IMG/VR virus record: IMGVR_UViG_3300042514_001283
Span: 3,982 to 67,981 of that record
Reading direction: 5' to 3' (one strand)
Length of the DNA: 64,000 nt
Source: a virus
Both the position numbers and the translations under genes were made by a program. Positions 1 through 64,000 of this stretch are shown piece after piece. Each line of letters opens with the position of its first letter. Within the stretch, counting starts at the first letter, position 1. The notes beneath the pieces are model-generated. The model was not told the DNA's origin. It made no database searches and saw only the letters and a list, made by a program, of their open reading frames with translations.

Positions 1-321
1 ATTTATGTAAAAACGCAAACGTCCACCCCATCCAGCCTTTGGATCTTTTCTATGCATTTCTTCGGCAAAGTCTTTGCCTTCAGTTTCCATTGTATCTACA
101 GCCTTACGCTTGTAGTCCTTTGGATTGGTGTGTTCCTTAACAACGATTGCAAGACCACGAGCCTCATCATAGTGAGGAGAGTCTGCATCAAGTTCACTCA
201 CAAAACGAAGTTGAACACTTTGACCGTCTTCTAGCTTTAGCCAGTTGACCTTATTTGAATTATCGTACTTTGGCTTATCGAGTAGTGCTTCGATATTCTT
301 TAGACCTTTTACAATTGACAT
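1..321 (-). CDS. ssDNA-binding protein-like (gp32-type), runs off the window edge; absent from the ORF track
   Basis: Manual translation MSIVKGLKNIEALLDKPKYDNSNKVNWLKLEDGQSVQLRF...GWGGRLRFYIN; AGGAGA RBS upstream; follows primase. Confidence 0.65.
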   Translation of the reverse strand, partial: MSIVKGLKNIEALLDKPKYDNSNKVNWLKLEDGQSVQLRFVSELDADSPHYDEARGLAIVVKEHTNPKDYKRKAVDTMETEGKDFAEEMHRKDPKAGWGGRLRFYIN

Positions 322-362
322 ATTTTTTCTCCTAATATTTGTCCTATAAGTGGACAGTTGTA

Positions 363-1316
363 CTATTGTAACACATTTGCTACTAGATCGTCAAATTGTG
401 ACACAAACTTTTTTAAATCTTCATCTGATAAATCTGATACATCTTTTACTGATTCTGGCAAACTTGCGTTTATTGCACTTGAGCCAAGTATGTTAGATAG
501 TTTCTTTGCCATTTCTTTTCCTGCATCATCATTGTCTCCTAAAATAATTACATTATTAAAATACTGTTTTAAAAGTTCCCTCTGTTTACCTGACACAGAA
601 GCTCCTAAAGTGGCTACAGCGTGTGCTCCTGCCTGTTCTAGGCGTATTGCATCAAAGGATGACTCAACAACAAATACCTTATCAAATCTTTTTGCTCTAA
701 ACAAATTAAACATAGTCTTTGCCTTTGGAAGTCCTGAAGTATTTTTAAATTCTTTTCCTTCTATAGATCTCCCAACAAATCCTAAACATATTCCGTCAGG
801 AGAATGTACTGGTATCGTAACCATGTCTTGACTTTCAGAGTATCCAAGTAGATACCTTTCAACACTATCCTTCGTGATTCCTCTACCAATGTAGTACTGT
901 GCAGCCCTTTGTGAATTCAATGCAGCATCATTTAGTCTTTTAATTACTTCACTATCAAATTCAACAAAGTCTGGTTTTTTATCAAGCTTTGATTCAAGGG
1001 CTTCAATAAAGTTAGCCTTATCTGATTTAGAGTCAACCATTCTTGCAGATTCAAAGTACGATCTTTTAGTTACATGCATTATTACTTCAATAAGTGAATG
1101 AGATTCTTGACAACCAAAACAATAAAATAATCCGCTTTCTTTTGAAATTTCTGCAGCAGGAGACCTATAATTATTATGATAAGGACAAAAGATTATGAAG
1201 TCAGATTCTACTTCGTATACTACATCAATACCTGCAGTTAGCAGACTTCTTCTGACTTGATCCTCTGAGTAGAAGGAGCCATTACTGGCTTGTTTCTGTC
1301 TATCCCTGCTATACAC
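363..1316 (-). CDS. dnaG: DNA primase (zinc finger + TOPRIM)
   Basis: CPYH...CFGC zinc-binding motif; VVESSFDAI and GDNDDAG TOPRIM motifs. Confidence 0.92.
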   Translation of the reverse strand: MYSRDRQKQASNGSFYSEDQVRRSLLTAGIDVVYEVESDFIIFCPYHNNYRSPAAEISKESGLFYCFGCQESHSLIEVIMHVTKRSYFESARMVDSKSDKANFIEALESKLDKKPDFVEFDSEVIKRLNDAALNSQRAAQYYIGRGITKDSVERYLLGYSESQDMVTIPVHSPDGICLGFVGRSIEGKEFKNTSGLPKAKTMFNLFRAKRFDKVFVVESSFDAIRLEQAGAHAVATLGASVSGKQRELLKQYFNNVIILGDNDDAGKEMAKKLSNILGSSAINASLPESVKDVSDLSDEDLKKFVSQFDDLVANVLQ

Positions 1317-1549
1317 TCTGCTGTTCTCTTTCCTACATATACACCGTATATTGATATTTCAAAATTAAATGTCTTACCATTATAGCTAATTGTAAAGTCT
1401 GTGTCAATATCATACCTTGGAACATAACCATCAGATCTCATTCCAGCAACAATCATGCTGTAGTACTGCTCTTTAAGTCTTATGATATGAGAATCATCAT
1501 AAATTTCACCATCAAGGCTAAATCTTTTTATTGACTTATGAGCGTACAT
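1238..1549 (-). CDS. hypothetical protein
   Basis: ORF between helicase and primase, preceded by a TGATATAAT extended -10. Confidence 0.7.
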   Translation of the reverse strand: MYAHKSIKRFSLDGEIYDDSHIIRLKEQYYSMIVAGMRSDGYVPRYDIDTDFTISYNGKTFNFEISIYGVYVGKRTAECIAGIDRNKPVMAPSTQRIKSEEVC

Positions 1550-1581
1550 ACCATCAATTATATCAATGGAATTAACTAGTT

Positions 1582-2796
1582 TTATTCAAAATCCTTATAA
1601 ATAAAGCGACCTGAGTCAAAATCAATATCTACCATAAATTCTCCACAAAAGCCATGACGGTTTTTTCTAAATACACATTCAAGAATTGTACTTCCAGTAG
1701 CACGACCAAGTGCTAAAACCCAGTCAGCATCATAAGCTAATTGCTTTGACCATGCCACTTGACCAAGGGAGGGAACACTATTCATATCGGTTGCATTATC
1801 TGGAGTGGCAGATGCAATTGCAACAATTGGAACTTGTGAAGAAATTGCAAGAACTTTTAATTCTCTAGAGATATTTTTAATCTTTACAACTTCATTCTCG
1901 CCTCCTTGATTTGAATTCATTAACTGAATATAATCAACAAATACAACATCTGGAGAATACTGGTCTATCTTTCCTCTAATAACAGAAGGGGATACATCTG
2001 CCATACCGTCATTAGAAATAATATAAAATGGTGGCTTATCTTTTAAATGTTGTTTAGCCCAATTTTCAAAACCTTCAATATCAATTAGACCTGCACTTAA
2101 TTTTCTGTGTGAAAAATATCCTTCAGCCATAATTGTATAAACACGATTTCTTACTTCTTTCTCTGTCATTTCAAGAGAAACTATTAAAGGTTTCTTCCCA
2201 GCTTTCCACGCTTGTACAGCCATAAAAATAGCAAGCCAAGACTTACCAATGGCAGGGTAAGCAAGAAGAATACCAAATTGACCAGGAGAAATACCACCAG
2301 GTAGATAGTTATCAAAACCTGCCAAGTTTGTTCTAACACCGTGTATACCTTTTTCACTTAACTCCTTAATGTGTATAAAGTGTGCAGAGGCATCCTCTAC
2401 ATCTGTTGCATCAATATCTCTTACATCAGAACTAATTCTTTTAAGATCAGATGTTTTTGAAATTATTGAATTAAGAGCTTCAATTGGTTGATGTTCATTT
2501 AATTGTTTTGCACTAGTCATTAGTGCATTTCTTAAATTATCTTCAAGGAATTGTATTCTTAACTCTTCTAGGTGATGCTTTGTTGTACCTATTTCACCTA
2601 CTGGTTGAAAGTCTCTAAACTTTTCTACCAAAAGCGACTTTGTTGGAACAGTTGAATTTTGCTCATAATAGTTTTTTACAAAATCCCAAACATCTTTATG
2701 AGTTCTAAACAAAGTATCTGGGTTTGCCTGAAATAGCACATGAATTTGCTTATCATTTAAAACCGCAGATAGTACCTTTGCTTCCAAATCAGACAT
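1582..2796 (-). CDS. dnaB: DnaB-like replicative helicase
   Basis: Walker A AYPAIGKS; SLEM, VFVDYIQLM, YDADWV and KNRHG motifs. Confidence 0.95.
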   Translation of the reverse strand: MSDLEAKVLSAVLNDKQIHVLFQANPDTLFRTHKDVWDFVKNYYEQNSTVPTKSLLVEKFRDFQPVGEIGTTKHHLEELRIQFLEDNLRNALMTSAKQLNEHQPIEALNSIISKTSDLKRISSDVRDIDATDVEDASAHFIHIKELSEKGIHGVRTNLAGFDNYLPGGISPGQFGILLAYPAIGKSWLAIFMAVQAWKAGKKPLIVSLEMTEKEVRNRVYTIMAEGYFSHRKLSAGLIDIEGFENWAKQHLKDKPPFYIISNDGMADVSPSVIRGKIDQYSPDVVFVDYIQLMNSNQGGENEVVKIKNISRELKVLAISSQVPIVAIASATPDNATDMNSVPSLGQVAWSKQLAYDADWVLALGRATGSTILECVFRKNRHGFCGEFMVDIDFDSGRFIYKDFE

Positions 2797-3104
2797 TATC
2801 TATTTAGCCATTCCTTTGCTTGTTCCTTTAGTAGCTTTCTAGCCACATCATCTTCTTCTTTTATTTTTTTTGCATCATAAACTTTGTGGGCATTGTCTAC
2901 CAACCATTTCCAAGTTGGAGATGCAGATACACCCACATAATATTCAATTAGATCATAACTTTGCTCTACACCATACGACTCAATCAACGAGTCTGCAGCC
3001 CATTGCTGAATGTGTATGTTTATATTTTCTTCTGTTAAGTTTTTTTCTTTTGTTAATTTCTTATATCTAGATATTAGTGCAAAGCGATCTTTCTTCTCAG
3101 CCAC
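2796..3104 (-). CDS. hypothetical protein (replication module)
   Basis: GTG start; stop/start overlaps with both neighbours. Confidence 0.75.
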   Translation of the reverse strand: MAEKKDRFALISRYKKLTKEKNLTEENINIHIQQWAADSLIESYGVEQSYDLIEYYVGVSASPTWKWLVDNAHKVYDAKKIKEEDDVARKLLKEQAKEWLNR

Positions 3105-3307
3105 TAATCCTCTAGTTCTTTCTTTGCTTCTTCTACCTTTTGAATAACTTTATTTTCTACAAATTCATAAACTCTGTCAAGAGCCTGATCTGTATTTTCT
3201 CCATTACGAACAAAGTCTGTAATTCCTAAATCAATTCTAAGACTTTGAAAATTTCCAAGGTTTAACGTATATCCTAGTGTTACTGAAACATTTGTTGTTT
3301 CTGACAT
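3104..3307 (-). CDS. small hypothetical phage protein
   Basis: GYTLNLGNFQSLRIDL segment followed by a helix; GGAG RBS. Confidence 0.75.
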   Translation of the reverse strand: MSETTNVSVTLGYTLNLGNFQSLRIDLGITDFVRNGENTDQALDRVYEFVENKVIQKVEEAKKELED

Positions 3308-3316
3308 TTTGGTCTC

Positions 3317-3829
3317 CTACCATGTCTCTTCTTGCCAAGTCGGAATGAAACGCCCATCCGATGTCTTCGTATAAAGCATTATAGCATCTCCCATTCTAGA
3401 ACGCAAGTCTTGCTCTGTTAAAACGTTTCTAGGGGTAATCTTACCGTCTTTTCTCGGTCTACCACCATGTATAGTTGCCATAATGTCTCTAATCTCAAAA
3501 ATGTGGTCTTCAGAATAATAAGCATTAATTTGAAAACCTCTCTCTCCACCAATACTATCACCAATTGGCTCAGGAATCAAACCCTTTGCAATTATTCTTT
3601 GAAACTGTACTCTTGATCTATTTAAAATTCTTGCAGTATTTGCAATTGAATAAGCTCTTTTCCTATGCTTTTTAAAATCTGAATACAGCATACTCTGTTC
3701 TTTACCCTGAGTTACATTAAAAAAATTAACAATATTGCTGCTTTTGTTAATATGAAAAACTTTTACAAGTTCTTTGTTTATAAAAAATATTTTTTTACAA
3801 GGATTTATTTTATCCTGTGGTTGAGACAT
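3317..3829 (-). CDS. MerR/excisionase-like HTH DNA-binding protein
   Basis: YSIANTARILNRS...GLIPEP...YYSEDHI resembles a winged HTH. Confidence 0.6.
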   Translation of the reverse strand: MSQPQDKINPCKKIFFINKELVKVFHINKSSNIVNFFNVTQGKEQSMLYSDFKKHRKRAYSIANTARILNRSRVQFQRIIAKGLIPEPIGDSIGGERGFQINAYYSEDHIFEIRDIMATIHGGRPRKDGKITPRNVLTEQDLRSRMGDAIMLYTKTSDGRFIPTWQEETW

Positions 3830-3838
3830 GTTCCCTGC

Positions 3839-4273
3839 CTAAGAACTAATTCTTTCACCAATTGCAATTATTGAAATGTCAGCTGAAAAAGCTCCAGAAG
3901 TTGCTGATGAAAATACGTTAACCTGACAAGAGTTTTGAGTAACTGCACTTAAAACTGGATATAAGTTTGATACACCAGTTATAGAGGTTACTGAGCATGT
4001 GACTACTGGAGTAGTTTTAAATATACCAGAGTAGTCAAATGAGGCTGGAGCATTTGGCTGAACAGACAAGTTTGCATCAACAATTTTTTGAGTCTCTGCA
4101 TAGAATACTATGTTTGATGTTAATACTTGAGAAGGTGTAGCGGTATCTCTATATTTAATTTTTGAAAGCCTACTGGCAACTAGCTCTGAAACTCTGTTTA
4201 TTTCTTGAGCTATTCTAAATAAATAAGATATGTCAAGTGGTTGACCTCTATCTGGTAATTCAATTTGTGCCAT
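3839..4273 (-). CDS. small tail-associated protein
   Basis: End of tail operon; C-terminal FKTTPVV...ISIIAIG beta-sandwich typical of tail tip proteins. Confidence 0.55.
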   Translation of the reverse strand: MAQIELPDRGQPLDISYLFRIAQEINRVSELVASRLSKIKYRDTATPSQVLTSNIVFYAETQKIVDANLSVQPNAPASFDYSGIFKTTPVVTCSVTSITGVSNLYPVLSAVTQNSCQVNVFSSATSGAFSADISIIAIGERISS

Positions 4274-4300
4274 TTTTTCTCCTAAATTACATTATACCAT

Positions 4301-6100
4301 TTAAACATTAATAATTCCAGTATCAAATATTTTAAATAAATCATACACGCCTTGCACTGATCCAGAAATTCCTAAATAATCATCAAATCTTGCTTGATAG
4401 TCTGTAGCATCTTCAAAATTTTCTATTCTAGGAACATCTTTTAATGCAACAGTTCCTATTGCTCTAAACTTATTTATATTTGATAAACTATAAATATTAG
4501 CATTACCATTAATGCTTACTTCATCCGTTGTTGGAATTCCTAAAAGCAATGTTTTTCCATCTCCTGAAATAGAAACTGTGCGTCCAAAATTTTCACTATT
4601 TAATGAAGTATCTATGATTCTAAGTTTTTGAGTCCAATCTGAATTTAGTCTTGTAAATATATGACAACCTCCAGATTCTGTAGAAACTGGACCAGCTGTT
4701 GCACCTATTCCTAATGAATAAAAACCTCCTCCAGAATTAGTTACAAAAGCTCCAACTGCAATAGTATTTCCATCATATGAAATAGAAAGATCACTTCCAA
4801 AATTATACTCTAAAAGATTTTCACTTGAGAACAACTTTGCTTGCTGTCTCCAAGTATCCCCAATTAGTGTATATACATAAGCAAAGTCTTTAGAGCTATA
4901 AGAGCTGGCTACAAAAGTTGATCCATCTCCAGAAATAGAAACTACTCCTCCAAAAAGATAACTTGATGTTGCATCTTCTGACACAATTTTTTGTCTTTCT
5001 GTCCAGGTTGTTCCAGAACGAGTAAATAAATATACAGCACCGTTGTTTGTGTTTGGAGAAGTGCTTTCGTATGGAGCTCCAATTAAAGCTGTACTTCCAT
5101 TTGATGAAATGTCAACTGACAAACCAAAATTATCATTTGATGCTGCATCAGATGCTATAAGCTTTGCTTGCTGTGTCCAGGTTGTTCCAGAACGAGTAAA
5201 TACATATGCAGCACCGTTGTTTGTGTTTGGAGAAGTATCTTCAAGGTAAGCTCCAATTAAAGCTGTACTTCCATCCGCTGAAATAGATGATGAGAATCCA
5301 AAAGTATCACTCGATGCTGCATCAGATGCTAGAAGCTTTGCTTGCTGTGTCCAGGTTGTTCCAGAACGAGTAAATACATATACAGCACCGTTGCTGCTAT
5401 TTGGAGAAGTGTCTTCTCCAGTAGCACCAATAAGTACTGTATTTCCGTCTTCTGATATAGATACTGAGATACCAAAATTATCGGATGCTGCTCTATCTGA
5501 TGGTGCAAGCTTTGCTTGCTGTGTCCAAGTTGTGCCAGAACGAGTAAATACATATGCAACACCTCCATAGGGAGTTGGACTTGCTGAGCCAAGATAGGCT
5601 CCAATAATTGCAGTATTTCCATCTGATGAGATAGATAACATTTGTCCGTATTGATCAAAAGTCTCTAAATCTAATGGAGTTAATTCTGAAATCTTGTTAT
5701 AAGAACTTGTTGGAATTGAAACACTGCTAAAGTCTTCACTAACTCTTGCATGATATTCAAAATTTCCCATTACTGATCCTGATCCCCATTGAACAAATAC
5801 GTCTGAGTTGTGTTGTTTAAAATTCTGAGAATGATTATGCGAAATTGATGCACTTGAAAGTGAAGCAGAATTGTTATAAATTATTGGAGTATCCCAAGTT
5901 AAACCAACCCCGTCTGAAGAAACTGTTGAAACAACGTTTGACTCTAAAGGTCTATATTGACCAATACTTTTAATTATATAAAGCTGCGACCATGCTGACC
6001 ATTGGTTTTTGTCAACAGATATAATTCTAAATTGAAAAGCATGATCTCCATTTTTATCTGGTGGGGATAATTTTTCTACAGGAATTCTTATCTCTGCCAT
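4301..6100 (-). CDS. tail protein with FG-GAP beta-propeller repeats
   Basis: About 7 repeats of FGxSVxISxDGxTALIGA...GAxYVFTRSGTTWTQQAKL. Confidence 0.85.
   Translation of the reverse strand: MAEIRIPVEKLSPPDKNGDHAFQFRIISVDKNQWSAWSQLYIIKSIGQYRPLESNVVSTVSSDGVGLTWDTPIIYNNSASLSSASISHNHSQNFKQHNSDVFVQWGSGSVMGNFEYHARVSEDFSSVSIPTSSYNKISELTPLDLETFDQYGQMLSISSDGNTAIIGAYLGSASPTPYGGVAYVFTRSGTTWTQQAKLAPSDRAASDNFGISVSISEDGNTVLIGATGEDTSPNSSNGAVYVFTRSGTTWTQQAKLLASDAASSDTFGFSSSISADGSTALIGAYLEDTSPNTNNGAAYVFTRSGTTWTQQAKLIASDAASNDNFGLSVDISSNGSTALIGAPYESTSPNTNNGAVYLFTRSGTTWTERQKIVSEDATSSYLFGGVVSISGDGSTFVASSYSSKDFAYVYTLIGDTWRQQAKLFSSENLLEYNFGSDLSISYDGNTIAVGAFVTNSGGGFYSLGIGATAGPVSTESGGCHIFTRLNSDWTQKLRIIDTSLNSENFGRTVSISGDGKTLLLGIPTTDEVSINGNANIYSLSNINKFRAIGTVALKDVPRIENFEDATDYQARFDDYLGISGSVQGVYDLFKIFDTGIINV
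5001..5570. repeat. 174-bp tandem repeat (58-aa FG-GAP blades)
   Basis: GTCCAGGTTGTTCCAGAACGAGTAAATA-like unit starts at 5001, 5175, 5349 and 5523. Confidence 0.9.
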
Positions 6101-7305
6101 TAAATAACTCCTATGCCAAACCTATATTCTACATAGCTTGTAGAATTTTCTCTCTTTAAAATTGGATTTTGATCTAATGTTTTTACATGTTCAGCAGCAA
6201 CAAGAGAGTATAGAGGGTTATAACTAGAAATATTCTCAAACCTTATTCCATCATAAAGTACAAAATGTTGTCCAGTATTAACATTAGAATCATTATGAAT
6301 ACATGTATAAATTCTTATGCCATTTATAGAGCTCCAAGAAAAGGTTGGATCTGTTGTAAAATCTGACAAACTTTTTGTAACAACTTGATACCTTGAATTA
6401 TCTAGTGAAGCATCTGGATTTAACACATCTACATCTTGAAGTGCAATGTTTACATAGGCTTTTGGTGTAGAGTTTGTTGAATTATTTAAAAACTCTAGTC
6501 TGATTTTAACATTGTCTGGTGCTGATGAATTTGCACCTAATCTAGCAGTACTAATTACTGAAAATGCTAATTTTATTTTATCTGTTGGTAAGTTCTTTCC
6601 TAAGTTTAAACTAATAGAATTATTTTCAATATAATATGAAGCACTACTAGAAGTATCTATTAAAGACGAGCTTGCAGATACTCCAGAAACCACAGAAGTG
6701 CTTCCAGAAACAAGTAAACTTTTATCTAAATATCTTGGAGGCTCTGCCCTATTTATTCTATCTGAATATTCAAATATTGGAGAGTTGCTATTTATAAACA
6801 CAAAGTCTTCTAGTGTATAAAAATTACCTGGCGTAATTTCATGTAAGGTTTCAATGTCTCCAGCAACAACTTGGTCAATTCTAAGAGGACCAATATAAGA
6901 AACAGTTCCAGACTCATCAAAATTATTAGAGTATGCCCAAGGTTCTGAATTGCTAAATGTTGAAAGAATTCTGCTGTCAAAATTACCAGCTACTGCATTT
7001 ACTGCTGCTGGATATATTCCAAGTTCAGTTATCTGATATCTTTGTTCAATAGGAAGCTCTGCTTTAAAAACAATTTTTTCAACGTACTCATTTGTTTCTG
7101 GATCTAATTCTTTTAAAAGACCTTTTGATAAAACTGGAACCCTTGCTACCTCAAACTCTAAAGACTGCACACTTGCAGAAAATGTTGCAGAAGAAGATGT
7201 TGGGTAAGCTTTTCCACCAACACCAATTGCAATATGACTTGCAAATTCTGGAGCCTGGTTTAAAAGATATTTTGCTACAATGTTTTTACCGTTTGTTGTA
7301 ATCAT
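6100..7305 (-). CDS. minor tail/baseplate protein
   Basis: MITTNGKNIVAKYL...IAIGVG...ITELGIY N-terminus typical of tail/baseplate proteins; operon position. Confidence 0.7.
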   Translation of the reverse strand: MITTNGKNIVAKYLLNQAPEFASHIAIGVGGKAYPTSSSATFSASVQSLEFEVARVPVLSKGLLKELDPETNEYVEKIVFKAELPIEQRYQITELGIYPAAVNAVAGNFDSRILSTFSNSEPWAYSNNFDESGTVSYIGPLRIDQVVAGDIETLHEITPGNFYTLEDFVFINSNSPIFEYSDRINRAEPPRYLDKSLLVSGSTSVVSGVSASSSLIDTSSSASYYIENNSISLNLGKNLPTDKIKLAFSVISTARLGANSSAPDNVKIRLEFLNNSTNSTPKAYVNIALQDVDVLNPDASLDNSRYQVVTKSLSDFTTDPTFSWSSINGIRIYTCIHNDSNVNTGQHFVLYDGIRFENISSYNPLYSLVAAEHVKTLDQNPILKRENSTSYVEYRFGIGVI

Positions 7306-8174
7306 GATTCCACCTTATATATTGTACCATTTGTGTCTATGAAGACCTCTACCTGCTGGTTTTTTTCCAAGTTAATAAGCTCTATAACCAAGTCACCATT
7401 TGTGTCAATATAACAATGCCCTTTTTCACGAGTAATTAATACATTATTTTCATCAAGATATTGATAAGTTGAATCTAAGTTTTGTAAAATTATATAATCT
7501 TCTTGAGGTATCTTATCTTCAATATTAATTGTATAAATGCTAGTAAGAGGCTTAAACTTGTCCATAGGACTTAATTGTTTTCCTGCGTCATACTTTTTTC
7601 TTACTTCAGATAGGTTTGAAATAATTGAGTATCTTTGATTAATTCCCTCAATAGTGTCATGTCTTTCAATTATTGATAATTCTATTGCAGAAATATTTTC
7701 AAAAAGTAGTTTTTGTATTTGTTCCGCATCAAACTGTGGCACTAAAGAAGATATGTCTGTAACATTTCTTGGTGCATTTCTAACAATATCAACAGGAATT
7801 GGATTCTGTCTAGGAATATCTGGGGTTGGATCCATAGGTGTGGTATATAAATTATCATCATCAGGAAAGCCAGTATTTGTGGGTCCAGGAGTTTCTGCTA
7901 CAACTGTTGGCGGAGGCGGAGGCGGAGGCGGTGGTGGAGGAGGGGGAGGAGGCGGTGGTGTAGAATCATGAGCATCCCTTACTGGAATTTTTTGTGCTGC
8001 TTTTAAAGCTGCGGCTTTTTCTGCTGCTTCTCTTGCTTTAGCTCTAGCTGCTTCATCTGCTCTTGCTTTTGCTGCTCTTGCTGCCTCTTTAGCCGCTGCC
8101 TCTCTTGCTGCTTCAACAGCTTCACTAGCTTTGGTACTATTTTTTTTCTTTAAAGAATCTGCATACTCTCCCAT
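7302..8174 (-). CDS. tail-associated protein with Ala/Lys/Glu helix and Pro17 tract
   Basis: Translation; 17 consecutive Pro codons at 7908-7958. Confidence 0.75.
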   Translation of the reverse strand: MGEYADSLKKKNSTKASEAVEAAREAAAKEAARAAKARADEAARAKAREAAEKAAALKAAQKIPVRDAHDSTPPPPPPPPPPPPPPPPPTVVAETPGPTNTGFPDDDNLYTTPMDPTPDIPRQNPIPVDIVRNAPRNVTDISSLVPQFDAEQIQKLLFENISAIELSIIERHDTIEGINQRYSIISNLSEVRKKYDAGKQLSPMDKFKPLTSIYTINIEDKIPQEDYIILQNLDSTYQYLDENNVLITREKGHCYIDTNGDLVIELINLEKNQQVEVFIDTNGTIYKVES

Positions 8175-8175
8175 A

Positions 8176-11100
8176 CTACACCTCCATTACTCTTAGCTGA
8201 CTTTTAACATTTGAAGAAGATCTTCCATATTGAGCAGATATAACAACAAATCTTTTATTCTCATCTACCAGCTTAACACCTTCTGGTAAATCAAAATTAA
8301 TCTTAACAATATCTCCAAGTTGTACATGTGCTGTTGCAAAAGTGTCTATTTCAAATACTTTTCTGGGTTTAATAGTTTTATCAAGAATCCATTTCATAAT
8401 ATCTTTTGCAGAGTCTTCATTTTGAATATACACAGAATCAATAGAAAACGATTTACTTCCATAAGTTGATCTACTATTTTTAATACTATCATATATCTTT
8501 TCAGATCTTCCTGGAGAAACAATTAAATTATTGTTAGTGATAGCTGGATCAGAGAAGTTTGACAGTTCTCTAAAGTAGTCATCAACTGTTAAAACATTAG
8601 AGATATTTTGAGTAAATGTAATTCCTTGAATCATAATTCTATTTGAAGAACTTTCACTTAAATCTATTGCCTTGTCTGTTGTATTAAAGATTAAGAATTC
8701 AGCTCCATAAGATCCTGGCAAAAATCCTGAAACTTGATAAGATTTTTCTACAGTAAATGGAGGAACAATTTTTGCTATTAATGCTGGGTATGCTTGATCA
8801 TATTTAATATTAAAATATGCACACTCTCTCATTATTGTGCCAAACTCTTCAAAATAAAAATCTACAGTTGGCTTTGTTTCTGCACTAATAGAGGATAGGT
8901 ATGTATTTTGAATTGCTGATGGAAGAGAATACTTTCTTAAAGATTCAGCAGATATTGTATTATTTACCTTTTCTCCTAAAGAAACATCTTCTTCTCTTAT
9001 ATTTTTTAAAGCAAAAATATTTTCAAACATACACTTAGAAGATCCTCTTGTAAATAAACAAGTCTTTAAGCCACCACTTGGCATTTGTAGGGGGTTATTA
9101 TCAGAAACTGTTCCAAGCAATACATTATTTAAATATATATAAAAGTCAATTCTATAAATTCCATTTGCATTTCTTTTAATATCTGTATCTAAAGATATGT
9201 CGTACACTGCTGCCTCTTGAGAGGTTAGTCTATCAGATCCAATAAATTTTCCTTCATCAACAAGAATTCTTACAAGATGCCCCCAAAGTTTTTTAGGAAC
9301 TGCAATATTTGTTTTTCCAGCTACTTGTGTAGAGTATGGAGTTCTTTCTACTTTATAAAAAATTATATTTTCAAGAACTTGGTCGTCTGGAATAAGTCCA
9401 GAGGTAGCAACTAGTTCGTTATTTTCATTTAGCCTAAAAGGTACTCCACTTTCACTTTTGTCTGAACCGTAGTACTTAAGAATGTCTTCAGTCATGGATG
9501 CTATTTCAAGATAATAGCCAGAGTTTGTATTTGGATCAACCATATATCCAATTCCACCAGCACCTCCAGAAAGGGTTGTAATGTTTCCCTCTGGAGTATT
9601 TTTACCAATTGTAAAAAGGTCTATTGAATTTAAAGCAGACTGTGTTTTATCATCTTTTATTTTTCCAATAATCCTCATTCTTGTTCCAACGTGCCTATAA
9701 TCTGTATCTAAATCTTTATAAACATAACTTATTAAGTCTTTACTATCTGTTTGACTTAGTTCTGTATTTTCTAAAGATGGAACTGGGTATGGTCCATTAA
9801 ATATTAATGCAGACGATTGAATTCCTGCAACGTCTTGTTGACTATGACTGGAAAATCCCTCTGATCTTGTTGACTTCTTCATAAAGTTAGCAATCTTACT
9901 GGTTATTGAAGATTTTTCTTGTGAAGCTGTATCGTTGCCAAGGGGGGTTGCTGCAACTGAATTAGATACTGGATCATGAGTTAAAAATTCTGTTGGAACA
10001 TTGCTAAATATGTTTTTAGAATCCATTCTAAAAGATTTTCTATTATTTGAATCTTCCCAATAAGAATTTAATCCAGCATTGTGGGCTGTAATAGCTGTTC
10101 CAAACTGACCTCTGCCATGAGACCTAACTTCTCCATTTTTATATTTAACATTTTCTTCTAAATCATCAAAGTTAGCCCCAGATGCATTTTCATAATATGG
10201 TTCTGTATATATTCTAAGAAGACCCGTTAAAACCATTTTTCCATTAAAGACTAGCTTGGAAAAATATTTCTGGTACTCGTTATTATTTGTTATCCAAACA
10301 AGACCATTTGTTGCAGAAGCAGATGGAGAATCTACCTGATATTGCTGTGCATCATATCTTATAATTTCTCCATTGGCAAATAAATACCCCTGAAATCTTG
10401 GCAACCAAAAAGCACTTTCTCCAACATCAATTGTATTATTTACTATTTGACTATTTACAACAGTTGGCACAGCACTTCCAAGACTAGTTCCTAGCGGGAC
10501 TGCTCCAAGTGCATATCCAACATTTGCTGTTGGCTGGTTTATTGTTCTTGCTTCTTGTTGATCTCCAAGTTCCCAAAGTATTGCACTTTTATACCCATAT
10601 GTTCTTTCACTAAGACTTAAACTAGCTTGCTCTAACTTTGATACTTCTCTTTGTATATATCTAGTTGTATAGTTAATTTGACCATCATTTAAGATCTTTG
10701 TTTCAAAACCCGAAATAGTTTCAATGTTTGGAACAATACTATCTGTTTTTTGCCCATAAAGAGTTGTCAATCTTTCAGATATTGCAGAATTGTCATCTCT
10801 TACAGAAACATCTGGCATCAAATATTCTTTTGGCATAATTACAAAATTATTATACTCGTCAAAGAACATGGCGGTCTGAGTAGCCTGTGCAAGTCTTTGT
10901 AAAACTTCTGCAACAGAAGCATCTGGCTCAACAAAGAAAAATGGAATTACTGGATCATTTGCAGTATTAATATTTTTAAATACATAATTGCTAAAACCAA
11001 TATTGTCTAGTAATAAGGCGACTGCTTTTGTAAGTGTTGAGTTCTGTAAAAATATTGAAGTAGCCTTACTAGATTCTAATATAAAATAAGCATCTCTTAA

Positions 11101-12666
11101 GTTTAATGAAACATCTTGCATCCCACTAGTAGCAACTGGAGCATTTTCTGAATAAAATGTCTTTAATGGAATAAATTTGTCATATCCATATACATTTAAA
11201 ATGGACTCATAAAAGTCAAACTTAATTTGTGGCTTAAGAATATTAGCAATGAGACTTCCAGATCTAGTAGCAGTGTCAAAAACATTTAACTCTGTAAAAA
11301 CCCCATCGTGGTTTGAAAGATTAATTCCTCCAGTTGAGGCTACAAGTCCACCAACTGGTAAGCCAAAGTCTGTTGCCATGAGGTTTTTATTGATTTCATA
11401 ATCTAAAACGTAGTCTGTTATGTCAACTTTTAATCTTGGAGATATTTCAATTAATTCAAAAGGTTTGTTAGGAGCATACATTGTTTCTACAACAACTCTA
11501 ATTCCTTTAATAAAAACAAAGTCTCTATATATATCATTACTTCCAACACTAAAATAGTCTGGGTTTAATATTTTTTTAATTAATCCAACTCTTTTTGTAT
11601 CATCTTCTTCTAATAATGAAAATCCATATTCTACATTATAAGTTTTCCACTCTTCATCTTGTTGACTCCAAGAGTAGAGTGTTCCTGGCTGAGTAGTTGA
11701 GCTTCCAACTATATAAGAGTCTCCATCTTTAACTCCTAATCCTGAATTATAAACACTTGGATCTGGAAGTTGATCTATTGTATCGATGTATTGGTATAGA
11801 TGAAAGTTTGTTTTAAATTGCTCTGGTATTTTTACTCCATAGTAAACCTCTACATGACCATCCCATGGAACGATTCTTGAACCATCTCTTCTTATAGAGC
11901 TTTCGTTAAAACTTACTGCATCTATCCAGTTATTATCAATATTAAGATATTGAATCTTCCATCTTTTTGGAACTGATGACTTTGTAATATTTTGAAGTGG
12001 ATCTGTTACTAAACTATTATTAAATCTAGTTATTGTTGGAACTAAAGACTCTCCATTAACTCCGACTGCTGATGGATCTGCCAGATTAGTTTGCATTTTT
12101 ACAACTATTCTGTTTGTAGCAACCTGATTTTTATAAGTAATAAAAGGAACACAATCATTTATTTTATATGAAGGGTCTTCAGTAGTAAAAAATGTAGCAA
12201 CCTGACTTGATATACCAAACTCTTGTCCGTTTTCTTTTCTATAAGAATTCCAATATTTAAATTTATCAAATCTTGAACAAAAATAATATCTTGGTCTTCT
12301 TCCAGATCTAATGCTATCTACAAACTTTGTATTGTTTATATTTGATTCTCCAAAATAAAGAATCTTATTAATTCCTGACCTTGGTCTAAATGGTTTAATA
12401 CAGTCCTTTAAGGAGTAATAAAGTTCTCTACTTGTTTCTGCTGAGTAAAAAGTTAAAGGCTCATTTGGATCTTCTGTTTTATATTGAGAAATATAATTAG
12501 AATCTAAAGCATTGGTATAAACATCTGCGTTATCTTGAGAGTCATACTCTGGATATAAACTTCTATAAACAACGCTTGCACTATCTGGTCTAAATCTATA
12601 ATTTCCATAATTTTCAAGGTTTAATAAATCATTTTGATTCATTAATACTATTGGTTGTCTCAACAT
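8176..12666 (-). CDS. large minor tail (tail tip/hub) protein; 5' end probably frameshifted, likely original start 12694
   Basis: 1496-aa ORF two genes after the tape measure; see finding at 12629-12694. Confidence 0.8.
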   Translation of the reverse strand: MLRQPIVLMNQNDLLNLENYGNYRFRPDSASVVYRSLYPEYDSQDNADVYTNALDSNYISQYKTEDPNEPLTFYSAETSRELYYSLKDCIKPFRPRSGINKILYFGESNINNTKFVDSIRSGRRPRYYFCSRFDKFKYWNSYRKENGQEFGISSQVATFFTTEDPSYKINDCVPFITYKNQVATNRIVVKMQTNLADPSAVGVNGESLVPTITRFNNSLVTDPLQNITKSSVPKRWKIQYLNIDNNWIDAVSFNESSIRRDGSRIVPWDGHVEVYYGVKIPEQFKTNFHLYQYIDTIDQLPDPSVYNSGLGVKDGDSYIVGSSTTQPGTLYSWSQQDEEWKTYNVEYGFSLLEEDDTKRVGLIKKILNPDYFSVGSNDIYRDFVFIKGIRVVVETMYAPNKPFELIEISPRLKVDITDYVLDYEINKNLMATDFGLPVGGLVASTGGINLSNHDGVFTELNVFDTATRSGSLIANILKPQIKFDFYESILNVYGYDKFIPLKTFYSENAPVATSGMQDVSLNLRDAYFILESSKATSIFLQNSTLTKAVALLLDNIGFSNYVFKNINTANDPVIPFFFVEPDASVAEVLQRLAQATQTAMFFDEYNNFVIMPKEYLMPDVSVRDDNSAISERLTTLYGQKTDSIVPNIETISGFETKILNDGQINYTTRYIQREVSKLEQASLSLSERTYGYKSAILWELGDQQEARTINQPTANVGYALGAVPLGTSLGSAVPTVVNSQIVNNTIDVGESAFWLPRFQGYLFANGEIIRYDAQQYQVDSPSASATNGLVWITNNNEYQKYFSKLVFNGKMVLTGLLRIYTEPYYENASGANFDDLEENVKYKNGEVRSHGRGQFGTAITAHNAGLNSYWEDSNNRKSFRMDSKNIFSNVPTEFLTHDPVSNSVAATPLGNDTASQEKSSITSKIANFMKKSTRSEGFSSHSQQDVAGIQSSALIFNGPYPVPSLENTELSQTDSKDLISYVYKDLDTDYRHVGTRMRIIGKIKDDKTQSALNSIDLFTIGKNTPEGNITTLSGGAGGIGYMVDPNTNSGYYLEIASMTEDILKYYGSDKSESGVPFRLNENNELVATSGLIPDDQVLENIIFYKVERTPYSTQVAGKTNIAVPKKLWGHLVRILVDEGKFIGSDRLTSQEAAVYDISLDTDIKRNANGIYRIDFYIYLNNVLLGTVSDNNPLQMPSGGLKTCLFTRGSSKCMFENIFALKNIREEDVSLGEKVNNTISAESLRKYSLPSAIQNTYLSSISAETKPTVDFYFEEFGTIMRECAYFNIKYDQAYPALIAKIVPPFTVEKSYQVSGFLPGSYGAEFLIFNTTDKAIDLSESSSNRIMIQGITFTQNISNVLTVDDYFRELSNFSDPAITNNNLIVSPGRSEKIYDSIKNSRSTYGSKSFSIDSVYIQNEDSAKDIMKWILDKTIKPRKVFEIDTFATAHVQLGDIVKINFDLPEGVKLVDENKRFVVISAQYGRSSSNVKSQLRVMEV

Positions 12667-12693
12667 AATCTACTAAGCTATCATCTAAAAACA

Positions 12694-13281
12694 TTATACT
12701 TCCTCAAGAGAAATAGAAATATCCCAAAGGTCGTGGTTAGTTCCGCCTCTTTTAATAACATTATAGCTAAAGTCTGAAACAAATACTTCTAGGACATCTG
12801 AATACTTGCTAAGATTTTCGTAAGGGTTTGAATAAAAATTCTGGGGTTTGTCATAAGATAAAAACATATAAAAAGATCCAGGATTTGAGCTATACCAGTC
12901 TAGAAGTTCTGCACCACCTGCACCACCGTCTGCTGTATACTCTGTTAATGAAGAGTCTGTTGCAATTCCATTTTCGTTAAATTCCTGGTTTCCATCAAAT
13001 GATCTGGAAGGAATTAGGTTATAAGAAAAAGATACATTCATTTTATCTGCAATATGATAAGAACGCATATGACCATTTACCATTCTTTTTCTATTTTCAA
13101 GTCTATTAGTTTTAAAACTAATGTCACTTCTATTATGATCAGAAAGGATTACAAAGTCTTCTTTTTCTACTCCAAAAATTTGTGGAACACCGTCTAAAAT
13201 TCCATCAGAATTCTTAGAGAAAATAACTGCCTGTGGTCTTATCCACTTCTTTCTACCATTTAAATATGCACTACTAACCAT
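12694..13281 (-). CDS. distal tail protein-like
   Basis: Directly follows tape measure; ends in WDISISLEEV. Confidence 0.7.
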   Translation of the reverse strand: MVSSAYLNGRKKWIRPQAVIFSKNSDGILDGVPQIFGVEKEDFVILSDHNRSDISFKTNRLENRKRMVNGHMRSYHIADKMNVSFSYNLIPSRSFDGNQEFNENGIATDSSLTEYTADGGAGGAELLDWYSSNPGSFYMFLSYDKPQNFYSNPYENLSKYSDVLEVFVSDFSYNVIKRGGTNHDLWDISISLEEV

Positions 13282-16200
13282 TAGTATCTACTACTCCTTA
13301 AATTCCCTCTATTTTGTTGAGAAAGTTTTGCCATAACTACATTTGCAATATCATCTGGCGATGCATTTGTTCCAGATACGTTTACATTTACGTTATATGT
13401 ACTATTATACATTGGTGAGGAGGTTGAAACAACACTTGTGTTAGCTACTGGAATATTAGATGCGCCATTTGATGGTACAGAGTATGTTGGAGAACCTATT
13501 CCATCTAAGAAATTATTTTTTGGAATTCCTTGCACCCCACCCATTCCAGGGAATACTTGACTATTTAAAGATTCTAAGAATCCTCTGTTTTTATCCGCTA
13601 CTGGTTTTCTAACAACAAATTCTCCAGGAGTTAGTAAGGCTCTAACCTTGTCTGTCATACCTTTTCCAGGAACGGTGCTTCCATAATTCATTCTTATTGC
13701 TGGAGGGGCTTCTGTTGATCCTCTGTAAGCTATTCCACCATTTGCCATTTTTGCTATTGATCCACCATAATTTTTTAATTGTGGCATACCTATTGTTTTT
13801 GCAAAAGCGTTATAAGAAGCTTTGTAGTCTGCAAGTGCTGCTTGATCTTCTTTAGAAAGTGGATTCTTTTTAGTATTCGACTTAGTTAAATCTTGAATAG
13901 CTTGTTTCTGAGCCATTAAGAACATTCTTGTTTCTACTTTTTCACGTTCTTTTGCAACGTCTCGTTTTCTTTCTTCAAATCCTAGTAAAGTATCTTGTAC
14001 ACCTTGAAGGTCAATTCCCTTCTTATAAATTCTATCTTGAATTGTTTCTATTTCAGATTCAATGCCCTGTCTTGTCATTAATTTTCCATTTATAGAAACT
14101 GTTAATGCATCTAAATCTACTTGTCTTTGTTTTTCAAGTGCTGCTCTAGCATCTTCAATTTGATATTGTGCAGATTGTTGTTGCATGTCGCCAGCTATAC
14201 CTGCTGCTCCTGCAATGTCTCCAGAAGCAAGGGCAGAAGCTAAACTAATTCTAGACTTTTCTTGCTCATTAACTCTTGAATTTGATTCTGAAACTTTGTC
14301 TAACGCCTCTACCCTTAAGTCATAAGACTTATTGACAGCATCTTCTTTTTTAGAAAGTTCTTCTAGTCCCTTTTGTCTTAGGCTAACCTGTCTTTCTTCT
14401 AATTCAATTTCTCTATTTAATTGCTTAGCTCTTTCATTAAATCCTTCTGCTTCTTTATCAATAAGCATTTCTTGAAGTCTAAATCTTTCCATAAGCATTT
14501 TTAATAGATCTGCAAGTTTTTCTTTATCTTTTCCATCGCCAGTAGTTGAGCTACCAGGCTGCAATGATTTAAATGAATCGCTAATTGCACCTTTAAAATC
14601 TGCCATTGCTTTTTCATTATTTTTTTTATTAGCTGCTAAAGCAGCTTTATTCATAACTTCAGGGTCTCCACCAGTATACTGTTTAGCAGTTTTAATAACT
14701 TCCTGTGTCATTGTTATTTTAAAATTATAAACTAAATCTTTTTGAGTAACTGGATCAAGAGCCATAAATTGATTAACTTCATTTGCAGTTAATTCAAATC
14801 CAAGGGTTTTAAATAAAACTTCTTTTGTAAGTGGGCTAGGAAAGTTTTCTATTTTCTGAGCAATATCATATAATGCAGATAGTTCCTGCTCTCCTAATGA
14901 TTCAATTTGAACTCTCTTTGTTATATCTGGAATATTTTCAATAAAAGATATTTTATTTGCAACACGATCTAAAGCTGTTGTATCAGTTAAGTCTACTTCT
15001 CCAGAAGATACCATTTTTGACAAGGCTTGACCACCCTGAATGCTTATTTGTCCTGCAATCATTTTTCCAAATATCTGTCCTGAGTTTAAAATCTCTTCAG
15101 AGCCAAATCCATCTTGAATTCCACTAACAATCTGTGCTGCAAGAGTCTCATCCATACCTAAATCAATTATCTGTTGTTTAAATAGTTCTTTATTTTTAGA
15201 CAATGCTGCAAAAGCATTTTTCCCTAAATTGTCTTGATCTCCTTCAGTAGTCATATCTGTATATTGTTTTTCTGTAAGTCTTTCTCCAGTTTTTGGATCA
15301 TACCCAGTCTCTGTTGCAGTTTTTATATAAGAAAATCTTTCAGCTTTTTTAACTAAATCTTCGTTAGAACTGAATCCAAATGCTTTTGCATTTGCATTTG
15401 CAACATCTTGACTCATCTTTTTACTTGCATCACTAATTGCTAAAGTTTGTTTGTTATATTCTTCAAGAGTTATAGCTCCTTCTTGTACTGCAAGATTCAA
15501 TAACGACCTTGCCTCTGCTTCTTTTTGTAAAGCCTGTGCATTTATATTTGCAATTGCAGATACAGTTTGCTCTTGCTTGTAAGCATTTTCTCCACCAAAG
15601 AAGAACTTTTGTGCCTTTTGTAAAGGATTTAAATCATCGTACATTTGTTGTGCATCAGACATCAACTTTCTACTATCTATTTGTGGAGTGATCTCTGCAT
15701 TAATTCTTGCAGCATCAGTAAGCAAGTTTTCTCCATCTTTTCCAATTAAAGCAGTCATTTCTCCAACTATTCTAATTGAAATACCCTTATCATTTATTGC
15801 AGTTCCTAAATCACTTGCAACAGCTGCAGCCTCTTCTGGAGTAAGTACTCCAGCCATAATTGCAGAAGTTAATTGATTTCTTATTGCAGTTGCTGCATCT
15901 CCTCCAGACTTTTTAATGGTTTCAATATCTAGCAACATCTGCTTTGCAGCATCTGTTTTCATAAATTCACTAGAAGCTTGTTCTGCTTCTGGAGATATTT
16001 GAGACTTTAAAGCTGCTTCTACAGATGACTTTTTAGACAGAATTGCATTTGTTTCTCTTCCAAACGCTTCTCCTATTGCTTTTGTTTTTTCTGCAGATCC
16101 ATACATTGCATTTGTTAGCTCTATTGAAGCCTTTTTTGATTTTTCTACCGAATCCCCAAGAGACTTTAGAGCTAAACCTGCAGTAACAAGCCATCCTACT

Positions 16201-19200
16201 GGACCTGCAAATTTAGACATTAGTGGAATAGCCTTTCCAAGAGATGGTGCAAATTTTGCTAGACCCTTTGAGACTAATCCAGTATTAGAAGATGCCTCAG
16301 CTGTAATTAATCCAAATTTTGATACAGACTTTGTTAAAACTTTTGACGCAGCACTTGATGCAGCCATACCTGCTACCATTTGTGCAAGTTCATTATCTAC
16401 TCCAGCTTTAGAAGCACCTGACATTCCAGCAGAAAATCCTGCAAATCCTCCAATCATTGGAAGTGCTCCAGCAATTTTTCCAACTATTCCACCTTTTGAA
16501 TATCCCTTAACTTGACCACCATTCATCATTTCAAGAATTCCCTGATTTTGACTAGCTGCTTTCTTGTTTACAACAAACTCTCCAGGAGTGAGCATAGCTG
16601 GAACGGTATCAGCATTTCCACTGCCTGAAACTGATCCGCCATTTGCATATTTTTTAATTGCTCCACCTTTATTTTTATTTTGAATAACTTGTGCAACTCT
16701 TTCTGTAAATGGTGTCGGAGTTGTCGTATGTGCAAAAAGACTATTTTCTTTTCTAGACCCAGAAAGTCTTCCAATTATAACGCTAACTCCGTCTTTATTT
16801 GTTAAAACTATTCTTCCAGCAGATGTGCTTCCTCCTGATCGTTTAGAAAGTCCAGCAGCCATCCTTGTCTCATTAGTATTTGCCCCAATCTGCCTAGAGA
16901 AATCATTCCAAAATTCTTTAGCATTTTTATTAGCAGACAATTCTTTTTTAATAATATCGTCAGAAATTTCCCATAGGGGGTTATTTTTATCTCCAAGCAT
17001 TGGATTTTTTTCAATTTTGCTAAAATAAGTTGACTCCACTATGTCTGATATTCTTTTTGCTTCTCCCTTGGAAATTTGCCCAGAACTTTCTAATGCATTA
17101 AGAAATTGTCTAGTAGATGTAGAGTGTACTGCACCGCTTGCCATAGCCCCAGATCTCATTAAGTCTGATGGAAGTTTTCCTTGGGTAAGAAGACCATTCA
17201 ATCTTTCTCTAGATATCTTTCCATTAGAAACAAGATCTGGATATTTCTTTAACATAGCTGGATCAACTATATCTCCCACATAAACTCCAGCGGTTCCTTT
17301 AGCTTGATATCTAGTACCCTTTCCTTTAAAAAATGGATTAAGCTTCATCATTTGATCTGCATTAAGTCGCACCTTTGATAAGTCAGCTGCAACTCCCAAT
17401 TGAGACATGGTGCTTCTTGAGCTACTACCAGCCTTGCTTATACTTCCATATCTTGTTAATAGAGATACTAATTTAGGATCTTTAATATTTTTAATAAAAT
17501 CATCAATACTTCCCATACCACCTCTTCTTACTATGTCAAGAATTGATCTTGCTTGGGATACAAGTGCACCCCTGTTTAAATATTGAACTCCGCTAGCCAC
17601 CCCACCTTTATTAAGTCCTTGAGTTTTTCCATCATTGATTGATTCAAGTAATTCAAGATTATTTTTAGTAGCTTCCTTGTTTATAACAAACTCTCCAGGT
17701 GTTAGCATAGCTGGTACGGTATCTGTGTTACCAGATCCTGGAACTCCACCACCAGAATTTCTTCTTATACCTCTTACTCTAACTGTACTAGTTTTTCCTT
17801 GTTTTGCAGCAGCACCTGCAGCACCAGCAACTCCAAAAGCTGGCAAGTTTGATGCTGCAGTCTGAGTAGCAGCCATTGCGGAATATGCTCTTGTTAGATT
17901 TGCAATAGCGGTAGTAGCTGCATTTGCTGTTCCAACTTGTTTAAGAAGTGTAGTATTTAAAATTTGACTTGCTCCAGAAAGTTGTTGAGCAGCCATTGCT
18001 GCATCCATTTCAGCAAGACTTAAATATTTGGAACTTTGTGTAAGAGCTTTTACTGCTCCTACTGGACCACCTGTAATAAATCCTTTTCCAAATAAAGCCA
18101 TTCCCTGACCTATTTTTGCAAGAGTTCCAACAAGGTTTAAGAATAAACCAGCCATCATTGTGACTGCTGGAATAACCACACCGACAATCACCGCAGCAAT
18201 GGCAGCAAATCTTTTTTGACCATCTGATAGTCCATTAAAAGATTCTGCAATCTTTGTTGCAAAGTTAACTAGTGGAATTGCTAGTCTAACAAATATTTCT
18301 CCAATAGGAGCAATTGCTAATTTAAATCTTTCTACTGCCCCTGTTAATTGCACACCAAAAGATTCTTCAATTGCTTTTAATTCTTTGTCTGCAGTTGCAC
18401 CAAGCTGTTCTGTGCTATACCCCATTGTTGCAATTACCTGTTGAGCTTGGGATCCTTCTCTAGAAATATTTTCAAATAGTGCTCCAAGTTTTGCATATTG
18501 AAATTTTCCAAATACCTGTTCAAGTGCCTGTTGTCTTGAGAACTGATCAAGTCCCTGCAAAGCTTCTGCAAAAGATCTAACCGTACCCATAAGGTCTCCC
18601 TTATTTGCTTCAATAATAGATTGAAGATTTATGCCCATACTACCCAACATCTCATTTGCTTGTTTTGTTGGGTTAATCAGAGAGGCAAGACCAGACTTTA
18701 AAGCGTTAGCACCTTCAGCAGCATCTACACCACCTTCTTGCATTGCTGCAAGGAATACTGTAAGATCTTTTACGTCTCCACCAAGACCTTGAATAACTGG
18801 TGCAACACGAGGAATAGCAGTAGCAATATCTTGCAAGGAAACAACTGTTTGGTTTTCAACCATATTTAAAAAGTTGATAGTATCTCCAAGTTCTTTTCCT
18901 GATAATCTAAATGCAGATTGTAAAGAGATTGTTGTTTCAAGTGCTGCATTTTGATCCATTTGACCAAGTGTTGCAAGTCTTGTTGCCTGAGTTACTGCAT
19001 CAGTAAGTTCTGCATCTTGTCTACCAGCAGCAGCAGCTTGGGCAGCAAGACCAATAGTATCTTTTACTGCAACTCCATATTTTGTATATTCTGCTGCAAG
19101 ACCTTTTACTGCTTCTAGATTTTTATTTAATTCTGCTGGAGTTGTAAAAATATCTCCATATACCTTTTTAAATGCAACCGCTTGTTTTTCAAGTTCCATA

Positions 19201-19805
19201 AATGTTTTACCAGCCATCGCTCCAAATATTGTAAGAGGGACTGTGAAACCAACCATAAGCTGACGACCAGCCCATTGGACATTTTTACCAAAGTTAATTA
19301 GCTGGGTAGTACCCTGCTTAAACATGTTAGAAAGTATTTGAGTTTTTTGAGCAGCTACCGCTGCTTGTGAAGAAAATGCAGCAAGTGGTCTAACTGCTAA
19401 AGCATCTTGAAATCCATTTGCAGCACCAGAGGTTGCGATAAATTGTGTCTGAAGTCTCTTTGCTCTTTCTGCAGCAAGTGCCATAGTCTCTGCTGCAACG
19501 GCACTATTCTTATTAAACTTTGCACTAAAAAATTGCCCAAGGGAAGTTTTTCCTTTGGACAAAGTTTTATCTAATGTGGCAGCAGCAGTTTGAAGTCTTA
19601 TGGTTTCAGCAGTGAATAGTCCAGTCTTATTTATTGCACTTTGCAATTCTCTAGAGTATTCTGATGCAAAAGTGCCCTGTGCCTTATTACTCTTGTTAAG
19701 AGCTAAATTAAAAGCATTAATCTGGGTTTGCAAAGCTTGAAGTTGAGACGCAGCACCACCTGTATTAATCTCAATATCAATAATGCCTTTTGCAATTTCA
19801 GCCAT
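13281..19805 (-). CDS. tape measure protein
   Basis: 2174 aa; Ala/Gly-rich helical N-terminal core with hydrophobic segments; follows tail chaperones. Confidence 0.95.
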   Translation of the reverse strand: MAEIAKGIIDIEINTGGAASQLQALQTQINAFNLALNKSNKAQGTFASEYSRELQSAINKTGLFTAETIRLQTAAATLDKTLSKGKTSLGQFFSAKFNKNSAVAAETMALAAERAKRLQTQFIATSGAANGFQDALAVRPLAAFSSQAAVAAQKTQILSNMFKQGTTQLINFGKNVQWAGRQLMVGFTVPLTIFGAMAGKTFMELEKQAVAFKKVYGDIFTTPAELNKNLEAVKGLAAEYTKYGVAVKDTIGLAAQAAAAGRQDAELTDAVTQATRLATLGQMDQNAALETTISLQSAFRLSGKELGDTINFLNMVENQTVVSLQDIATAIPRVAPVIQGLGGDVKDLTVFLAAMQEGGVDAAEGANALKSGLASLINPTKQANEMLGSMGINLQSIIEANKGDLMGTVRSFAEALQGLDQFSRQQALEQVFGKFQYAKLGALFENISREGSQAQQVIATMGYSTEQLGATADKELKAIEESFGVQLTGAVERFKLAIAPIGEIFVRLAIPLVNFATKIAESFNGLSDGQKRFAAIAAVIVGVVIPAVTMMAGLFLNLVGTLAKIGQGMALFGKGFITGGPVGAVKALTQSSKYLSLAEMDAAMAAQQLSGASQILNTTLLKQVGTANAATTAIANLTRAYSAMAATQTAASNLPAFGVAGAAGAAAKQGKTSTVRVRGIRRNSGGGVPGSGNTDTVPAMLTPGEFVINKEATKNNLELLESINDGKTQGLNKGGVASGVQYLNRGALVSQARSILDIVRRGGMGSIDDFIKNIKDPKLVSLLTRYGSISKAGSSSRSTMSQLGVAADLSKVRLNADQMMKLNPFFKGKGTRYQAKGTAGVYVGDIVDPAMLKKYPDLVSNGKISRERLNGLLTQGKLPSDLMRSGAMASGAVHSTSTRQFLNALESSGQISKGEAKRISDIVESTYFSKIEKNPMLGDKNNPLWEISDDIIKKELSANKNAKEFWNDFSRQIGANTNETRMAAGLSKRSGGSTSAGRIVLTNKDGVSVIIGRLSGSRKENSLFAHTTTPTPFTERVAQVIQNKNKGGAIKKYANGGSVSGSGNADTVPAMLTPGEFVVNKKAASQNQGILEMMNGGQVKGYSKGGIVGKIAGALPMIGGFAGFSAGMSGASKAGVDNELAQMVAGMAASSAASKVLTKSVSKFGLITAEASSNTGLVSKGLAKFAPSLGKAIPLMSKFAGPVGWLVTAGLALKSLGDSVEKSKKASIELTNAMYGSAEKTKAIGEAFGRETNAILSKKSSVEAALKSQISPEAEQASSEFMKTDAAKQMLLDIETIKKSGGDAATAIRNQLTSAIMAGVLTPEEAAAVASDLGTAINDKGISIRIVGEMTALIGKDGENLLTDAARINAEITPQIDSRKLMSDAQQMYDDLNPLQKAQKFFFGGENAYKQEQTVSAIANINAQALQKEAEARSLLNLAVQEGAITLEEYNKQTLAISDASKKMSQDVANANAKAFGFSSNEDLVKKAERFSYIKTATETGYDPKTGERLTEKQYTDMTTEGDQDNLGKNAFAALSKNKELFKQQIIDLGMDETLAAQIVSGIQDGFGSEEILNSGQIFGKMIAGQISIQGGQALSKMVSSGEVDLTDTTALDRVANKISFIENIPDITKRVQIESLGEQELSALYDIAQKIENFPSPLTKEVLFKTLGFELTANEVNQFMALDPVTQKDLVYNFKITMTQEVIKTAKQYTGGDPEVMNKAALAANKKNNEKAMADFKGAISDSFKSLQPGSSTTGDGKDKEKLADLLKMLMERFRLQEMLIDKEAEGFNERAKQLNREIELEERQVSLRQKGLEELSKKEDAVNKSYDLRVEALDKVSESNSRVNEQEKSRISLASALASGDIAGAAGIAGDMQQQSAQYQIEDARAALEKQRQVDLDALTVSINGKLMTRQGIESEIETIQDRIYKKGIDLQGVQDTLLGFEERKRDVAKEREKVETRMFLMAQKQAIQDLTKSNTKKNPLSKEDQAALADYKASYNAFAKTIGMPQLKNYGGSIAKMANGGIAYRGSTEAPPAIRMNYGSTVPGKGMTDKVRALLTPGEFVVRKPVADKNRGFLESLNSQVFPGMGGVQGIPKNNFLDGIGSPTYSVPSNGASNIPVANTSVVSTSSPMYNSTYNVNVNVSGTNASPDDIANVVMAKLSQQNRGNLRSSRY

Positions 19806-20173
19806 TATGTAACCACCTCATATTCCAAGCCTTCTCCAATACCAAAACCAGCTTTTCTGGCTGCAGCACCTTGTAATGCAAGAATATCATTAGGATTTGA
19901 TGTAGCACCGTTGCTATAAACTCTAGCCTTCATCTCTTCCCATTTATTTTCAGACGAAGAAGAATCTATATTAACACCTTGTAATGCTGCTAAAAATTTC
20001 TTTTCTTCATAGTCTTGACTACTTTTAGCTTCTAGTATTGCTACTAGTTCAGGCATTGATATACTTTCTTCCATTTCAGAATAATTCTTCCAGAACCCCA
20101 GAAGAAATACTCTTGATTCTAACTCAGCAAGATCTAGTTCGTCCCAACTAGAGCCGCTGCCAGTGCGTTTGGG
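19805..20173 (-). CDS. tail assembly chaperone, -1 frame (gpT-like) portion
   Basis: -1 frame is open from the slippery site: KRTGSGSSWDELDLAELESRVFLLGFWKNYSEMEESIS..., extending ORF 19805..20074. Confidence 0.8.
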   Translation of the reverse strand, partial: PKRTGSGSSWDELDLAELESRVFLLGFWKNYSEMEESISMPELVAILEAKSSQDYEEKKFLAALQGVNIDSSSSENKWEEMKARVYSNGATSNPNDILALQGAAARKAGFGIGEGLEYEVVT

Positions 20174-20469
20174 TCATTCAACTTGATCCCTGCAGCCACT
20201 TCGATTACCTTATACACAGTTGGGAGATCCATGATTTCCTCTAACTGCTCCTTAGTTGCCAGCTCTGGGCTGTATTGCTTCATTGCAATAGTTGCACAGC
20301 TTAACAAAAGATCCATTGATTTGATATTATCTTCTGCAATTTTTGGATCACTAATCTTTTGAAACTCTTTCATAAAATCTCTCAATAAAGAAATTTTAAG
20401 GGGTTTCATAGAAATAGTAGAACCATCTAATAGTTCTACTTCTACAACTTCATATACGCTAGTTGCCAT
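20134..20469 (-). CDS. tail assembly chaperone (gpG-like)
   Basis: Between major tail and tape measure; GGAGG RBS; slippery heptamer near its 3' end. Confidence 0.85.
   Translation of the reverse strand: MATSVYEVVEVELLDGSTISMKPLKISLLRDFMKEFQKISDPKIAEDNIKSMDLLLSCATIAMKQYSPELATKEQLEEIMDLPTVYKVIEVAAGIKLNDPNALAAALVGTN
20167..20173 (-). other. programmed -1 frameshift site C-CCA-AAC
   Basis: X-XXY-YYZ heptamer in frame (GAC CCA AAC) with the -1 frame open downstream. Confidence 0.8.
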
Positions 20470-20526
20470 TTATTCCTCCTATAGAATATATTCAATTATA
20501 GCATAAAAGCCTTATTAAATAAACAA

Positions 20527-20552
20527 TGCCCACCCTTTTTAGGAGGTGGGCA
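20527..20552 (-). terminator. intrinsic terminator after major tail gene
   Basis: TGCCCACC/GGTGGGCA stem followed by TTGTTTATTT on the minus strand. Confidence 0.75.
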
Positions 20553-20577
20553 AAGTTTCTATATTTAATTTTATTGA

Positions 20578-21246
20578 TTAGCCAACGACACGATCAACGA
20601 TCTTGCCATAGGAACCATTGGATGTTGGAAGTAAACGGAATGTAACTTCATACATAGAAGGTTCGTCACGCTTTGCAGAAACAGTTACATTCTCAATTGA
20701 GAGAACACGATGTCCTACATAAACACGCTCTACCTTAGCTGCACCAGTTGCTGCAGGATCACCAGAACCTGGACCAACAGCAATAATAGCACGTTCCACA
20801 GGAACGTCACCTAGTTCACCAGCTGTTACATTAAGATTCTTAATGCCAGACGATGTGGTGTAGTTGCTATCTGAAGTTGCAATTGCAACAACAAGGTTTT
20901 CAAGTGTGGCTTCAGCAAATGCTGTAACCATGCTAACCTGCATACCTTGCTTGTAAAGCTTTGCAACGTCAAGAAGCTGATCTACCTGTACTTCACCGAA
21001 GTCTGGTTGGAACTGTACTTCTAAACCGTTCATTGTGTAGCCTACATTTCTCCAGTTTGCCGATGCTGATTGAACAGTATCTGCATAATCATCACCAGAT
21101 ACAAACGCAGGGATACCAGCAGTTGCACTAGCAGTACTAAATACATAATTGCTAATTCCTGAGTTGTATTCCAGCGGACCGTTCTCCGAAACGAAGAGTT
21201 GGGCTGCTCCAACAATAATTTGATTGGAATTTCCACGAGTTGCCAT
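20578..21246 (-). CDS. major tail tube protein
   Basis: NQIIVGAAQLF, VGYTMNGL, VDQLLD and EATLENL motifs; GAGGTG RBS; position. Confidence 0.88.
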   Translation of the reverse strand: MATRGNSNQIIVGAAQLFVSENGPLEYNSGISNYVFSTASATAGIPAFVSGDDYADTVQSASANWRNVGYTMNGLEVQFQPDFGEVQVDQLLDVAKLYKQGMQVSMVTAFAEATLENLVVAIATSDSNYTTSSGIKNLNVTAGELGDVPVERAIIAVGPGSGDPAATGAAKVERVYVGHRVLSIENVTVSAKRDEPSMYEVTFRLLPTSNGSYGKIVDRVVG

Positions 21247-21324
21247 ATTTTTTTCACCTCTTTGTAGTCTTAAAATTTATGGGGAGATTGGCGTTTCCTA
21301 AGTTAAGTATACATCTAGTTTTTA

Positions 21325-21924
21325 TCATTCATTAAACTGTTTGGCATGATAGTCATATTTGATAATAAGGTCTCTTGTGGGGTTATATTCCATAAAATTA
21401 GCGACATCTTGTTGTGTATCTGTAAATCCTGACTGATATACATTGACACAATGGAAGGAATATCTGTTTAATTCTGGATAGTTGGCATCATTATAATCTG
21501 GCAAAGTTTTGGTAAATTCGTTAATATCCTTTGCTGCATCATCTTCTCTATCTAGGATATTTTGAATAAGACTTGTAAGGTTTATTGTTGTTGCATACCT
21601 ATCCTGCTGGTTCCTGTTAATGTCGTACAGAGAGCCACCAACGATTGTATATCTCATTTGGTCAGTCTTGATAGGGTAAAAATATTTATAGCCTGAGCGT
21701 ACTCTACTAAACTTATCAAACATAATATAAGGTAGATCATTGTCAAGAACTGCAGTTGGAAGATTATTTGCTGGTGCAGGGAAAAATGGAACTATGTCTG
21801 ATCCCCCAGATGTTGGACCATACAAGTTATAGAATGATGGGGCATGGGTTTTAAACTGTTCCCAAACATATAAGTTAATAATATTTTCTGGTCTATAAAT
21901 TACCATTGTTTCCTCCTGGAGCAT
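21325..21924 (-). CDS. tail terminator-like protein
   Basis: Synteny only (immediately before major tail). Confidence 0.5.
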   Translation of the reverse strand: MLQEETMVIYRPENIINLYVWEQFKTHAPSFYNLYGPTSGGSDIVPFFPAPANNLPTAVLDNDLPYIMFDKFSRVRSGYKYFYPIKTDQMRYTIVGGSLYDINRNQQDRYATTINLTSLIQNILDREDDAAKDINEFTKTLPDYNDANYPELNRYSFHCVNVYQSGFTDTQQDVANFMEYNPTRDLIIKYDYHAKQFNE

Positions 21925-22600
21925 TCATAATCCATGATAAAGCAGCTTTTCTACCTTTTGAAGAAGCCCCACCTTTTGTGGCAGAAGCAAAGTATTTTTC
22001 AAAAACTTTTGGATTTGCAAAGTATTGATAAAATCTAATTGCTTTTAAATGAACTTCTGTAAAGTAAGATCCATAGAATTCATCAAAAGCTTGTATAAAT
22101 GACCCTCTTGTTGCTTCTCCTCCAGGATTTGCAATAACAATCGGTCCACTTCTAAAAAATTCTTCACCGTCTATTTCAAAGAATAATACATCTGCTTCAA
22201 CTTGATTAATTGTCACAGTTCTTCCTTCTTCCATAATTTCTGCTTTATCATAAAAGGGTTCTGTTGATGTTGGGGAAGGAACCATTGACTGTAAAAATTC
22301 AGCATTAATTACTGCAGAAGTTTTGTTTACAGACATTGTTAATTCAAATAGTCTTTCTGCAGGATTTCCAACATTGCCCCACTCGTAAACGTGATGAAGC
22401 ATTCCTGGATGAGATCTTGCAAGACCATCAAGATACAGGTAAAAAACATCAATTGACTCTTCGCCAACTTTTCTATTTAAAATATCTTGGTTTCTTTTTA
22501 GTTCTGAAGCAAAAGCACCTGTATATTCTACAGAGTTTTTAAGCATCTTGATAACTTTATCCCCTTTAATTCTAGCTGTTATCATTCTGGTATATCCCAC
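21893..22600 (-). CDS. neck/tail completion protein (likely start 22585)
   Basis: Synteny; LHHVYEW motif; ATG at 22585 overlaps the upstream stop. Confidence 0.55.
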   Translation of the reverse strand: MGYTRMITARIKGDKVIKMLKNSVEYTGAFASELKRNQDILNRKVGEESIDVFYLYLDGLARSHPGMLHHVYEWGNVGNPAERLFELTMSVNKTSAVINAEFLQSMVPSPTSTEPFYDKAEIMEEGRTVTINQVEADVLFFEIDGEEFFRSGPIVIANPGGEATRGSFIQAFDEFYGSYFTEVHLKAIRFYQYFANPKVFEKYFASATKGGASSKGRKAALSWIMNAPGGNNGNL

Positions 22601-23055
22601 TTTTGATTTGCTGAACGGGTTAAGAATACTCTATACATTCCAATGTTATGGAACATGTCAAAGCTTGGAATAATTGTTTTAACTTCATACTTTGTTTTTA
22701 CTGTTTCAGCTTTTGTTTTAAGATTTTCAGTATTAATCCAAACTGGATCACCATTTGGATCTCTCATATTTGTTACTGCTGTAGCAGTTATTGGATAATA
22801 TTTTTCAGAGGAGCTTTTTCTTATATCTTCATTTGTTCTAAAGAATAGGGAAGAGTTGTAATCAAAAAATTTATCTTTTACTTTAAGTTCTGCATCTAAT
22901 ACTCCAGAGGTTGCAGTGACTGCAGAACAATTAACAGTTCTATCAAACTGCCAAGTTCTTGTCATGTTTCCATACTCCGATTGAGTTTCTACTGCATAAT
23001 ATATATCTGCAGTCATTGGGTAAAGAATGTTATCAAGTGAGGAATTGAAAAGCAT
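22582..23055 (-). CDS. head closure/stopper protein
   Basis: Synteny; beta-rich 157 aa. Confidence 0.55.
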   Translation of the reverse strand: MLFNSSLDNILYPMTADIYYAVETQSEYGNMTRTWQFDRTVNCSAVTATSGVLDAELKVKDKFFDYNSSLFFRTNEDIRKSSSEKYYPITATAVTNMRDPNGDPVWINTENLKTKAETVKTKYEVKTIIPSFDMFHNIGMYRVFLTRSANQKWDIPE

Positions 23056-23928
23056 TTATAACACCCCAATACGGATATTATTCTTATACTTTGTTAGGAT
23101 TCTGTCAACCACAAGGTTTCCAGTTGATGCATTAAAGTTCTTTGCAAATTTAATTTTAAAGTCATCATTGTCAAATGATTCAATATACTTATTTAGATAC
23201 TTCATATTATCACTTGAAATGTCAGAAACTAAAAGCTCTGTTGCTTCCTTGATGTCTTGAGGAATTACTTTCCATCCAAAATCTGCATCAACAAGGTATT
23301 CAAATCCATCTGCAAAATCAACATCTAGGTATCTATCTCTCCATACTCTATTGTAATTAACTCTATTAGTTTCAGTTTGTGTTAGCACAACAGATGTTTT
23401 ATCTTTTGAAATTTCAAACTCTTGATCATTTACTGCTGCTGTTGCATCATAAACAAGTTCTAGATTTTCATATAACTTATGAAGCTTATGAATCTTTTCA
23501 TCAATAACAAGATAGTCAGATCCCATTCCAACTACTTCTTTTTCTTTTCTTACAAATTTAAATCCACCAAATGTTTCAGAGTCTATAATATATCTTGCAA
23601 TTCTTTCCATCTCTTTTACCTGTGTAACGGTCTTTCCTAAGGCAGTTGCAACAGAAGAAATATCACAGTATGGTCTTAAAACATCTATATTAGTAACAAT
23701 TACTTCGTCATCATATATGTCATATACTGTTGCTTCTAAGTTACCATCATAAGAGATATACTTGCTATTTAATACAAAGGAAATCCCTCCAGTAGCATTT
23801 GCTGTTGCACTTGCTGAAAACACTTCATCTGTCAAAAGGTCTGAATAGTCAATCGTATATTGACCATTTGGAACAAGGTCTGTAAATGAAGCTACTGGAA
23901 CACTTCCATTAATTCTTAAAATTTCCAT
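23056..23928 (-). CDS. head-tail adaptor protein
   Basis: ARYIIDS, GWKVIPQDIKEATELL and TGNLVVDRIL motifs typical of adaptors. Confidence 0.7.
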   Translation of the reverse strand: MEILRINGSVPVASFTDLVPNGQYTIDYSDLLTDEVFSASATANATGGISFVLNSKYISYDGNLEATVYDIYDDEVIVTNIDVLRPYCDISSVATALGKTVTQVKEMERIARYIIDSETFGGFKFVRKEKEVVGMGSDYLVIDEKIHKLHKLYENLELVYDATAAVNDQEFEISKDKTSVVLTQTETNRVNYNRVWRDRYLDVDFADGFEYLVDADFGWKVIPQDIKEATELLVSDISSDNMKYLNKYIESFDNDDFKIKFAKNFNASTGNLVVDRILTKYKNNIRIGVL

Positions 23929-24119
23929 TATTTAGCACCGAAAACTTCGGCTACCTCCTCTGGAGATGCGACTCTAATTCTTGGGAACTTACTAACCCAT
24001 ATGTCAGCATCTTTTTTACTTACAACATTATAGCCTTTATTAAGTCTGCCAAGACTTGTTTCATAAACGCTTGCATTTTCTACAAACAAACAGATTAAAT
24101 CTTTTTTAACTTTTTCCAT
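23928..24119 (-). CDS. small head-associated hypothetical protein
   Basis: ORF after capsid with its own extended -10. Confidence 0.6.
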   Translation of the reverse strand: MEKVKKDLICLFVENASVYETSLGRLNKGYNVVSKKDADIWVSKFPRIRVASPEEVAEVFGAK

Positions 24120-24155
24120 AATGCATCTATCTTATTATATCATTCATAAAAAGTA

Positions 24156-24183
24156 GAGGGGAGACAAATTAATGCCTCCCCTC
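24156..24183 (-). terminator. intrinsic terminator after major capsid gene
   Basis: GAGGGGAG/CTCCCCTC stem followed by TACTTTT on the minus strand. Confidence 0.7.
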
Positions 24184-24198
24184 CAAATTTGACTATAA

Positions 24199-25194
24199 TT
24201 AGTCTTGCATGAATGCTACTGCATCAGTTTCTTCAACTGCTACACCAAAGCGTAGGAATACGGTATATTCTACTGTATCCTTCTTTGGCTTGAACTCACG
24301 ATGTACTGTTACGTCTCTCTGGAAGCCCCAGATGCGGTTTTCTGGGAATGTAAGTGATACATAACCAGCTGGCATCAAAGGAACTTCAACCAATGGAAGA
24401 CCTAGAACACGGTATGCGATTGGGCTACCAAGGGTCTGCGGAGCAGAGCCATCAATAACACGCTCAACGATACGCTCAGAATTCAAGTTACCAGAAGAAC
24501 CAAGACCGTTTACAATTGCTGCAACGGTTTCAGTGTCTGCATAGAACTTCATGTTTGAACGGGAACCACGGTACTTACGAGGCATTGCAAGAACAAGTCC
24601 CTGCAAGCTTTCGACAGTTGTACCATAAGTTGCTGAATTACCATCGGCTTCGATTGATACGAAACCTTCAAGGATGTTCAGGAAGTTGTTTGTACCAGCT
24701 CCTGTACCATTGATGGCTAGATCTTCAAGATCGTTAGCAAACGCACGGGTCATTGTACGGACCAAGTGATCCTCCAGACCAGCACCTTCGATATTATCTT
24801 CAAGAGCTTCACTCGAAACTTCCCAATCAAGACGAATCTTCTTGGTTGTAAGAGTAACCTTTGTGAACTGAACATCAGCATTAGTGTAGGTTGCATCAGC
24901 CTGGGCTGCTGCACGAATTACACGCTCTCCAACATTCATTTTTTCAAGTTCAGTTGTGTTAGCTCTCATTGTGACTCTACGACCATCTTGGGCTAGAACC
25001 TGCTGTTCAAAGATATACTCAATAAACTGACGTGACTGTTCAGGCTGCAAAATACCGCCATCAGACACTAGATCACCAACTGGGTTAGTATTGTCAAGAA
25101 TTCCAGCTGCTGGAGTGCTTACTCCACCAATACCACCAGATGCGATAGTACCAGCTGCAGCCGCTTTTTCTAAAATTTCATTATTTTCTGTCAT
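24199..25194 (-). CDS. major capsid protein (HK97 fold)
   Basis: GGILQPEQ, LEDNIEG, FANDLEDLAINGTG motifs; GGAGGTG RBS; follows protease. Confidence 0.92.
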   Translation of the reverse strand: MTENNEILEKAAAAGTIASGGIGGVSTPAAGILDNTNPVGDLVSDGGILQPEQSRQFIEYIFEQQVLAQDGRRVTMRANTTELEKMNVGERVIRAAAQADATYTNADVQFTKVTLTTKKIRLDWEVSSEALEDNIEGAGLEDHLVRTMTRAFANDLEDLAINGTGAGTNNFLNILEGFVSIEADGNSATYGTTVESLQGLVLAMPRKYRGSRSNMKFYADTETVAAIVNGLGSSGNLNSERIVERVIDGSAPQTLGSPIAYRVLGLPLVEVPLMPAGYVSLTFPENRIWGFQRDVTVHREFKPKKDTVEYTVFLRFGVAVEETDAVAFMQD

Positions 25195-25218
25195 TTTTTA
25201 TTTCACCTCCAGTTTCTC

Positions 25219-26610
25219 TTAATGATATAGGTCAGCGGAATTTAGGAAACGTCCACCCCACATAGACCCTTTTCTTATTGTATTGCCCTGAACGATCCCG
25301 CCGAGATCGCCAGACTTACGGACAGCGGTATCGTCTTCTAGACCATCCACACGCTTTCCAAACTCTTCAAGACTGCCTCTTACTCCAGCAACTTCTTCTG
25401 CTACTGTAGCTTGACCCTTTTTAAGGTCTACAATCTCTTCATTTAGTGACTTAATTGTTGAAACAAGTTCACTCACTGCCTCTGTTACTGAAACCTTAAT
25501 TTCGTCAACAGCTTTTACAAGCTCAGCATCAGCTGAATCTGTTTCAGCAACAGACTTCTCAACTTCAACGTCATCGGAAGCTTCTTCTGCATCTTCTGCA
25601 GGTGCTTCTTCTGGATCAGCAGACTTAACTACTGTTTCCTCAACAGCGTCAACTGCGTCAACTGACTTTTCTACGGTTTCTTCGGCAGGAGCTTCAGCAA
25701 CAACTTCTTCAGTTGCAACTTCTTCAACGGTCTCTTCTACTACTGTATTATCTTCTGACACGTTGTTCTCCTCCTCTATATTGTTTTCTACAATTGACGC
25801 ATTATTGTCAATCGCTGTTTCAGACGTTTCGCCTGAAGTTTTTGGGGTTTCGGAAACATCTTCAGATTTAGCAAGGTCTGTAGAACCAATAAACTTGTTT
25901 AAAATTGATTTAACTGTCATAGCTTTTTCTGTATCCTTTGTCTCAACAAAACCAATATTTTTCATACTGACTTCACATGATGGGCAACTTGAATCATCAA
26001 CTTCTGAAAGTCTGACGATACCGTCATTCTCACACCAGTAGACATTTTCAAGATCTGCTTTTGCAATTATACCATCTATTTGTGCATCCTTGTTAACTTT
26101 CTGAATTGACACGACATTTGCAAATTGATTTGCTGGATTGTCTACCAAAGATAATTCATTAAGTTCATAATCTTTAACTACTCTAATTGTTTTAGCAACA
26201 TTCTCATCGTAGGCATTTTCTGAATCTTTAATTATTCCGCCAATTGAAAAACCTGAAAGAGTGCCATCAAGAACTTTTTCCCAAGTATCCTGAGCACCCT
26301 TAGAAATATATGCATCTACATAAACACCGTTATAAAGTTTGTCTGTAGACTTGTCAAAAAACTTTTCTTGTCTAAAATTAACAACTTTACCAACTGCAAT
26401 AGCTTGATGCATTTCTCTTAAATTACCACGGAATGTTTCAAAAGCCTTTATACTTACATCAGTAGGAACAATGTCTGCTTGCTTGTCAATGTTATCAAGC
26501 GTAGCAAATCCAGAAACGATTCTACGCTCTACATCTACTTTAGCGATTGGCATAGATAACTTGATATCATCGTTATCTGAAGTCCAATAAGCCTTGCTTA
26601 AATTAGTCAT
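25219..26610 (-). CDS. prohead protease fused to acidic scaffold
   Basis: REMHQ, GFSIGG and ELSLVDNPAN protease motifs; Glu/Ala-rich coiled C-terminus. Confidence 0.9.
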   Translation of the reverse strand: MTNLSKAYWTSDNDDIKLSMPIAKVDVERRIVSGFATLDNIDKQADIVPTDVSIKAFETFRGNLREMHQAIAVGKVVNFRQEKFFDKSTDKLYNGVYVDAYISKGAQDTWEKVLDGTLSGFSIGGIIKDSENAYDENVAKTIRVVKDYELNELSLVDNPANQFANVVSIQKVNKDAQIDGIIAKADLENVYWCENDGIVRLSEVDDSSCPSCEVSMKNIGFVETKDTEKAMTVKSILNKFIGSTDLAKSEDVSETPKTSGETSETAIDNNASIVENNIEEENNVSEDNTVVEETVEEVATEEVVAEAPAEETVEKSVDAVDAVEETVVKSADPEEAPAEDAEEASDDVEVEKSVAETDSADAELVKAVDEIKVSVTEAVSELVSTIKSLNEEIVDLKKGQATVAEEVAGVRGSLEEFGKRVDGLEDDTAVRKSGDLGGIVQGNTIRKGSMWGGRFLNSADLYH

Positions 26611-26659
26611 GTTAATCCTATTATATATGTATTTTTTATATGTTTATAATATTGTTATA

Positions 26660-28219
26660 TTATACTACAGATCTTCCTTCGCCACCAGGATTTCTTCCTG
26701 TTGTGGTTGCAGTTGAGTCTGAAGCTTGATCAGTTCTTTGTTGATCTCTTTGTCTTGTACCAGCCATTTGAGCATTTTGCTCTGCACGTTGTTGAGGGGT
26801 CATAACTACTGGAGTATCTCCTTGTGGAACTACTGGGAGTCCAAGTCTAGGTCTGATATCATTTGGAACAACAACTTGTGCTCTTAGATATCTTTCATCA
26901 ATTTGACTTTGAGTATTCTCATCAGTCAAAGTTAATTCATTAAACTTTAATAAAAGAATGTCTGTCTTTTCTTTAATAAGTTTGTTAATTGTTTTTTCTA
27001 AATTCTTTTGTGCTGGTCTTGCTACCTGTTCTTTGAACGTTCTATCTGAAACAAGTGCTGATGCAATTGAGCTACCAGGATCTGAACCAACTTTAGAAAT
27101 TGGAACTTGATGTGCCATAAGGATGTCGTGAACATTTGAAGTTCTATATTTATCAAAGGATCCTTCTTGAATACCATTTTCAACTGGCTCCATTTTAAAT
27201 TCAACCTTGTTGTCTGGACCATCTCCAGGAAGTGGGATGTAAAGGGTTCTATGATTCTGTCCACGAAGACCAGACTGTAGGAATCTAAATAACTTATCTT
27301 CTGCTTCTGAACTTAGCTTTGCACCCTTTAGTGTAACAATGTATCTTGGTACTGCTTTGTTTTCAAAATAATCAATATTGTATCTTGCAGCAAGCTGGTC
27401 TCCAACTACTGAAGTTGCAGCAGACACAACATCTGGAACTCCGTAGTAAGTATTCTTTGGGCTATATTTTTTAATATGAATAAGTTCATTTGGTCGTGAG
27501 TCTGTGGTTACAGGATTTACTGTTTTTTTATCTTGGAAGTTTTTAAAGAAAACAACTCTTTGATTTACAATCTGGACATAGCCATCACGCATACGTCTTA
27601 CACGAACTGTTGTTGCAGGGATGTGACCAATATAGCCAATCTCTCCAGTATTCTTTCTTCCAATTTCAATGTATCCATTTCCAGTTGCTTCGTAGTCTGT
27701 CATTGCTTTTTCAAGGACATGGGTAAAAGTATCTTCATCATTTAATTCTTCAAGCCAATTTGAAAGTTCAGACTTTGCTCTTTCAACTTTTCTTTGTGCT
27801 CTGACTCTTTGATCAACATTTTCAATTTCTTCAATCCTAGCTTTAACAATGTCAGACATTATAAAACCGTATCCAAGACCAACTGTGTTTGCAACTTTTG
27901 CATTAATTGCAGCATGGTTTGCAAAAGAATTGTCAAAGAAGAATGCTAATTCGTCAAGATTATATGGCGGTAAAACAACATCGAAAAGACCATAGGCTGT
28001 TGTAATATCTTGCTCTGGAAATAACTGCTTAGACTTTGCACCATCCTGACCAGTGTACGCCTTATTCATTCTTGTAATTCTGCGTTTAAAGTTTGCATCT
28101 ATGCCATCAAAACCTTTTACAAGGTCTGCTTCAGTCATAAAGTCATCTGTTTTATTTGCAGTTGGTTTATTTTTATCTAGATTATCAATTCTAGCAATAA
28201 CTTCATTAGTCATTTCCAT
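26660..28219 (-). CDS. portal protein
   Basis: TGNGYIEI, YYGVPD, YFENKAVP and ILMAHQVP motifs. Confidence 0.93.
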   Translation of the reverse strand: MEMTNEVIARIDNLDKNKPTANKTDDFMTEADLVKGFDGIDANFKRRITRMNKAYTGQDGAKSKQLFPEQDITTAYGLFDVVLPPYNLDELAFFFDNSFANHAAINAKVANTVGLGYGFIMSDIVKARIEEIENVDQRVRAQRKVERAKSELSNWLEELNDEDTFTHVLEKAMTDYEATGNGYIEIGRKNTGEIGYIGHIPATTVRVRRMRDGYVQIVNQRVVFFKNFQDKKTVNPVTTDSRPNELIHIKKYSPKNTYYGVPDVVSAATSVVGDQLAARYNIDYFENKAVPRYIVTLKGAKLSSEAEDKLFRFLQSGLRGQNHRTLYIPLPGDGPDNKVEFKMEPVENGIQEGSFDKYRTSNVHDILMAHQVPISKVGSDPGSSIASALVSDRTFKEQVARPAQKNLEKTINKLIKEKTDILLLKFNELTLTDENTQSQIDERYLRAQVVVPNDIRPRLGLPVVPQGDTPVVMTPQQRAEQNAQMAGTRQRDQQRTDQASDSTATTTGRNPGGEGRSVV

Positions 28220-28577
28220 GTTTTTTTAGCCCCTTTGCAGCATCAGCAAAAGCACCAGTATCAAACTCACTTGGGATATAGCCTTGCTTCATTCTGTCAA
28301 TCTGAACAGAATGTTCCTCTTCAGTAATTCTTGTAACTCCTGGCATAAAGACTGCCTTTCCTGGACCAGCACCATAGTGTGCTGCAGCCTGTGTAATTCT
28401 ATTAATAGCAGCTAGGTCATATTTTCTAGCTGGAATGTTCATAAAACTTCCATTGCCGTCTCCAAATACTCTTCCTGTTTCTGTTTTCCAAACATAAAGA
28501 CCGTATTCAGCATCGTTTTCAACATAGCTTACTTTTGGCTTGTTTGGCAGTTTTTGTAATCCTTCTAGATAATCCAT
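28206..28577 (-). CDS. hypothetical protein (start reassigned to MDYLEG)
   Basis: ORF track 28206..28625; TGGTACAAT lies 6 nt before the ATG at 28577. Confidence 0.7.
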   Translation of the reverse strand: MDYLEGLQKLPNKPKVSYVENDAEYGLYVWKTETGRVFGDGNGSFMNIPARKYDLAAINRITQAAAHYGAGPGKAVFMPGVTRITEEEHSVQIDRMKQGYIPSEFDTGAFADAAKGLKKHGND

Positions 28578-28603
28578 GACAACATTGTACCATAAATTAT
28601 TGC

Positions 28604-31600
28604 TTAAACCAAATATTGATCCCAAGCTACGTCATTTATTATTATAACAGAGTCGTTGCTAACACTAAGAACACTACTATCACTAACAATTCCAGAAGAA
28701 AGACCAGAATAGGTATTAAAGAGCTCTTTTGCATCTAAAGAAAGTAGAGACACTTCTAAGGATTGTTGATTTAAAATTTCTAGCCATGTTCCAGATGTAG
28801 CCCAATCATTCCATGTGACAGGGGTTGTAGATGGGAAAATTGCATCATCAACTACACCCCATTCATCAAAAATAACTAAGTTTTGATTAATAGGATCTAG
28901 CTCCATAAAGCTTGCAACATTGTCTATTTTTACTCCAGAGTAAACCTCTATTTCTCCAATGGCTGAATTTAGATAGATTGGATAGTGCTCTGCTCCAGGC
29001 TCTTTTTCAAAAGATACGCCAATATAATTCCAAACTAGAGGTTCAATTACTATATTGTTTACAGCATTTCCATTTAAAAAGAATCTAGTATTAGTAAATT
29101 GTGCACCAGTACTAGAATTAAAGATGTTCAAGAAAGCTCTTTTTCCATCATCTTCAGGAGTTAGAATAATATCGTATGAATCATCAGAACTAAATATTTT
29201 ACCAATCTTTCTTCTTTCAGTAAATAGATTAGATTCGTCATACATTAAAAACATTTGTAGTCCAACAACTTCTTGATTGCTTTTTAGTGTTTGATTTATT
29301 GGAATAGCAATTCCTTTTACTAAATTTTCATCTACATCTGGCAACACTTCTATCCCAGAGTCTCCAGCTAAATATAAATATGGAGAGGAGTCAGTGTCTA
29401 TAACTACTGGGATATTTCTTTTATAAACGTACTGGTCTTCATTTTTAACTATTGGGTAGAACTTTCCTGTAGCAGGAGTATTAATTGAATAGAATTGCCC
29501 CTCATCAAAAGACAGTGAAACAAGTCCCATATTTTTAATATTTACATTCTCTGTATTTACTCCCTTAGAAGAAATTTCAATATGAATGGTTATATAGTAG
29601 TTAGTAAAACCAGATACGTCTTTTGGTGGATAAATGATAGTTCCATTATCAATCTTATACTTTGTATTTTCTGAGGAAGTAATTTCTCCTAAATCTAAAA
29701 TTCTATTCATTCCAATATTTTCTACATTTGTGAATTGAGTATATACCACATTGCCTAATTCAACTATGTTTTGTAATGTTACATAAACTTTTGTTGATAG
29801 AGAATCTTGATAATTTGAAGATGTTTCGTTATACTTTGAAAATATTGAACTTGGTGCATCAATGTTAAATTGTAATAAATCTAAGTCATACTTTAATGTA
29901 CCGTCAGCCTTGGTTATGTACTTTCCAAAATAAGATAGAGGTATTGAATTTTCCCAATATCCTGAAACTCCTACATCTAAAATTATTGAAGTATTTGTTG
30001 TTTTTGGCAACAGGGTGTAAGATCCAATGTAATCATATAAATCTGTGTCAAACTCTTTAATTGCTATTCCAGATAAATTAAATATCTGAGACCCATCTTT
30101 ATCTGTAAAGAAATCATTATTCATTGTTAAAGAAAATATTTTTCCAAGAAATATTTCTTCTTGATTTCCTGCAAAGTTTAAAGAAAGAGATTCTGGTCTT
30201 GAGAAAAAGGATCCAACAGTTGAGTAATAGGTTTGCTCAATTTTATCAAAGTCAATACCTACTGCAAAATATGAGCTTGCACCAATAGCTTGTGAATTTA
30301 AAATAGTTTCATTATAAATATACTGAAGGCTTCCAGAGTTTATTGCTACTTCAAAAATATTACCATCAAAATTATTTGAAATATAAATTAAGGACTGCCT
30401 TGTTGAAACATTGTTTGAAGACTTTAGTATTGAGTGTATTGATCTTGTTTGAGATCCTGCTTGATTTAATTTTGAGAAATAAATAGTTCCATAAGAATTA
30501 TTTGCTGCATATAAATTATTAGGATCCATTGAAATATATGGGTGCTCTTCATTTTGTATTGCATAATTCTCTTCATAAAAACCTGAAGTAATTGAAGATT
30601 TTTGAAAAACTGTTGATGCTGAGTTATTGTTGAATATAACTTCAGGCAACTGGTACTCTGGTAGACTGATGCCTTTATCACTAGCTACAATGTTATTATA
30701 GAATCCATCGTTCCATTTACTCCTATCTGGATATTTAATTGTAGAACTATATCCAGAAAATGGAAAATCTACATAAGAAAGATCTCCATTTTTTGATGCA
30801 ACAATATTTTCTTGTTCTTGAACACCTTGTGCAAAGACATATCTTTTCTTTGCAACCTGCTCTGCAACAACGTATGGGAATATGGAAAATGAATCAATTT
30901 CAAAAAGATATATAGACTCATTTGTGAAAAATCCCAAGTAGTCCTCGTCTTCTGCTGGGAAAGTTGAAATCTGTAATGATTCAATTGGAATTGATATAAC
31001 TTTTTCTCCATTTATCATTAAGAAAATTTCATTTGGGCTTTGACAAAAATTAACTAACATAGGTCTATACCATTTTCCAATAAAGTAAGACTTTGTATAT
31101 TTTCCAACATTTACAGTTATAAAATCTCTATCAACGTAGATTCCATCCTCTGATGCAAGTGGTCCAAAGATTCTTTTTCTTGTAGTTGTTTCAGGATTTA
31201 TTCTTAGCCAAAATTCTGTTGTAAGAGTTTTATTGTAACCGTATTGATTTAAAAATCCTTTTCCAGGAAAGATTAGCGATGGAAAATTATAATACTGATC
31301 TTCTGTTAAATATAAAAACTGAAGAGCTCCTCCTCCATCAATATACTCTAAATATGCTGCAGAAGAAGATCCCCCGTCAATAATTAAAGGGTCTAAGGAA
31401 GAGCCATCAACTAGCTCTGTTAAGAATATTGCATCCTTATTTATTTTAATATTCCCAGAGGACCCGTAAACCATTGGGATACTAGAAAGTTTTGCAGAGA
31501 GAGAATTGTTTAAGCATGTAACGTATCCGTTGTCTGAAATATCATTTAAACCATATGGATCTAGGATAGTGCATTTTATTGATTCAGGGTAATCTATCAA

Positions 31601-32245
31601 AGATGCGATATTACTTGGTAGCGTAATCAAAGATGCACTGGGGATTCCAGTACTTATTGAGCTATATGGTTCTGACCATTGTGCAACAGATACTCCATTA
31701 AAATAAATAGAAGAGTTTTCTTCAGTAGCATCAACATCTGGGTCATATACCACTCTTATAAAAGGGGAAAAGCTTTCTCCAACTACTTGCTCTGTATGAG
31801 AAATTTTTTCCCAGATATTTGCTCTTAGGAATGAGTATCTTGTATATGACTCTTCCCCATCTACAACAAATCCTACGTCTGTATACAAGATAGAAGTTTG
31901 TTCAGGAATGTAAATATAATTAGAAATACATACACTACCCTTGTTGGGATCAAACTCTAAGTAAGATAATGAAGCTGACAGGGACACTGTAAACTCTACT
32001 GTTGCTGCTGAAGCTGTGGCAAGATACACTTTATTTACATCTAGGTCTTCAAAAGGGTATCCAGACAATGTGAATACGGAAGCAGAGCTGATAACGTTAT
32101 CAAAATCCCAACTAGATTCTGTTATTTCTTTTTCTTCTTGTGAAATTAAAGAAACAAAATAATTTGGTTCATCCATAGCCCACAAAGCTACTGGGTGCTC
32201 TGCATAAACTCTTGAAGCATAAAGATTTGAACTTGTGTAGGACAT
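28604..32245 (-). CDS. large virion structural protein (LamG/ConA-like)
   Basis: EHPVALWAMDE N-terminus and TTEFWLRI...LMINGEKV LamG-like strands. Confidence 0.6.
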   Translation of the reverse strand: MSYTSSNLYASRVYAEHPVALWAMDEPNYFVSLISQEEKEITESSWDFDNVISSASVFTLSGYPFEDLDVNKVYLATASAATVEFTVSLSASLSYLEFDPNKGSVCISNYIYIPEQTSILYTDVGFVVDGEESYTRYSFLRANIWEKISHTEQVVGESFSPFIRVVYDPDVDATEENSSIYFNGVSVAQWSEPYSSISTGIPSASLITLPSNIASLIDYPESIKCTILDPYGLNDISDNGYVTCLNNSLSAKLSSIPMVYGSSGNIKINKDAIFLTELVDGSSLDPLIIDGGSSSAAYLEYIDGGGALQFLYLTEDQYYNFPSLIFPGKGFLNQYGYNKTLTTEFWLRINPETTTRKRIFGPLASEDGIYVDRDFITVNVGKYTKSYFIGKWYRPMLVNFCQSPNEIFLMINGEKVISIPIESLQISTFPAEDEDYLGFFTNESIYLFEIDSFSIFPYVVAEQVAKKRYVFAQGVQEQENIVASKNGDLSYVDFPFSGYSSTIKYPDRSKWNDGFYNNIVASDKGISLPEYQLPEVIFNNNSASTVFQKSSITSGFYEENYAIQNEEHPYISMDPNNLYAANNSYGTIYFSKLNQAGSQTRSIHSILKSSNNVSTRQSLIYISNNFDGNIFEVAINSGSLQYIYNETILNSQAIGASSYFAVGIDFDKIEQTYYSTVGSFFSRPESLSLNFAGNQEEIFLGKIFSLTMNNDFFTDKDGSQIFNLSGIAIKEFDTDLYDYIGSYTLLPKTTNTSIILDVGVSGYWENSIPLSYFGKYITKADGTLKYDLDLLQFNIDAPSSIFSKYNETSSNYQDSLSTKVYVTLQNIVELGNVVYTQFTNVENIGMNRILDLGEITSSENTKYKIDNGTIIYPPKDVSGFTNYYITIHIEISSKGVNTENVNIKNMGLVSLSFDEGQFYSINTPATGKFYPIVKNEDQYVYKRNIPVVIDTDSSPYLYLAGDSGIEVLPDVDENLVKGIAIPINQTLKSNQEVVGLQMFLMYDESNLFTERRKIGKIFSSDDSYDIILTPEDDGKRAFLNIFNSSTGAQFTNTRFFLNGNAVNNIVIEPLVWNYIGVSFEKEPGAEHYPIYLNSAIGEIEVYSGVKIDNVASFMELDPINQNLVIFDEWGVVDDAIFPSTTPVTWNDWATSGTWLEILNQQSLEVSLLSLDAKELFNTYSGLSSGIVSDSSVLSVSNDSVIIINDVAWDQYLV

Positions 32246-32276
32246 AGATTACCTCTAGTCTATTTTATCACAGAGA

Positions 32277-34217
32277 CTACCTTGTAATATCTACAATTTC
32301 ACAGGCTCCAGCTACACAAGATAGCTCTTGACTTCCAGTTGTTCCATCAGTTGTCTCATACAAAGAAAGCATGTCCCAGCGAATTGAATCAGGCATTTTG
32401 CTAACCCATGACTCGTATTCTTCTTTAGAAATTTCCTGATAAGGGGCTTGCTTGTAAGAGTGCTCTACCGCTGGTAAGAAGGATACTCCACCAATTGAAT
32501 CAAAGTTATCAAAGACCCAGGCTCCAACACGCATCCATTCATCTTCTTCAACATTTACAGTTACACTTGGATTGTGCTCTGTCCAGTGAGTTCTGTATGT
32601 CTTCCACATTTCAAGGTGATCAATTGCAGTGAGATCTTTTGTAAGAACTGCATTCTTTGGAGCCTTAATTGGGAAGTAAAATACAGTTGTTGCTTCAGGC
32701 TTCATAACATCTGGTTCAAATGGAATTCCAGAATCTTTTAAGAATTGTGTTAAAGGATCTTTGTTGTCTGCTCTAACACTTCTTACATAGTATTCTGAAT
32801 ACCACGGGTGGATACCAGAAGATACTCCTGTAAGCTGTGAGACAGTTCCTGAAGGCTTTACACAGGTAATTGATACTGAAGGGTTAATGTTTAAAGACTT
32901 AGCCTCTTTATCATTTACTGAAACAGATAGATCTCTCATTTCATCAAGAAGGGACTCAAGAGCCTTTCCATTTGTAGCAGTAATTTTATTTCCATAAATT
33001 CCTGTTAAAGATACTCCAAGAAGTCTTTCTTCTTCACAATTATCTTTCCAAGTCTTTCTAATATATTTAAAGTTTGTCAAAGTTGATTGCCATGTACCAA
33101 GAATAGTAGCAAGACGAACTTTTTCAAGAAGAGTTTCTTTTGTATCAGTTGCATCAATTACAACCTCTGTTAGATTACAAAATTCATTTGGACGAAGAAG
33201 AATTTCTCCACAAGGATTTGTTCCACCAACTAGACTTGAGTCTCTACGACCAAACTTGTCAATATGCTTACGAACAGAATCCATATTGTAGATACCACGC
33301 TCGCCAGACTTTGACTCATAAAGGTTTCTCCATTCACGAAGGAACTGTGCAGTATTTGGCTTTGAATTATAAACAGCAGAGTTATTTGCTAAAGCTCTTT
33401 GTCCATTTCCTTCCCACCATTGTCCACTTTTTGCCTTTGCCATCTCAAAGTCATCAAGATTGGAGAGTGAAATCAAAGCACTTCTGCGAACTCCACCAAC
33501 CACAACAACTTCTCCAACCTTACACATTAGGTCGTGTGCTTCAATTGACTTTAGCTTTCTTCCTGCAGCAAGTCTAAATGTTTCAATAGTAAATTTAAAC
33601 AAGTCAACAAGTGGGTCTGGTCCAGAAGCTCTTCCACCAAATACCTTTAGTCTTGCTCCTGATGGACGAACCTTAGAAACATCCCAATTTGGAATCTGAC
33701 CTTGATAAAGAAGTGCAATTAGTTCTTTAAAGGCTTTTGCCCATCCAAGCTTAGAATCGTCAACAACAATAGTTGTATCTGTTTGAAAAAATGACTCAGC
33801 AATTACTGGAAGCTGGTTTATATATTTTTGCTCAACACTAAATCCAACACCAGTTCCATTCATTAAGATATACATTGCCTCATCAAAGGCTCTAGGGCTA
33901 TCTACAGAGATAAAGGAGCAATTGTAGGCTGCTATGTGGTCTCTTTCTAAAGCTGGTCCAGCGGTCATCAGTGCCCTCATAGAAGGCATTATGTGATGAT
34001 TTAAAATTGCTTCTCTAACTTCATTAAAAACTTTTGCATTTGGGCTATATCCATGATTAAGAACAAGATGATCTCTCATAAAGTTACAATATCTGTCAAC
34101 AGTCTCCTGCCACGTTTCTCTACGGTTTTCGCTTTCAATCCAGCGAGCGTACCTTGAGATATGAATAAAGTTGCGGTATGGATCTGCTATGGATCCGTTG
34201 GAGTCAATAAATGACAT
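32277..34217 (-). CDS. nrdJ: class II (adenosylcobalamin-dependent) ribonucleotide reductase
   Basis: YNCS, GTGVGFS, GGVRRSA, TNPCGEI, CVKPSGTVS and C-terminal CVAGAC; no beta subunit nearby; likely start MSFIDS at 34217. Confidence 0.93.
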   Translation of the reverse strand: MSFIDSNGSIADPYRNFIHISRYARWIESENRRETWQETVDRYCNFMRDHLVLNHGYSPNAKVFNEVREAILNHHIMPSMRALMTAGPALERDHIAAYNCSFISVDSPRAFDEAMYILMNGTGVGFSVEQKYINQLPVIAESFFQTDTTIVVDDSKLGWAKAFKELIALLYQGQIPNWDVSKVRPSGARLKVFGGRASGPDPLVDLFKFTIETFRLAAGRKLKSIEAHDLMCKVGEVVVVGGVRRSALISLSNLDDFEMAKAKSGQWWEGNGQRALANNSAVYNSKPNTAQFLREWRNLYESKSGERGIYNMDSVRKHIDKFGRRDSSLVGGTNPCGEILLRPNEFCNLTEVVIDATDTKETLLEKVRLATILGTWQSTLTNFKYIRKTWKDNCEEERLLGVSLTGIYGNKITATNGKALESLLDEMRDLSVSVNDKEAKSLNINPSVSITCVKPSGTVSQLTGVSSGIHPWYSEYYVRSVRADNKDPLTQFLKDSGIPFEPDVMKPEATTVFYFPIKAPKNAVLTKDLTAIDHLEMWKTYRTHWTEHNPSVTVNVEEDEWMRVGAWVFDNFDSIGGVSFLPAVEHSYKQAPYQEISKEEYESWVSKMPDSIRWDMLSLYETTDGTTGSQELSCVAGACEIVDITR

Positions 34218-34283
34218 TTTGTAACACGTCCTTCTGATAAAATGTAATAGATACATTCTACACGAATATTCAAGGAGAAGCAA

Positions 34284-34505
34284 ATGGATTTAACAATTCA
34301 AGAGGTTAATTACTATAACGATCTTGTAAAAAATAATAAGGCATTAAAAATAGAATGTCAATTTGATGCTGGTGATACTGTTGTTTCTAAAGTAGACAGT
34401 AGTGACAAAGTATTTTTCTATTGTCTTGGATGCCAAACATCTTTTTATCCAGGAATTAATTTGATAGAAAGAATTAAAGGATATATTTCTCTATCTATTT
34501 CTTAA
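34284..34505 (+). CDS. small Zn-ribbon-like protein divergent from nrdJ
   Basis: AAGGAG RBS; C...YCLGC motif. Confidence 0.6.
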   Translation: MDLTIQEVNYYNDLVKNNKALKIECQFDAGDTVVSKVDSSDKVFFYCLGCQTSFYPGINLIERIKGYISLSIS

Positions 34506-35025
34506 ATAATATTTTATAGTTGTTTGTTGACTCTTGAATATATTTTCTATTGGTAAAACCTTTATCCCCTGGTTTTTTAATCTTGTCTTTTACTGAAAAT
34601 GTATTAAAGACAGTTCCTGGGGAAAAGTAAGAAACAATTCCTTGACCAATTACTAATGCATAGACTTCTTCATCTATTTCTTTTGAATCATTTGTTAGAT
34701 TAATACCAAGCGTTGGGCACTTAAAATTCATTTCATACTCCTCTCTTGGCATAGATCTTTTTGCAACTTGCATAGTTTTAACTTCAGCCTTTGAACATTG
34801 ATAGTAAATTCTATCTGCAAGCTCTTCCATATTTTTATCATTATTATACAAGTAAGCATTGAATAGTTCTTCTGCTGGATATTCTGGAATAAAAAGACTA
34901 ATGCATATGTCAGCATTTTGTTCGTGGACTGCTAAGTTATGGGGAGTACTTTGTCTAATATATTTCTTTAAAAAAGTTTTAACTGGTTCTGAGTATTCAT
35001 CACTTTTTATATATATTTTAGCCAT
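34495..35025 (-). CDS. hypothetical protein, possibly a degenerate amidase_3 fold
   Basis: Likely start MAKIYIK at 35025; KIYI and ADICISL pattern without Zn-binding His. Confidence 0.4.
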   Translation of the reverse strand: MAKIYIKSDEYSEPVKTFLKKYIRQSTPHNLAVHEQNADICISLFIPEYPAEELFNAYLYNNDKNMEELADRIYYQCSKAEVKTMQVAKRSMPREEYEMNFKCPTLGINLTNDSKEIDEEVYALVIGQGIVSYFSPGTVFNTFSVKDKIKKPGDKGFTNRKYIQESTNNYKILFKK

Positions 35026-35032
35026 ACATATA

Positions 35033-36127
35033 TTATAACGCAAGAATTTTTTTACAAACTTCGTCCCAATCATGCCCTCTTTGTTTCATTGAAAACTTTT
35101 CAGATATGATTTCAAAGTTTTTAGTTCTTTCTTCAAGTCTAACTTTTGGATCTAATAATTCTTCCATATGACCAATCCATTCATCAGGAGTGTTTGCAAT
35201 TCTTCCAACTCCAGAGTCTGCAAAAAGTTGATATTCTGGAAGTCCTCCAGATGCAATGAAAGGAATTCCTGCTGCTGCATTTTCTAAACCTTTTAGGTAT
35301 GACTTTGCATGATTGAATTCAACATTTCTTAATGGAACAATTCCAACATCCATTCTTCTATATAATTCTGGAACATTTAACATTGTCTTCATTGGCTCAA
35401 ATGAGCAAATCTTTTTATCAATTCCAATTTGACTAGCTGCTGATGGAGCATTAATAACATTTCCTGCATGATGAAATTTTAAATGTTTCTTTTTTAAAAA
35501 TTCTCCAAAGAATGGTTTTAATGTTTCTAGGTCTCCAGATCTCCAGGGAGTAGCACCAACCCAGCCAAACGTTGGAAGACGACCAGCATGGTCTTTTCTT
35601 TTTATTCCCCATCGTTCAATATCAATGCCATTTCTTACTATAAATATTGGCTTGTCTGGATATTTTTTTTGATAGTAATCTTTTAAAAATGGGGTGGAAG
35701 TTATTAAAGCATCTGCCTGTTCAATAATTGCAACATAGTGATCTCTATTATTATCTGGATTTGAATCTGGATGAGTTGTCTTGTATGCAAGATTTGTTTC
35801 TTCAAGACCTTCCATATGATCATCAATATCAACAACAATTTTTTGACCAAGCTCTCTTGCTTTTGCAACATGATCAACAAACCTTTTAAGCATAATTAGT
35901 TTTAAAACAATTATGTCCCATCCGTGGATAGCTCTTTCATCTGGGATTAAAATACCAAAAGCATGTTCTTCGCTAAATCCTGGCATTCCAATTCCACTTT
36001 CCCAGCCATGCTCCTTCAATTGCTTCATTGGAAGGTATGCTCTATACCAACCACATCCATTTGGCTGCAATGGCTTTATACCAAAAGACCAGTCATAGGT
36101 TAGAAAAGCAATTGTCGGAGTTGGCAT
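35033..36127 (-). CDS. glycosyltransferase (GT-B, GT4-like)
   Basis: VVDIDD; DVGIVPL...FNHAKSYLKGLENAAAGIPFIAS. Confidence 0.88.
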   Translation of the reverse strand: MPTPTIAFLTYDWSFGIKPLQPNGCGWYRAYLPMKQLKEHGWESGIGMPGFSEEHAFGILIPDERAIHGWDIIVLKLIMLKRFVDHVAKARELGQKIVVDIDDHMEGLEETNLAYKTTHPDSNPDNNRDHYVAIIEQADALITSTPFLKDYYQKKYPDKPIFIVRNGIDIERWGIKRKDHAGRLPTFGWVGATPWRSGDLETLKPFFGEFLKKKHLKFHHAGNVINAPSAASQIGIDKKICSFEPMKTMLNVPELYRRMDVGIVPLRNVEFNHAKSYLKGLENAAAGIPFIASGGLPEYQLFADSGVGRIANTPDEWIGHMEELLDPKVRLEERTKNFEIISEKFSMKQRGHDWDEVCKKILAL

Positions 36128-36135
36128 AGGTTTTG

Positions 36136-36414
36136 TTACTTACTCTGTGTCTTTTTTGTAGCAGCTTTTTTTACTGCCTTAACAACTTCTGTAGCAACTT
36201 CTTCTGAAGTTAAATTACCAGAAATTTTTCCAAATGCAATATCATTCTTATTAAAGAATCGGATAGCAACTGGAGCAAATGCAGCAACTAATGCGTAGAC
36301 ATATGTGTATACATCTGTATTACCTGCCATGTACAGTGCAAGTGCTGCACCTAAAAATGAGCGACCATAAGATTGCACCATTTCTTTTTGTGATTTTGTT
36401 AACTTGAGTACCAT
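36136..36414 (-). CDS. holin-like membrane protein
   Basis: SYGRSFLGAALA; two hydrophobic segments; basic C-terminus. Confidence 0.65.
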   Translation of the reverse strand: MVLKLTKSQKEMVQSYGRSFLGAALALYMAGNTDVYTYVYALVAAFAPVAIRFFNKNDIAFGKISGNLTSEEVATEVVKAVKKAATKKTQSK

Positions 36415-36445
36415 TTTATTTCTCCTGTCTATAGTACTTAATAAA

Positions 36446-36474
36446 ATTATATACTAAAAGCATAAAATTGTCAA
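36446..36474 (-). promoter_or_regulatory. consensus sigma70/SigA promoter
   Basis: Exact TTGACA-N17-TATAAT upstream of the holin-like gene. Confidence 0.85.
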
Positions 36475-36478
36475 TACT

Positions 36479-37318
36479 TTAAATTCCATACTTCCATTCA
36501 GATCCATCCCAAATTCTTGCTTGAGCATTTACCCAAGATGTTCCATTCCAGACTTTAGGTAAGGCTACAACCCAAGCAGAACCATTCCATACTTTACAAA
36601 TTCCACCCATTGTTTTAGCGGTTAAAGATGCAGCAGAACCCTCACCAGCTGAGTTGGCAGCAGTTACTGTATAGGAATAGTCTGTATATGGGGATAGACC
36701 TGTGTGTGTGTAGGAAGTTCCTGCAGTATTTTGAAGCACTGTTGCACCATTACGAAGGACATAGCTGGTTACGGAAGATCCACCATTGCTAGATGGTGCT
36801 GCCCAAGATAAACCAATCTGTCCAAATGTTGAAGTATTTGCAGCAAAAGACTGAGGTGCAGATGGTGCATATATTGGAGGTGGAGGTGGTTCGACATAGG
36901 GAGGTGGTTCGACATAGGGAGGTGGTGGTGCAGCTGGTCTAGTTGGAGTAGTGCTAGAAACTGAAACAGTTGGACTTCCACCATTATACAATCCAGAAAC
37001 CGTTGCACCAAATGTTATAGTTGCTGGATTAGAACCATAGGTGTGAACATAGTATCTAGTAGATCTCTGAGTTGAAGAACCACTACTTCCAGTATTTGTG
37101 TAAGATGTTGCTGCTAGTGAACTCATAGCAGTAGAGGTATAGAGATTTGTATAACTAATTGATTGAGCATCATTATAGTTATAAGTATTTTGTGTCCAAA
37201 CTTTTACTGTAGCAGTTGTACTACTTGAATTATGGTCAACAGCTGACCAAGATATGTCCAAACCAACACGCATACCATTGCTGTTGTTGTTTGTATAGGA
37301 TCCCCAAACAATTGCCAT
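36479..37318 (-). CDS. virion protein with Pro-rich linker and fibronectin type III domain
   Basis: PPPPYVEPPPYVEPPPPP linker; LSWAAPSSNGGS...YTVTAANSAGEG FN3; KVWNG repeats. Confidence 0.85.
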   Translation of the reverse strand: MAIVWGSYTNNNSNGMRVGLDISWSAVDHNSSSTTATVKVWTQNTYNYNDAQSISYTNLYTSTAMSSLAATSYTNTGSSGSSTQRSTRYYVHTYGSNPATITFGATVSGLYNGGSPTVSVSSTTPTRPAAPPPPYVEPPPYVEPPPPPIYAPSAPQSFAANTSTFGQIGLSWAAPSSNGGSSVTSYVLRNGATVLQNTAGTSYTHTGLSPYTDYSYTVTAANSAGEGSAASLTAKTMGGICKVWNGSAWVVALPKVWNGTSWVNAQARIWDGSEWKYGI

Positions 37319-37326
37319 ATTAGCTC

Positions 37327-37824
37327 CTAGAAATCAAACCAAATGTCGCCAACATTTATTGCTGTAGGCTGTGCTGCTTGAACAAAAATATTTCTATTTA
37401 CGGTTGAACCTTCATAAGTAAGAGTTGGTTTTAATCCAAGTGCGGCTTCTGTTGCAAAGTTATTATCTGATAGTGCAGCATTAAACTGTGCGGTAGTACC
37501 ACTTAAAACATTATCAGTTAAATTAACTGTTTTATTAGTCAATGTTTGAGTATTTGTTGTACCAACAATAGCACCAGTTGCACCATGTACAGTACTAGAC
37601 CCCTCATGACCAGAAAGTCCTGTTGTTGCTGAAGTAATTCTGGTATCAAAATTTACAAGATTTTTATGAAGACTTACATCCCCTTCTGTATTTCCAATAT
37701 CTGAATTTCCATAATAAAATAATTCGAATGCATTTTGAATATCTGCATTGTCTGTTAAATCTGGAACATATGTGTCAAATGTATTATTAGTAAAATCTTT
37801 AGTAACACTGATTCTTGTTGCCAT
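37327..37824 (-). CDS. short fibre-like virion protein
   Basis: TQTLTNKT fibre motif; GDIWFD C-terminus. Confidence 0.65.
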   Translation of the reverse strand: MATRISVTKDFTNNTFDTYVPDLTDNADIQNAFELFYYGNSDIGNTEGDVSLHKNLVNFDTRITSATTGLSGHEGSSTVHGATGAIVGTTNTQTLTNKTVNLTDNVLSGTTAQFNAALSDNNFATEAALGLKPTLTYEGSTVNRNIFVQAAQPTAINVGDIWFDF

Positions 37825-37828
37825 TTTA

Positions 37829-38422
37829 TTATCCTACCCCTGCAGTTATGTAAAAATTTATAGGTACTGCAGATGATGAAATTAAAGACACAGATCCTGA
37901 AGATAATTGTGCACCCTTTAATTCTGCAATAAAAGTTTTAACAGCAGGACTTCCAACATTTACAATACTTTTATTAGAAATAGATACAAATGCTGGATTG
38001 TTTAATTCTGATGTTGCTTGAACAAGGATTGTTTCTGGATCTAAGTTTTCTGGTGCAGTAGAATAAAAATCTGCCAAAGGTATTGAAATAGATCCAGTAC
38101 CAGATGTGAAATTAACTATTTTTTGAATGCTATGAGATATTGGTTGAAAATTTAATATAGACTGCCAAATAGTTCCGCCAGGAGTCGCATTTAATTTATA
38201 AACAACCCCATAATTTCCACCAAGGAGTCTATTTATATAAAGGTCATTTACTTTTGCATCTACAAGACTTGCTACATTTGCTGCTTCTGTAGGAAGACCA
38301 ATACCAGAATAGAACTGGGATCCTCGTTCTCCTTGTGGACCAATATCAACACTTACAGATACTGAGGCAGGTGGTCCAACTACAACTAATTCATCATTAG
38401 ATATAATAGTATCTATTGCCAT
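37829..38422 (-). CDS. virion structural protein
   Basis: GPQGERGS...NDLYIN motif, shared with 53504..53950. Confidence 0.6.
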   Translation of the reverse strand: MAIDTIISNDELVVVGPPASVSVSVDIGPQGERGSQFYSGIGLPTEAANVASLVDAKVNDLYINRLLGGNYGVVYKLNATPGGTIWQSILNFQPISHSIQKIVNFTSGTGSISIPLADFYSTAPENLDPETILVQATSELNNPAFVSISNKSIVNVGSPAVKTFIAELKGAQLSSGSVSLISSSAVPINFYITAGVG

Positions 38423-38423
38423 G

Positions 38424-38810
38424 CTAAGTTACCGCCACATCTTGTGTAACACTTATTGTTCCAGTTAAAAGAGTAAATACTTTTCCGAAAGAGGATGAAG
38501 ATGCACTTGTATTTATAATTTGAAGATCATAAAGATATGATGGGGCTGTTAGTTTTCTACCTCCAGCTGGTTTGATGGTACAGGAAACATGATCTCCATC
38601 TAAAACGGTTGCTGAAGCGTCTGTTGAAGCAGTAACAGAGTTTATAGCAGCTGCAGATGCCGATAAACCTCTAGATGTAGCAACTAAGAAAAGTGCAGAA
38701 TAACTAGAAAGATCGTCAAATACTCCACCAGTAGAATTTTTTGGGTATACAAAAAACTCAAAAGTGTCACCAGCATAGTAGTTAAAGTTATAAGTTCCTG
38801 GAAATGCCAT
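38424..38810 (-). CDS. BppU-like adaptor/structural protein
   Basis: GDTF...YLYDLQI...LLTGTISV; paralogous to 53950..54303. Confidence 0.6.
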   Translation of the reverse strand: MAFPGTYNFNYYAGDTFEFFVYPKNSTGGVFDDLSSYSALFLVATSRGLSASAAAINSVTASTDASATVLDGDHVSCTIKPAGGRKLTAPSYLYDLQIINTSASSSSFGKVFTLLTGTISVTQDVAVT

Positions 38811-38873
38811 AGTTAATCACCTTCAATTATTATACCATGTTTAGCAGCAATTTCATTATAGCCAATATGGTAA

Positions 38874-39587
38874 TTATTCAAATTCTGACAAAATTGTAGT
38901 TCTTTGATGGTTAATAATGTCAAACTTTTTATCCCCTAGAAATCCACGAGAATAAGTTCCTTTAACATTGTCCTTATTTCCAGAAGATTGCATATCTCTT
39001 AAATCATTGTATTCCTTGTAGTCTTTCAGTAATTCTTCATTATCTTTTATGTTTGATACAACAGTGTCAAAAGATTCAATAAATCCTCTTTCTACTGGAA
39101 AGAATGTAAAAAGCGGTTGATCTTTTTTAATTGATAATTTTCCAGGAGCTGTGAACTTAAAGTTAAAAGTAAATGTAAATGGAAGCCAATCAGTTTCAAC
39201 AACAGCATCAAATGGCTGTAAATTTTTTGATATCTGATTTGGAACGCCACGGACATATGTTGAAAATCCAGGTGGGGTCTTTATAATAAAATCTGGAACT
39301 ATTGAAAGTATCCCATGACCAAATTCTGACGATACAAGTTTCCTATCATAATTTGGAGCAAGATCTACACGAATACTATCTTTACTATTATTTCCATCCC
39401 ATTCTGCTGAAAAATCAATTGGAGACAAAACCATCCATCCATAAGTATTTGCAACATTTAATGGAATGCATCTATAGGCATTGTCATCAGTTTTATCCAT
39501 CCAAACTCTATTTTTTTTAAGAGGAACTACCTTAAACATTAGATCATCATAAAGTTTTATAATCTCTATTGACTTACTCATTACCAA
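38874..39587 (-). CDS. DUF6065-like protein
   Basis: AYRCIPLNVANTYGW, FGHGIL, TPPG and VETDWLPFTFTFN motifs. Confidence 0.75.
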   Translation of the reverse strand: MVMSKSIEIIKLYDDLMFKVVPLKKNRVWMDKTDDNAYRCIPLNVANTYGWMVLSPIDFSAEWDGNNSKDSIRVDLAPNYDRKLVSSEFGHGILSIVPDFIIKTPPGFSTYVRGVPNQISKNLQPFDAVVETDWLPFTFTFNFKFTAPGKLSIKKDQPLFTFFPVERGFIESFDTVVSNIKDNEELLKDYKEYNDLRDMQSSGNKDNVKGTYSRGFLGDKKFDIINHQRTTILSEFE

Positions 39588-40317
39588 TCCTTTTTGTTAT
39601 CTCTAATCTTTTTTCCGCAAGATCTTTTTGATCTTTTGATATATCTACTCCAATACTATTTCTTCCAAGCATGTAGGCTGTTACTGGAATTATTGCACTT
39701 CCACTAAAAACATCTAAAACTATTTCTCCTTTTTTAGAGAACATCTCTATTAATCTTTCTGGCAGTTCTTTTGGAGTAGTGTCATTTATATTCCACTTAT
39801 GTTTATTTTTTAATTCTAAATCCACTTCAGAATTTTGATTATTTTCTTCTAGCTCCCATATAGGATTATTATATTTTTTAACTTTAAATGGATTAAAATA
39901 AAATCCTTGTTCAATTTTTGTAAACTGGAACCATATCCAAAAGTCTTGATCCATTCCTTCAACATTTTTATAAAGCTCTTTAGCATCTTTATTTCTATGA
40001 ATTATAGTTGAAGAATGGTGTAGATTGGTTTTTCCTAATACTTCAACCAAATACTTGTATGGCATTGCATCTAAAGGACCTATGTTTATCCAAATACTTC
40101 CGTCTTTCTTTAAAACCCGTTCCATTTCTTTTGTTGCTTTGACCAGAAGTTTTAAAAATTTATTATGATTATAATTTATTTGCTTATTTGACAAATCTCC
40201 ATATCGTTCTGAATCTACCCCTGGATATGGTGGATGAGTTATAATTAAATCAATAGATGAATTTTTAATAAAAGAAATATTTGTTGCATCACCTTCTATA
40301 AATTCTATGGTTGGCAA
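39574..40317 (-). CDS. beta-class N4/N6 DNA methyltransferase-like protein with atypical motifs
   Basis: IDLIITHPPY, RVLKKDGS and VLDVFSGSA; TTG start. Confidence 0.8.
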   Translation of the reverse strand: MPTIEFIEGDATNISFIKNSSIDLIITHPPYPGVDSERYGDLSNKQINYNHNKFLKLLVKATKEMERVLKKDGSIWINIGPLDAMPYKYLVEVLGKTNLHHSSTIIHRNKDAKELYKNVEGMDQDFWIWFQFTKIEQGFYFNPFKVKKYNNPIWELEENNQNSEVDLELKNKHKWNINDTTPKELPERLIEMFSKKGEIVLDVFSGSAIIPVTAYMLGRNSIGVDISKDQKDLAEKRLEITKRIGNE

Positions 40318-40629
40318 CTATATCTCCTCTTTATAGGCTATTGGATTGTCTTCAAGTTGTACTTTGCCCCATTTTTGCAAAGGGCACTCTGCATGTGGTA
40401 ATTTTGTTTTTAGTTCCATAATACATCCGCACTTTTTACATTGCTTTGTTGCTTTAATTAATTCTGGGCATCCAAGACAAATAGACATTCTTTCTTCTTG
40501 AATCTTAGAAGAAACCTTTTCAATATTTTTATTAAAAATGTCCCAAGGTCTAGCTTTTTTCCCATCACCAACTGTATCACTTTGTGGTATAGGAAATACT
40601 AAATCTGGAACTTTTGGTAACTCTGACAT
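40318..40629 (-). CDS. DUF6171-like Cys-cluster protein
   Basis: RMSICLGC...CKKCGC...CPLQKW. Confidence 0.7.
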   Translation of the reverse strand: MSELPKVPDLVFPIPQSDTVGDGKKARPWDIFNKNIEKVSSKIQEERMSICLGCPELIKATKQCKKCGCIMELKTKLPHAECPLQKWGKVQLEDNPIAYKEEI

Positions 40630-41592
40630 TTAATCCTCCACGATATATTTCTTTGGAGCGTAGTTTTGTGATACAGCTCCTCTTTTAATATTAATTTTAG
40701 CATATTTTTCATATTTTTTCACTTTAACAGAATTTTCAACATCATTAATAAAATCAAGATAATTTTTAATGCATTTTTGAGTAACTTCACTTTCTTGTTT
40801 TTTACTAAGATAGTCATTAAAATACATTCTTTTTCCACCAAATTCATTTATTTCATCACTATACAAATGTGTTAATGGAAATCTTTTAACATTTGGAAAA
40901 ACCATTGCAAAATCATTTCCAATTAAATTAATAGATTGTATCATTTCTTCATCATAGAAAATACTATCTTTATAAACTCCAGAATTATTAATAAACTCTT
41001 TATCGCCAAAAGCAAAGTTTCCATTAAATTTTACGCATGGAACAAACTTGTTTACTTTATCAACAAGACACTCTTTGCTTTTCCAAAATGGTATGTAATT
41101 TAAAAAGAAGGTGTCTGGAATCATATATGGATAAGATATTTCACCCACCACTCCACTTACTCTTTTTCTATCTGGAGAATAAGAGTATCTTCCTAAATAT
41201 GCAGTAAGTACAATTTTGTCTATTTTTAAACTTTCTTTTGCTTCTTTAAAAAGTGAAATTAAATAGTCGTCCCAACCATTTTCAAAGTTAGTATGAGAAT
41301 CTATTTGTAAAAAATAATCTTGACCTGAATAAAGTGATGCACACCTTGTTCTTCCAGATCCAGTTCCTATTTGAGATATATTCTTTGTTTTTAATAAATT
41401 AAAATCTATAGACACGTTGCTGTTGTTTTTAAAAACTTTTTCAATTTCTTCATAAGTTTTTTTATTAGTATCTAATACGGATACTCCAAAAAATACCCTA
41501 TCTTTATAATTTGCAGTATCTAGAGCATTCTTAATTGTAATAACAGACTCGGTATCCATCATTGATGGCATTGAAACAAAAATTGTTTCCAC
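40630..41592 (-). CDS. GT60-like glycosyltransferase (Skp1-hydroxyproline GlcNAc-transferase type)
   Basis: TIFVS, LYSGQDYFLQIDSHTNFENGWD, VLTAY and FYDEE motifs. Confidence 0.8.
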   Translation of the reverse strand: METIFVSMPSMMDTESVITIKNALDTANYKDRVFFGVSVLDTNKKTYEEIEKVFKNNSNVSIDFNLLKTKNISQIGTGSGRTRCASLYSGQDYFLQIDSHTNFENGWDDYLISLFKEAKESLKIDKIVLTAYLGRYSYSPDRKRVSGVVGEISYPYMIPDTFFLNYIPFWKSKECLVDKVNKFVPCVKFNGNFAFGDKEFINNSGVYKDSIFYDEEMIQSINLIGNDFAMVFPNVKRFPLTHLYSDEINEFGGKRMYFNDYLSKKQESEVTQKCIKNYLDFINDVENSVKVKKYEKYAKINIKRGAVSQNYAPKKYIVED

Positions 41593-42278
41593 TAGCTATA
41601 TACCTTTCTGGTCCACCATCTTCTTTTATACCAGTTAAACGGTGGGTTTTCTACCTCGTGAGCTTCTGGATGATCTATAAATTCCCTATCATCAATTACG
41701 CTAGAATTCCAGTTATCTCTTTTAAATGGAAGTATTTGAATAATTGGAGTACCTGCTGGAATTACTCCAGAAAAACCTTTTTTCATAAAAAATGGAAAGT
41801 TAATTACTAAAGGATGCCTGTCTGTATCAACAATTCCAGTTATTGATCTAAATGGCAAGTCTGATCTATTTATTGGGTGAGTAAACATGCAGCTATATCC
41901 TTTTGGAGTTTTTATTTGCCAACTGTTTATCCACTTATGTGGCTGTTCGTCAAATTCTTCACCTGGATCAATACCCTGAGTTTGAGATGGCATGTGGTCT
42001 GAATTTAATTCATAAGGGCTGTCGTACCAAAATCTACCAGTATCTCCATTAAAATGAACGTCTACTGGTAAAGTTATTACATATCCTGTAGTAAATCCAT
42101 CTAGTACTGGAATACATTTTTTCATAGTTTCTATCTTTTCAACTACGCCAGGAAGATTTTTATACCACTCTGGAATAAGTTTACTTGATGGAATTGGTCT
42201 CGGTAGATCAAATTCAGGTTTGTTAGAAATAAATTTTATCTCTTTATTACTTGCCCTGTTCAAAAACTTCATCTTCAT
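41592..42278 (-). CDS. DUF6065-like protein (second subtype)
   Basis: IPEWYK, KKCIP..DG...GY, WQIKTPKGYS, GIVDTD, GTPIIQI. Confidence 0.7.
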   Translation of the reverse strand: MKMKFLNRASNKEIKFISNKPEFDLPRPIPSSKLIPEWYKNLPGVVEKIETMKKCIPVLDGFTTGYVITLPVDVHFNGDTGRFWYDSPYELNSDHMPSQTQGIDPGEEFDEQPHKWINSWQIKTPKGYSCMFTHPINRSDLPFRSITGIVDTDRHPLVINFPFFMKKGFSGVIPAGTPIIQILPFKRDNWNSSVIDDREFIDHPEAHEVENPPFNWYKRRWWTRKVYS

Positions 42279-42573
42279 ACTTCCATCCTATATCTACTTG
42301 AATTTCATTTGGATCAAACTCAACAAATTCTGGACCACTTAGAAATAGAGCAGCCAATCTGTTTTCTGCTCTAAGTACCTCTTGGACTTCTCCATCAAGA
42401 ATTACTGCTAAGTGATTAATTACTGAATTTGGTGGAGGTGGTGAATTTCTATTAGATGAAATACTTTTTTTATTCTTAAACCTATCTTCTTTTTTAAAAA
42501 CTTTTTTAAGTAAGTCAAAAGTACTCATATATACAAGACCGTTAGAGTGCTTGCGATTTTTTTTAAACATCAT
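42247..42573 (-). CDS. small protein, tail-fibre-chaperone-like; paralogue of 43296..43547
   Basis: AVILDGEVQEV...FLSGPEFV...IGWKY. Confidence 0.6.
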   Translation of the reverse strand: MMFKKNRKHSNGLVYMSTFDLLKKVFKKEDRFKNKKSISSNRNSPPPPNSVINHLAVILDGEVQEVLRAENRLAALFLSGPEFVEFDPNEIQVDIGWKYEDEVFEQGK

Positions 42574-43280
42574 TCAAAAACCTTCTTTACCCAATCTTTT
42601 TTCTTATAAGTTGTTTCTTTTTGTCTTGCAAGATTGCCTTGTTTATTATAAATATCTTTATAACCTTGAGTTTTTATCATTTTCCATTTCTTTCTTTTTA
42701 TTGGAATTATTTGAGCAACTGGAGTTCCTTTTGGAATTATTCCTTCAAAATCTTCTTTAATAAAAAACGGAAGGTTTCCATTAGCCCAAAAATTATCACT
42801 ATCTATTAGTCCTGACAAAGTTGTAAATGGAAGATCGTGTCTATTTAATGGATGTGTAATAAGTACGCTGTATCCTCTTGGAGCTCTGAACCCCCACCTA
42901 TTTGACCAAACTAAATGATTTGGATGATGACCCGTTGGTCTTGGTATTGTTGATCCAGACTCTTTTGGTCTTTCATTTATATAATCATTCCAAGAATCTG
43001 GACCATTCCACTTTATTGCAAGAGTTCCGTCATCATTTTTTCCAATAAATATATCAAAAGGTGTTACTATCGCATATCCAGAAATCATACAATCTAAAAA
43101 TGGTACACAGGTTTTTAATCCTGCCATTTTTTCTTGGGTTCCATCTTCTACTGAAACATTGTCTGATTCAGAAACATAGTACGTCTCAGCTTTTTTATAC
43201 CAATCTGGAATAAATTTTTTAATAGGTTCTGGTGCTCCAATTCCATCATCTAACATAGAAGTAAACTTTATAAGCTTCAT
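42570..43280 (-). CDS. DUF6065-like protein (second subtype)
   Basis: IPDWYK, KTCVPFLD...GY, PRGYS, GLIDSD, KGTPVAQI. Confidence 0.7.
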   Translation of the reverse strand: MKLIKFTSMLDDGIGAPEPIKKFIPDWYKKAETYYVSESDNVSVEDGTQEKMAGLKTCVPFLDCMISGYAIVTPFDIFIGKNDDGTLAIKWNGPDSWNDYINERPKESGSTIPRPTGHHPNHLVWSNRWGFRAPRGYSVLITHPLNRHDLPFTTLSGLIDSDNFWANGNLPFFIKEDFEGIIPKGTPVAQIIPIKRKKWKMIKTQGYKDIYNKQGNLARQKETTYKKKDWVKKVFE

Positions 43281-43295
43281 AAAAATTCTCTTTTC

Positions 43296-43547
43296 TTATA
43301 ATCCTGGTAGCCTTGATGGTGGTGAAAATGTTCCATCTTGATAAGTCCATCCAATTTTTGCTTGACCAGGTGCGACTTGAACAAAAGTAGGGTTTGACAA
43401 GTATTGTGCTGCGGCATTGCCGTCCATATTAATTACTTGAAAAACAATACCGTTTATAATCATAGCAACATCAAACTCGTGATTTGGCGTATGCTCAGCT
43501 GCTGGGTAGCTTAAGCTTGGAATTTCTGGTAAAATTTTATCAGTCAT
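43296..43547 (-). CDS. small protein, tail-fibre-chaperone-like
   Basis: AMIINGIVFQV...YLSNPTFV...IGWTYQDGTF. Confidence 0.6.
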   Translation of the reverse strand: MTDKILPEIPSLSYPAAEHTPNHEFDVAMIINGIVFQVINMDGNAAAQYLSNPTFVQVAPGQAKIGWTYQDGTFSPPSRLPGL

Positions 43548-43556
43548 ATTAACCTC

Positions 43557-44684
43557 TTATAAACTTTCTATCGTTATTTCTTCTATTGAATTTCCTTGGT
43601 TGTAACTTGAAGGTTTTACCATTATACCATATCTAGCATTAATTGCAATTCCAGTTGCTGTGTGTGTTAGGTTTGATCCTATCTGTGTAGCCAAAGATGT
43701 ATCTGAATAAGGAGTTATAGTAACAGAAGTTCCAGAAGTCACTACTTTAAATGATTGAATAACACTTGCTACCATCCATGATGCTAATTGAGTTACAGTA
43801 TTCGATGCAGACTGAATAAATCTAACATATTGTGGGTAACAAGTTTGACAGCTGCACTCATAAAAAGTGCTTGCGTTATTTCCTCCACAGGCGTAGTAGT
43901 ATACTCCTCCGTCACATTGATAGAAGTAGCTGTTGCCATTTGGACCACAGCTATAGTAGTATCCATTAGTACAGGAGCAAATGTTGTATCCACCAGTACA
44001 GTTATAAGTGCTAGAATTATTACAGTTTCCAGCATTGTAAGCATTGCAGTTATATGCATATGCAGCACACCTATACCAACCAGATTTACAATTTCCTGTT
44101 TTATTGTAAGCGTTACAGTTAAATGCCCAGTTGCCACACCTATACCAGTCAGCTTTACAATATCTATTTCCTGTAACATTGCAAGTATAGGTCCAATTAG
44201 CACAGTTACAGGTTAGTGCTGTGTTGCACGGATAGGATGGGGAACTACACGGATAAGATGGTGAACTACACGGATAAGATGGTGAAGCACAGTTTCCTGG
44301 TGTTTCGCAAGTACCACAATTACAACTTATTAACGCTCTTTCTCCTGCACTTAAAGTAGCTGCAGATACCATTGTTTGATCAATTCCAACTCCAAACCAG
44401 TTTCCACTGTCAGTAACCCATAGTGCTGCAGTACTTCCTTGAGTAGAGCCTTTAATAGATATTGAAACGTTTTGGGTATTCATATCAACTGTAGCAGCTG
44501 GATATGAGCTAGCTGCATCTACAGACACTGCTTTATTAGTGGAAACTGTAAATGTTCCCCTTATTGCACTCCACAAACTTCCATCAGAAGATGCTCCAAG
44601 TGATCCAGCCGTATTAGCTCTATCAAATGTGTCTTTAAAAGTCTTTCTTCTAGAAACTGATGGAATAATATTAACAAACTTCAT
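43557..44684 (-). CDS. lectin-like virion protein with an inserted 26-Cys domain
   Basis: DTFDRAN...W N-terminal beta-sandwich; Cys-rich insert at 43839-44324. Confidence 0.75.
   Translation of the reverse strand: MKFVNIIPSVSRRKTFKDTFDRANTAGSLGASSDGSLWSAIRGTFTVSTNKAVSVDAASSYPAATVDMNTQNVSISIKGSTQGSTAALWVTDSGNWFGVGIDQTMVSAATLSAGERALISCNCGTCETPGNCASPSYPCSSPSYPCSSPSYPCNTALTCNCANWTYTCNVTGNRYCKADWYRCGNWAFNCNAYNKTGNCKSGWYRCAAYAYNCNAYNAGNCNNSSTYNCTGGYNICSCTNGYYYSCGPNGNSYFYQCDGGVYYYACGGNNASTFYECSCQTCYPQYVRFIQSASNTVTQLASWMVASVIQSFKVVTSGTSVTITPYSDTSLATQIGSNLTHTATGIAINARYGIMVKPSSYNQGNSIEEITIESL
44227..44289. repeat. 21-bp tandem repeat x3 (CxSPSYP)
   Basis: CACGGATA(A/G)GATGG(T/G)GAA units at 44227, 44248 and 44269. 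Confidence 0.9.
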
Positions 44685-44685
44685 G

Positions 44686-45765
44686 TTAAGCTACTAAATC
44701 TCCCATCAATACCCATGTATTTGCTGCGGTTTTAACTAAAGTAGCACAAGACCATTGTGCTCTTAATTTTTTACCAGGTGTTGCATTTATTGTAGTTGTT
44801 GCAGGAGTAGTTGCAGTAACAGTTATTTGTCCAGCAATAGCTCCTTTTTGAACTATGGTTATTTGAGTTCCAATAGCAAAATTACATGTTGCATCTGTTC
44901 CAACATACAAAGTTGCGGCAGTAGTTGAATTATCTAACATCAATAATTTTCCATCGTCTGCTTCTACTAAATAATAAGCATTTGATGTAAATGTAGGTGT
45001 TGAAATATCAACATGGCTTATAACATTTCCAGTTGTATTTAAAGAAGTTCCAGTTGCTACTCCAATATTTGAAGATGATGGAGATGATATTGTAATTACT
45101 CCAAGCATTCCGCTATGAATTTGACATTGATATGCATATTCCCCACTTATGCTAGAAGGAATTTGCCAATATAAGGTTCCTGATACTTTACCTTGGGCAG
45201 CAGAGCCTGTAGTAACTGTTCCATCTGTAGCAACGTGAATTAATCCTGTATCATAGTTTGCTGAACCTGAGGCAGTTTTAATTAAAAATGGATGCCCTTC
45301 TACATCTAAGTTAAAAGCAATTGTAGTTCCAGCGGTTGCATATATTGTTGGATTATTTCCTGAGTATTGATTATTAATTAAGTAAGCCATACTTGCTTGA
45401 GTTACTTCTAGTCTAGTAGTTGCAGGATAAGCAATTTCATTAATAGTTATACCAGAAAGTATTGCATCCGTTGTTGCGTTAAAAGATAGATCTAAAACTC
45501 CCCAAGAGGCTGCTGAGCCATCTGTTGTTAAATACTTTCCAGAATTTCCAGATTGAGATGGCAGGGCATCAAGTGTAGCCCATTCTATTCCATCTCCAGC
45601 AGAATTAACCTTAAGAACTTGATTTGAAGATCCTAATAATCCATCAAGAAGTGTCTCTCCAAAAATACTAAGGTCATCAATAATTGTAATATCGTTGTTG
45701 GCTAGTAAAGAATCTACTGTTAATGGCTCAGTAGAGTAAAGGTGGTTTAGTTTATTAAGTCCCAC
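44686..45765 (-). CDS. fibre protein with cupredoxin-like domain
   Basis: LPSQSGNSGKYLTTDG fibre motif; GHPF...YQCQIHSGM; LRAQWS...WVLMGDL C-terminus. Confidence 0.75.
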   Translation of the reverse strand: MGLNKLNHLYSTEPLTVDSLLANNDITIIDDLSIFGETLLDGLLGSSNQVLKVNSAGDGIEWATLDALPSQSGNSGKYLTTDGSAASWGVLDLSFNATTDAILSGITINEIAYPATTRLEVTQASMAYLINNQYSGNNPTIYATAGTTIAFNLDVEGHPFLIKTASGSANYDTGLIHVATDGTVTTGSAAQGKVSGTLYWQIPSSISGEYAYQCQIHSGMLGVITISSPSSSNIGVATGTSLNTTGNVISHVDISTPTFTSNAYYLVEADDGKLLMLDNSTTAATLYVGTDATCNFAIGTQITIVQKGAIAGQITVTATTPATTTINATPGKKLRAQWSCATLVKTAANTWVLMGDLVA

Positions 45766-45777
45766 TTTTTTCTCCTA

Positions 45778-48714
45778 TTATGCCTGGGCTTCAGTCCAAG
45801 AAAGCCTTCCGTTAACCGTAGCACTTGTTACACCAGAACCAGAAAGGTTTCTGATTGCTATTGTTACGATGTCTGGTCCATCTGGATAAATATTAAATTC
45901 ATTTGTTGAGGTAGCATTTGTTGTTCCTCCGCCTAGAATTGAATTTCCTAAATCTCTAACCAAACTAAGATCTTGCTGAACAACGTTTGCTTCACCAGAC
46001 TGAGACGATACAAAGAAGGAGAAGATTGGTTCTCCACCAACCAAAGTTGTGTTTGCTGCGTGATAACAAACTTGAGCCAAGCTTGATCCACCAACATTTG
46101 TCCAAGTGTTTCCAGATGCAGTATTAAGTTTTGGATTTAATATAAGTTCTACAAGGAAGGCTCCTGGATTTCCAGCAGTTCCTGCAACCAGACTTAAAAC
46201 ATCCATTTGTCTTAAAGTCAGCTGCATTCTATTAATAAGCTCTCTTTCTCCAAGAACTCCAACCACTCCATTATCTACAGATGGAGCAAGTCTTAAGCTA
46301 ATAAGAGCAGACCTTGTTGTTGTACTTCTTGGTACAACTACACCAGTTTTCATACCTGCCTGGAATACAAAAGACTTATCATCATCGTATCCACCATCCA
46401 TAATTACAGATGATCCCCAGTGACTTGTTCCAGTTGCATATTGTCTAGAATACAGGTCTACTCTTACTGGAGCAGTTGCTGAATAAGTAAATGATTGTGC
46501 AGTTCCATTACCTCCACCAGTATCACCAGAAACTGGATTAATGACTACGTTGCTTAGGGCTCTTGTTAGACCTGTAAAGGTTGTTGCTGTTTTTCCTGTG
46601 TAAGAAATATATTCAATTTCTTGTCCAGTATTTCCAGCCTTTGTAACAGAAAGGGTTCCAGATGTTGGGAATCCTGAAGTACTGCTAACAGACATAGTGG
46701 TAGCAACGTTTGAAAGTGATGCTGAAAGTTTTGTAACTGGTGCATCCGCTGCTGCCTCATAACGTGATGGAAGGTTTCCAGAACGCATGTAAGCTTCTGT
46801 TTTAACATTTGCATGTGTCATTCTGTGGCAATATACAACTTCTCCACGCTCGTCTTTAAATCCAAATCTAATTGCACCTGCACCATACCATGCGTAATCA
46901 ATGTAGAACATTTGCATTTTAGATAGGTCTATGGTTACTCCAGATGGACCAGTTCCATCCATTTGATCAATATTCCAATCAGACTGAGGAACCTTAGTAT
47001 CGACAACTTTACTTACAATTCCACCAGAGGTTACTGTCTGACCACGATATTCTGGGAATACATACATTTCTGTATTGCTTGTAATTGATTGAACGGTGTA
47101 AGTTAGACCTCTAATGGCAACCTTGTCTCCTGGATTTAATTGCTCTGAGAATCTAGTATCTGTACCAGTGATTGTTGGAGAACCTTGAGTTGTTGCAACA
47201 ATTCCAGAAATTTGATCCGTGCTGGAGCGTCTTACTGCCCACATCGTTTGTCCGTCAAATTCAAAGAAGAATCCATTTTGGTCATCAAACATTCCAACTC
47301 TTGTCTGACCACCAAACCAGGAAACTGGTGCTACTGTGATAGGGAAACCAGTTGCTGGAGTTGCTGAAGGAACTGAAGATGCGGTGTATTGAAATTCTTT
47401 AGGTCCAGTAATTGCTGTAACTGTAAAAGTTCCATTATATGCTGTTTGAGTTGCACCTGCTACTGTAACCTGTGCACCAATTCCAAGGAAATGTTCATAT
47501 CTAGTTTTTACAGTAACTGTTGTGCTAGATGAAGAAATTAAATCTACTGAAAATACTGGTTTTAGCATAGATCCAGTAGAGAACTGAATGCCCTTGCCTG
47601 ATTGGTATCGGAAGTATCTACGAGTCTGACGAATAATTTTTGATCCAGGAGCGGAAGACCCAGTTGAGAATTTAACTCCACCATCAAATGGTCTATGGAC
47701 AGAAACGGATCCTGGTCTTCCAGTTAAAGATTTTGCAATTGCCGTGATTGCACCAGATGGGGCATCAATAACATCAAAAGTAAAGGTATTTGTTGTTGGA
47801 GTTGTTTTTACTTCCCATGCACCATTTGGTGGATTAGAGGAAGCAGCTGTAGTTCCAGAAACATAAATTAGATCTCCAATGCTAATACCGTGAGCATTTG
47901 TTGTTGTGGCTGTTACTGTACTACCAGATGCTACAAATGCAGAACCAGAGCTAGTTGAAAGAGGAATCTCAGATCCCGTGTAGTTATAAGCTTTGTAAGC
48001 AAAAGTTTTTGTTGCGTCAAGAATTGATCCGTTAGTAGCGTTTGCTCTTGCATAGTATGTAAAAGTATCATTAGAAACTGTTGTTGTTGAAACAGCTTTA
48101 ACTAAATACCATCCATCTGCATTAACATCCAATGTGTCTTGGATAAAGAATTTATCTCCAGCAACAAGACCGTGAGCCGCTGTAGTTACTACTGTTACAA
48201 GCCTAGAAGATCCAGTTCCTGCAATTGAAACAAATGTATTTGTTCCTCCAGAAGGCTGTGCAATTGGAGATTGAATATCGTAGTAGCAAGATGGCTTGTT
48301 ATTTGTAAGGCTTAACACTTCCCATTTAGTTGGCTGAGTTCCATATTCAAAATCAGTATCAATTAAAGAAGTAGGTGTAGAAACTCTCAATTTTCCAACA
48401 GGATCCATATAGGACTCATCTGGCTGGAAACTTTCTGCATACTCGTCTACTGTTATTTGGAGCTTATCAGTAGAGGTCATAGCTGCTGTATTAAAGTTTA
48501 GTACAACTGTTGTAGTTGGAGCATTGTTTGTGTCAATTGCTGCTGTGTAGCTTGTTGCCTTAAGACTTGGATCTGAAAAATTATAAATTACCTGATTAGT
48601 AGTAACATTTGTAATAAGAATCAATCTTTCCCTTGGAATATGATCTGGAATTACAACTGTTCGTGTAGCTGGGTCAAATGTGTACCCTGTTTCAAATAAT
48701 ATCTTTCTTGCCAT
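45778..48714 (-). CDS. large virion structural/fibre protein
   Basis: Repeated TxTTxxAHG beta modules; Thr/Ser-rich. Confidence 0.7.
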   Translation of the reverse strand: MARKILFETGYTFDPATRTVVIPDHIPRERLILITNVTTNQVIYNFSDPSLKATSYTAAIDTNNAPTTTVVLNFNTAAMTSTDKLQITVDEYAESFQPDESYMDPVGKLRVSTPTSLIDTDFEYGTQPTKWEVLSLTNNKPSCYYDIQSPIAQPSGGTNTFVSIAGTGSSRLVTVVTTAAHGLVAGDKFFIQDTLDVNADGWYLVKAVSTTTVSNDTFTYYARANATNGSILDATKTFAYKAYNYTGSEIPLSTSSGSAFVASGSTVTATTTNAHGISIGDLIYVSGTTAASSNPPNGAWEVKTTPTTNTFTFDVIDAPSGAITAIAKSLTGRPGSVSVHRPFDGGVKFSTGSSAPGSKIIRQTRRYFRYQSGKGIQFSTGSMLKPVFSVDLISSSSTTVTVKTRYEHFLGIGAQVTVAGATQTAYNGTFTVTAITGPKEFQYTASSVPSATPATGFPITVAPVSWFGGQTRVGMFDDQNGFFFEFDGQTMWAVRRSSTDQISGIVATTQGSPTITGTDTRFSEQLNPGDKVAIRGLTYTVQSITSNTEMYVFPEYRGQTVTSGGIVSKVVDTKVPQSDWNIDQMDGTGPSGVTIDLSKMQMFYIDYAWYGAGAIRFGFKDERGEVVYCHRMTHANVKTEAYMRSGNLPSRYEAAADAPVTKLSASLSNVATTMSVSSTSGFPTSGTLSVTKAGNTGQEIEYISYTGKTATTFTGLTRALSNVVINPVSGDTGGGNGTAQSFTYSATAPVRVDLYSRQYATGTSHWGSSVIMDGGYDDDKSFVFQAGMKTGVVVPRSTTTRSALISLRLAPSVDNGVVGVLGERELINRMQLTLRQMDVLSLVAGTAGNPGAFLVELILNPKLNTASGNTWTNVGGSSLAQVCYHAANTTLVGGEPIFSFFVSSQSGEANVVQQDLSLVRDLGNSILGGGTTNATSTNEFNIYPDGPDIVTIAIRNLSGSGVTSATVNGRLSWTEAQA

Positions 48715-48717
48715 TTT

Positions 48718-51700
48718 TTATGCTCCTAATAAAATATCCACTGCTTTGAATGGATATCCTTTCTTTATTGAATTTACATTTGGTCCAAGCATTAATCTTG
48801 CATCAAAAGTTGATCCTAGTGGTGGAACTTCAGAGTACGCTATGTATCCATCTGAGTCAACCATAAAGCCTTCTCTTGGTAACATAGATTGCCAAACATA
48901 TTCTGGAAAATCCACTACTTGTATTATACCATTAATTGTTAAGAGAAGTCTTAAAGGATTGTTTATAGCAACTTGTTCCCCTGCAAATTTTGGAAGGAAT
49001 CTACTAGTAATTCCATCAAACTCATATCTCATATCATCTATTGGAATAATGTCTGGTAAATATGGAAGACTTGCAAAAATTAAATCATCAACATATTCTT
49101 TGTTTGCTGCGTCTGTATCGTCTGTAGGCGATGGAACTGTAACATGTCCAGTAAGTGTCGGATTATTTGTTCTTGCTATTTCAGAATCTATATAATCTTT
49201 ATCAATTGGGGTTGCTGCCCAAGTTCCAACAGTTACATATCCTAATGTACTAATATTTGAAGGAACTCCAGAATATTGTGCAAATATTATATTATCAGTT
49301 CCAACTTTTATTGCACCAGCTGGATTAATAGAAGTTCCACCTTGTGATACTACATACGAATCGTTTGCAGAAACACTTCCAGATGTTACGAATACATAAT
49401 CTCCTGATTTAATTAAACCACTAGTTACACTTGCTCCATTAAAGTTTACTGCTCTTGTAAGAATAAATGGGTCATCACCATCTCCAGGGAATGATACTAC
49501 ATAAATACCATTTTGTTTTTGATCTGCTTGATTTCTAATAAGAACTCTTTGAGATGATTGAACTTCATCTCCATCTAGAATTAAAGCTCCGTCAACATTT
49601 CCAGTTAGAGTTGCACCAACTCCAAGACCTCCAGATGAATCCGATGTTCCATTTACATAAGTTGCATTTAAAGCTTGTTGGGAAACATAAACAACTTCAG
49701 GCTTTATGTTAATTCCTGATGCAAGTGAATCAACATAAGATTTATTTGCTGCATGTGTTGAAGTTGTTGGGGTAGGAACTGATATAGATCCATTAAAAAC
49801 TGTAGAAGGATAAACTGAAACTGTTCCAGTTGCCCCAGCTGTTGAAGATCCAATATTTATATTTGTTTCTGATCCTGAAACTCCACCAGTTCCAATGTTA
49901 ATTGTTTTTGTAGCAGTTGTTGCGTTTCCAAATAGTGTTGCAGTAATAGATCCAGTTGGAGTTCCACCAATTGTAAGAGATGTTGCAGCTCCTGCAAAAT
50001 TAACCGTAGCTGCAGTTGTATTAAACAAATCTAGAGTTGAACTTGTTGTTGATATAGTTGGAGCTCTAAGAGATGTTACTGCTCCTGCATCTGTTGATCC
50101 TATTGTTAATGTTGTTGCTGCTCCTGCAAAATTTACTGTTGTTGCAGTACTATTTACTAAATTAAAGCTACTAGTTCCAGATATTAAAGATGTGCTAATT
50201 GTTGGAGAAGACCCAGTTATATAAGAATTAGTGTCAATCGTCCATGTATCTGGTCCAGTTCTTTTTAATAGACCAACTCCTGAAGTAATTGCAGAAATTG
50301 CTGTAAGATCTCCGTCAACTGGTTGATATCCAGATAAAGCTGATGACAAGGCGTATGTACTTGTGTCATAAGACCATGTTCCTGCTGTATTTTTTAGTAA
50401 CCCAGTTCCAGAACCAAGGGTATTAATTCCTGAAAGATGTGAGCTATAAGCCTGAACATCTGTTCCAATTACAAGACCTAAAGAAGTTCTTCCAGTAGAT
50501 GCAGTAAGACCTGTGGATCCTCCATCCCACTTGTTTCTATCCGTGTAGGCAGTATCCCAGTTAGAAGAGTTGTTGGCTGTTGTAGTGTATGTTGAATCTG
50601 ATCCACGAATAAGGATTCCAGCTGTTGATAATGCAGAAATATTAGTAAGGTTTAAATCTTTTGATTGATATAAAGTTGTCGCATTAGTCTGAGTTAAATA
50701 TGTTGAAGAAGCAGAACTTTGTGTTAAGTAAGTGTCTACAGCTACAGAGGCACTTAAATATTCAAATAATGTTGGCGAAAGTGCATCTATTGCTCTTTGA
50801 TTTGTAAAATATAAATTACCTGTTTCAGAAATCTGTGAAGTGTTATATGAATTTATTCCTAAAAATGCAGTATTTTGAATTGATGTATCTGGAAATACAA
50901 GTTGTCCAGAATTATTAAATGCAAAGTTTGCAGATCCTGAACCAGTTGCAATAATAACACCCATGCTATCATTTAACACTATTGAATTAGAAGCACTTTG
51001 AAGACTTATTATGCCATTTGAATACCCATCATACGATCTAATGACAATTGAATCAATATATTCCCAACCACTTTTTGTAGCAATATTTATTTCATTTGGA
51101 TCTCTATTGGTCCAAACAGATCCTGAAGAACTATATGCTAATATCTGATTATTTACAGGACCTGTAAAGTCAACATCTTCAAGAAGAAAAAGACTAGTTC
51201 CTACCGATGCTGATGCCCCTATTTCTAACCAATAAACTCCATCATATACAAAAAATTGAGCAGTGTCATCTTTATACCAAAGATCCCCTTGTGCTGCAGG
51301 ATATGGTTCTGTTGCACTAATTAGAGCTGCTTCTAAAAGTACTTCTTGATTAATCCATGCAGAAGATGCGGAGCTCCACATAAGAGCGTCTCCATCAGTT
51401 AAAGAATTTATATAAACATTTGAAAGACTGTCTAAACTATGATTATGAGAGCTTGTTGCTAATCCTGCTTCATCTGCTGTTTGATTAATCCAAAGACTTG
51501 ATGCTGTATCATATGCAAGAACTTCATTGTTTGCTATGACTCCACTAATTGTTACATCTGTAAGACTTGTGATATCACTAACTGCAGAGACTGTTTCATT
51601 TATCCATTTTGAAGTTGTGGTATCCCAAACAAGTGCTTGTCCATCAGTGGGGCTGGTAATTACAATATCTGTAAGATCATCAAGTGCTGTTGGTGGCTGA

Positions 51701-51978
51701 ACTACACCATTTACTTCTACCCAGTAGGTTCCATCATATACATAAAATTCACCAGTATCATTTTTATACCAAGAATCCCCAGTTTCTGGAGAAGCTGGCT
51801 CTGTTGTGCTAACGGTTGTTCCACCGCCAGCACCTGCACCAAGGACTGACCAAACTCCTGCTTGGTAAATCTTTGCAACAGATGCTGAAGAATTAAAGTA
51901 TAGCTCCCCCTCGGATCCACTTATAGGATCTGAAGGTAATACTACTAAATTTAACCCTGTTAAAAATTTCTTTGCCAT
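48718..51978 (-). CDS. long tail fibre protein
   Basis: GDxWY and LxDLTDV repeats; AANKxYVD; NQADQKQNGIY. Confidence 0.8.
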   Translation of the reverse strand: MAKKFLTGLNLVVLPSDPISGSEGELYFNSSASVAKIYQAGVWSVLGAGAGGGTTVSTTEPASPETGDSWYKNDTGEFYVYDGTYWVEVNGVVQPPTALDDLTDIVITSPTDGQALVWDTTTSKWINETVSAVSDITSLTDVTISGVIANNEVLAYDTASSLWINQTADEAGLATSSHNHSLDSLSNVYINSLTDGDALMWSSASSAWINQEVLLEAALISATEPYPAAQGDLWYKDDTAQFFVYDGVYWLEIGASASVGTSLFLLEDVDFTGPVNNQILAYSSSGSVWTNRDPNEINIATKSGWEYIDSIVIRSYDGYSNGIISLQSASNSIVLNDSMGVIIATGSGSANFAFNNSGQLVFPDTSIQNTAFLGINSYNTSQISETGNLYFTNQRAIDALSPTLFEYLSASVAVDTYLTQSSASSTYLTQTNATTLYQSKDLNLTNISALSTAGILIRGSDSTYTTTANNSSNWDTAYTDRNKWDGGSTGLTASTGRTSLGLVIGTDVQAYSSHLSGINTLGSGTGLLKNTAGTWSYDTSTYALSSALSGYQPVDGDLTAISAITSGVGLLKRTGPDTWTIDTNSYITGSSPTISTSLISGTSSFNLVNSTATTVNFAGAATTLTIGSTDAGAVTSLRAPTISTTSSTLDLFNTTAATVNFAGAATSLTIGGTPTGSITATLFGNATTATKTINIGTGGVSGSETNINIGSSTAGATGTVSVYPSTVFNGSISVPTPTTSTHAANKSYVDSLASGINIKPEVVYVSQQALNATYVNGTSDSSGGLGVGATLTGNVDGALILDGDEVQSSQRVLIRNQADQKQNGIYVVSFPGDGDDPFILTRAVNFNGASVTSGLIKSGDYVFVTSGSVSANDSYVVSQGGTSINPAGAIKVGTDNIIFAQYSGVPSNISTLGYVTVGTWAATPIDKDYIDSEIARTNNPTLTGHVTVPSPTDDTDAANKEYVDDLIFASLPYLPDIIPIDDMRYEFDGITSRFLPKFAGEQVAINNPLRLLLTINGIIQVVDFPEYVWQSMLPREGFMVDSDGYIAYSEVPPLGSTFDARLMLGPNVNSIKKGYPFKAVDILLGA

Positions 51979-51996
51979 TTTTTCCTTCTAATATGA

Positions 51997-52020
51997 GGGG
52001 CTAGGGTTTAATCTAGCCCC
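51997..52020. other. GC-rich hairpin between fibre genes (terminator or 5' stabiliser)
   Basis: GGGGCTAG/CTAGCCCC stem; no U-tract on the minus strand; just downstream of TATAAT at 52032-52037. Confidence 0.55.
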
Positions 52021-52039
52021 CCACATACTATATTATACT

Positions 52040-53485
52040 TTATCCAATTACTACAACACGATATGTGTCAGCAGCAATTGTTGTTGCACTATTAATTTTA
52101 ATAGTTATAGCAGATGTTGATGTATGTTGTACATCTACTTCTACCTGATTATAATCAGCAGCAACTTCATATACTTGAACTGTTACATCCTTAGTTGCAA
52201 GGTTGTGTGTTACAGTCCAGGTACATACTCCACTAGTTGATGTTAGCGATGTGTTATTAACTGCATATTTCTTTGGGAATCCATCAGTTATTAACTTTGA
52301 CTCTACAGAAGAAATATCAACAGCAAGACCACTACCAGTTGTCAAATAGCTTGTTGAAGCTGTAATGATACCAGCAGTGAATGTTCCAGCACTTCCAGAA
52401 TTATCTGAATATGTGAAATCAACTGTTGAAGAGTCTGTTAGCATTGTGCCAACTGTATCTTCAACATACTCCTGTAATCCAGTTATATCAGATGTTGCAT
52501 GGACGTGACCTTCAAGAGATATAGCAGTTTCGCTACCAAGAAGTCCAGCTGACCATTTATCAGATGATTCATTCCAAATTAAAGAAGCATTGGTTGAATC
52601 ACCACGCTCAACTTCAATACCTGCATTTGCTGCAGGAACTCCAGTTACATTGCTATTAAGGGTAATTTGATTATCCTCAACTAGCAAAGTTTCTGTATTT
52701 AGAGTTGTTACGCTTCCGCTTACAGTTAGATTTCCAGTTACACCAAGATTTCCTCCGATTGTTACATCATCTGGAAGACCAATTGTAATTGCTCCAGCAG
52801 ATGCTGAAACAGTTACTTCATTAGCTGTTCCTGAAAGAGATGTAACACCAGTGTTAGAAATAGTTAGAGTTGAACCTTCACCACCTGAACCAGTTACACT
52901 GATACCTGCACCAGATGCACTTGCACCTGCTACATAATCACCAGTTGTATCTGCACCAAGAGCGACTGAATCTGCTACAATATCTGCTGTAATTGTTACG
53001 TTCTGACTTCCATCAAAACTAACACTACCACTTAAAGAACCACCAAGAGCAATAGATCTAGGTGTCTGCAAAGTGCTAGCAGTACTTGCATTACCAGTTA
53101 AAGCACCAGTTACATCTACTGTAATAGAGTTTGGAAGACTTACCGTTACTGCACCAGCAGATCCGCTTATAGATACTTCGTTAGCTGTACCAGTAATGCT
53201 AGTTACGCCAGTGTTTGCAATTGTAAGAGAATTTCCAGCATCATTATAGTTTAATGAAATTCCAGTTCCACTATCAAGTAAATCATTTACTGCATCACCA
53301 ATAAATTCAGTAGACCCAACGGCTTCCCAAGATGATCCAGTATATACTTTTAACGTGTTGTCAACAGTGTTAAAGTAAACTTGACCAGCAACTCCACTAC
53401 CTGGATCTGTAGCCAAATTATGGATAACACCGTTTTGCAATTCATTACGATTTAAATCAATACTTGTTAAAAATTTTCTAGACAT
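52040..53485 (-). CDS. tail fibre protein
   Basis: TGVTSxxGTANEV repeats; AGIEVERG; VTHNL...YRVVVIG C-terminus. Confidence 0.8.
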   Translation of the reverse strand: MSRKFLTSIDLNRNELQNGVIHNLATDPGSGVAGQVYFNTVDNTLKVYTGSSWEAVGSTEFIGDAVNDLLDSGTGISLNYNDAGNSLTIANTGVTSITGTANEVSISGSAGAVTVSLPNSITVDVTGALTGNASTASTLQTPRSIALGGSLSGSVSFDGSQNVTITADIVADSVALGADTTGDYVAGASASGAGISVTGSGGEGSTLTISNTGVTSLSGTANEVTVSASAGAITIGLPDDVTIGGNLGVTGNLTVSGSVTTLNTETLLVEDNQITLNSNVTGVPAANAGIEVERGDSTNASLIWNESSDKWSAGLLGSETAISLEGHVHATSDITGLQEYVEDTVGTMLTDSSTVDFTYSDNSGSAGTFTAGIITASTSYLTTGSGLAVDISSVESKLITDGFPKKYAVNNTSLTSTSGVCTWTVTHNLATKDVTVQVYEVAADYNQVEVDVQHTSTSAITIKINSATTIAADTYRVVVIG

Positions 53486-53503
53486 ATATTTTCACCTCCT
53501 TCA

Positions 53504-53950
53504 TTACGATAAATAAGCCCTTCCCGAAAATGCTCCGATAAAGGTTAAAACTACAGTACTTGAATTTGGATAGTTATATGACCCCTCAACAACTGTTCCT
53601 GCTGTATCAACTACTGTAATATTAGGGGTAAACCCTAATCCATGTGTTACGTTCCATACCGCAGAGGGTACTGATTGAATGTGAACATAACCAAGCTCTT
53701 GACTTCCAACTAAATCTGTTGGAGTTCCCCAACCTGAATCTGTTTTTGGACCATACAAATTCATGTTTGTTGTATTTAAGAAAAAATCTCCAACAATACC
53801 AATAGTATTATCTGGAGCAGATGTACCATTAAGTATTCCAGTTCCTCTTCCACCTTGTGGACCAGAGGTTCCTAATTGAACTACTACATTTTCTTCATCA
53901 ATTGTTATATTATTTACAATTTGATCAATTTCTACCTTTAATTCTGCCAT
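53504..53950 (-). CDS. virion structural protein
   Basis: GPQGGRG...GDFFLN; WNVTHGLG. Confidence 0.65.
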   Translation of the reverse strand: MAELKVEIDQIVNNITIDEENVVVQLGTSGPQGGRGTGILNGTSAPDNTIGIVGDFFLNTTNMNLYGPKTDSGWGTPTDLVGSQELGYVHIQSVPSAVWNVTHGLGFTPNITVVDTAGTVVEGSYNYPNSSTVVLTFIGAFSGRAYLS

Positions 53951-54303
53951 TACCTTGTTACCTCTGGAGTTACATTAAATGTACCTTCGATTAATCTATC
54001 AACAATGTTTGATGGACTTACTATTTCTAAATCATAAACGTGATTTCCTGCAGGGAAAGCAGATGTAGCACTTGCTGCAATAAATATATCAATAGTTCCT
54101 GCAGATCCTCCAATAGTAATTCCACTTCCAGAAACTAGAGAAATAATTGGATTATCAGAATAATATGCTTGCCTTACTTGTAATCTTGAAGAATATCCAG
54201 ATAAATCAATAGGAAGATTATCTAGGGAGTATGTTAGAGTCCTTCTAAAGGTACTACCTTGAGGACAAACAAAGTTTACAAGCCCTGGGGTCATGTTGGG
54301 CAC
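53950..54303 (-). CDS. BppU-like adaptor/structural protein
   Basis: QGSTF...DLSGY...VYDLEI...RLIEG...PEVTR. Confidence 0.65.
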   Translation of the reverse strand: MPNMTPGLVNFVCPQGSTFRRTLTYSLDNLPIDLSGYSSRLQVRQAYYSDNPIISLVSGSGITIGGSAGTIDIFIAASATSAFPAGNHVYDLEIVSPSNIVDRLIEGTFNVTPEVTR

Positions 54304-54345
54304 TCCTATTTAAATTTTCTTACTCTTTTATTATACCAAACTATT

Positions 54346-54660
54346 TTATTTCTTATCTGCAATATATGCTACTAGAACGTCTTTAATTACTTTAACTTCA
54401 CCAGTTAATTGCTTAAGATCTGATTTAATTTCACTTTGATTGGATTCAAGATTATTTACCTTGTCTGCCATGCTAGATCCGCCATTGGGAAATATTTGAT
54501 GCTCTACACGATCAAGGCGATCTGCTATTGTTCTACCTTTTTCATCTTTACCAAGAATTCTTTCAAATTTTCTTACCGTTGCATATCCAACACCTAATAT
54601 GGCGGTAAGAGATAAAAACATTTGCCAGTTTTCGACAAACATCGCTATTGAATTATTCAT
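54346..54660 (-). CDS. single-TM membrane protein with coiled coil
   Basis: N-terminal hydrophobic helix; PNGGSS motif familiar from actinophage membrane proteins. Confidence 0.65.
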   Translation of the reverse strand: MNNSIAMFVENWQMFLSLTAILGVGYATVRKFERILGKDEKGRTIADRLDRVEHQIFPNGGSSMADKVNNLESNQSEIKSDLKQLTGEVKVIKDVLVAYIADKK

Positions 54661-54729
54661 TGTTTTATGGTATACTCCAAAGTAAGACTTAAAAACAATT
54701 ATAACATATAAATAACATAGGAGTAATAA

Positions 54730-54951
54730 ATGCCTGATACTAAAGAAGAAGTTAAAAAAGTATTGAAAATTTCAGATCGTTGTGATAGATGTGGTGCTCA
54801 AGCTTTTGTACTTGCTACTGGAGTTTCGGGGGATTTATATTTCTGTGGTCATCATTATAATAAATATGAATATTCAATTACTCAATGGGCTTATAAAATT
54901 GTTAATGAATTAGACACTATTAATGAAAAGTCTGCAAGTAGTAATATTTAA
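54730..54951 (+). CDS. small Zn-finger protein of actinobacterial type
   Basis: DRCDRCGAQA...LYFCGHH; AGGAG RBS; isolated plus-strand gene. Confidence 0.75.
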   Translation: MPDTKEEVKKVLKISDRCDRCGAQAFVLATGVSGDLYFCGHHYNKYEYSITQWAYKIVNELDTINEKSASSNI

Positions 54952-55793
54952 ACTGCATATCTAATAACAACAATACCAGATCCACCATTTTTTCCAGAAG
55001 TGAAATCTCCAGCACTTCCTCCACCACCATTTCCAGAATTTGCTGGTCCATTTACACCACTGCCTGTTGATGGTCCACCACCTACACCACCTGCTGCGTA
55101 TACTACTGATGCACCAGTTGAATATGTGTTTGCCAAACCTGCTCCAGCAGCACCACCACTATTTAAGTTTGCTGCATTTCCACCAGAGCCACCAGCACCG
55201 CCACCACCACCGCCAGCACAGTTAGTTTGAGTATATGTTCCAGCACCAGAGCCACCACTATTTCCTTGACCAGCAGTACCAGCAGAACCACCATTAGATC
55301 CATTACCACCACCACCACCAGAACCACCAGTGGTAGATGAACTTCCATTAGTTGTAGTTCCACGACCACCACCAGTAGCTACAACTGAATTAAAACTACT
55401 ATTTGAACCTGGATTGGATGCACCATTTAATACTCCTGTTCCACCATCACCAACTACAATTGAGTAGGCTGTAGCAGTTACTGAAGATGTTCCAGTTAAC
55501 ATACCTCCAGCCCCACCTCCACCACCACCAACGCTGGATACGCCTCCGCCACCGCCTCCGCCACCTGCAACAATTAAATATTGAACAGATAAAGATTTTG
55601 ATGGTGTAAAAGTTCCTGGAGATAAAAAAGTATGTGAGTAATATGTTACTCCACCTTCAGTATAAGTGTTTATAACTCCTCCAGAAGCTTGCGGTGAAGA
55701 GCGAGAAGAAGTTATAATTTTTCCAGTATCATTCTGTCCAAACCATTCACTTACTTGAGTAGATGCAAGCATTCTATATAAAGGATTAGCCAT
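54948..55793 (-). CDS. glycine-rich virion protein
   Basis: YLIVAGGGGGG...GGSGIVVIRY. Confidence 0.8.
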   Translation of the reverse strand: MANPLYRMLASTQVSEWFGQNDTGKIITSSRSSPQASGGVINTYTEGGVTYYSHTFLSPGTFTPSKSLSVQYLIVAGGGGGGGGVSSVGGGGGGAGGMLTGTSSVTATAYSIVVGDGGTGVLNGASNPGSNSSFNSVVATGGGRGTTTNGSSSTTGGSGGGGGNGSNGGSAGTAGQGNSGGSGAGTYTQTNCAGGGGGGAGGSGGNAANLNSGGAAGAGLANTYSTGASVVYAAGGVGGGPSTGSGVNGPANSGNGGGGSAGDFTSGKNGGSGIVVIRYAV

Positions 55794-55931
55794 TTACCAG
55801 TTTCCTTCTGGACAAACTGCTTCTTCATTATTGTGTAACCATTCAGATGGACAAGCACATTTTTCACAAGTACTATATTCAACTAAAAAGAAGGGACATT
55901 CTTTACAAATATTAACTCTTTCTTCAATCAT
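55794..55931 (-). CDS. 45-aa DUF6171-like Cys-cluster protein; absent from the ORF track
   Basis: Manual translation MIEERVNICKECPFFLVEYSTCEKCACPSEWLHNNEEAVCPEGNW; abuts both neighbours. Confidence 0.8.
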   Translation of the reverse strand: MIEERVNICKECPFFLVEYSTCEKCACPSEWLHNNEEAVCPEGNW

Positions 55932-56704
55932 AATCCAACCTTTGATTTAAATGTATTAGTTACTGAAGTCATTTCAGTATCACTTAAAGATCTATTGTAA
56001 ACTGCAAACTGTCCTATTCTAGCATTCCAGTTTGTGCCATATTCATCACTATAACCAATATTTGCTGCGGTTGCTGACAAATCTATGTTTGCAATTCCAG
56101 AAGTATTAGTTGTAAGAATAGTTCCATTGTCCCAGATTGTTCTATTAGTTCCAGAATAATTACATCTTAATCCTATAACGTGCCAATTGCCAGTTGAATT
56201 TGGTAATCCAACGTTTGTTCTAGTATCTGCACCACAGCATCCACCCTGATCCCAGTATATAGTTCCATCAACCCAAGTAGCGTGACTAAAAATACTACGA
56301 CCATAACCAGCAGTACCATACCACTTAAAAGAACCAGTAGTATTTAATGCATTTTGATACATTGTAAAAATAAAGGTATACCCAGAAGTATTATTTATTC
56401 CAAAAGAATTAGAAGCTGGTCCATTTGCTCCATATCCATTCGTATTAAAATATTTTATACCAGATGAGTTGTAGGATGGTGAGCTAGTCCAAGTAAAATT
56501 TTTACTATTTCCACTTATGTCATTCCAAGTAGTTCCAGTACCAGAATATGAAGAAGGATTATTTGCATCTAAATATAGCTGTAGTCCAGTATTTGTAATA
56601 TCTAGAGTTTTACCAATGCGAGATGGGACAGATAAATCTCCGTCTTGATTAAACCAGTCAGATACTTGGCTAGAAGAAACCATTCTATGCAAGGCACTAG
56701 ACAT
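55928..56704 (-). CDS. LamG/ConA-like lectin virion protein
   Basis: LQLYLDANNPSSYSGTGTTWNDISG...VYNRSLS. Confidence 0.8.
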   Translation of the reverse strand: MSSALHRMVSSSQVSDWFNQDGDLSVPSRIGKTLDITNTGLQLYLDANNPSSYSGTGTTWNDISGNSKNFTWTSSPSYNSSGIKYFNTNGYGANGPASNSFGINNTSGYTFIFTMYQNALNTTGSFKWYGTAGYGRSIFSHATWVDGTIYWDQGGCCGADTRTNVGLPNSTGNWHVIGLRCNYSGTNRTIWDNGTILTTNTSGIANIDLSATAANIGYSDEYGTNWNARIGQFAVYNRSLSDTEMTSVTNTFKSKVGL

Positions 56705-57066
56705 TAGGTAATCCTATTTACATAACCTGAAATCGTAATGACATTTGTAGTTGCAGCATAAGCAGCAACTGTATTAGCAGCACTGCCAGTTCCAGTTAAA
56801 ATTAAACCAGGAACAACTAAAGTTAATCCAGAAGTAGCAGGAATAGATAATTTAATATCATTATCAACTGCTGTTGTTCCACCAAATTGAATTGTTAATA
56901 CTACTGCTGCTGCTGAAGAATTATATGCATATAGCCAAATTTCATCTTGTATTGTTGCTGATGTTCCAGTTGCGTGAATAGTTGTACCAACTGAGGCAGT
57001 AGCAGCAACCTTAATTGCTTTACCTTGTGTTGATCCTGAAAGTTTTTCTTTTGAAAAAGTTGCCAT
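56704..57066 (-). CDS. small beta-sandwich fibre adaptor
   Basis: DEIWLYAYN...ISGYVNRI; fibre operon. Confidence 0.6.
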   Translation of the reverse strand: MATFSKEKLSGSTQGKAIKVAATASVGTTIHATGTSATIQDEIWLYAYNSSAAAVVLTIQFGGTTAVDNDIKLSIPATSGLTLVVPGLILTGTGSAANTVAAYAATTNVITISGYVNRIT

Positions 57067-57080
57067 ATTTATATTATACC

Positions 57081-58790
57081 TTATCCAAATACCTGTATTG
57101 CTATTATGAGCTGAGCGTCATCTGATGTTGGTGTTGGACCAGGATCTCCTTGTGGTCCCTGTGGTCCTTCTGCTCCATTTACTCCAGGTACTCCTTCTAC
57201 TCCATTTAATCCAGGATCTCCTTGTGGTCCTTGTGGTCCTTGTGGTCCTTCTGGTCCCTGTGGTCCTTCTGCTCCAGCTGCTCCATTCATTCCACTTAAT
57301 CCAACTTCTCCATTTAATCCAGTTAGGCTAACATCACAAGTATTTGATTCCCACATAGCTGTAGGTTGTTGAATAATATCTACAGTATAGCTATTAGATC
57401 CAACACTTGATATATTTCCAATAATATTTCTAGATGCATTATAATATGTAGGTAATGGTGAATTAATAGTATCTCTTTCAAAAATCCAACTAGAAGTAAC
57501 TGTTGGTGAGGCTGGAGCAGTTAGTGTCTGAGGGTATCCAGTAATTACTGTTCCAGAGACAGTGTCTACAAAAAGTTGAATTACCCATCCAGATCCATTT
57601 GCAGCACTTGCTGTTATATATTGATTAGGATATATGTCCATAGGGGAAGAAGTATTAAATGTTACGGGTTGGTATTCTAAAGATGCTGAATTTAATGCAC
57701 TAGCTGATGTTGCTGAAGCAGAAAGGACTGGATTAAGTTCTCCAACATCATAAATATTTTTAAGTTTTACATTATCTCCTACTGAATATGCATAATCATT
57801 AACATCTACATAAACTAATACATCTGAACCAAAATATCCAGGTATAGTTCCAAGAGCTACATCCGTTGTAGCATTTAATAGATTAAATCCTTTTGCTGCA
57901 GACTGTGCCTCTAACTTTGTTGCATATATTGTAGAAGCATTTATTTGTGTTAAATATGTAGAAGAGGCATTTACCTGTGTTAGATAAGTTGAGGATGCTG
58001 TAGAAATATCTAATTTATTTCCAAGAGCTGTTGTAATTGTGGAAGCATAGTTTGCATCGTCTCCAAGGGCTGCTGCAAGTTCGTTTAGAGTATTTAATGT
58101 AGATGGAGCTGAATCAACAATTGCTGCAACTGCTGCTGCTGATGCACTTGATAAATCAATATTATTCAATTCCGTTTTTGTTGCATATGTTGTTGAGGCA
58201 GAAGAAGCAGAAAGTTTAGAATCAATTTGGGTCTGAATGGCACTTGTAACTCCATTAAGATATCCAATTTCTGTATCAGAGACATCTACTACCCTAAGTT
58301 GAACTGTTCCAGTTTGATCTGGAAGAGTAATTGTTCTATCAGCAGTTGGCTCACCTGGCTCTAAAGTTGTTTCAAATTCATTTGCTGTTGTACCTTCAAA
58401 AATAATATTATGTGGTGCTGGAAGATATATGCCGTGAATAGTTGGTGTTTGCCCAATAGCAGTAATTGCTGGTCCATTAATTGTTGGAGTAGTTAAAGTT
58501 TTATTTGTAAGTGTTTCTGTTTTTGAGGCAGTTGATTTATTATCTAATTGTGTTTGAATGGCAGAAGTTACACCATCTAGGTATCCTATTTCAGTATTAG
58601 AAACATTTGCAACTATTGTTTGATATGTATTTGAAGCACTTACTTTATTAAGATATATAGCACTTGCTGCGGAAGTTTCTAAATAATCAGCAGTTAAATC
58701 AATACCAACAATATCCCAAGCGGTTCCATTAAATTCATATCCATCAAAAATTTGACCAACAGAAGCGGATCCAGGAAATATTGTAGCCAT
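57081..58790 (-). CDS. fibre protein with collagen-like repeats
   Basis: Gly-X-Y run at about 57130-57325; [16 protein letters not shown] twice; [11 protein letters not shown]. Confidence 0.85.
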
Positions 58791-58832
58791 AGTAATCTAA
58801 TTATATCATTATATAATTATATGGTATATAGA

Positions 58833-59378
58833 TTATCCAACTTTCCAAACTGCAGTTTCTAATTCATTTAGGGTTGAATTTGCTCCACCGTTACTTGCTA
58901 CAAAACCTATATTTGCTCCAGGGGCAGGAGGAGCAGACAAAGTTGTTTGAACTCCAGTAGTTAGCGTATGAGTTGTATTGCCAGCGTAATGATAATGACC
59001 CGAATAAGGATAGGTAACAGCTTGTCCATCAAAAGTACAAATATCTTGCGAACCATTGTAATACCATGAAGCCCAATTATTATTAGCTGGTCCAAGAGTC
59101 ACTGTTGTTCTAAGTACATGAGATCCTGGAGCACAATAGTATCCAGCACCATTTATGATTCCGTAACCAAGCCCATAAGTAAACGTTCCAGTTACAACAT
59201 AATTTCCAGAAGGTAAATTTGGTTTTAATAAATAATCAACAGCCCAAGGATAAGAATTGCCGTAAATAGTAACAGGGTTAGTTTTTGTTAAAGCAGCTGT
59301 ATTTCTTGTCCAAGTTCCAGAAACTTTAGACCAAATTTGAGAGACCCTGTTTATTGTTCCACTAACTTTTACATGCAT
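58833..59378 (-). CDS. fibre tip-like hypothetical protein
   Basis: KVSGT repeats at the N-terminus; coupled to the upstream fibre gene. Confidence 0.55.
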   Translation of the reverse strand: MHVKVSGTINRVSQIWSKVSGTWTRNTAALTKTNPVTIYGNSYPWAVDYLLKPNLPSGNYVVTGTFTYGLGYGIINGAGYYCAPGSHVLRTTVTLGPANNNWASWYYNGSQDICTFDGQAVTYPYSGHYHYAGNTTHTLTTGVQTTLSAPPAPGANIGFVASNGGANSTLNELETAVWKVG

Positions 59379-59935
59379 TAGTAGACCAGCCAGATGTCTC
59401 CGTTAGAACCGCCACTAGGGGCAGAAGAAGAGACTGTAATTAAAGATCCACCAGAAATTCTGGCTACTCCTACACCACCTTGTTGAAGTGTTGTTGCATT
59501 TACAGTTCCACCAGAAATTGTTTTATTAGTTAGAGTTTCTGTTCCAGATAGTGATGCTTTTGATGCTAAAGCATTAGTAACCGTTGTTGCATAGCTTGAA
59601 TCATCATTTATTGCTGCTGCTAATTCGTTTAAAGTATCTAGTGCTCCAGGAGCTGAGTCAACAAGGTATGCTACTGCTGCCGCTGATGCAGAAACAATTC
59701 CAGAATTTAAAGATCCTATTGTTGCATAGGTTGAAGAAGCGGATGAGGTAGTTAAATATCCTGAAAGATCAATATTAGCTTCAAAATAATCTAAAGCAGA
59801 CCAAGCACTTGATCCATTTCCAATTTTAAATTTTCCAGTATTTGTTTCAAATCCAATTTCACCTGAAAAAAGGGTAGGATTGGCACTAGTCCAGTTTGCT
59901 GAAGTATCTCTTCTTAATTGAATCTTAGTTGTCAT
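59378..59935 (-). CDS. short fibre protein with Mtd-N-like domain
   Basis: IQLRRDTSANWTSANPTL..GEIGFETNTGKFKIGNG. Confidence 0.8.
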   Translation of the reverse strand: MTTKIQLRRDTSANWTSANPTLFSGEIGFETNTGKFKIGNGSSAWSALDYFEANIDLSGYLTTSSASSTYATIGSLNSGIVSASAAAVAYLVDSAPGALDTLNELAAAINDDSSYATTVTNALASKASLSGTETLTNKTISGGTVNATTLQQGGVGVARISGGSLITVSSSAPSGGSNGDIWLVY

Positions 59936-60106
59936 AATATTATAATTATATCATTTAAATAATCTTTATATAATTAAAAAATTCGCAAAAATCCGCTCGC
60001 AAAAATCGGCAAAATAGTATACATCTTCCACCCCTTATAACTCCGTTATATATGTAGAATTTTTGGGGGGATTTATAAATATGCAGACTTATCCCTTATA
60101 TGAAGG

Positions 60107-60868
60107 TTATAATCTTTTTTGATGATCTTTGAACTTTTGTCCGAATGCATGAATTCCATTGAAATATTTTCTACCTGAAGTATGTGCTTTCTCTTTATCT
60201 TCATTAACTCTTTGACGACCTAGTTCATTTGCATCATTTTGTTCATTTTTAATTAAGTCTTCTGAAAAATATTTATTAACAGTATCTAATTCAAATTTAT
60301 CTATAAAGTACCTTGGCATAGGAATAAAGGCAGCTAAGGTATCACCTTTTTTAAATTCTACTACCCTTCCTGGATCGGTTAGCTTTATATTAAAGGTAAA
60401 GTCTCGTCTTATCTGATCTGCCTCAATAACTGCTGTCATTGCTACAGCTCCTGGGGTAAACATGTTAGGAGCTTGAATTGTCATTAAATTTATTCCTGGA
60501 GGGGTTTTTAGTTGAAAGCTATTTTGAATAGTTAATACTCCTTCAGCAAATCCTGGATGAATGTTTTGCATGGAAAAAGAATCTCCTGGCTCGTATATGT
60601 TAATATGAATATCTTTAGGATTTCCTGATGAACCATCCCAGGTTGCATCAAAATCATATGCTGCCTTGATAATAAATCCGTATTGATTTCCTATGTTAAG
60701 GGGTAAACAATAGTAAGCATGGTTATTAAACCAATCTCTTTTAATATTACCCTTTAAAGATTCTACAATTTCTGGATATCTATCATACTGCTCTTCTCTA
60801 CCAGGAAAAGGGATTATTAATATTTTATCCTCAGGGACTTCAAAACCAGGATCATTGATATAGTCCAA
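60107..60868 (-). CDS. DUF6065-like protein
   Basis: AYYCLPLNIGNQYGF, TPPG, IEADQ...FTFNIK. Confidence 0.75.
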   Translation of the reverse strand: MDYINDPGFEVPEDKILIIPFPGREEQYDRYPEIVESLKGNIKRDWFNNHAYYCLPLNIGNQYGFIIKAAYDFDATWDGSSGNPKDIHINIYEPGDSFSMQNIHPGFAEGVLTIQNSFQLKTPPGINLMTIQAPNMFTPGAVAMTAVIEADQIRRDFTFNIKLTDPGRVVEFKKGDTLAAFIPMPRYFIDKFELDTVNKYFSEDLIKNEQNDANELGRQRVNEDKEKAHTSGRKYFNGIHAFGQKFKDHQKRL

Positions 60869-61444
60869 TTAAATAACCCATCCATCAAAGTATTGGCTAT
60901 CCTGAGTCCAGAACGAGGCAAGGGTATATCTAACACTATCTTCTATTTTAGATACGCCATGAAGGTGCTCTGGGTCTCCTGGGTGTATTGCAAGTTTTCC
61001 AACGGCAGGGGAAATGTCAAAATTATGATTTGGATAATATGTATGTCCACCAGAGTAATCATCATTTAAATATATAATAGCTCCATACTCTCTATGATTA
61101 AACCATTCTAATGATTCTTTATGATCTTCGTGAGCATTTGTCATATCGTCACAATGTGGGGCTTGTTCCATTCCAGGAAACCAACGAATGACTTGAAATA
61201 GATCTGGATATATCTCTGATAGGTTATATGAGTCTTTTATTTGATTTCCCACTCTTTGACGAATATCATATAACATTTCCCCGATTTCTTTGTCATGAGA
61301 ATAAAGATGTTGAGCATTTAAGCTTCTATTACTCCAGAACTCTGATCCACCTTGTTCCCATGGCTCTATGCCTTTTACAAATTCTAAAATTTTATTAGAT
61401 TCTTCTATAGATATAAAGTTATCTATTGTTTTTGCATTAAACAT
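60869..61444 (-). CDS. 2OG-Fe(II) oxygenase, prolyl 4-hydroxylase-like
   Basis: HCD...IIYLNDDYSGG...HGV...RYT. Confidence 0.88.
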   Translation of the reverse strand: MFNAKTIDNFISIEESNKILEFVKGIEPWEQGGSEFWSNRSLNAQHLYSHDKEIGEMLYDIRQRVGNQIKDSYNLSEIYPDLFQVIRWFPGMEQAPHCDDMTNAHEDHKESLEWFNHREYGAIIYLNDDYSGGHTYYPNHNFDISPAVGKLAIHPGDPEHLHGVSKIEDSVRYTLASFWTQDSQYFDGWVI

Positions 61445-61468
61445 TTTTATCCCTTCAAAAATAAAAAT

Positions 61469-61549
61469 TTAGCTACCAGAGAGTGTAGATACAACAATTA
61501 CTGCTAATACAATCCAGAAGATGTATCTTATATAATCTTGATTATTCAT
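61469..61549 (-). CDS. 26-aa membrane peptide
   Basis: Manual translation MNNQDYIRYIFWIVLAVIVVSTLSGS. Confidence 0.45.
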   Translation of the reverse strand: MNNQDYIRYIFWIVLAVIVVSTLSGS

Positions 61550-61637
61550 TTGCTTCTCTCTTTGTTTTTTAATAATTCTATCCCCCTGCCCCCAACTTTT
61601 CTAAAACTTTTAGTTTTTTAAGATTCGCTGCACTCAT

Positions 61638-61666
61638 AGTGTAATTGCATTTTTTATACTTGTCAA
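61638..61666 (-). promoter_or_regulatory. sigma70/SigA-type promoter upstream of the hydroxylase operon
   Basis: TTGACA-N17-TACACT. Confidence 0.65.
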
Positions 61667-61851
61667 ATTGAGCTGCCAGAAACATTGAAATATTAAATTA
61701 TTTGTTACTTAATTGTAACATATTGTCTCACATAATGAGATATATATTCATATCCCCGAAAATCTGAATATTTTTATATTTGCAGCTAGATCCCATTTTG
61801 AAGAAAATCTGAATATTTTGTTAATGTGTATGATTCGTATATTTAGAAAAA

Positions 61852-61873
61852 GCTCACCTTTTTATTAGTGAGC
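61852..61873 (-). terminator. terminator of the leftward early transcript
   Basis: GCTCAC/GTGAGC stem followed by TTTTT on the minus strand. Confidence 0.55.
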
Positions 61874-61919
61874 CCATTCTATTTTTATTTAGTTTTGACA
61901 AGTGCAAAAATTCTAGTTT

Positions 61920-62060
61920 TTAGAACTCATCTTCGAAATAGTTTTCTATTTCTTGGTCACTCTCACACATGATACAGTAATTAATTTCCCATGCTGTTAG
62001 TTTATCATCACAGGTGATGCACTTATTTTTTGTAATGTTTTCAAATGCTAGTTCAGTCAT
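61920..62060 (-). CDS. 46-aa CxxC/CxxC acidic protein
   Basis: Manual translation MTELAFENITKNKCITCDDKLTAWEINYCIMCESDQEIENYFEDEF; GAGGGG RBS. Confidence 0.7.
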   Translation of the reverse strand: MTELAFENITKNKCITCDDKLTAWEINYCIMCESDQEIENYFEDEF

Positions 62061-62065
62061 TGTTA

Positions 62066-62254
62066 TTACCCCTCAATCATTTCGATAACTACTGCACCTA
62101 TTGCAGATAGTAGACCAATGATAGCCGTTGCTATCATCACATTGGCAGACATAAAGTTAAAGCCAATCACTAGTAGTTGTAGTTCTAGTAGTAGTGCAGG
62201 TAGTGAGAATACTGCAACGAATACTAGTGGGGCTTGTAGGTTGAATAAAAACAT
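62066..62254 (-). CDS. small two-TM membrane protein
   Basis: Hydrophobic 62 aa; AAAGGA RBS. Confidence 0.7.
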   Translation of the reverse strand: MFLFNLQAPLVFVAVFSLPALLLELQLLVIGFNFMSANVMIATAIIGLLSAIGAVVIEMIEG

Positions 62255-62280
62255 TTTGTTTCCTTTGTTAGTGTTGAGAT

Positions 62281-62326
62281 TTATTTGCTAGGCTCATCCA
62301 ATTTCTTGGCTTATTTGCTAGGCTCA
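62281..62326. repeat. 16-bp direct repeat TTATTTGCTAGGCTCA x2
   Basis: Exact copies at 62281-62296 and 62311-62326. Confidence 0.9.
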
Positions 62327-62349
62327 CTCTCAACCTTTCTTATGTCTTT

Positions 62350-62371
62350 AGACTAGCAGATAACCCTGACA
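62350..62371 (-). promoter_or_regulatory. TGTCAG-N10-TAnnnT promoter-like motif
   Basis: TGTCAG GGTTATCTGC TAGTCT; one of five copies. Confidence 0.7.
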
Positions 62372-62408
62372 ATTTCTACCTGAATCTCACTATTTGAGAC
62401 AATATTTT

Positions 62409-62424
62409 TGTGATGTATGTCATA
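62409..62424. promoter_or_regulatory. CRP/GlxR-like site
   Basis: TGTGA-N6-TCATA, one mismatch to TGTGA-N6-TCACA. Confidence 0.5.
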
Positions 62425-62438
62425 GAACATCTGTTCGA
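62423..62438. promoter_or_regulatory. LexA (SOS) box, actinobacterial type
   Basis: TAGAAC-ATCT-GTTCGA, one mismatch to TCGAAC-N4-GTTCGA. Confidence 0.75.
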
Positions 62439-62451
62439 ATGCCCGCGCCCC

Positions 62452-62505
62452 TGTGTATAACCTGTGTATAAGATGGGTATGAAATGCCCCTGAACCTGTG
62501 GATTA
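62452..62505. promoter_or_regulatory. cluster of DnaA boxes
   Basis: TGTGTATAA at 62452 and 62463 (match TTATNCACA); degenerate copies at 62474 and 62497. Confidence 0.7.
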
Positions 62506-62507
62506 TT

Positions 62508-62529
62508 GTTCACCTAATGTTAACCTAAA
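62508..62529 (+). promoter_or_regulatory. 11-bp direct repeat, PhoP/OmpR-family-like box
   Basis: GTTCACCTAAT-GTTAACCTAAA. Confidence 0.5.
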
Positions 62530-62552
62530 CACACCCCCTAAATGACCAAAAT

Positions 62553-62574
62553 TGTCAGACCCCTAGTGTATGAT
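62553..62574 (+). promoter_or_regulatory. TGTCAG-N10-TAnnnT promoter-like motif
   Basis: TGTCAG ACCCCTAGTG TATGAT, followed by RBS and ORF. Confidence 0.75.
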
Positions 62575-62606
62575 GAAATCATAAGACAAAAAGAAAGGGG
62601 TCAAAA

Positions 62607-62792
62607 ATGACTTACTTAGTAACAAACAAGAGAGACAACATCTCTAACGAATACATCTCTATTCATTCCGCCTTGCAAATGGTTGCAAGTTGTTTTGACG
62701 GTGCAGGTATCACCTGCGAAATAGTAGACACCCAAACGGGTGAACAGGTAGAAATCTACCGTAATCCTCTAACAGGTTGGAAGGTGGCTTAA
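62607..62792 (+). CDS. small early protein
   Basis: AGAAAGGGG RBS. Confidence 0.75.
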   Translation: MTYLVTNKRDNISNEYISIHSALQMVASCFDGAGITCEIVDTQTGEQVEIYRNPLTGWKVA

Positions 62793-62942
62793 ATGGCTTA
62801 CACTAAAATAAAGAATGCACGACTGCTAGTAGATGCAGTAAACGACCTAGAGCGTACTCTAAAGTATGACCCAACCAATCAGCGAATGATTGACCACTAC
62901 AATCGCCAAATAAATCTTTTGACTAGGCGTGTCTACAGGTAA
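62793..62942 (+). CDS. 49-aa early protein
   Basis: Manual translation MAYTKIKNARLLVDAVNDLERTLKYDPTNQRMIDHYNRQINLLTRRVYR; abuts the upstream stop. Confidence 0.7.
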   Translation: MAYTKIKNARLLVDAVNDLERTLKYDPTNQRMIDHYNRQINLLTRRVYR

Positions 62943-62945
62943 AAC

Positions 62946-62967
62946 TGTCAGACCTCTAGTGTAAGAT
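62946..62967 (+). promoter_or_regulatory. TGTCAG-N10-TAnnnT promoter-like motif
   Basis: TGTCAG ACCTCTAGTG TAAGAT. Confidence 0.75.
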
Positions 62968-62997
62968 AAAACTAACAACAACAAGAAAGGGCATCTA

Positions 62998-63165
62998 ATG
63001 TCACTAATACAAATAGCACTAATCATCTTAATACCTAGCCTACTGGCTGGGGCGTTGGCTTACTTAGTCGTAAGCGTTACAGAACTAAAGGCTAATAAAA
63101 AAATGTGGGAACAAGCCTACACAAAATTAGCAATCGAATTTGAACTATCTAAGGCAGGTAAATAA
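62998..63165 (+). CDS. 55-aa membrane-anchored early protein
   Basis: MSLIQIALIILIPSLLAGALAYLVVSV...; AGAAAGGG RBS. Confidence 0.7.
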   Translation: MSLIQIALIILIPSLLAGALAYLVVSVTELKANKKMWEQAYTKLAIEFELSKAGK

Positions 63166-63333
63166 ATGATGACACGCAAAGACTATGTAGCAGTAGCAGA
63201 AATTCTAAACTCATACCACTTAGACATTGATGCACAAATCTTTGAGGATTTACTTTCAGACTTTCAAGTATTTTTCAAAAGAGATAACTCTAACTTTGAT
63301 TTAACACGATTCAGAAATGCGGTAATTAAATAA
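63166..63333 (+). CDS. 55-aa early protein (MTRKDY...DNxxFD..RF type)
   Basis: Manual translation MMTRKDYVAVAEILNSY...FKRDNSNFDLTRFRNAVIK. Confidence 0.75.
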   Translation: MMTRKDYVAVAEILNSYHLDIDAQIFEDLLSDFQVFFKRDNSNFDLTRFRNAVIK

Positions 63334-63485
63334 TGAAATTCGTTCACAATAAAATTGACGGAACTTTTATTCTTGGAATTAGTTTCTCTAACTACTACAA
63401 TAAAAAACTAGGTAGCAAAAATTCTTCCCTGATTTTTGACTTAGGAAAACATTCAATCGCATTTATTTTTAGAGGTGAATACTAA
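63333..63485 (+). CDS. 50-aa early protein
   Basis: MKFVHNKIDG...IFRGEY; TAATG coupling. Confidence 0.65.
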   Translation: MKFVHNKIDGTFILGISFSNYYNKKLGSKNSSLIFDLGKHSIAFIFRGEY

Positions 63486-63566
63486 ATGAATAGTTTTTAT
63501 TCTTGGGTTTTAATTTTATCCCTTGCCACTTTTATTTATTTGCTAGTGGATAATTTTACAGACTAA
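63486..63566 (+). CDS. 26-aa membrane peptide
   Basis: MNSFYSWVLILSLATFIYLLVDNFTD; GAGGTG RBS. Confidence 0.55.
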   Translation: MNSFYSWVLILSLATFIYLLVDNFTD

Positions 63567-63580
63567 AAAAACCGAGCTGA

Positions 63581-63596
63581 TCGAACACCTGTTCGA
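63581..63596. promoter_or_regulatory. LexA (SOS) box, actinobacterial type
   Basis: Perfect TCGAAC-ACCT-GTTCGA. Confidence 0.85.
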
Positions 63597-63611
63597 GAAG
63601 CCCGCGCCCCT

Positions 63612-63644
63612 TTATCCACAGGCTGTTAAGAAGTTGTGGAAAAT
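63612..63644. promoter_or_regulatory. DnaA boxes
   Basis: Perfect TTATCCACA at 63612-63620; TGTGGAAAA at 63636-63644. Confidence 0.7.
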
Positions 63645-63692
63645 CCCCCTGGAAAATTTCGTTATCTTTTTGTTATCAAAATAGGTAGAAAT

Positions 63693-63714
63693 TGTCAGAC
63701 CCTTGTGGTAAGTT
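63693..63714 (+). promoter_or_regulatory. TGTCAG-N10-TAnnnT promoter-like motif
   Basis: TGTCAG ACCCTTGTGG TAAGTT. Confidence 0.75.
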
Positions 63715-63739
63715 ATAACTATAACGAAAGAGGTTAAAA

Positions 63740-63931
63740 ATGAGAGTCTATGAAATTGCTAAGCAGTTAGACATTCCTTCAAAAGATGTCAAGATGTATT
63801 TAGAATACATTGGTCAGCCCGTCAAAAGTGCATCGTCAAGTGTTGAGCCAATGTTTGGTGAGATAGTTGTCAAGCGTATTAACGAGTCTTTCAAGGACTT
63901 TGTACCTTATTGGGTACACCCACCATTCTAA
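63740..63931 (+). CDS. stand-alone translation initiation factor IF2 N-terminal domain homologue
   Basis: RVYEIAKQLDIPSKDV...GQPVKSASSSVE matches the actinobacterial IF2 N-terminal pattern RVHELAKELG..SK.V...GEFVKSASSTVE. Confidence 0.8.
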   Translation: MRVYEIAKQLDIPSKDVKMYLEYIGQPVKSASSSVEPMFGEIVVKRINESFKDFVPYWVHPPF

Positions 63932-63933
63932 AC

Positions 63934-63955
63934 TGTCAGACCTATCTGATAAACT
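63934..63955 (+). promoter_or_regulatory. TGTCAG-N10-TAnnnT promoter-like motif
   Basis: TGTCAG ACCTATCTGA TAAACT; a further ORF starts at 63988. Confidence 0.75.
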
Positions 63956-64000
63956 AATTAAACAACCTACTAGAAAAGAGAAATACAATGGGACTACAAA

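What the first reader, a model, noticed from the sequence alone, without database searches (positions are those of the whole stretch)
63740..63931. Phage-encoded stand-alone IF2 N-terminal domain
Seen: a 63-aa protein with RVYEIAKQL..PSKDV...L..IG..VKSASSSVE and its own promoter, directly behind the second LexA/DnaA cassette. Known: bacterial IF2 starts with this small domain, which contributes to ribosome association; a similar domain begins actinobacterial RNase E. Inference: an early mimic that competes with host IF2 or its partners to redirect translation initiation or RNA decay.
Basis: partly seen in the sequence, partly recalled or inferred. Interest (0 to 1): 0.7.

Follow-up and report, generated by a model that had tools for sequence, protein, structure and literature searches.

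The report
Phage copy of IF2 N1 subdomain
A lake-water phage of actinobacteria carries a conserved 63-residue gene that is a free-standing copy of the first small domain of the host's translation initiation factor IF2, plus a short conserved tail, and it probably works as a decoy or adaptor for whatever that poorly understood domain binds.

Summary
The ORF is real: window 63740-63931 (+), 63 aa. It matches Pfam IF2_N above the curated cut-off (31.2 vs 25.3 bits). Its predicted fold is closest to the solved IF2 N domain (Z 8.0, rmsd 1.7 A over 55 residues). It aligns with the extreme N-terminal N1 subdomain of actinobacterial IF2 (43-44% identity; profile probability 98.6%) and not with N2, the copy before the GTPase (0.1%). 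It is a core gene under purifying selection in the small-gene region of a clade of ~100-kb phages found in lake-water metagenomes; the portal links them to Streptomyces phages.

Residues 54-63 are a family-specific tail. Its end, Pro-Pro-Phe, matches the tip of the four actinobacterial SSBs examined.

The ribosome mechanism is weak: in E. coli, N1 binds NusA rather than the ribosome (PMC12297416). NusA of the likely host group lacks the region E. coli needs for that contact.

Best reading (0.35): a decoy or adaptor for the partner of IF2 N1. Main rival: a small winged-helix DNA binder. No function was tested. The scan noted this family once before, in another genome (e1-5999423).

The parts
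63740..63931 (+). ORF of 63 codons plus stop: free-standing IF2-N1-like protein
63740..63898 (+). Residues 1-53: IF2 N1-like domain (strand, two helices, strand, long helix)
   Evidence: Pfam IF2_N. AF2 model with mean pLDDT 86.4. IF2 N domain 4b3x_A Z 8.0, rmsd 1.7 A over 55 residues. 43-44% identity to IF2 residues 4-53 of two acI-like genomes. hhalign probability 98.6% to N1.
63899..63928 (+). Residues 54-63: conserved C-terminal tail FVPYWVHPPF, possibly a docking peptide
   Evidence: F54, P56, W58, P61, P62 and F63 are invariant in 25 sequences. The final Pro-Phe is kept in the four distant full-length relatives P0059-P0062. pLDDT is 59-68 here. This is the only one of 274 ORFs of 40 aa or more in the window that ends in PF. 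The tail has no counterpart in IF2.
63727..63733 (+). Shine-Dalgarno-like AAAGAGG, 6 nt before the ATG
   Evidence: read
63693..63714 (+). Phage-specific promoter-like motif TGTCAGACC-N7-TAAGTT
   Evidence: 5 copies against 0.89 expected
63582..63643 (.). Upstream context, not part of the gene: GC-rich cassette with a LexA-type palindrome (63582-63595), an exact DnaA box (63612-63620) and a one-mismatch DnaA box (63635-63643, minus strand)
   Evidence: Naming these as LexA and DnaA sites rests on recalled consensus sequences.
63934..63955 (+). Next copy of the promoter-like motif, 3 nt after the stop, ahead of the next small ORF (cut by the contig end)
   Evidence: downstream gene seen in L003

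Best explanation
The gene encodes a free-standing copy of the N1 subdomain of bacterial IF2 (residues 1-53), followed by a 10-residue conserved tail ending Pro-Pro-Phe.

I read it as a protein-protein decoy or adaptor made in the phage's small-gene (probably early) programme. The N1-like body would occupy the cellular docking site of IF2's own N1 domain. Either it displaces full-length IF2 from that site, or it uses the site as an anchor. The tail would hold a second partner.

In E. coli the N1 site is on NusA at the transcribing polymerase, not on the ribosome. The expected effect is therefore on the link between transcription and translation initiation, or another non-ribosomal role of IF2, rather than on initiation chemistry itself.

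Shown: domain identity, N1 rather than N2, conservation, phage origin, tail conservation.
Inferred: binding, the partner, the timing and the effect.
For: 1. Domain identity. PF04760 is above its cut-off. The solved T. thermophilus IF2 N domain is the best structural match: Foldseek TM 0.68-0.70, rmsd 1.2 A over 48-49 columns, though E is only 0.09-0.3; VIA Z 8.0 against 6.2 for the next row.

2. N1, not N2. BLASTP gives 43-44% identity over residues 1-54 to IF2 residues 4-53 of two small, GC 47-50% genomes of the order Nanopelagicales, E 1e-9 and 5e-12, with no alignment to N2. By hhalign, the phage family against four N1 segments gives probability 98.6%, E 1.1e-15, 52 columns. Against the four N2 segments of the same proteins it gives 0.1%.

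3. Shared signature. R-V-Y-E-x-A-K and the loop K-S-A-S-S-x-V-E are invariant or nearly so in the phage family and are also present in the four actinobacterial IF2 N1 segments aligned.

4. Known behaviour of N1. In the sections I read, isolated E. coli Domain I (residues 1-50 are N1) pulls down and cross-links NusA in vivo. It shows nucleoid-like slow states that vanish when the NusA C-terminal region is deleted. N1 is described as not noticeably ribosome-bound (PMC12297416, sections 10 and 11).

5. A selected core gene. Present in 22 of 22 loci including the window, always with the same two upstream families. Mean dN 0.055 against dS 0.477 for codons 1-36. It lies about 7 kb from one end of a complete 101,664-bp genome with terminal repeats.

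6. IF2_N as a portable module. Relatives found by phmmer carry one to three N-terminal IF2_N copies fused to a protein kinase, a KAP NTPase, a PLD-like domain or an AAA ATPase. That fits a targeting or adaptor role.

7. Not basic. pI is 6.55.
Against: - No binding was tested.
- The one documented N1 partner may not transfer to this host group. E. coli needs the NusA C-terminal acidic-repeat region (PMC12297416, section 11 part 2). NusA of the two acI-like genomes stops after the second KH domain at 323-324 aa, with no such repeats. The paper's discussion passage says neither terminus is conserved.
- The host is inferred, not shown. The inference rests on a portal 51% identical to Streptomyces phages, a LexA-type box, and the lake-water habitat.
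- Helix 2 differs from IF2 N1: invariant Tyr20 and Tyr23 stand where IF2 has charged residues. The mimicry is partial.
- The same fold class includes true DNA binders: RacA and pSK1 Par at Z 6.2, MerR types at Z 4-4.7.
- Similarity to IF2 N1 of unrelated phyla is as high as to the acI-like ones, 42 bits each. Capture from the host cannot be claimed.
Confidence: 0.35

Rival explanations
1. A small winged-helix DNA-binding regulator of the MerR/RacA/excisionase class. It would bind phage DNA, for example the TGTCAGACC promoter motif or the GC-rich cassette, and switch the small-gene promoters on or off.
For: - Fold neighbours after IF2 are DNA binders: RacA and pSK1 Par at Z 6.2, MerR-type regulators at Z 4-4.7.
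- In the viral structure library, the neighbours that carry a name are mostly small phage HTH, MerR-like, AlpA or excisionase proteins.
- Weak Pfam HTH hits: Sigma70_r3 at 0.038, GerE at 0.25.
- The gene sits among phage-specific promoter motifs that need some factor.
- Small regulators are common in such regions (general knowledge).
Against: - All viral-library matches have E of 0.1 or worse.
- No MerR, HTH_17 or excisionase family appears even at E up to 10, whereas IF2_N passes its cut-off.
- There is 43-44% identity to IF2 N1 itself, including the K-S-A-S-S loop.
- pI is 6.55, and helix 2 carries only two lysines (read).
- In E. coli the nucleoid association of N1 depended on NusA, not on DNA (PMC12297416, section 11).
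Confidence: 0.25
2. One reading: the protein competes with IF2 on the ribosome and so redirects translation initiation, for example leadered against leaderless mRNAs.
For: - It belongs to the IF2_N family.
- The best structural match is the N domain of T. thermophilus IF2, which precedes the G domain.
- PMC12297416, section 10, says the N2 copy likely helps 50S association.
Against: - The sequence matches N1, not N2.
- N1 is reported not to interact noticeably with ribosomes (PMC12297416, section 10).
Confidence: 0.1
3. The tail is the active part. It would mimic the C-terminal tip of host SSB and occupy the SSB-tip pocket of a replication, repair or restart protein. The N1-like body would be a scaffold or a second anchor.
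For: - The primary SSB of 4 of 4 actinobacterial genomes examined ends D-E-P-P-F, preceded by D-P-W. The phage tail is P-[YC]-W-x-x-P-P-F, with the final Pro-Phe kept in the four distant full-length relatives P0059-P0062.
- It is the only one of 274 window ORFs ending in PF.
- The phage's own SSB, in the complete relative G001, ends E-E-P-D-P-W-A and lacks the tip.
- The SSB C-terminus is a recruitment hub (abstract of PMC3000357).
- IF2 isoforms that differ by the N-terminal region affect replication restart (abstract of PMC3334882).
- DnaA-box and LexA-box motifs lie just upstream.
Against: - The acidic run that precedes the tip in SSB is missing. The last six residues carry no acidic residue in most alleles and at most one in the rest, and Lys in some relatives.
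- The resemblance was noticed after the fact and covers three to five residues.
- The tail may simply pack on the domain (pLDDT about 60).
Confidence: 0.15

Closest known systems
N1 subdomain (IF2N, first ~50 residues) of bacterial IF2
   Same: Same Pfam family above its cut-off. Same fold. 43-44% identity and 98.6% profile probability to actinobacterial N1. Same length as the domain.
   Different: Not attached to the linker, N2 or GTPase core. Encoded by a phage. Helix 2 is Tyr-rich instead of charged. Carries a 10-residue tail that IF2 lacks.
Stand-alone IF2_N proteins in sequence databases (Atlas clusters of 56-73 aa, for example 337 members in Bacillota)
   Same: Small single-domain PF04760 proteins.
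   Different: Those clusters are bacterial or unassigned. I did not inspect their sequences, so whether they carry the tail is not tested. No function is recorded for them. Only the query's own cluster is viral.
Actinobacterial multidomain proteins with N-terminal IF2_N repeats (P0064 kinase, P0066 KAP NTPase, P0072 PLD-like, P0073 AAA)
   Same: IF2_N used outside IF2. 40-46% identity to the phage protein over residues 1-38 or 1-51.
   Different: The domain is in tandem and fused to enzymes. The proteins are high-GC and cellular. None has the tail.
MerR/RacA/excisionase-type winged-helix DNA-binding domains
   Same: Same general topology; Z 4-6.2. They are common as small phage proteins.
   Different: No sequence-family match. 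The phage protein is not basic. The structural match is looser, rmsd 2.1-3.2 A against 1.7 A for IF2.
Phage early proteins that dock on NusA, such as lambda N (recalled; no call)
   Same: A possible working analogy: a small early phage protein that binds the host transcription elongation complex through NusA.
   Different: No sequence or fold relation. Lambda N is disordered and binds RNA. The NusA region involved is absent from the acI-like NusA proteins.
C-terminal tip of bacterial SSB
   Same: Ends in Pro-Pro-Phe with a free carboxylate, like the four actinobacterial SSBs examined, with a Pro-x-Trp element a few residues before.
   Different: No acidic run, no OB fold, no Gly/Pro-rich linker.

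Membership tests
IF2_N (PF04760) domain family | Score above Pfam's curated gathering cut-off | tested here: met
   31.2 bits against 25.3; 32.8 bits in the six-frame search; 56 of 58 homologues carry the precomputed hit.
IF2_N (PF04760) domain family | Fold of the solved IF2 N-terminal domain | tested here: met
   4b3x_A: Z 8.0, rmsd 1.7 A, 55 residues aligned, 26% identity, 1.8 Z above the next row. 4kjz_B and 4b43: TM 0.68-0.70, rmsd 1.2 A. Foldseek E-values are weak (0.09-0.3).
IF2 N1 subdomain, as opposed to N2 | Aligns with the extreme N-terminal copy of IF2, not with the copy before the G domain | tested here: met
   BLASTP aligns to IF2 residues 4-53 only. hhalign gives 98.6% to N1 and 0.1% to N2 of the same four proteins.
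Translation initiation factor IF2 (the factor itself) | GTPase core and C-terminal tRNA-binding domains | tested here: not met
   The frame stops after 63 codons. No other PF04760 place in the record. Full-length relatives are 63-88 aa.
IF2 N1 function (partner binding: NusA in E. coli) | Binds the partner of IF2 N1 | not testable with these tools
   Needs pull-down or competition experiments. The E. coli contact region of NusA is absent from the acI-like NusA proteins.
MerR / HTH_17 / excisionase winged-helix DNA binders | Sequence-family match | tested here: not met
   No such family listed even at E up to 10. PHROGs gave only one meaningless hit at E 0.58.
MerR / HTH_17 / excisionase winged-helix DNA binders | Fold similarity | tested here: inconclusive
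   RacA and pSK1 Par at Z 6.2; MerR types at Z 4-4.7, in the range that the tool calls common. BFVD neighbours have E of 0.1 or worse.
MerR / HTH_17 / excisionase winged-helix DNA binders | Specific DNA binding | not testable with these tools
   Only an indirect indication: pI 6.55.
SSB C-terminal tip motif | C-terminal Pro-Phe with a free carboxylate | tested here: met
   The tail ends P-P-F. The final P-F is kept in all 25 aligned members and in the four distant full-length relatives P0059-P0062. The four actinobacterial SSBs end D-E-P-P-F.
SSB C-terminal tip motif | Acidic run just before the tip | tested here: not met
   The residues before P-P-F are V-H, A-T, S-F, Y-D and the like, and K in some relatives.

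The most novel reading that the evidence does not exclude
The protein is a two-headed mimic. One head is a copy of IF2's N1 domain. The other is a peptide that imitates the tip of host SSB. Together they would link, or jointly block, the non-ribosomal partner of IF2 N1 and a replication, repair or restart protein that reads the SSB tip. This would be a phage tool acting on the little-understood connection between IF2 isoforms and genome maintenance. The gene sits beside a cassette of DnaA-box and LexA-box motifs.
Probability: 0.1. Interest if true: 0.8.

Novelty: new variant of a known kind. Interest (0 to 1): 0.5.

Why it matters
The function of IF2's N1 subdomain was described as obscure until the 2025 report of a NusA contact in E. 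coli (PMC12297416, section 10). Whether that contact holds in other phyla is open (same paper, discussion passage).

A phage that keeps a free N1 copy under purifying selection suggests that N1 has a partner worth targeting in Actinomycetota, where NusA lacks the E. coli contact region. The 63-residue protein would make a ready bait for finding that partner.

The phage clade holds this stretch in lake-water metagenomes of many studies. It probably infects freshwater actinobacteria, so the gene may matter for how such phages take over slow-growing, streamlined hosts.

My searches of the held paper library found no description of a phage-encoded IF2_N protein. Database names for family members are 'hypothetical protein'.

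Tried and rejected
- Complex prediction of the phage protein (alignment A2) with NusA of an acI-like genome (alignment A3): no verdict, score 0.00, controls not run. This counts neither for nor against binding.

- blastn of 62500-64000 and tblastn of the protein against 50,697 phage records: no match.

- tblastn of an acI-like IF2 N1 segment against the same records: 8 records, all without annotation, most of them contigs of a few kb. I take these as uninformative. Host DNA in those records is possible; I did not inspect them.

- PF04760 in three Streptomyces phages whose portals are the closest (Comrade, Muntaha, Annadreamy): 0 of 3.

- phmmer against sequences of solved structures: 0 hits at E up to 10.

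- PHROGs: nothing useful. Rfam on 61400-64000: nothing at E up to 0.1.

- Pfam on ten neighbouring or syntenic small proteins: only DUF932, an Api92-like domain and a sub-threshold hit; no clue to function.

- Host search with the 181-base upstream cassette against 301 genomes of the order of G003: 9 genomes with matches of 19-27 bases, all over the palindrome region, E 0.002-0.007. Too short to name a host. I did not check which genes they precede.

- Scans of viral contigs with the distant relatives P0061 and P0062: no new locus.

- Origin of the domain: similarity to IF2 N1 of a deltaproteobacterial MAG equals that to the acI-like genome, 42.0 bits each. I dropped the idea of showing capture from the host. 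The genome-contig scan kept only stretches that fit two peptide patterns, so it is not an unbiased sample.

- Expression: contigs of two RNA libraries (X19, X21) cover the ORF or a close relative. These are contigs. DNA carry-over is possible, and no start, end or strand can be read. I do not count this as proof of transcription. Parts without cover in X20 and X22 mean nothing.

- Papers: no hit for a phage IF2_N protein. PMC6802176 has none of the terms 'initiation factor', 'IF2', 'IF-2' or 'infB' in its main text.

- I did not build a tree of IF2_N domains. About 50 alignable residues and equal scores across phyla made it pointless.

Full report
**What is there**

A purine-rich ribosome-binding site, AAAGAGG, lies 6 nt before the ATG.

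The window is bases 3982-67981 of a 67,981-base linear IMG/VR virus record, estimated 63% complete. The ORF therefore lies about 70 bases from the contig end.

The minus strand carries a phage structural module: portal, HK97-type capsid, S78 prohead protease, and collagen-like and FG-GAP repeat proteins. The portal is 51% identical over 99% of its length to portals of ~126-130-kb Streptomyces phages (Comrade, Muntaha, Annadreamy and others), and 127 of the 320 matching records are Streptomyces phages.

So this is a phage, most likely of an actinobacterium. The 1.7-kb stretch around the gene is held by 18 lake-water or freshwater metagenome runs with at least half of its sampled words.

**Is it a real gene?**

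A word-indexed search found 58 homologues. 54 of 58 are exactly 63 aa, identity runs from 67 to 98%, and some lie on contigs up to 108 kb.

IMG/VR holds 21 related loci. Together with the window they carry 13 distinct alleles. Median pairwise dN/dS is 0.22 over 76 usable pairs. The strongest constraint is on codons 1-36: mean dN 0.055 against dS 0.477.

In my ORF clustering of the 22 loci, the gene and the same two upstream small-protein families are present in 22 of 22. Two downstream families are present in 21 of 22; the exception is the window, which ends there.

One relative (G001) is a complete 101,664-bp genome with direct terminal repeats. There the gene lies about 7 kb from one end.

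Contigs from two RNA libraries cover the ORF or a near relative. Contigs cannot prove transcription.

**What is it?**

Pfam gives IF2_N (PF04760) at E 1.9e-7 and 31.2 bits against a cut-off of 25.3, over residues 1-36. The only other hits are sub-threshold HTH families.

An AlphaFold2 model built on 30 family sequences has mean pLDDT 86.4. It shows a short strand, helices 3-10 and 14-23, a strand near residue 34, and a long helix 37-53. Residues 54-63 are of low confidence, pLDDT 59-68.

Against solved structures the best match is the N domain of T. thermophilus IF2:
- Foldseek: TM 0.68-0.70, rmsd 1.2 A over 48-49 columns, 28-29% identity, but E only 0.09-0.3.
- VIA-align over 48,161 chains: Z 8.0, rmsd 1.7 A, 55 residues.

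The next rows are DNA-binding winged-helix domains: RacA and pSK1 Par at Z 6.2, MerR types at Z 4-4.7. The tool warns that a Z under 8 may reflect only a common arrangement.

**N1 or N2?**

IF2 of E. coli and of the actinobacteria examined here has two IF2_N copies. N1 is at the extreme N-terminus and N2 lies before the G domain (PMC12297416, section 10).

I took IF2 from two small genomes of the order Nanopelagicales (G011 and G018; their nusA loci have 47% and 50% GC). The phage protein aligns only with IF2 residues 4-53: 43-44% identity over its residues 1-54, E 1e-9 and 5e-12.

Profile against profile, the phage family matches four actinobacterial N1 segments at 98.6% probability (E 1.1e-15, 52 columns). 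It matches the N2 segments of the same four proteins at 0.1%.

The shared signature is R-V-Y-E-x-A-K plus the loop K-S-A-S-S-x-V-E. Helix 2 differs: the phage has invariant Tyr20 and Tyr23.

Similarity to IF2 N1 of unrelated phyla is just as high, 42 bits each. The source of the domain cannot be named.

**The tail**

Residues 54-63, F-V-P-Y-W-V-H-P-P-F, have no counterpart in IF2. F54, P56, W58, P61, P62 and F63 are invariant in 25 aligned members. The four distant full-length relatives (P0059-P0062, 44-57% identical) keep [DE]-F-[AV]-x-x-[YW]-x-x-[PSA]-P-F at the very end.

High conservation with low model confidence is what a docking peptide would show. This is the only one of 274 window ORFs of 40 aa or more that ends in Pro-Phe.

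The primary SSBs of four actinobacterial genomes end D-P-W ... D-E-P-P-F. The phage's own SSB, in G001, ends E-E-P-D-P-W-A without that tip.

The likeness is short, was noticed after the fact, and lacks the acidic run. I keep it as a lead.

**Surroundings**

No sigma-70-type promoter precedes the gene. The motif TGTCAG-N10-TAnnnT occurs 5 times against 0.89 expected, all within 62350-63955. One copy ends 25 nt before the ATG and another begins 3 nt after the stop.

About 100 nt further upstream lies a GC-rich patch. It holds the window's only CGAAC-N4-GTTCG palindrome and its only exact TTATCCACA.

This cassette-plus-promoter arrangement is kept in 5 of 21 related loci. In the other 16, the 190 bases upstream are different sequence, read as a preceding small ORF that abuts or overlaps the ATG; in several of them (L009, L012-L014, L016) the same motif lies roughly 150-175 nt upstream. 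So 'own promoter behind the cassette' is a feature of one subclade, not of the gene.

The neighbours gave no functional clue.

**What N1 is known to do**

I read sections 10 and 11 and found passages of the discussion of Metelev & Johansson 2025 (PMC12297416). They report:
- Isolated E. coli Domain I, which contains N1, pulls down and cross-links NusA.
- It shows short nucleoid-like slow states, which drop from 14% to 2% when the NusA C-terminal AR region is deleted.
- N1 does not noticeably bind ribosomes.
- N2 likely helps 50S joining.
- The authors note that neither the IF2 N-terminus nor the NusA C-terminus is conserved.

A 2026 preprint (10.64898/2026.02.08.704698, sections 3 and 11 read) summarises the same point. 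The abstract of PMC3334882 links IF2 isoforms to replication restart.

In the two acI-like genomes, NusA is 323-324 aa with an N-terminal domain, an S1 domain and two KH domains, and no acidic repeats. The E. coli contact therefore cannot simply be transferred.

**IF2_N outside IF2**

phmmer over 1.84 billion representatives found 18 hits. Full-length matches occur only in proteins of 63-88 aa. The rest match residues 1-38 or 1-51 of the query and are larger proteins with one to three IF2_N copies. Four of these are fused to enzyme domains: a protein kinase, a KAP NTPase, a PLD-like domain and an AAA ATPase.

In four of four actinobacterial genomes searched, however, PF04760 is confined to IF2.

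The ESM Atlas lists other clusters of 56-73-aa stand-alone IF2_N proteins, for example 337 members in Bacillota.

**Verdict**

The most likely mechanism is a protein-protein decoy or adaptor for the partner of IF2 N1, with the tail as a second docking site (0.35). A winged-helix DNA regulator is the main rival (0.25). A tail-driven SSB-tip mimic (0.15) overlaps with the best reading.

Nothing about binding is shown. The scan noted the same family once before in another genome (e1-5999423); it was not followed up.

Noticed in passing
window 62385-63714: Two related GC-rich cassettes. Each has a GAAC-N4-GTTC palindrome (62425, 63583), the block GCCCGCGCCCC, and clustered DnaA-box-like 9-mers: 6 of the 27 hits allowing one mismatch fall in these two stretches of about 100 bp. 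The second cassette is kept upstream of the gene in L002-L005 and L018 only. A third GAACATCTGTTC lies at 50454.
   Followed up: partly
window 62350-63955: Promoter-like motif TGTCAG-N10-TAnnnT: 5 copies against 0.89 expected, four on the plus strand with the exact 9-mer TGTCAGACC. There is no -35 hexamer at 17 nt. The same motif lies roughly 150-175 nt upstream of the gene in L009, L012-L014 and L016.
   Followed up: partly
L111:1492-1902 (complete relative G001): The phage SSB (136 aa) ends E-E-P-D-P-W-A. It keeps the D-P-W element of the four actinobacterial SSB tails examined but lacks their D-E-P-P-F tip.
   Followed up: partly
window 61920-62060 (-) and L009/L012-L014 just upstream of the gene (+): A small Cys-rich ORF (two CxxC pairs) lies on the minus strand in the window. 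Its homologue sits directly upstream of the IF2_N gene on the same strand in other relatives. Small genes are shuffled and inverted between relatives.
   Followed up: no
L003:7087-7161, 7277-8044, 8729-9718: Downstream of the gene in a near-identical relative lie a tRNA-Asp (GTC), a protein with an Api92-like DUF1281_C domain, and a DUF932 protein.
   Followed up: no
P0063-P0074 (proteins): Cellular proteins with one to three IF2_N copies. Four are fused to a Ser/Thr kinase, a KAP NTPase, a PLD-like domain or an AAA ATPase. The architectures suggest that IF2_N serves as a targeting module outside translation.
   Followed up: partly
L126:1486-2457, L127:1486-2454: NusA of two small acI-like genomes is 323-324 aa and ends after the second KH domain, without the acidic repeats that E. 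coli uses to hold IF2 N1.
   Followed up: yes
window 57081-58790 (-), 4301-6100 (-), 60107-60868 (-): Among the structural genes are a collagen-repeat protein, a protein with six FG-GAP_2 repeats, and a DUF6065 protein next to a 2OG-Fe(II) oxygenase.
   Followed up: no
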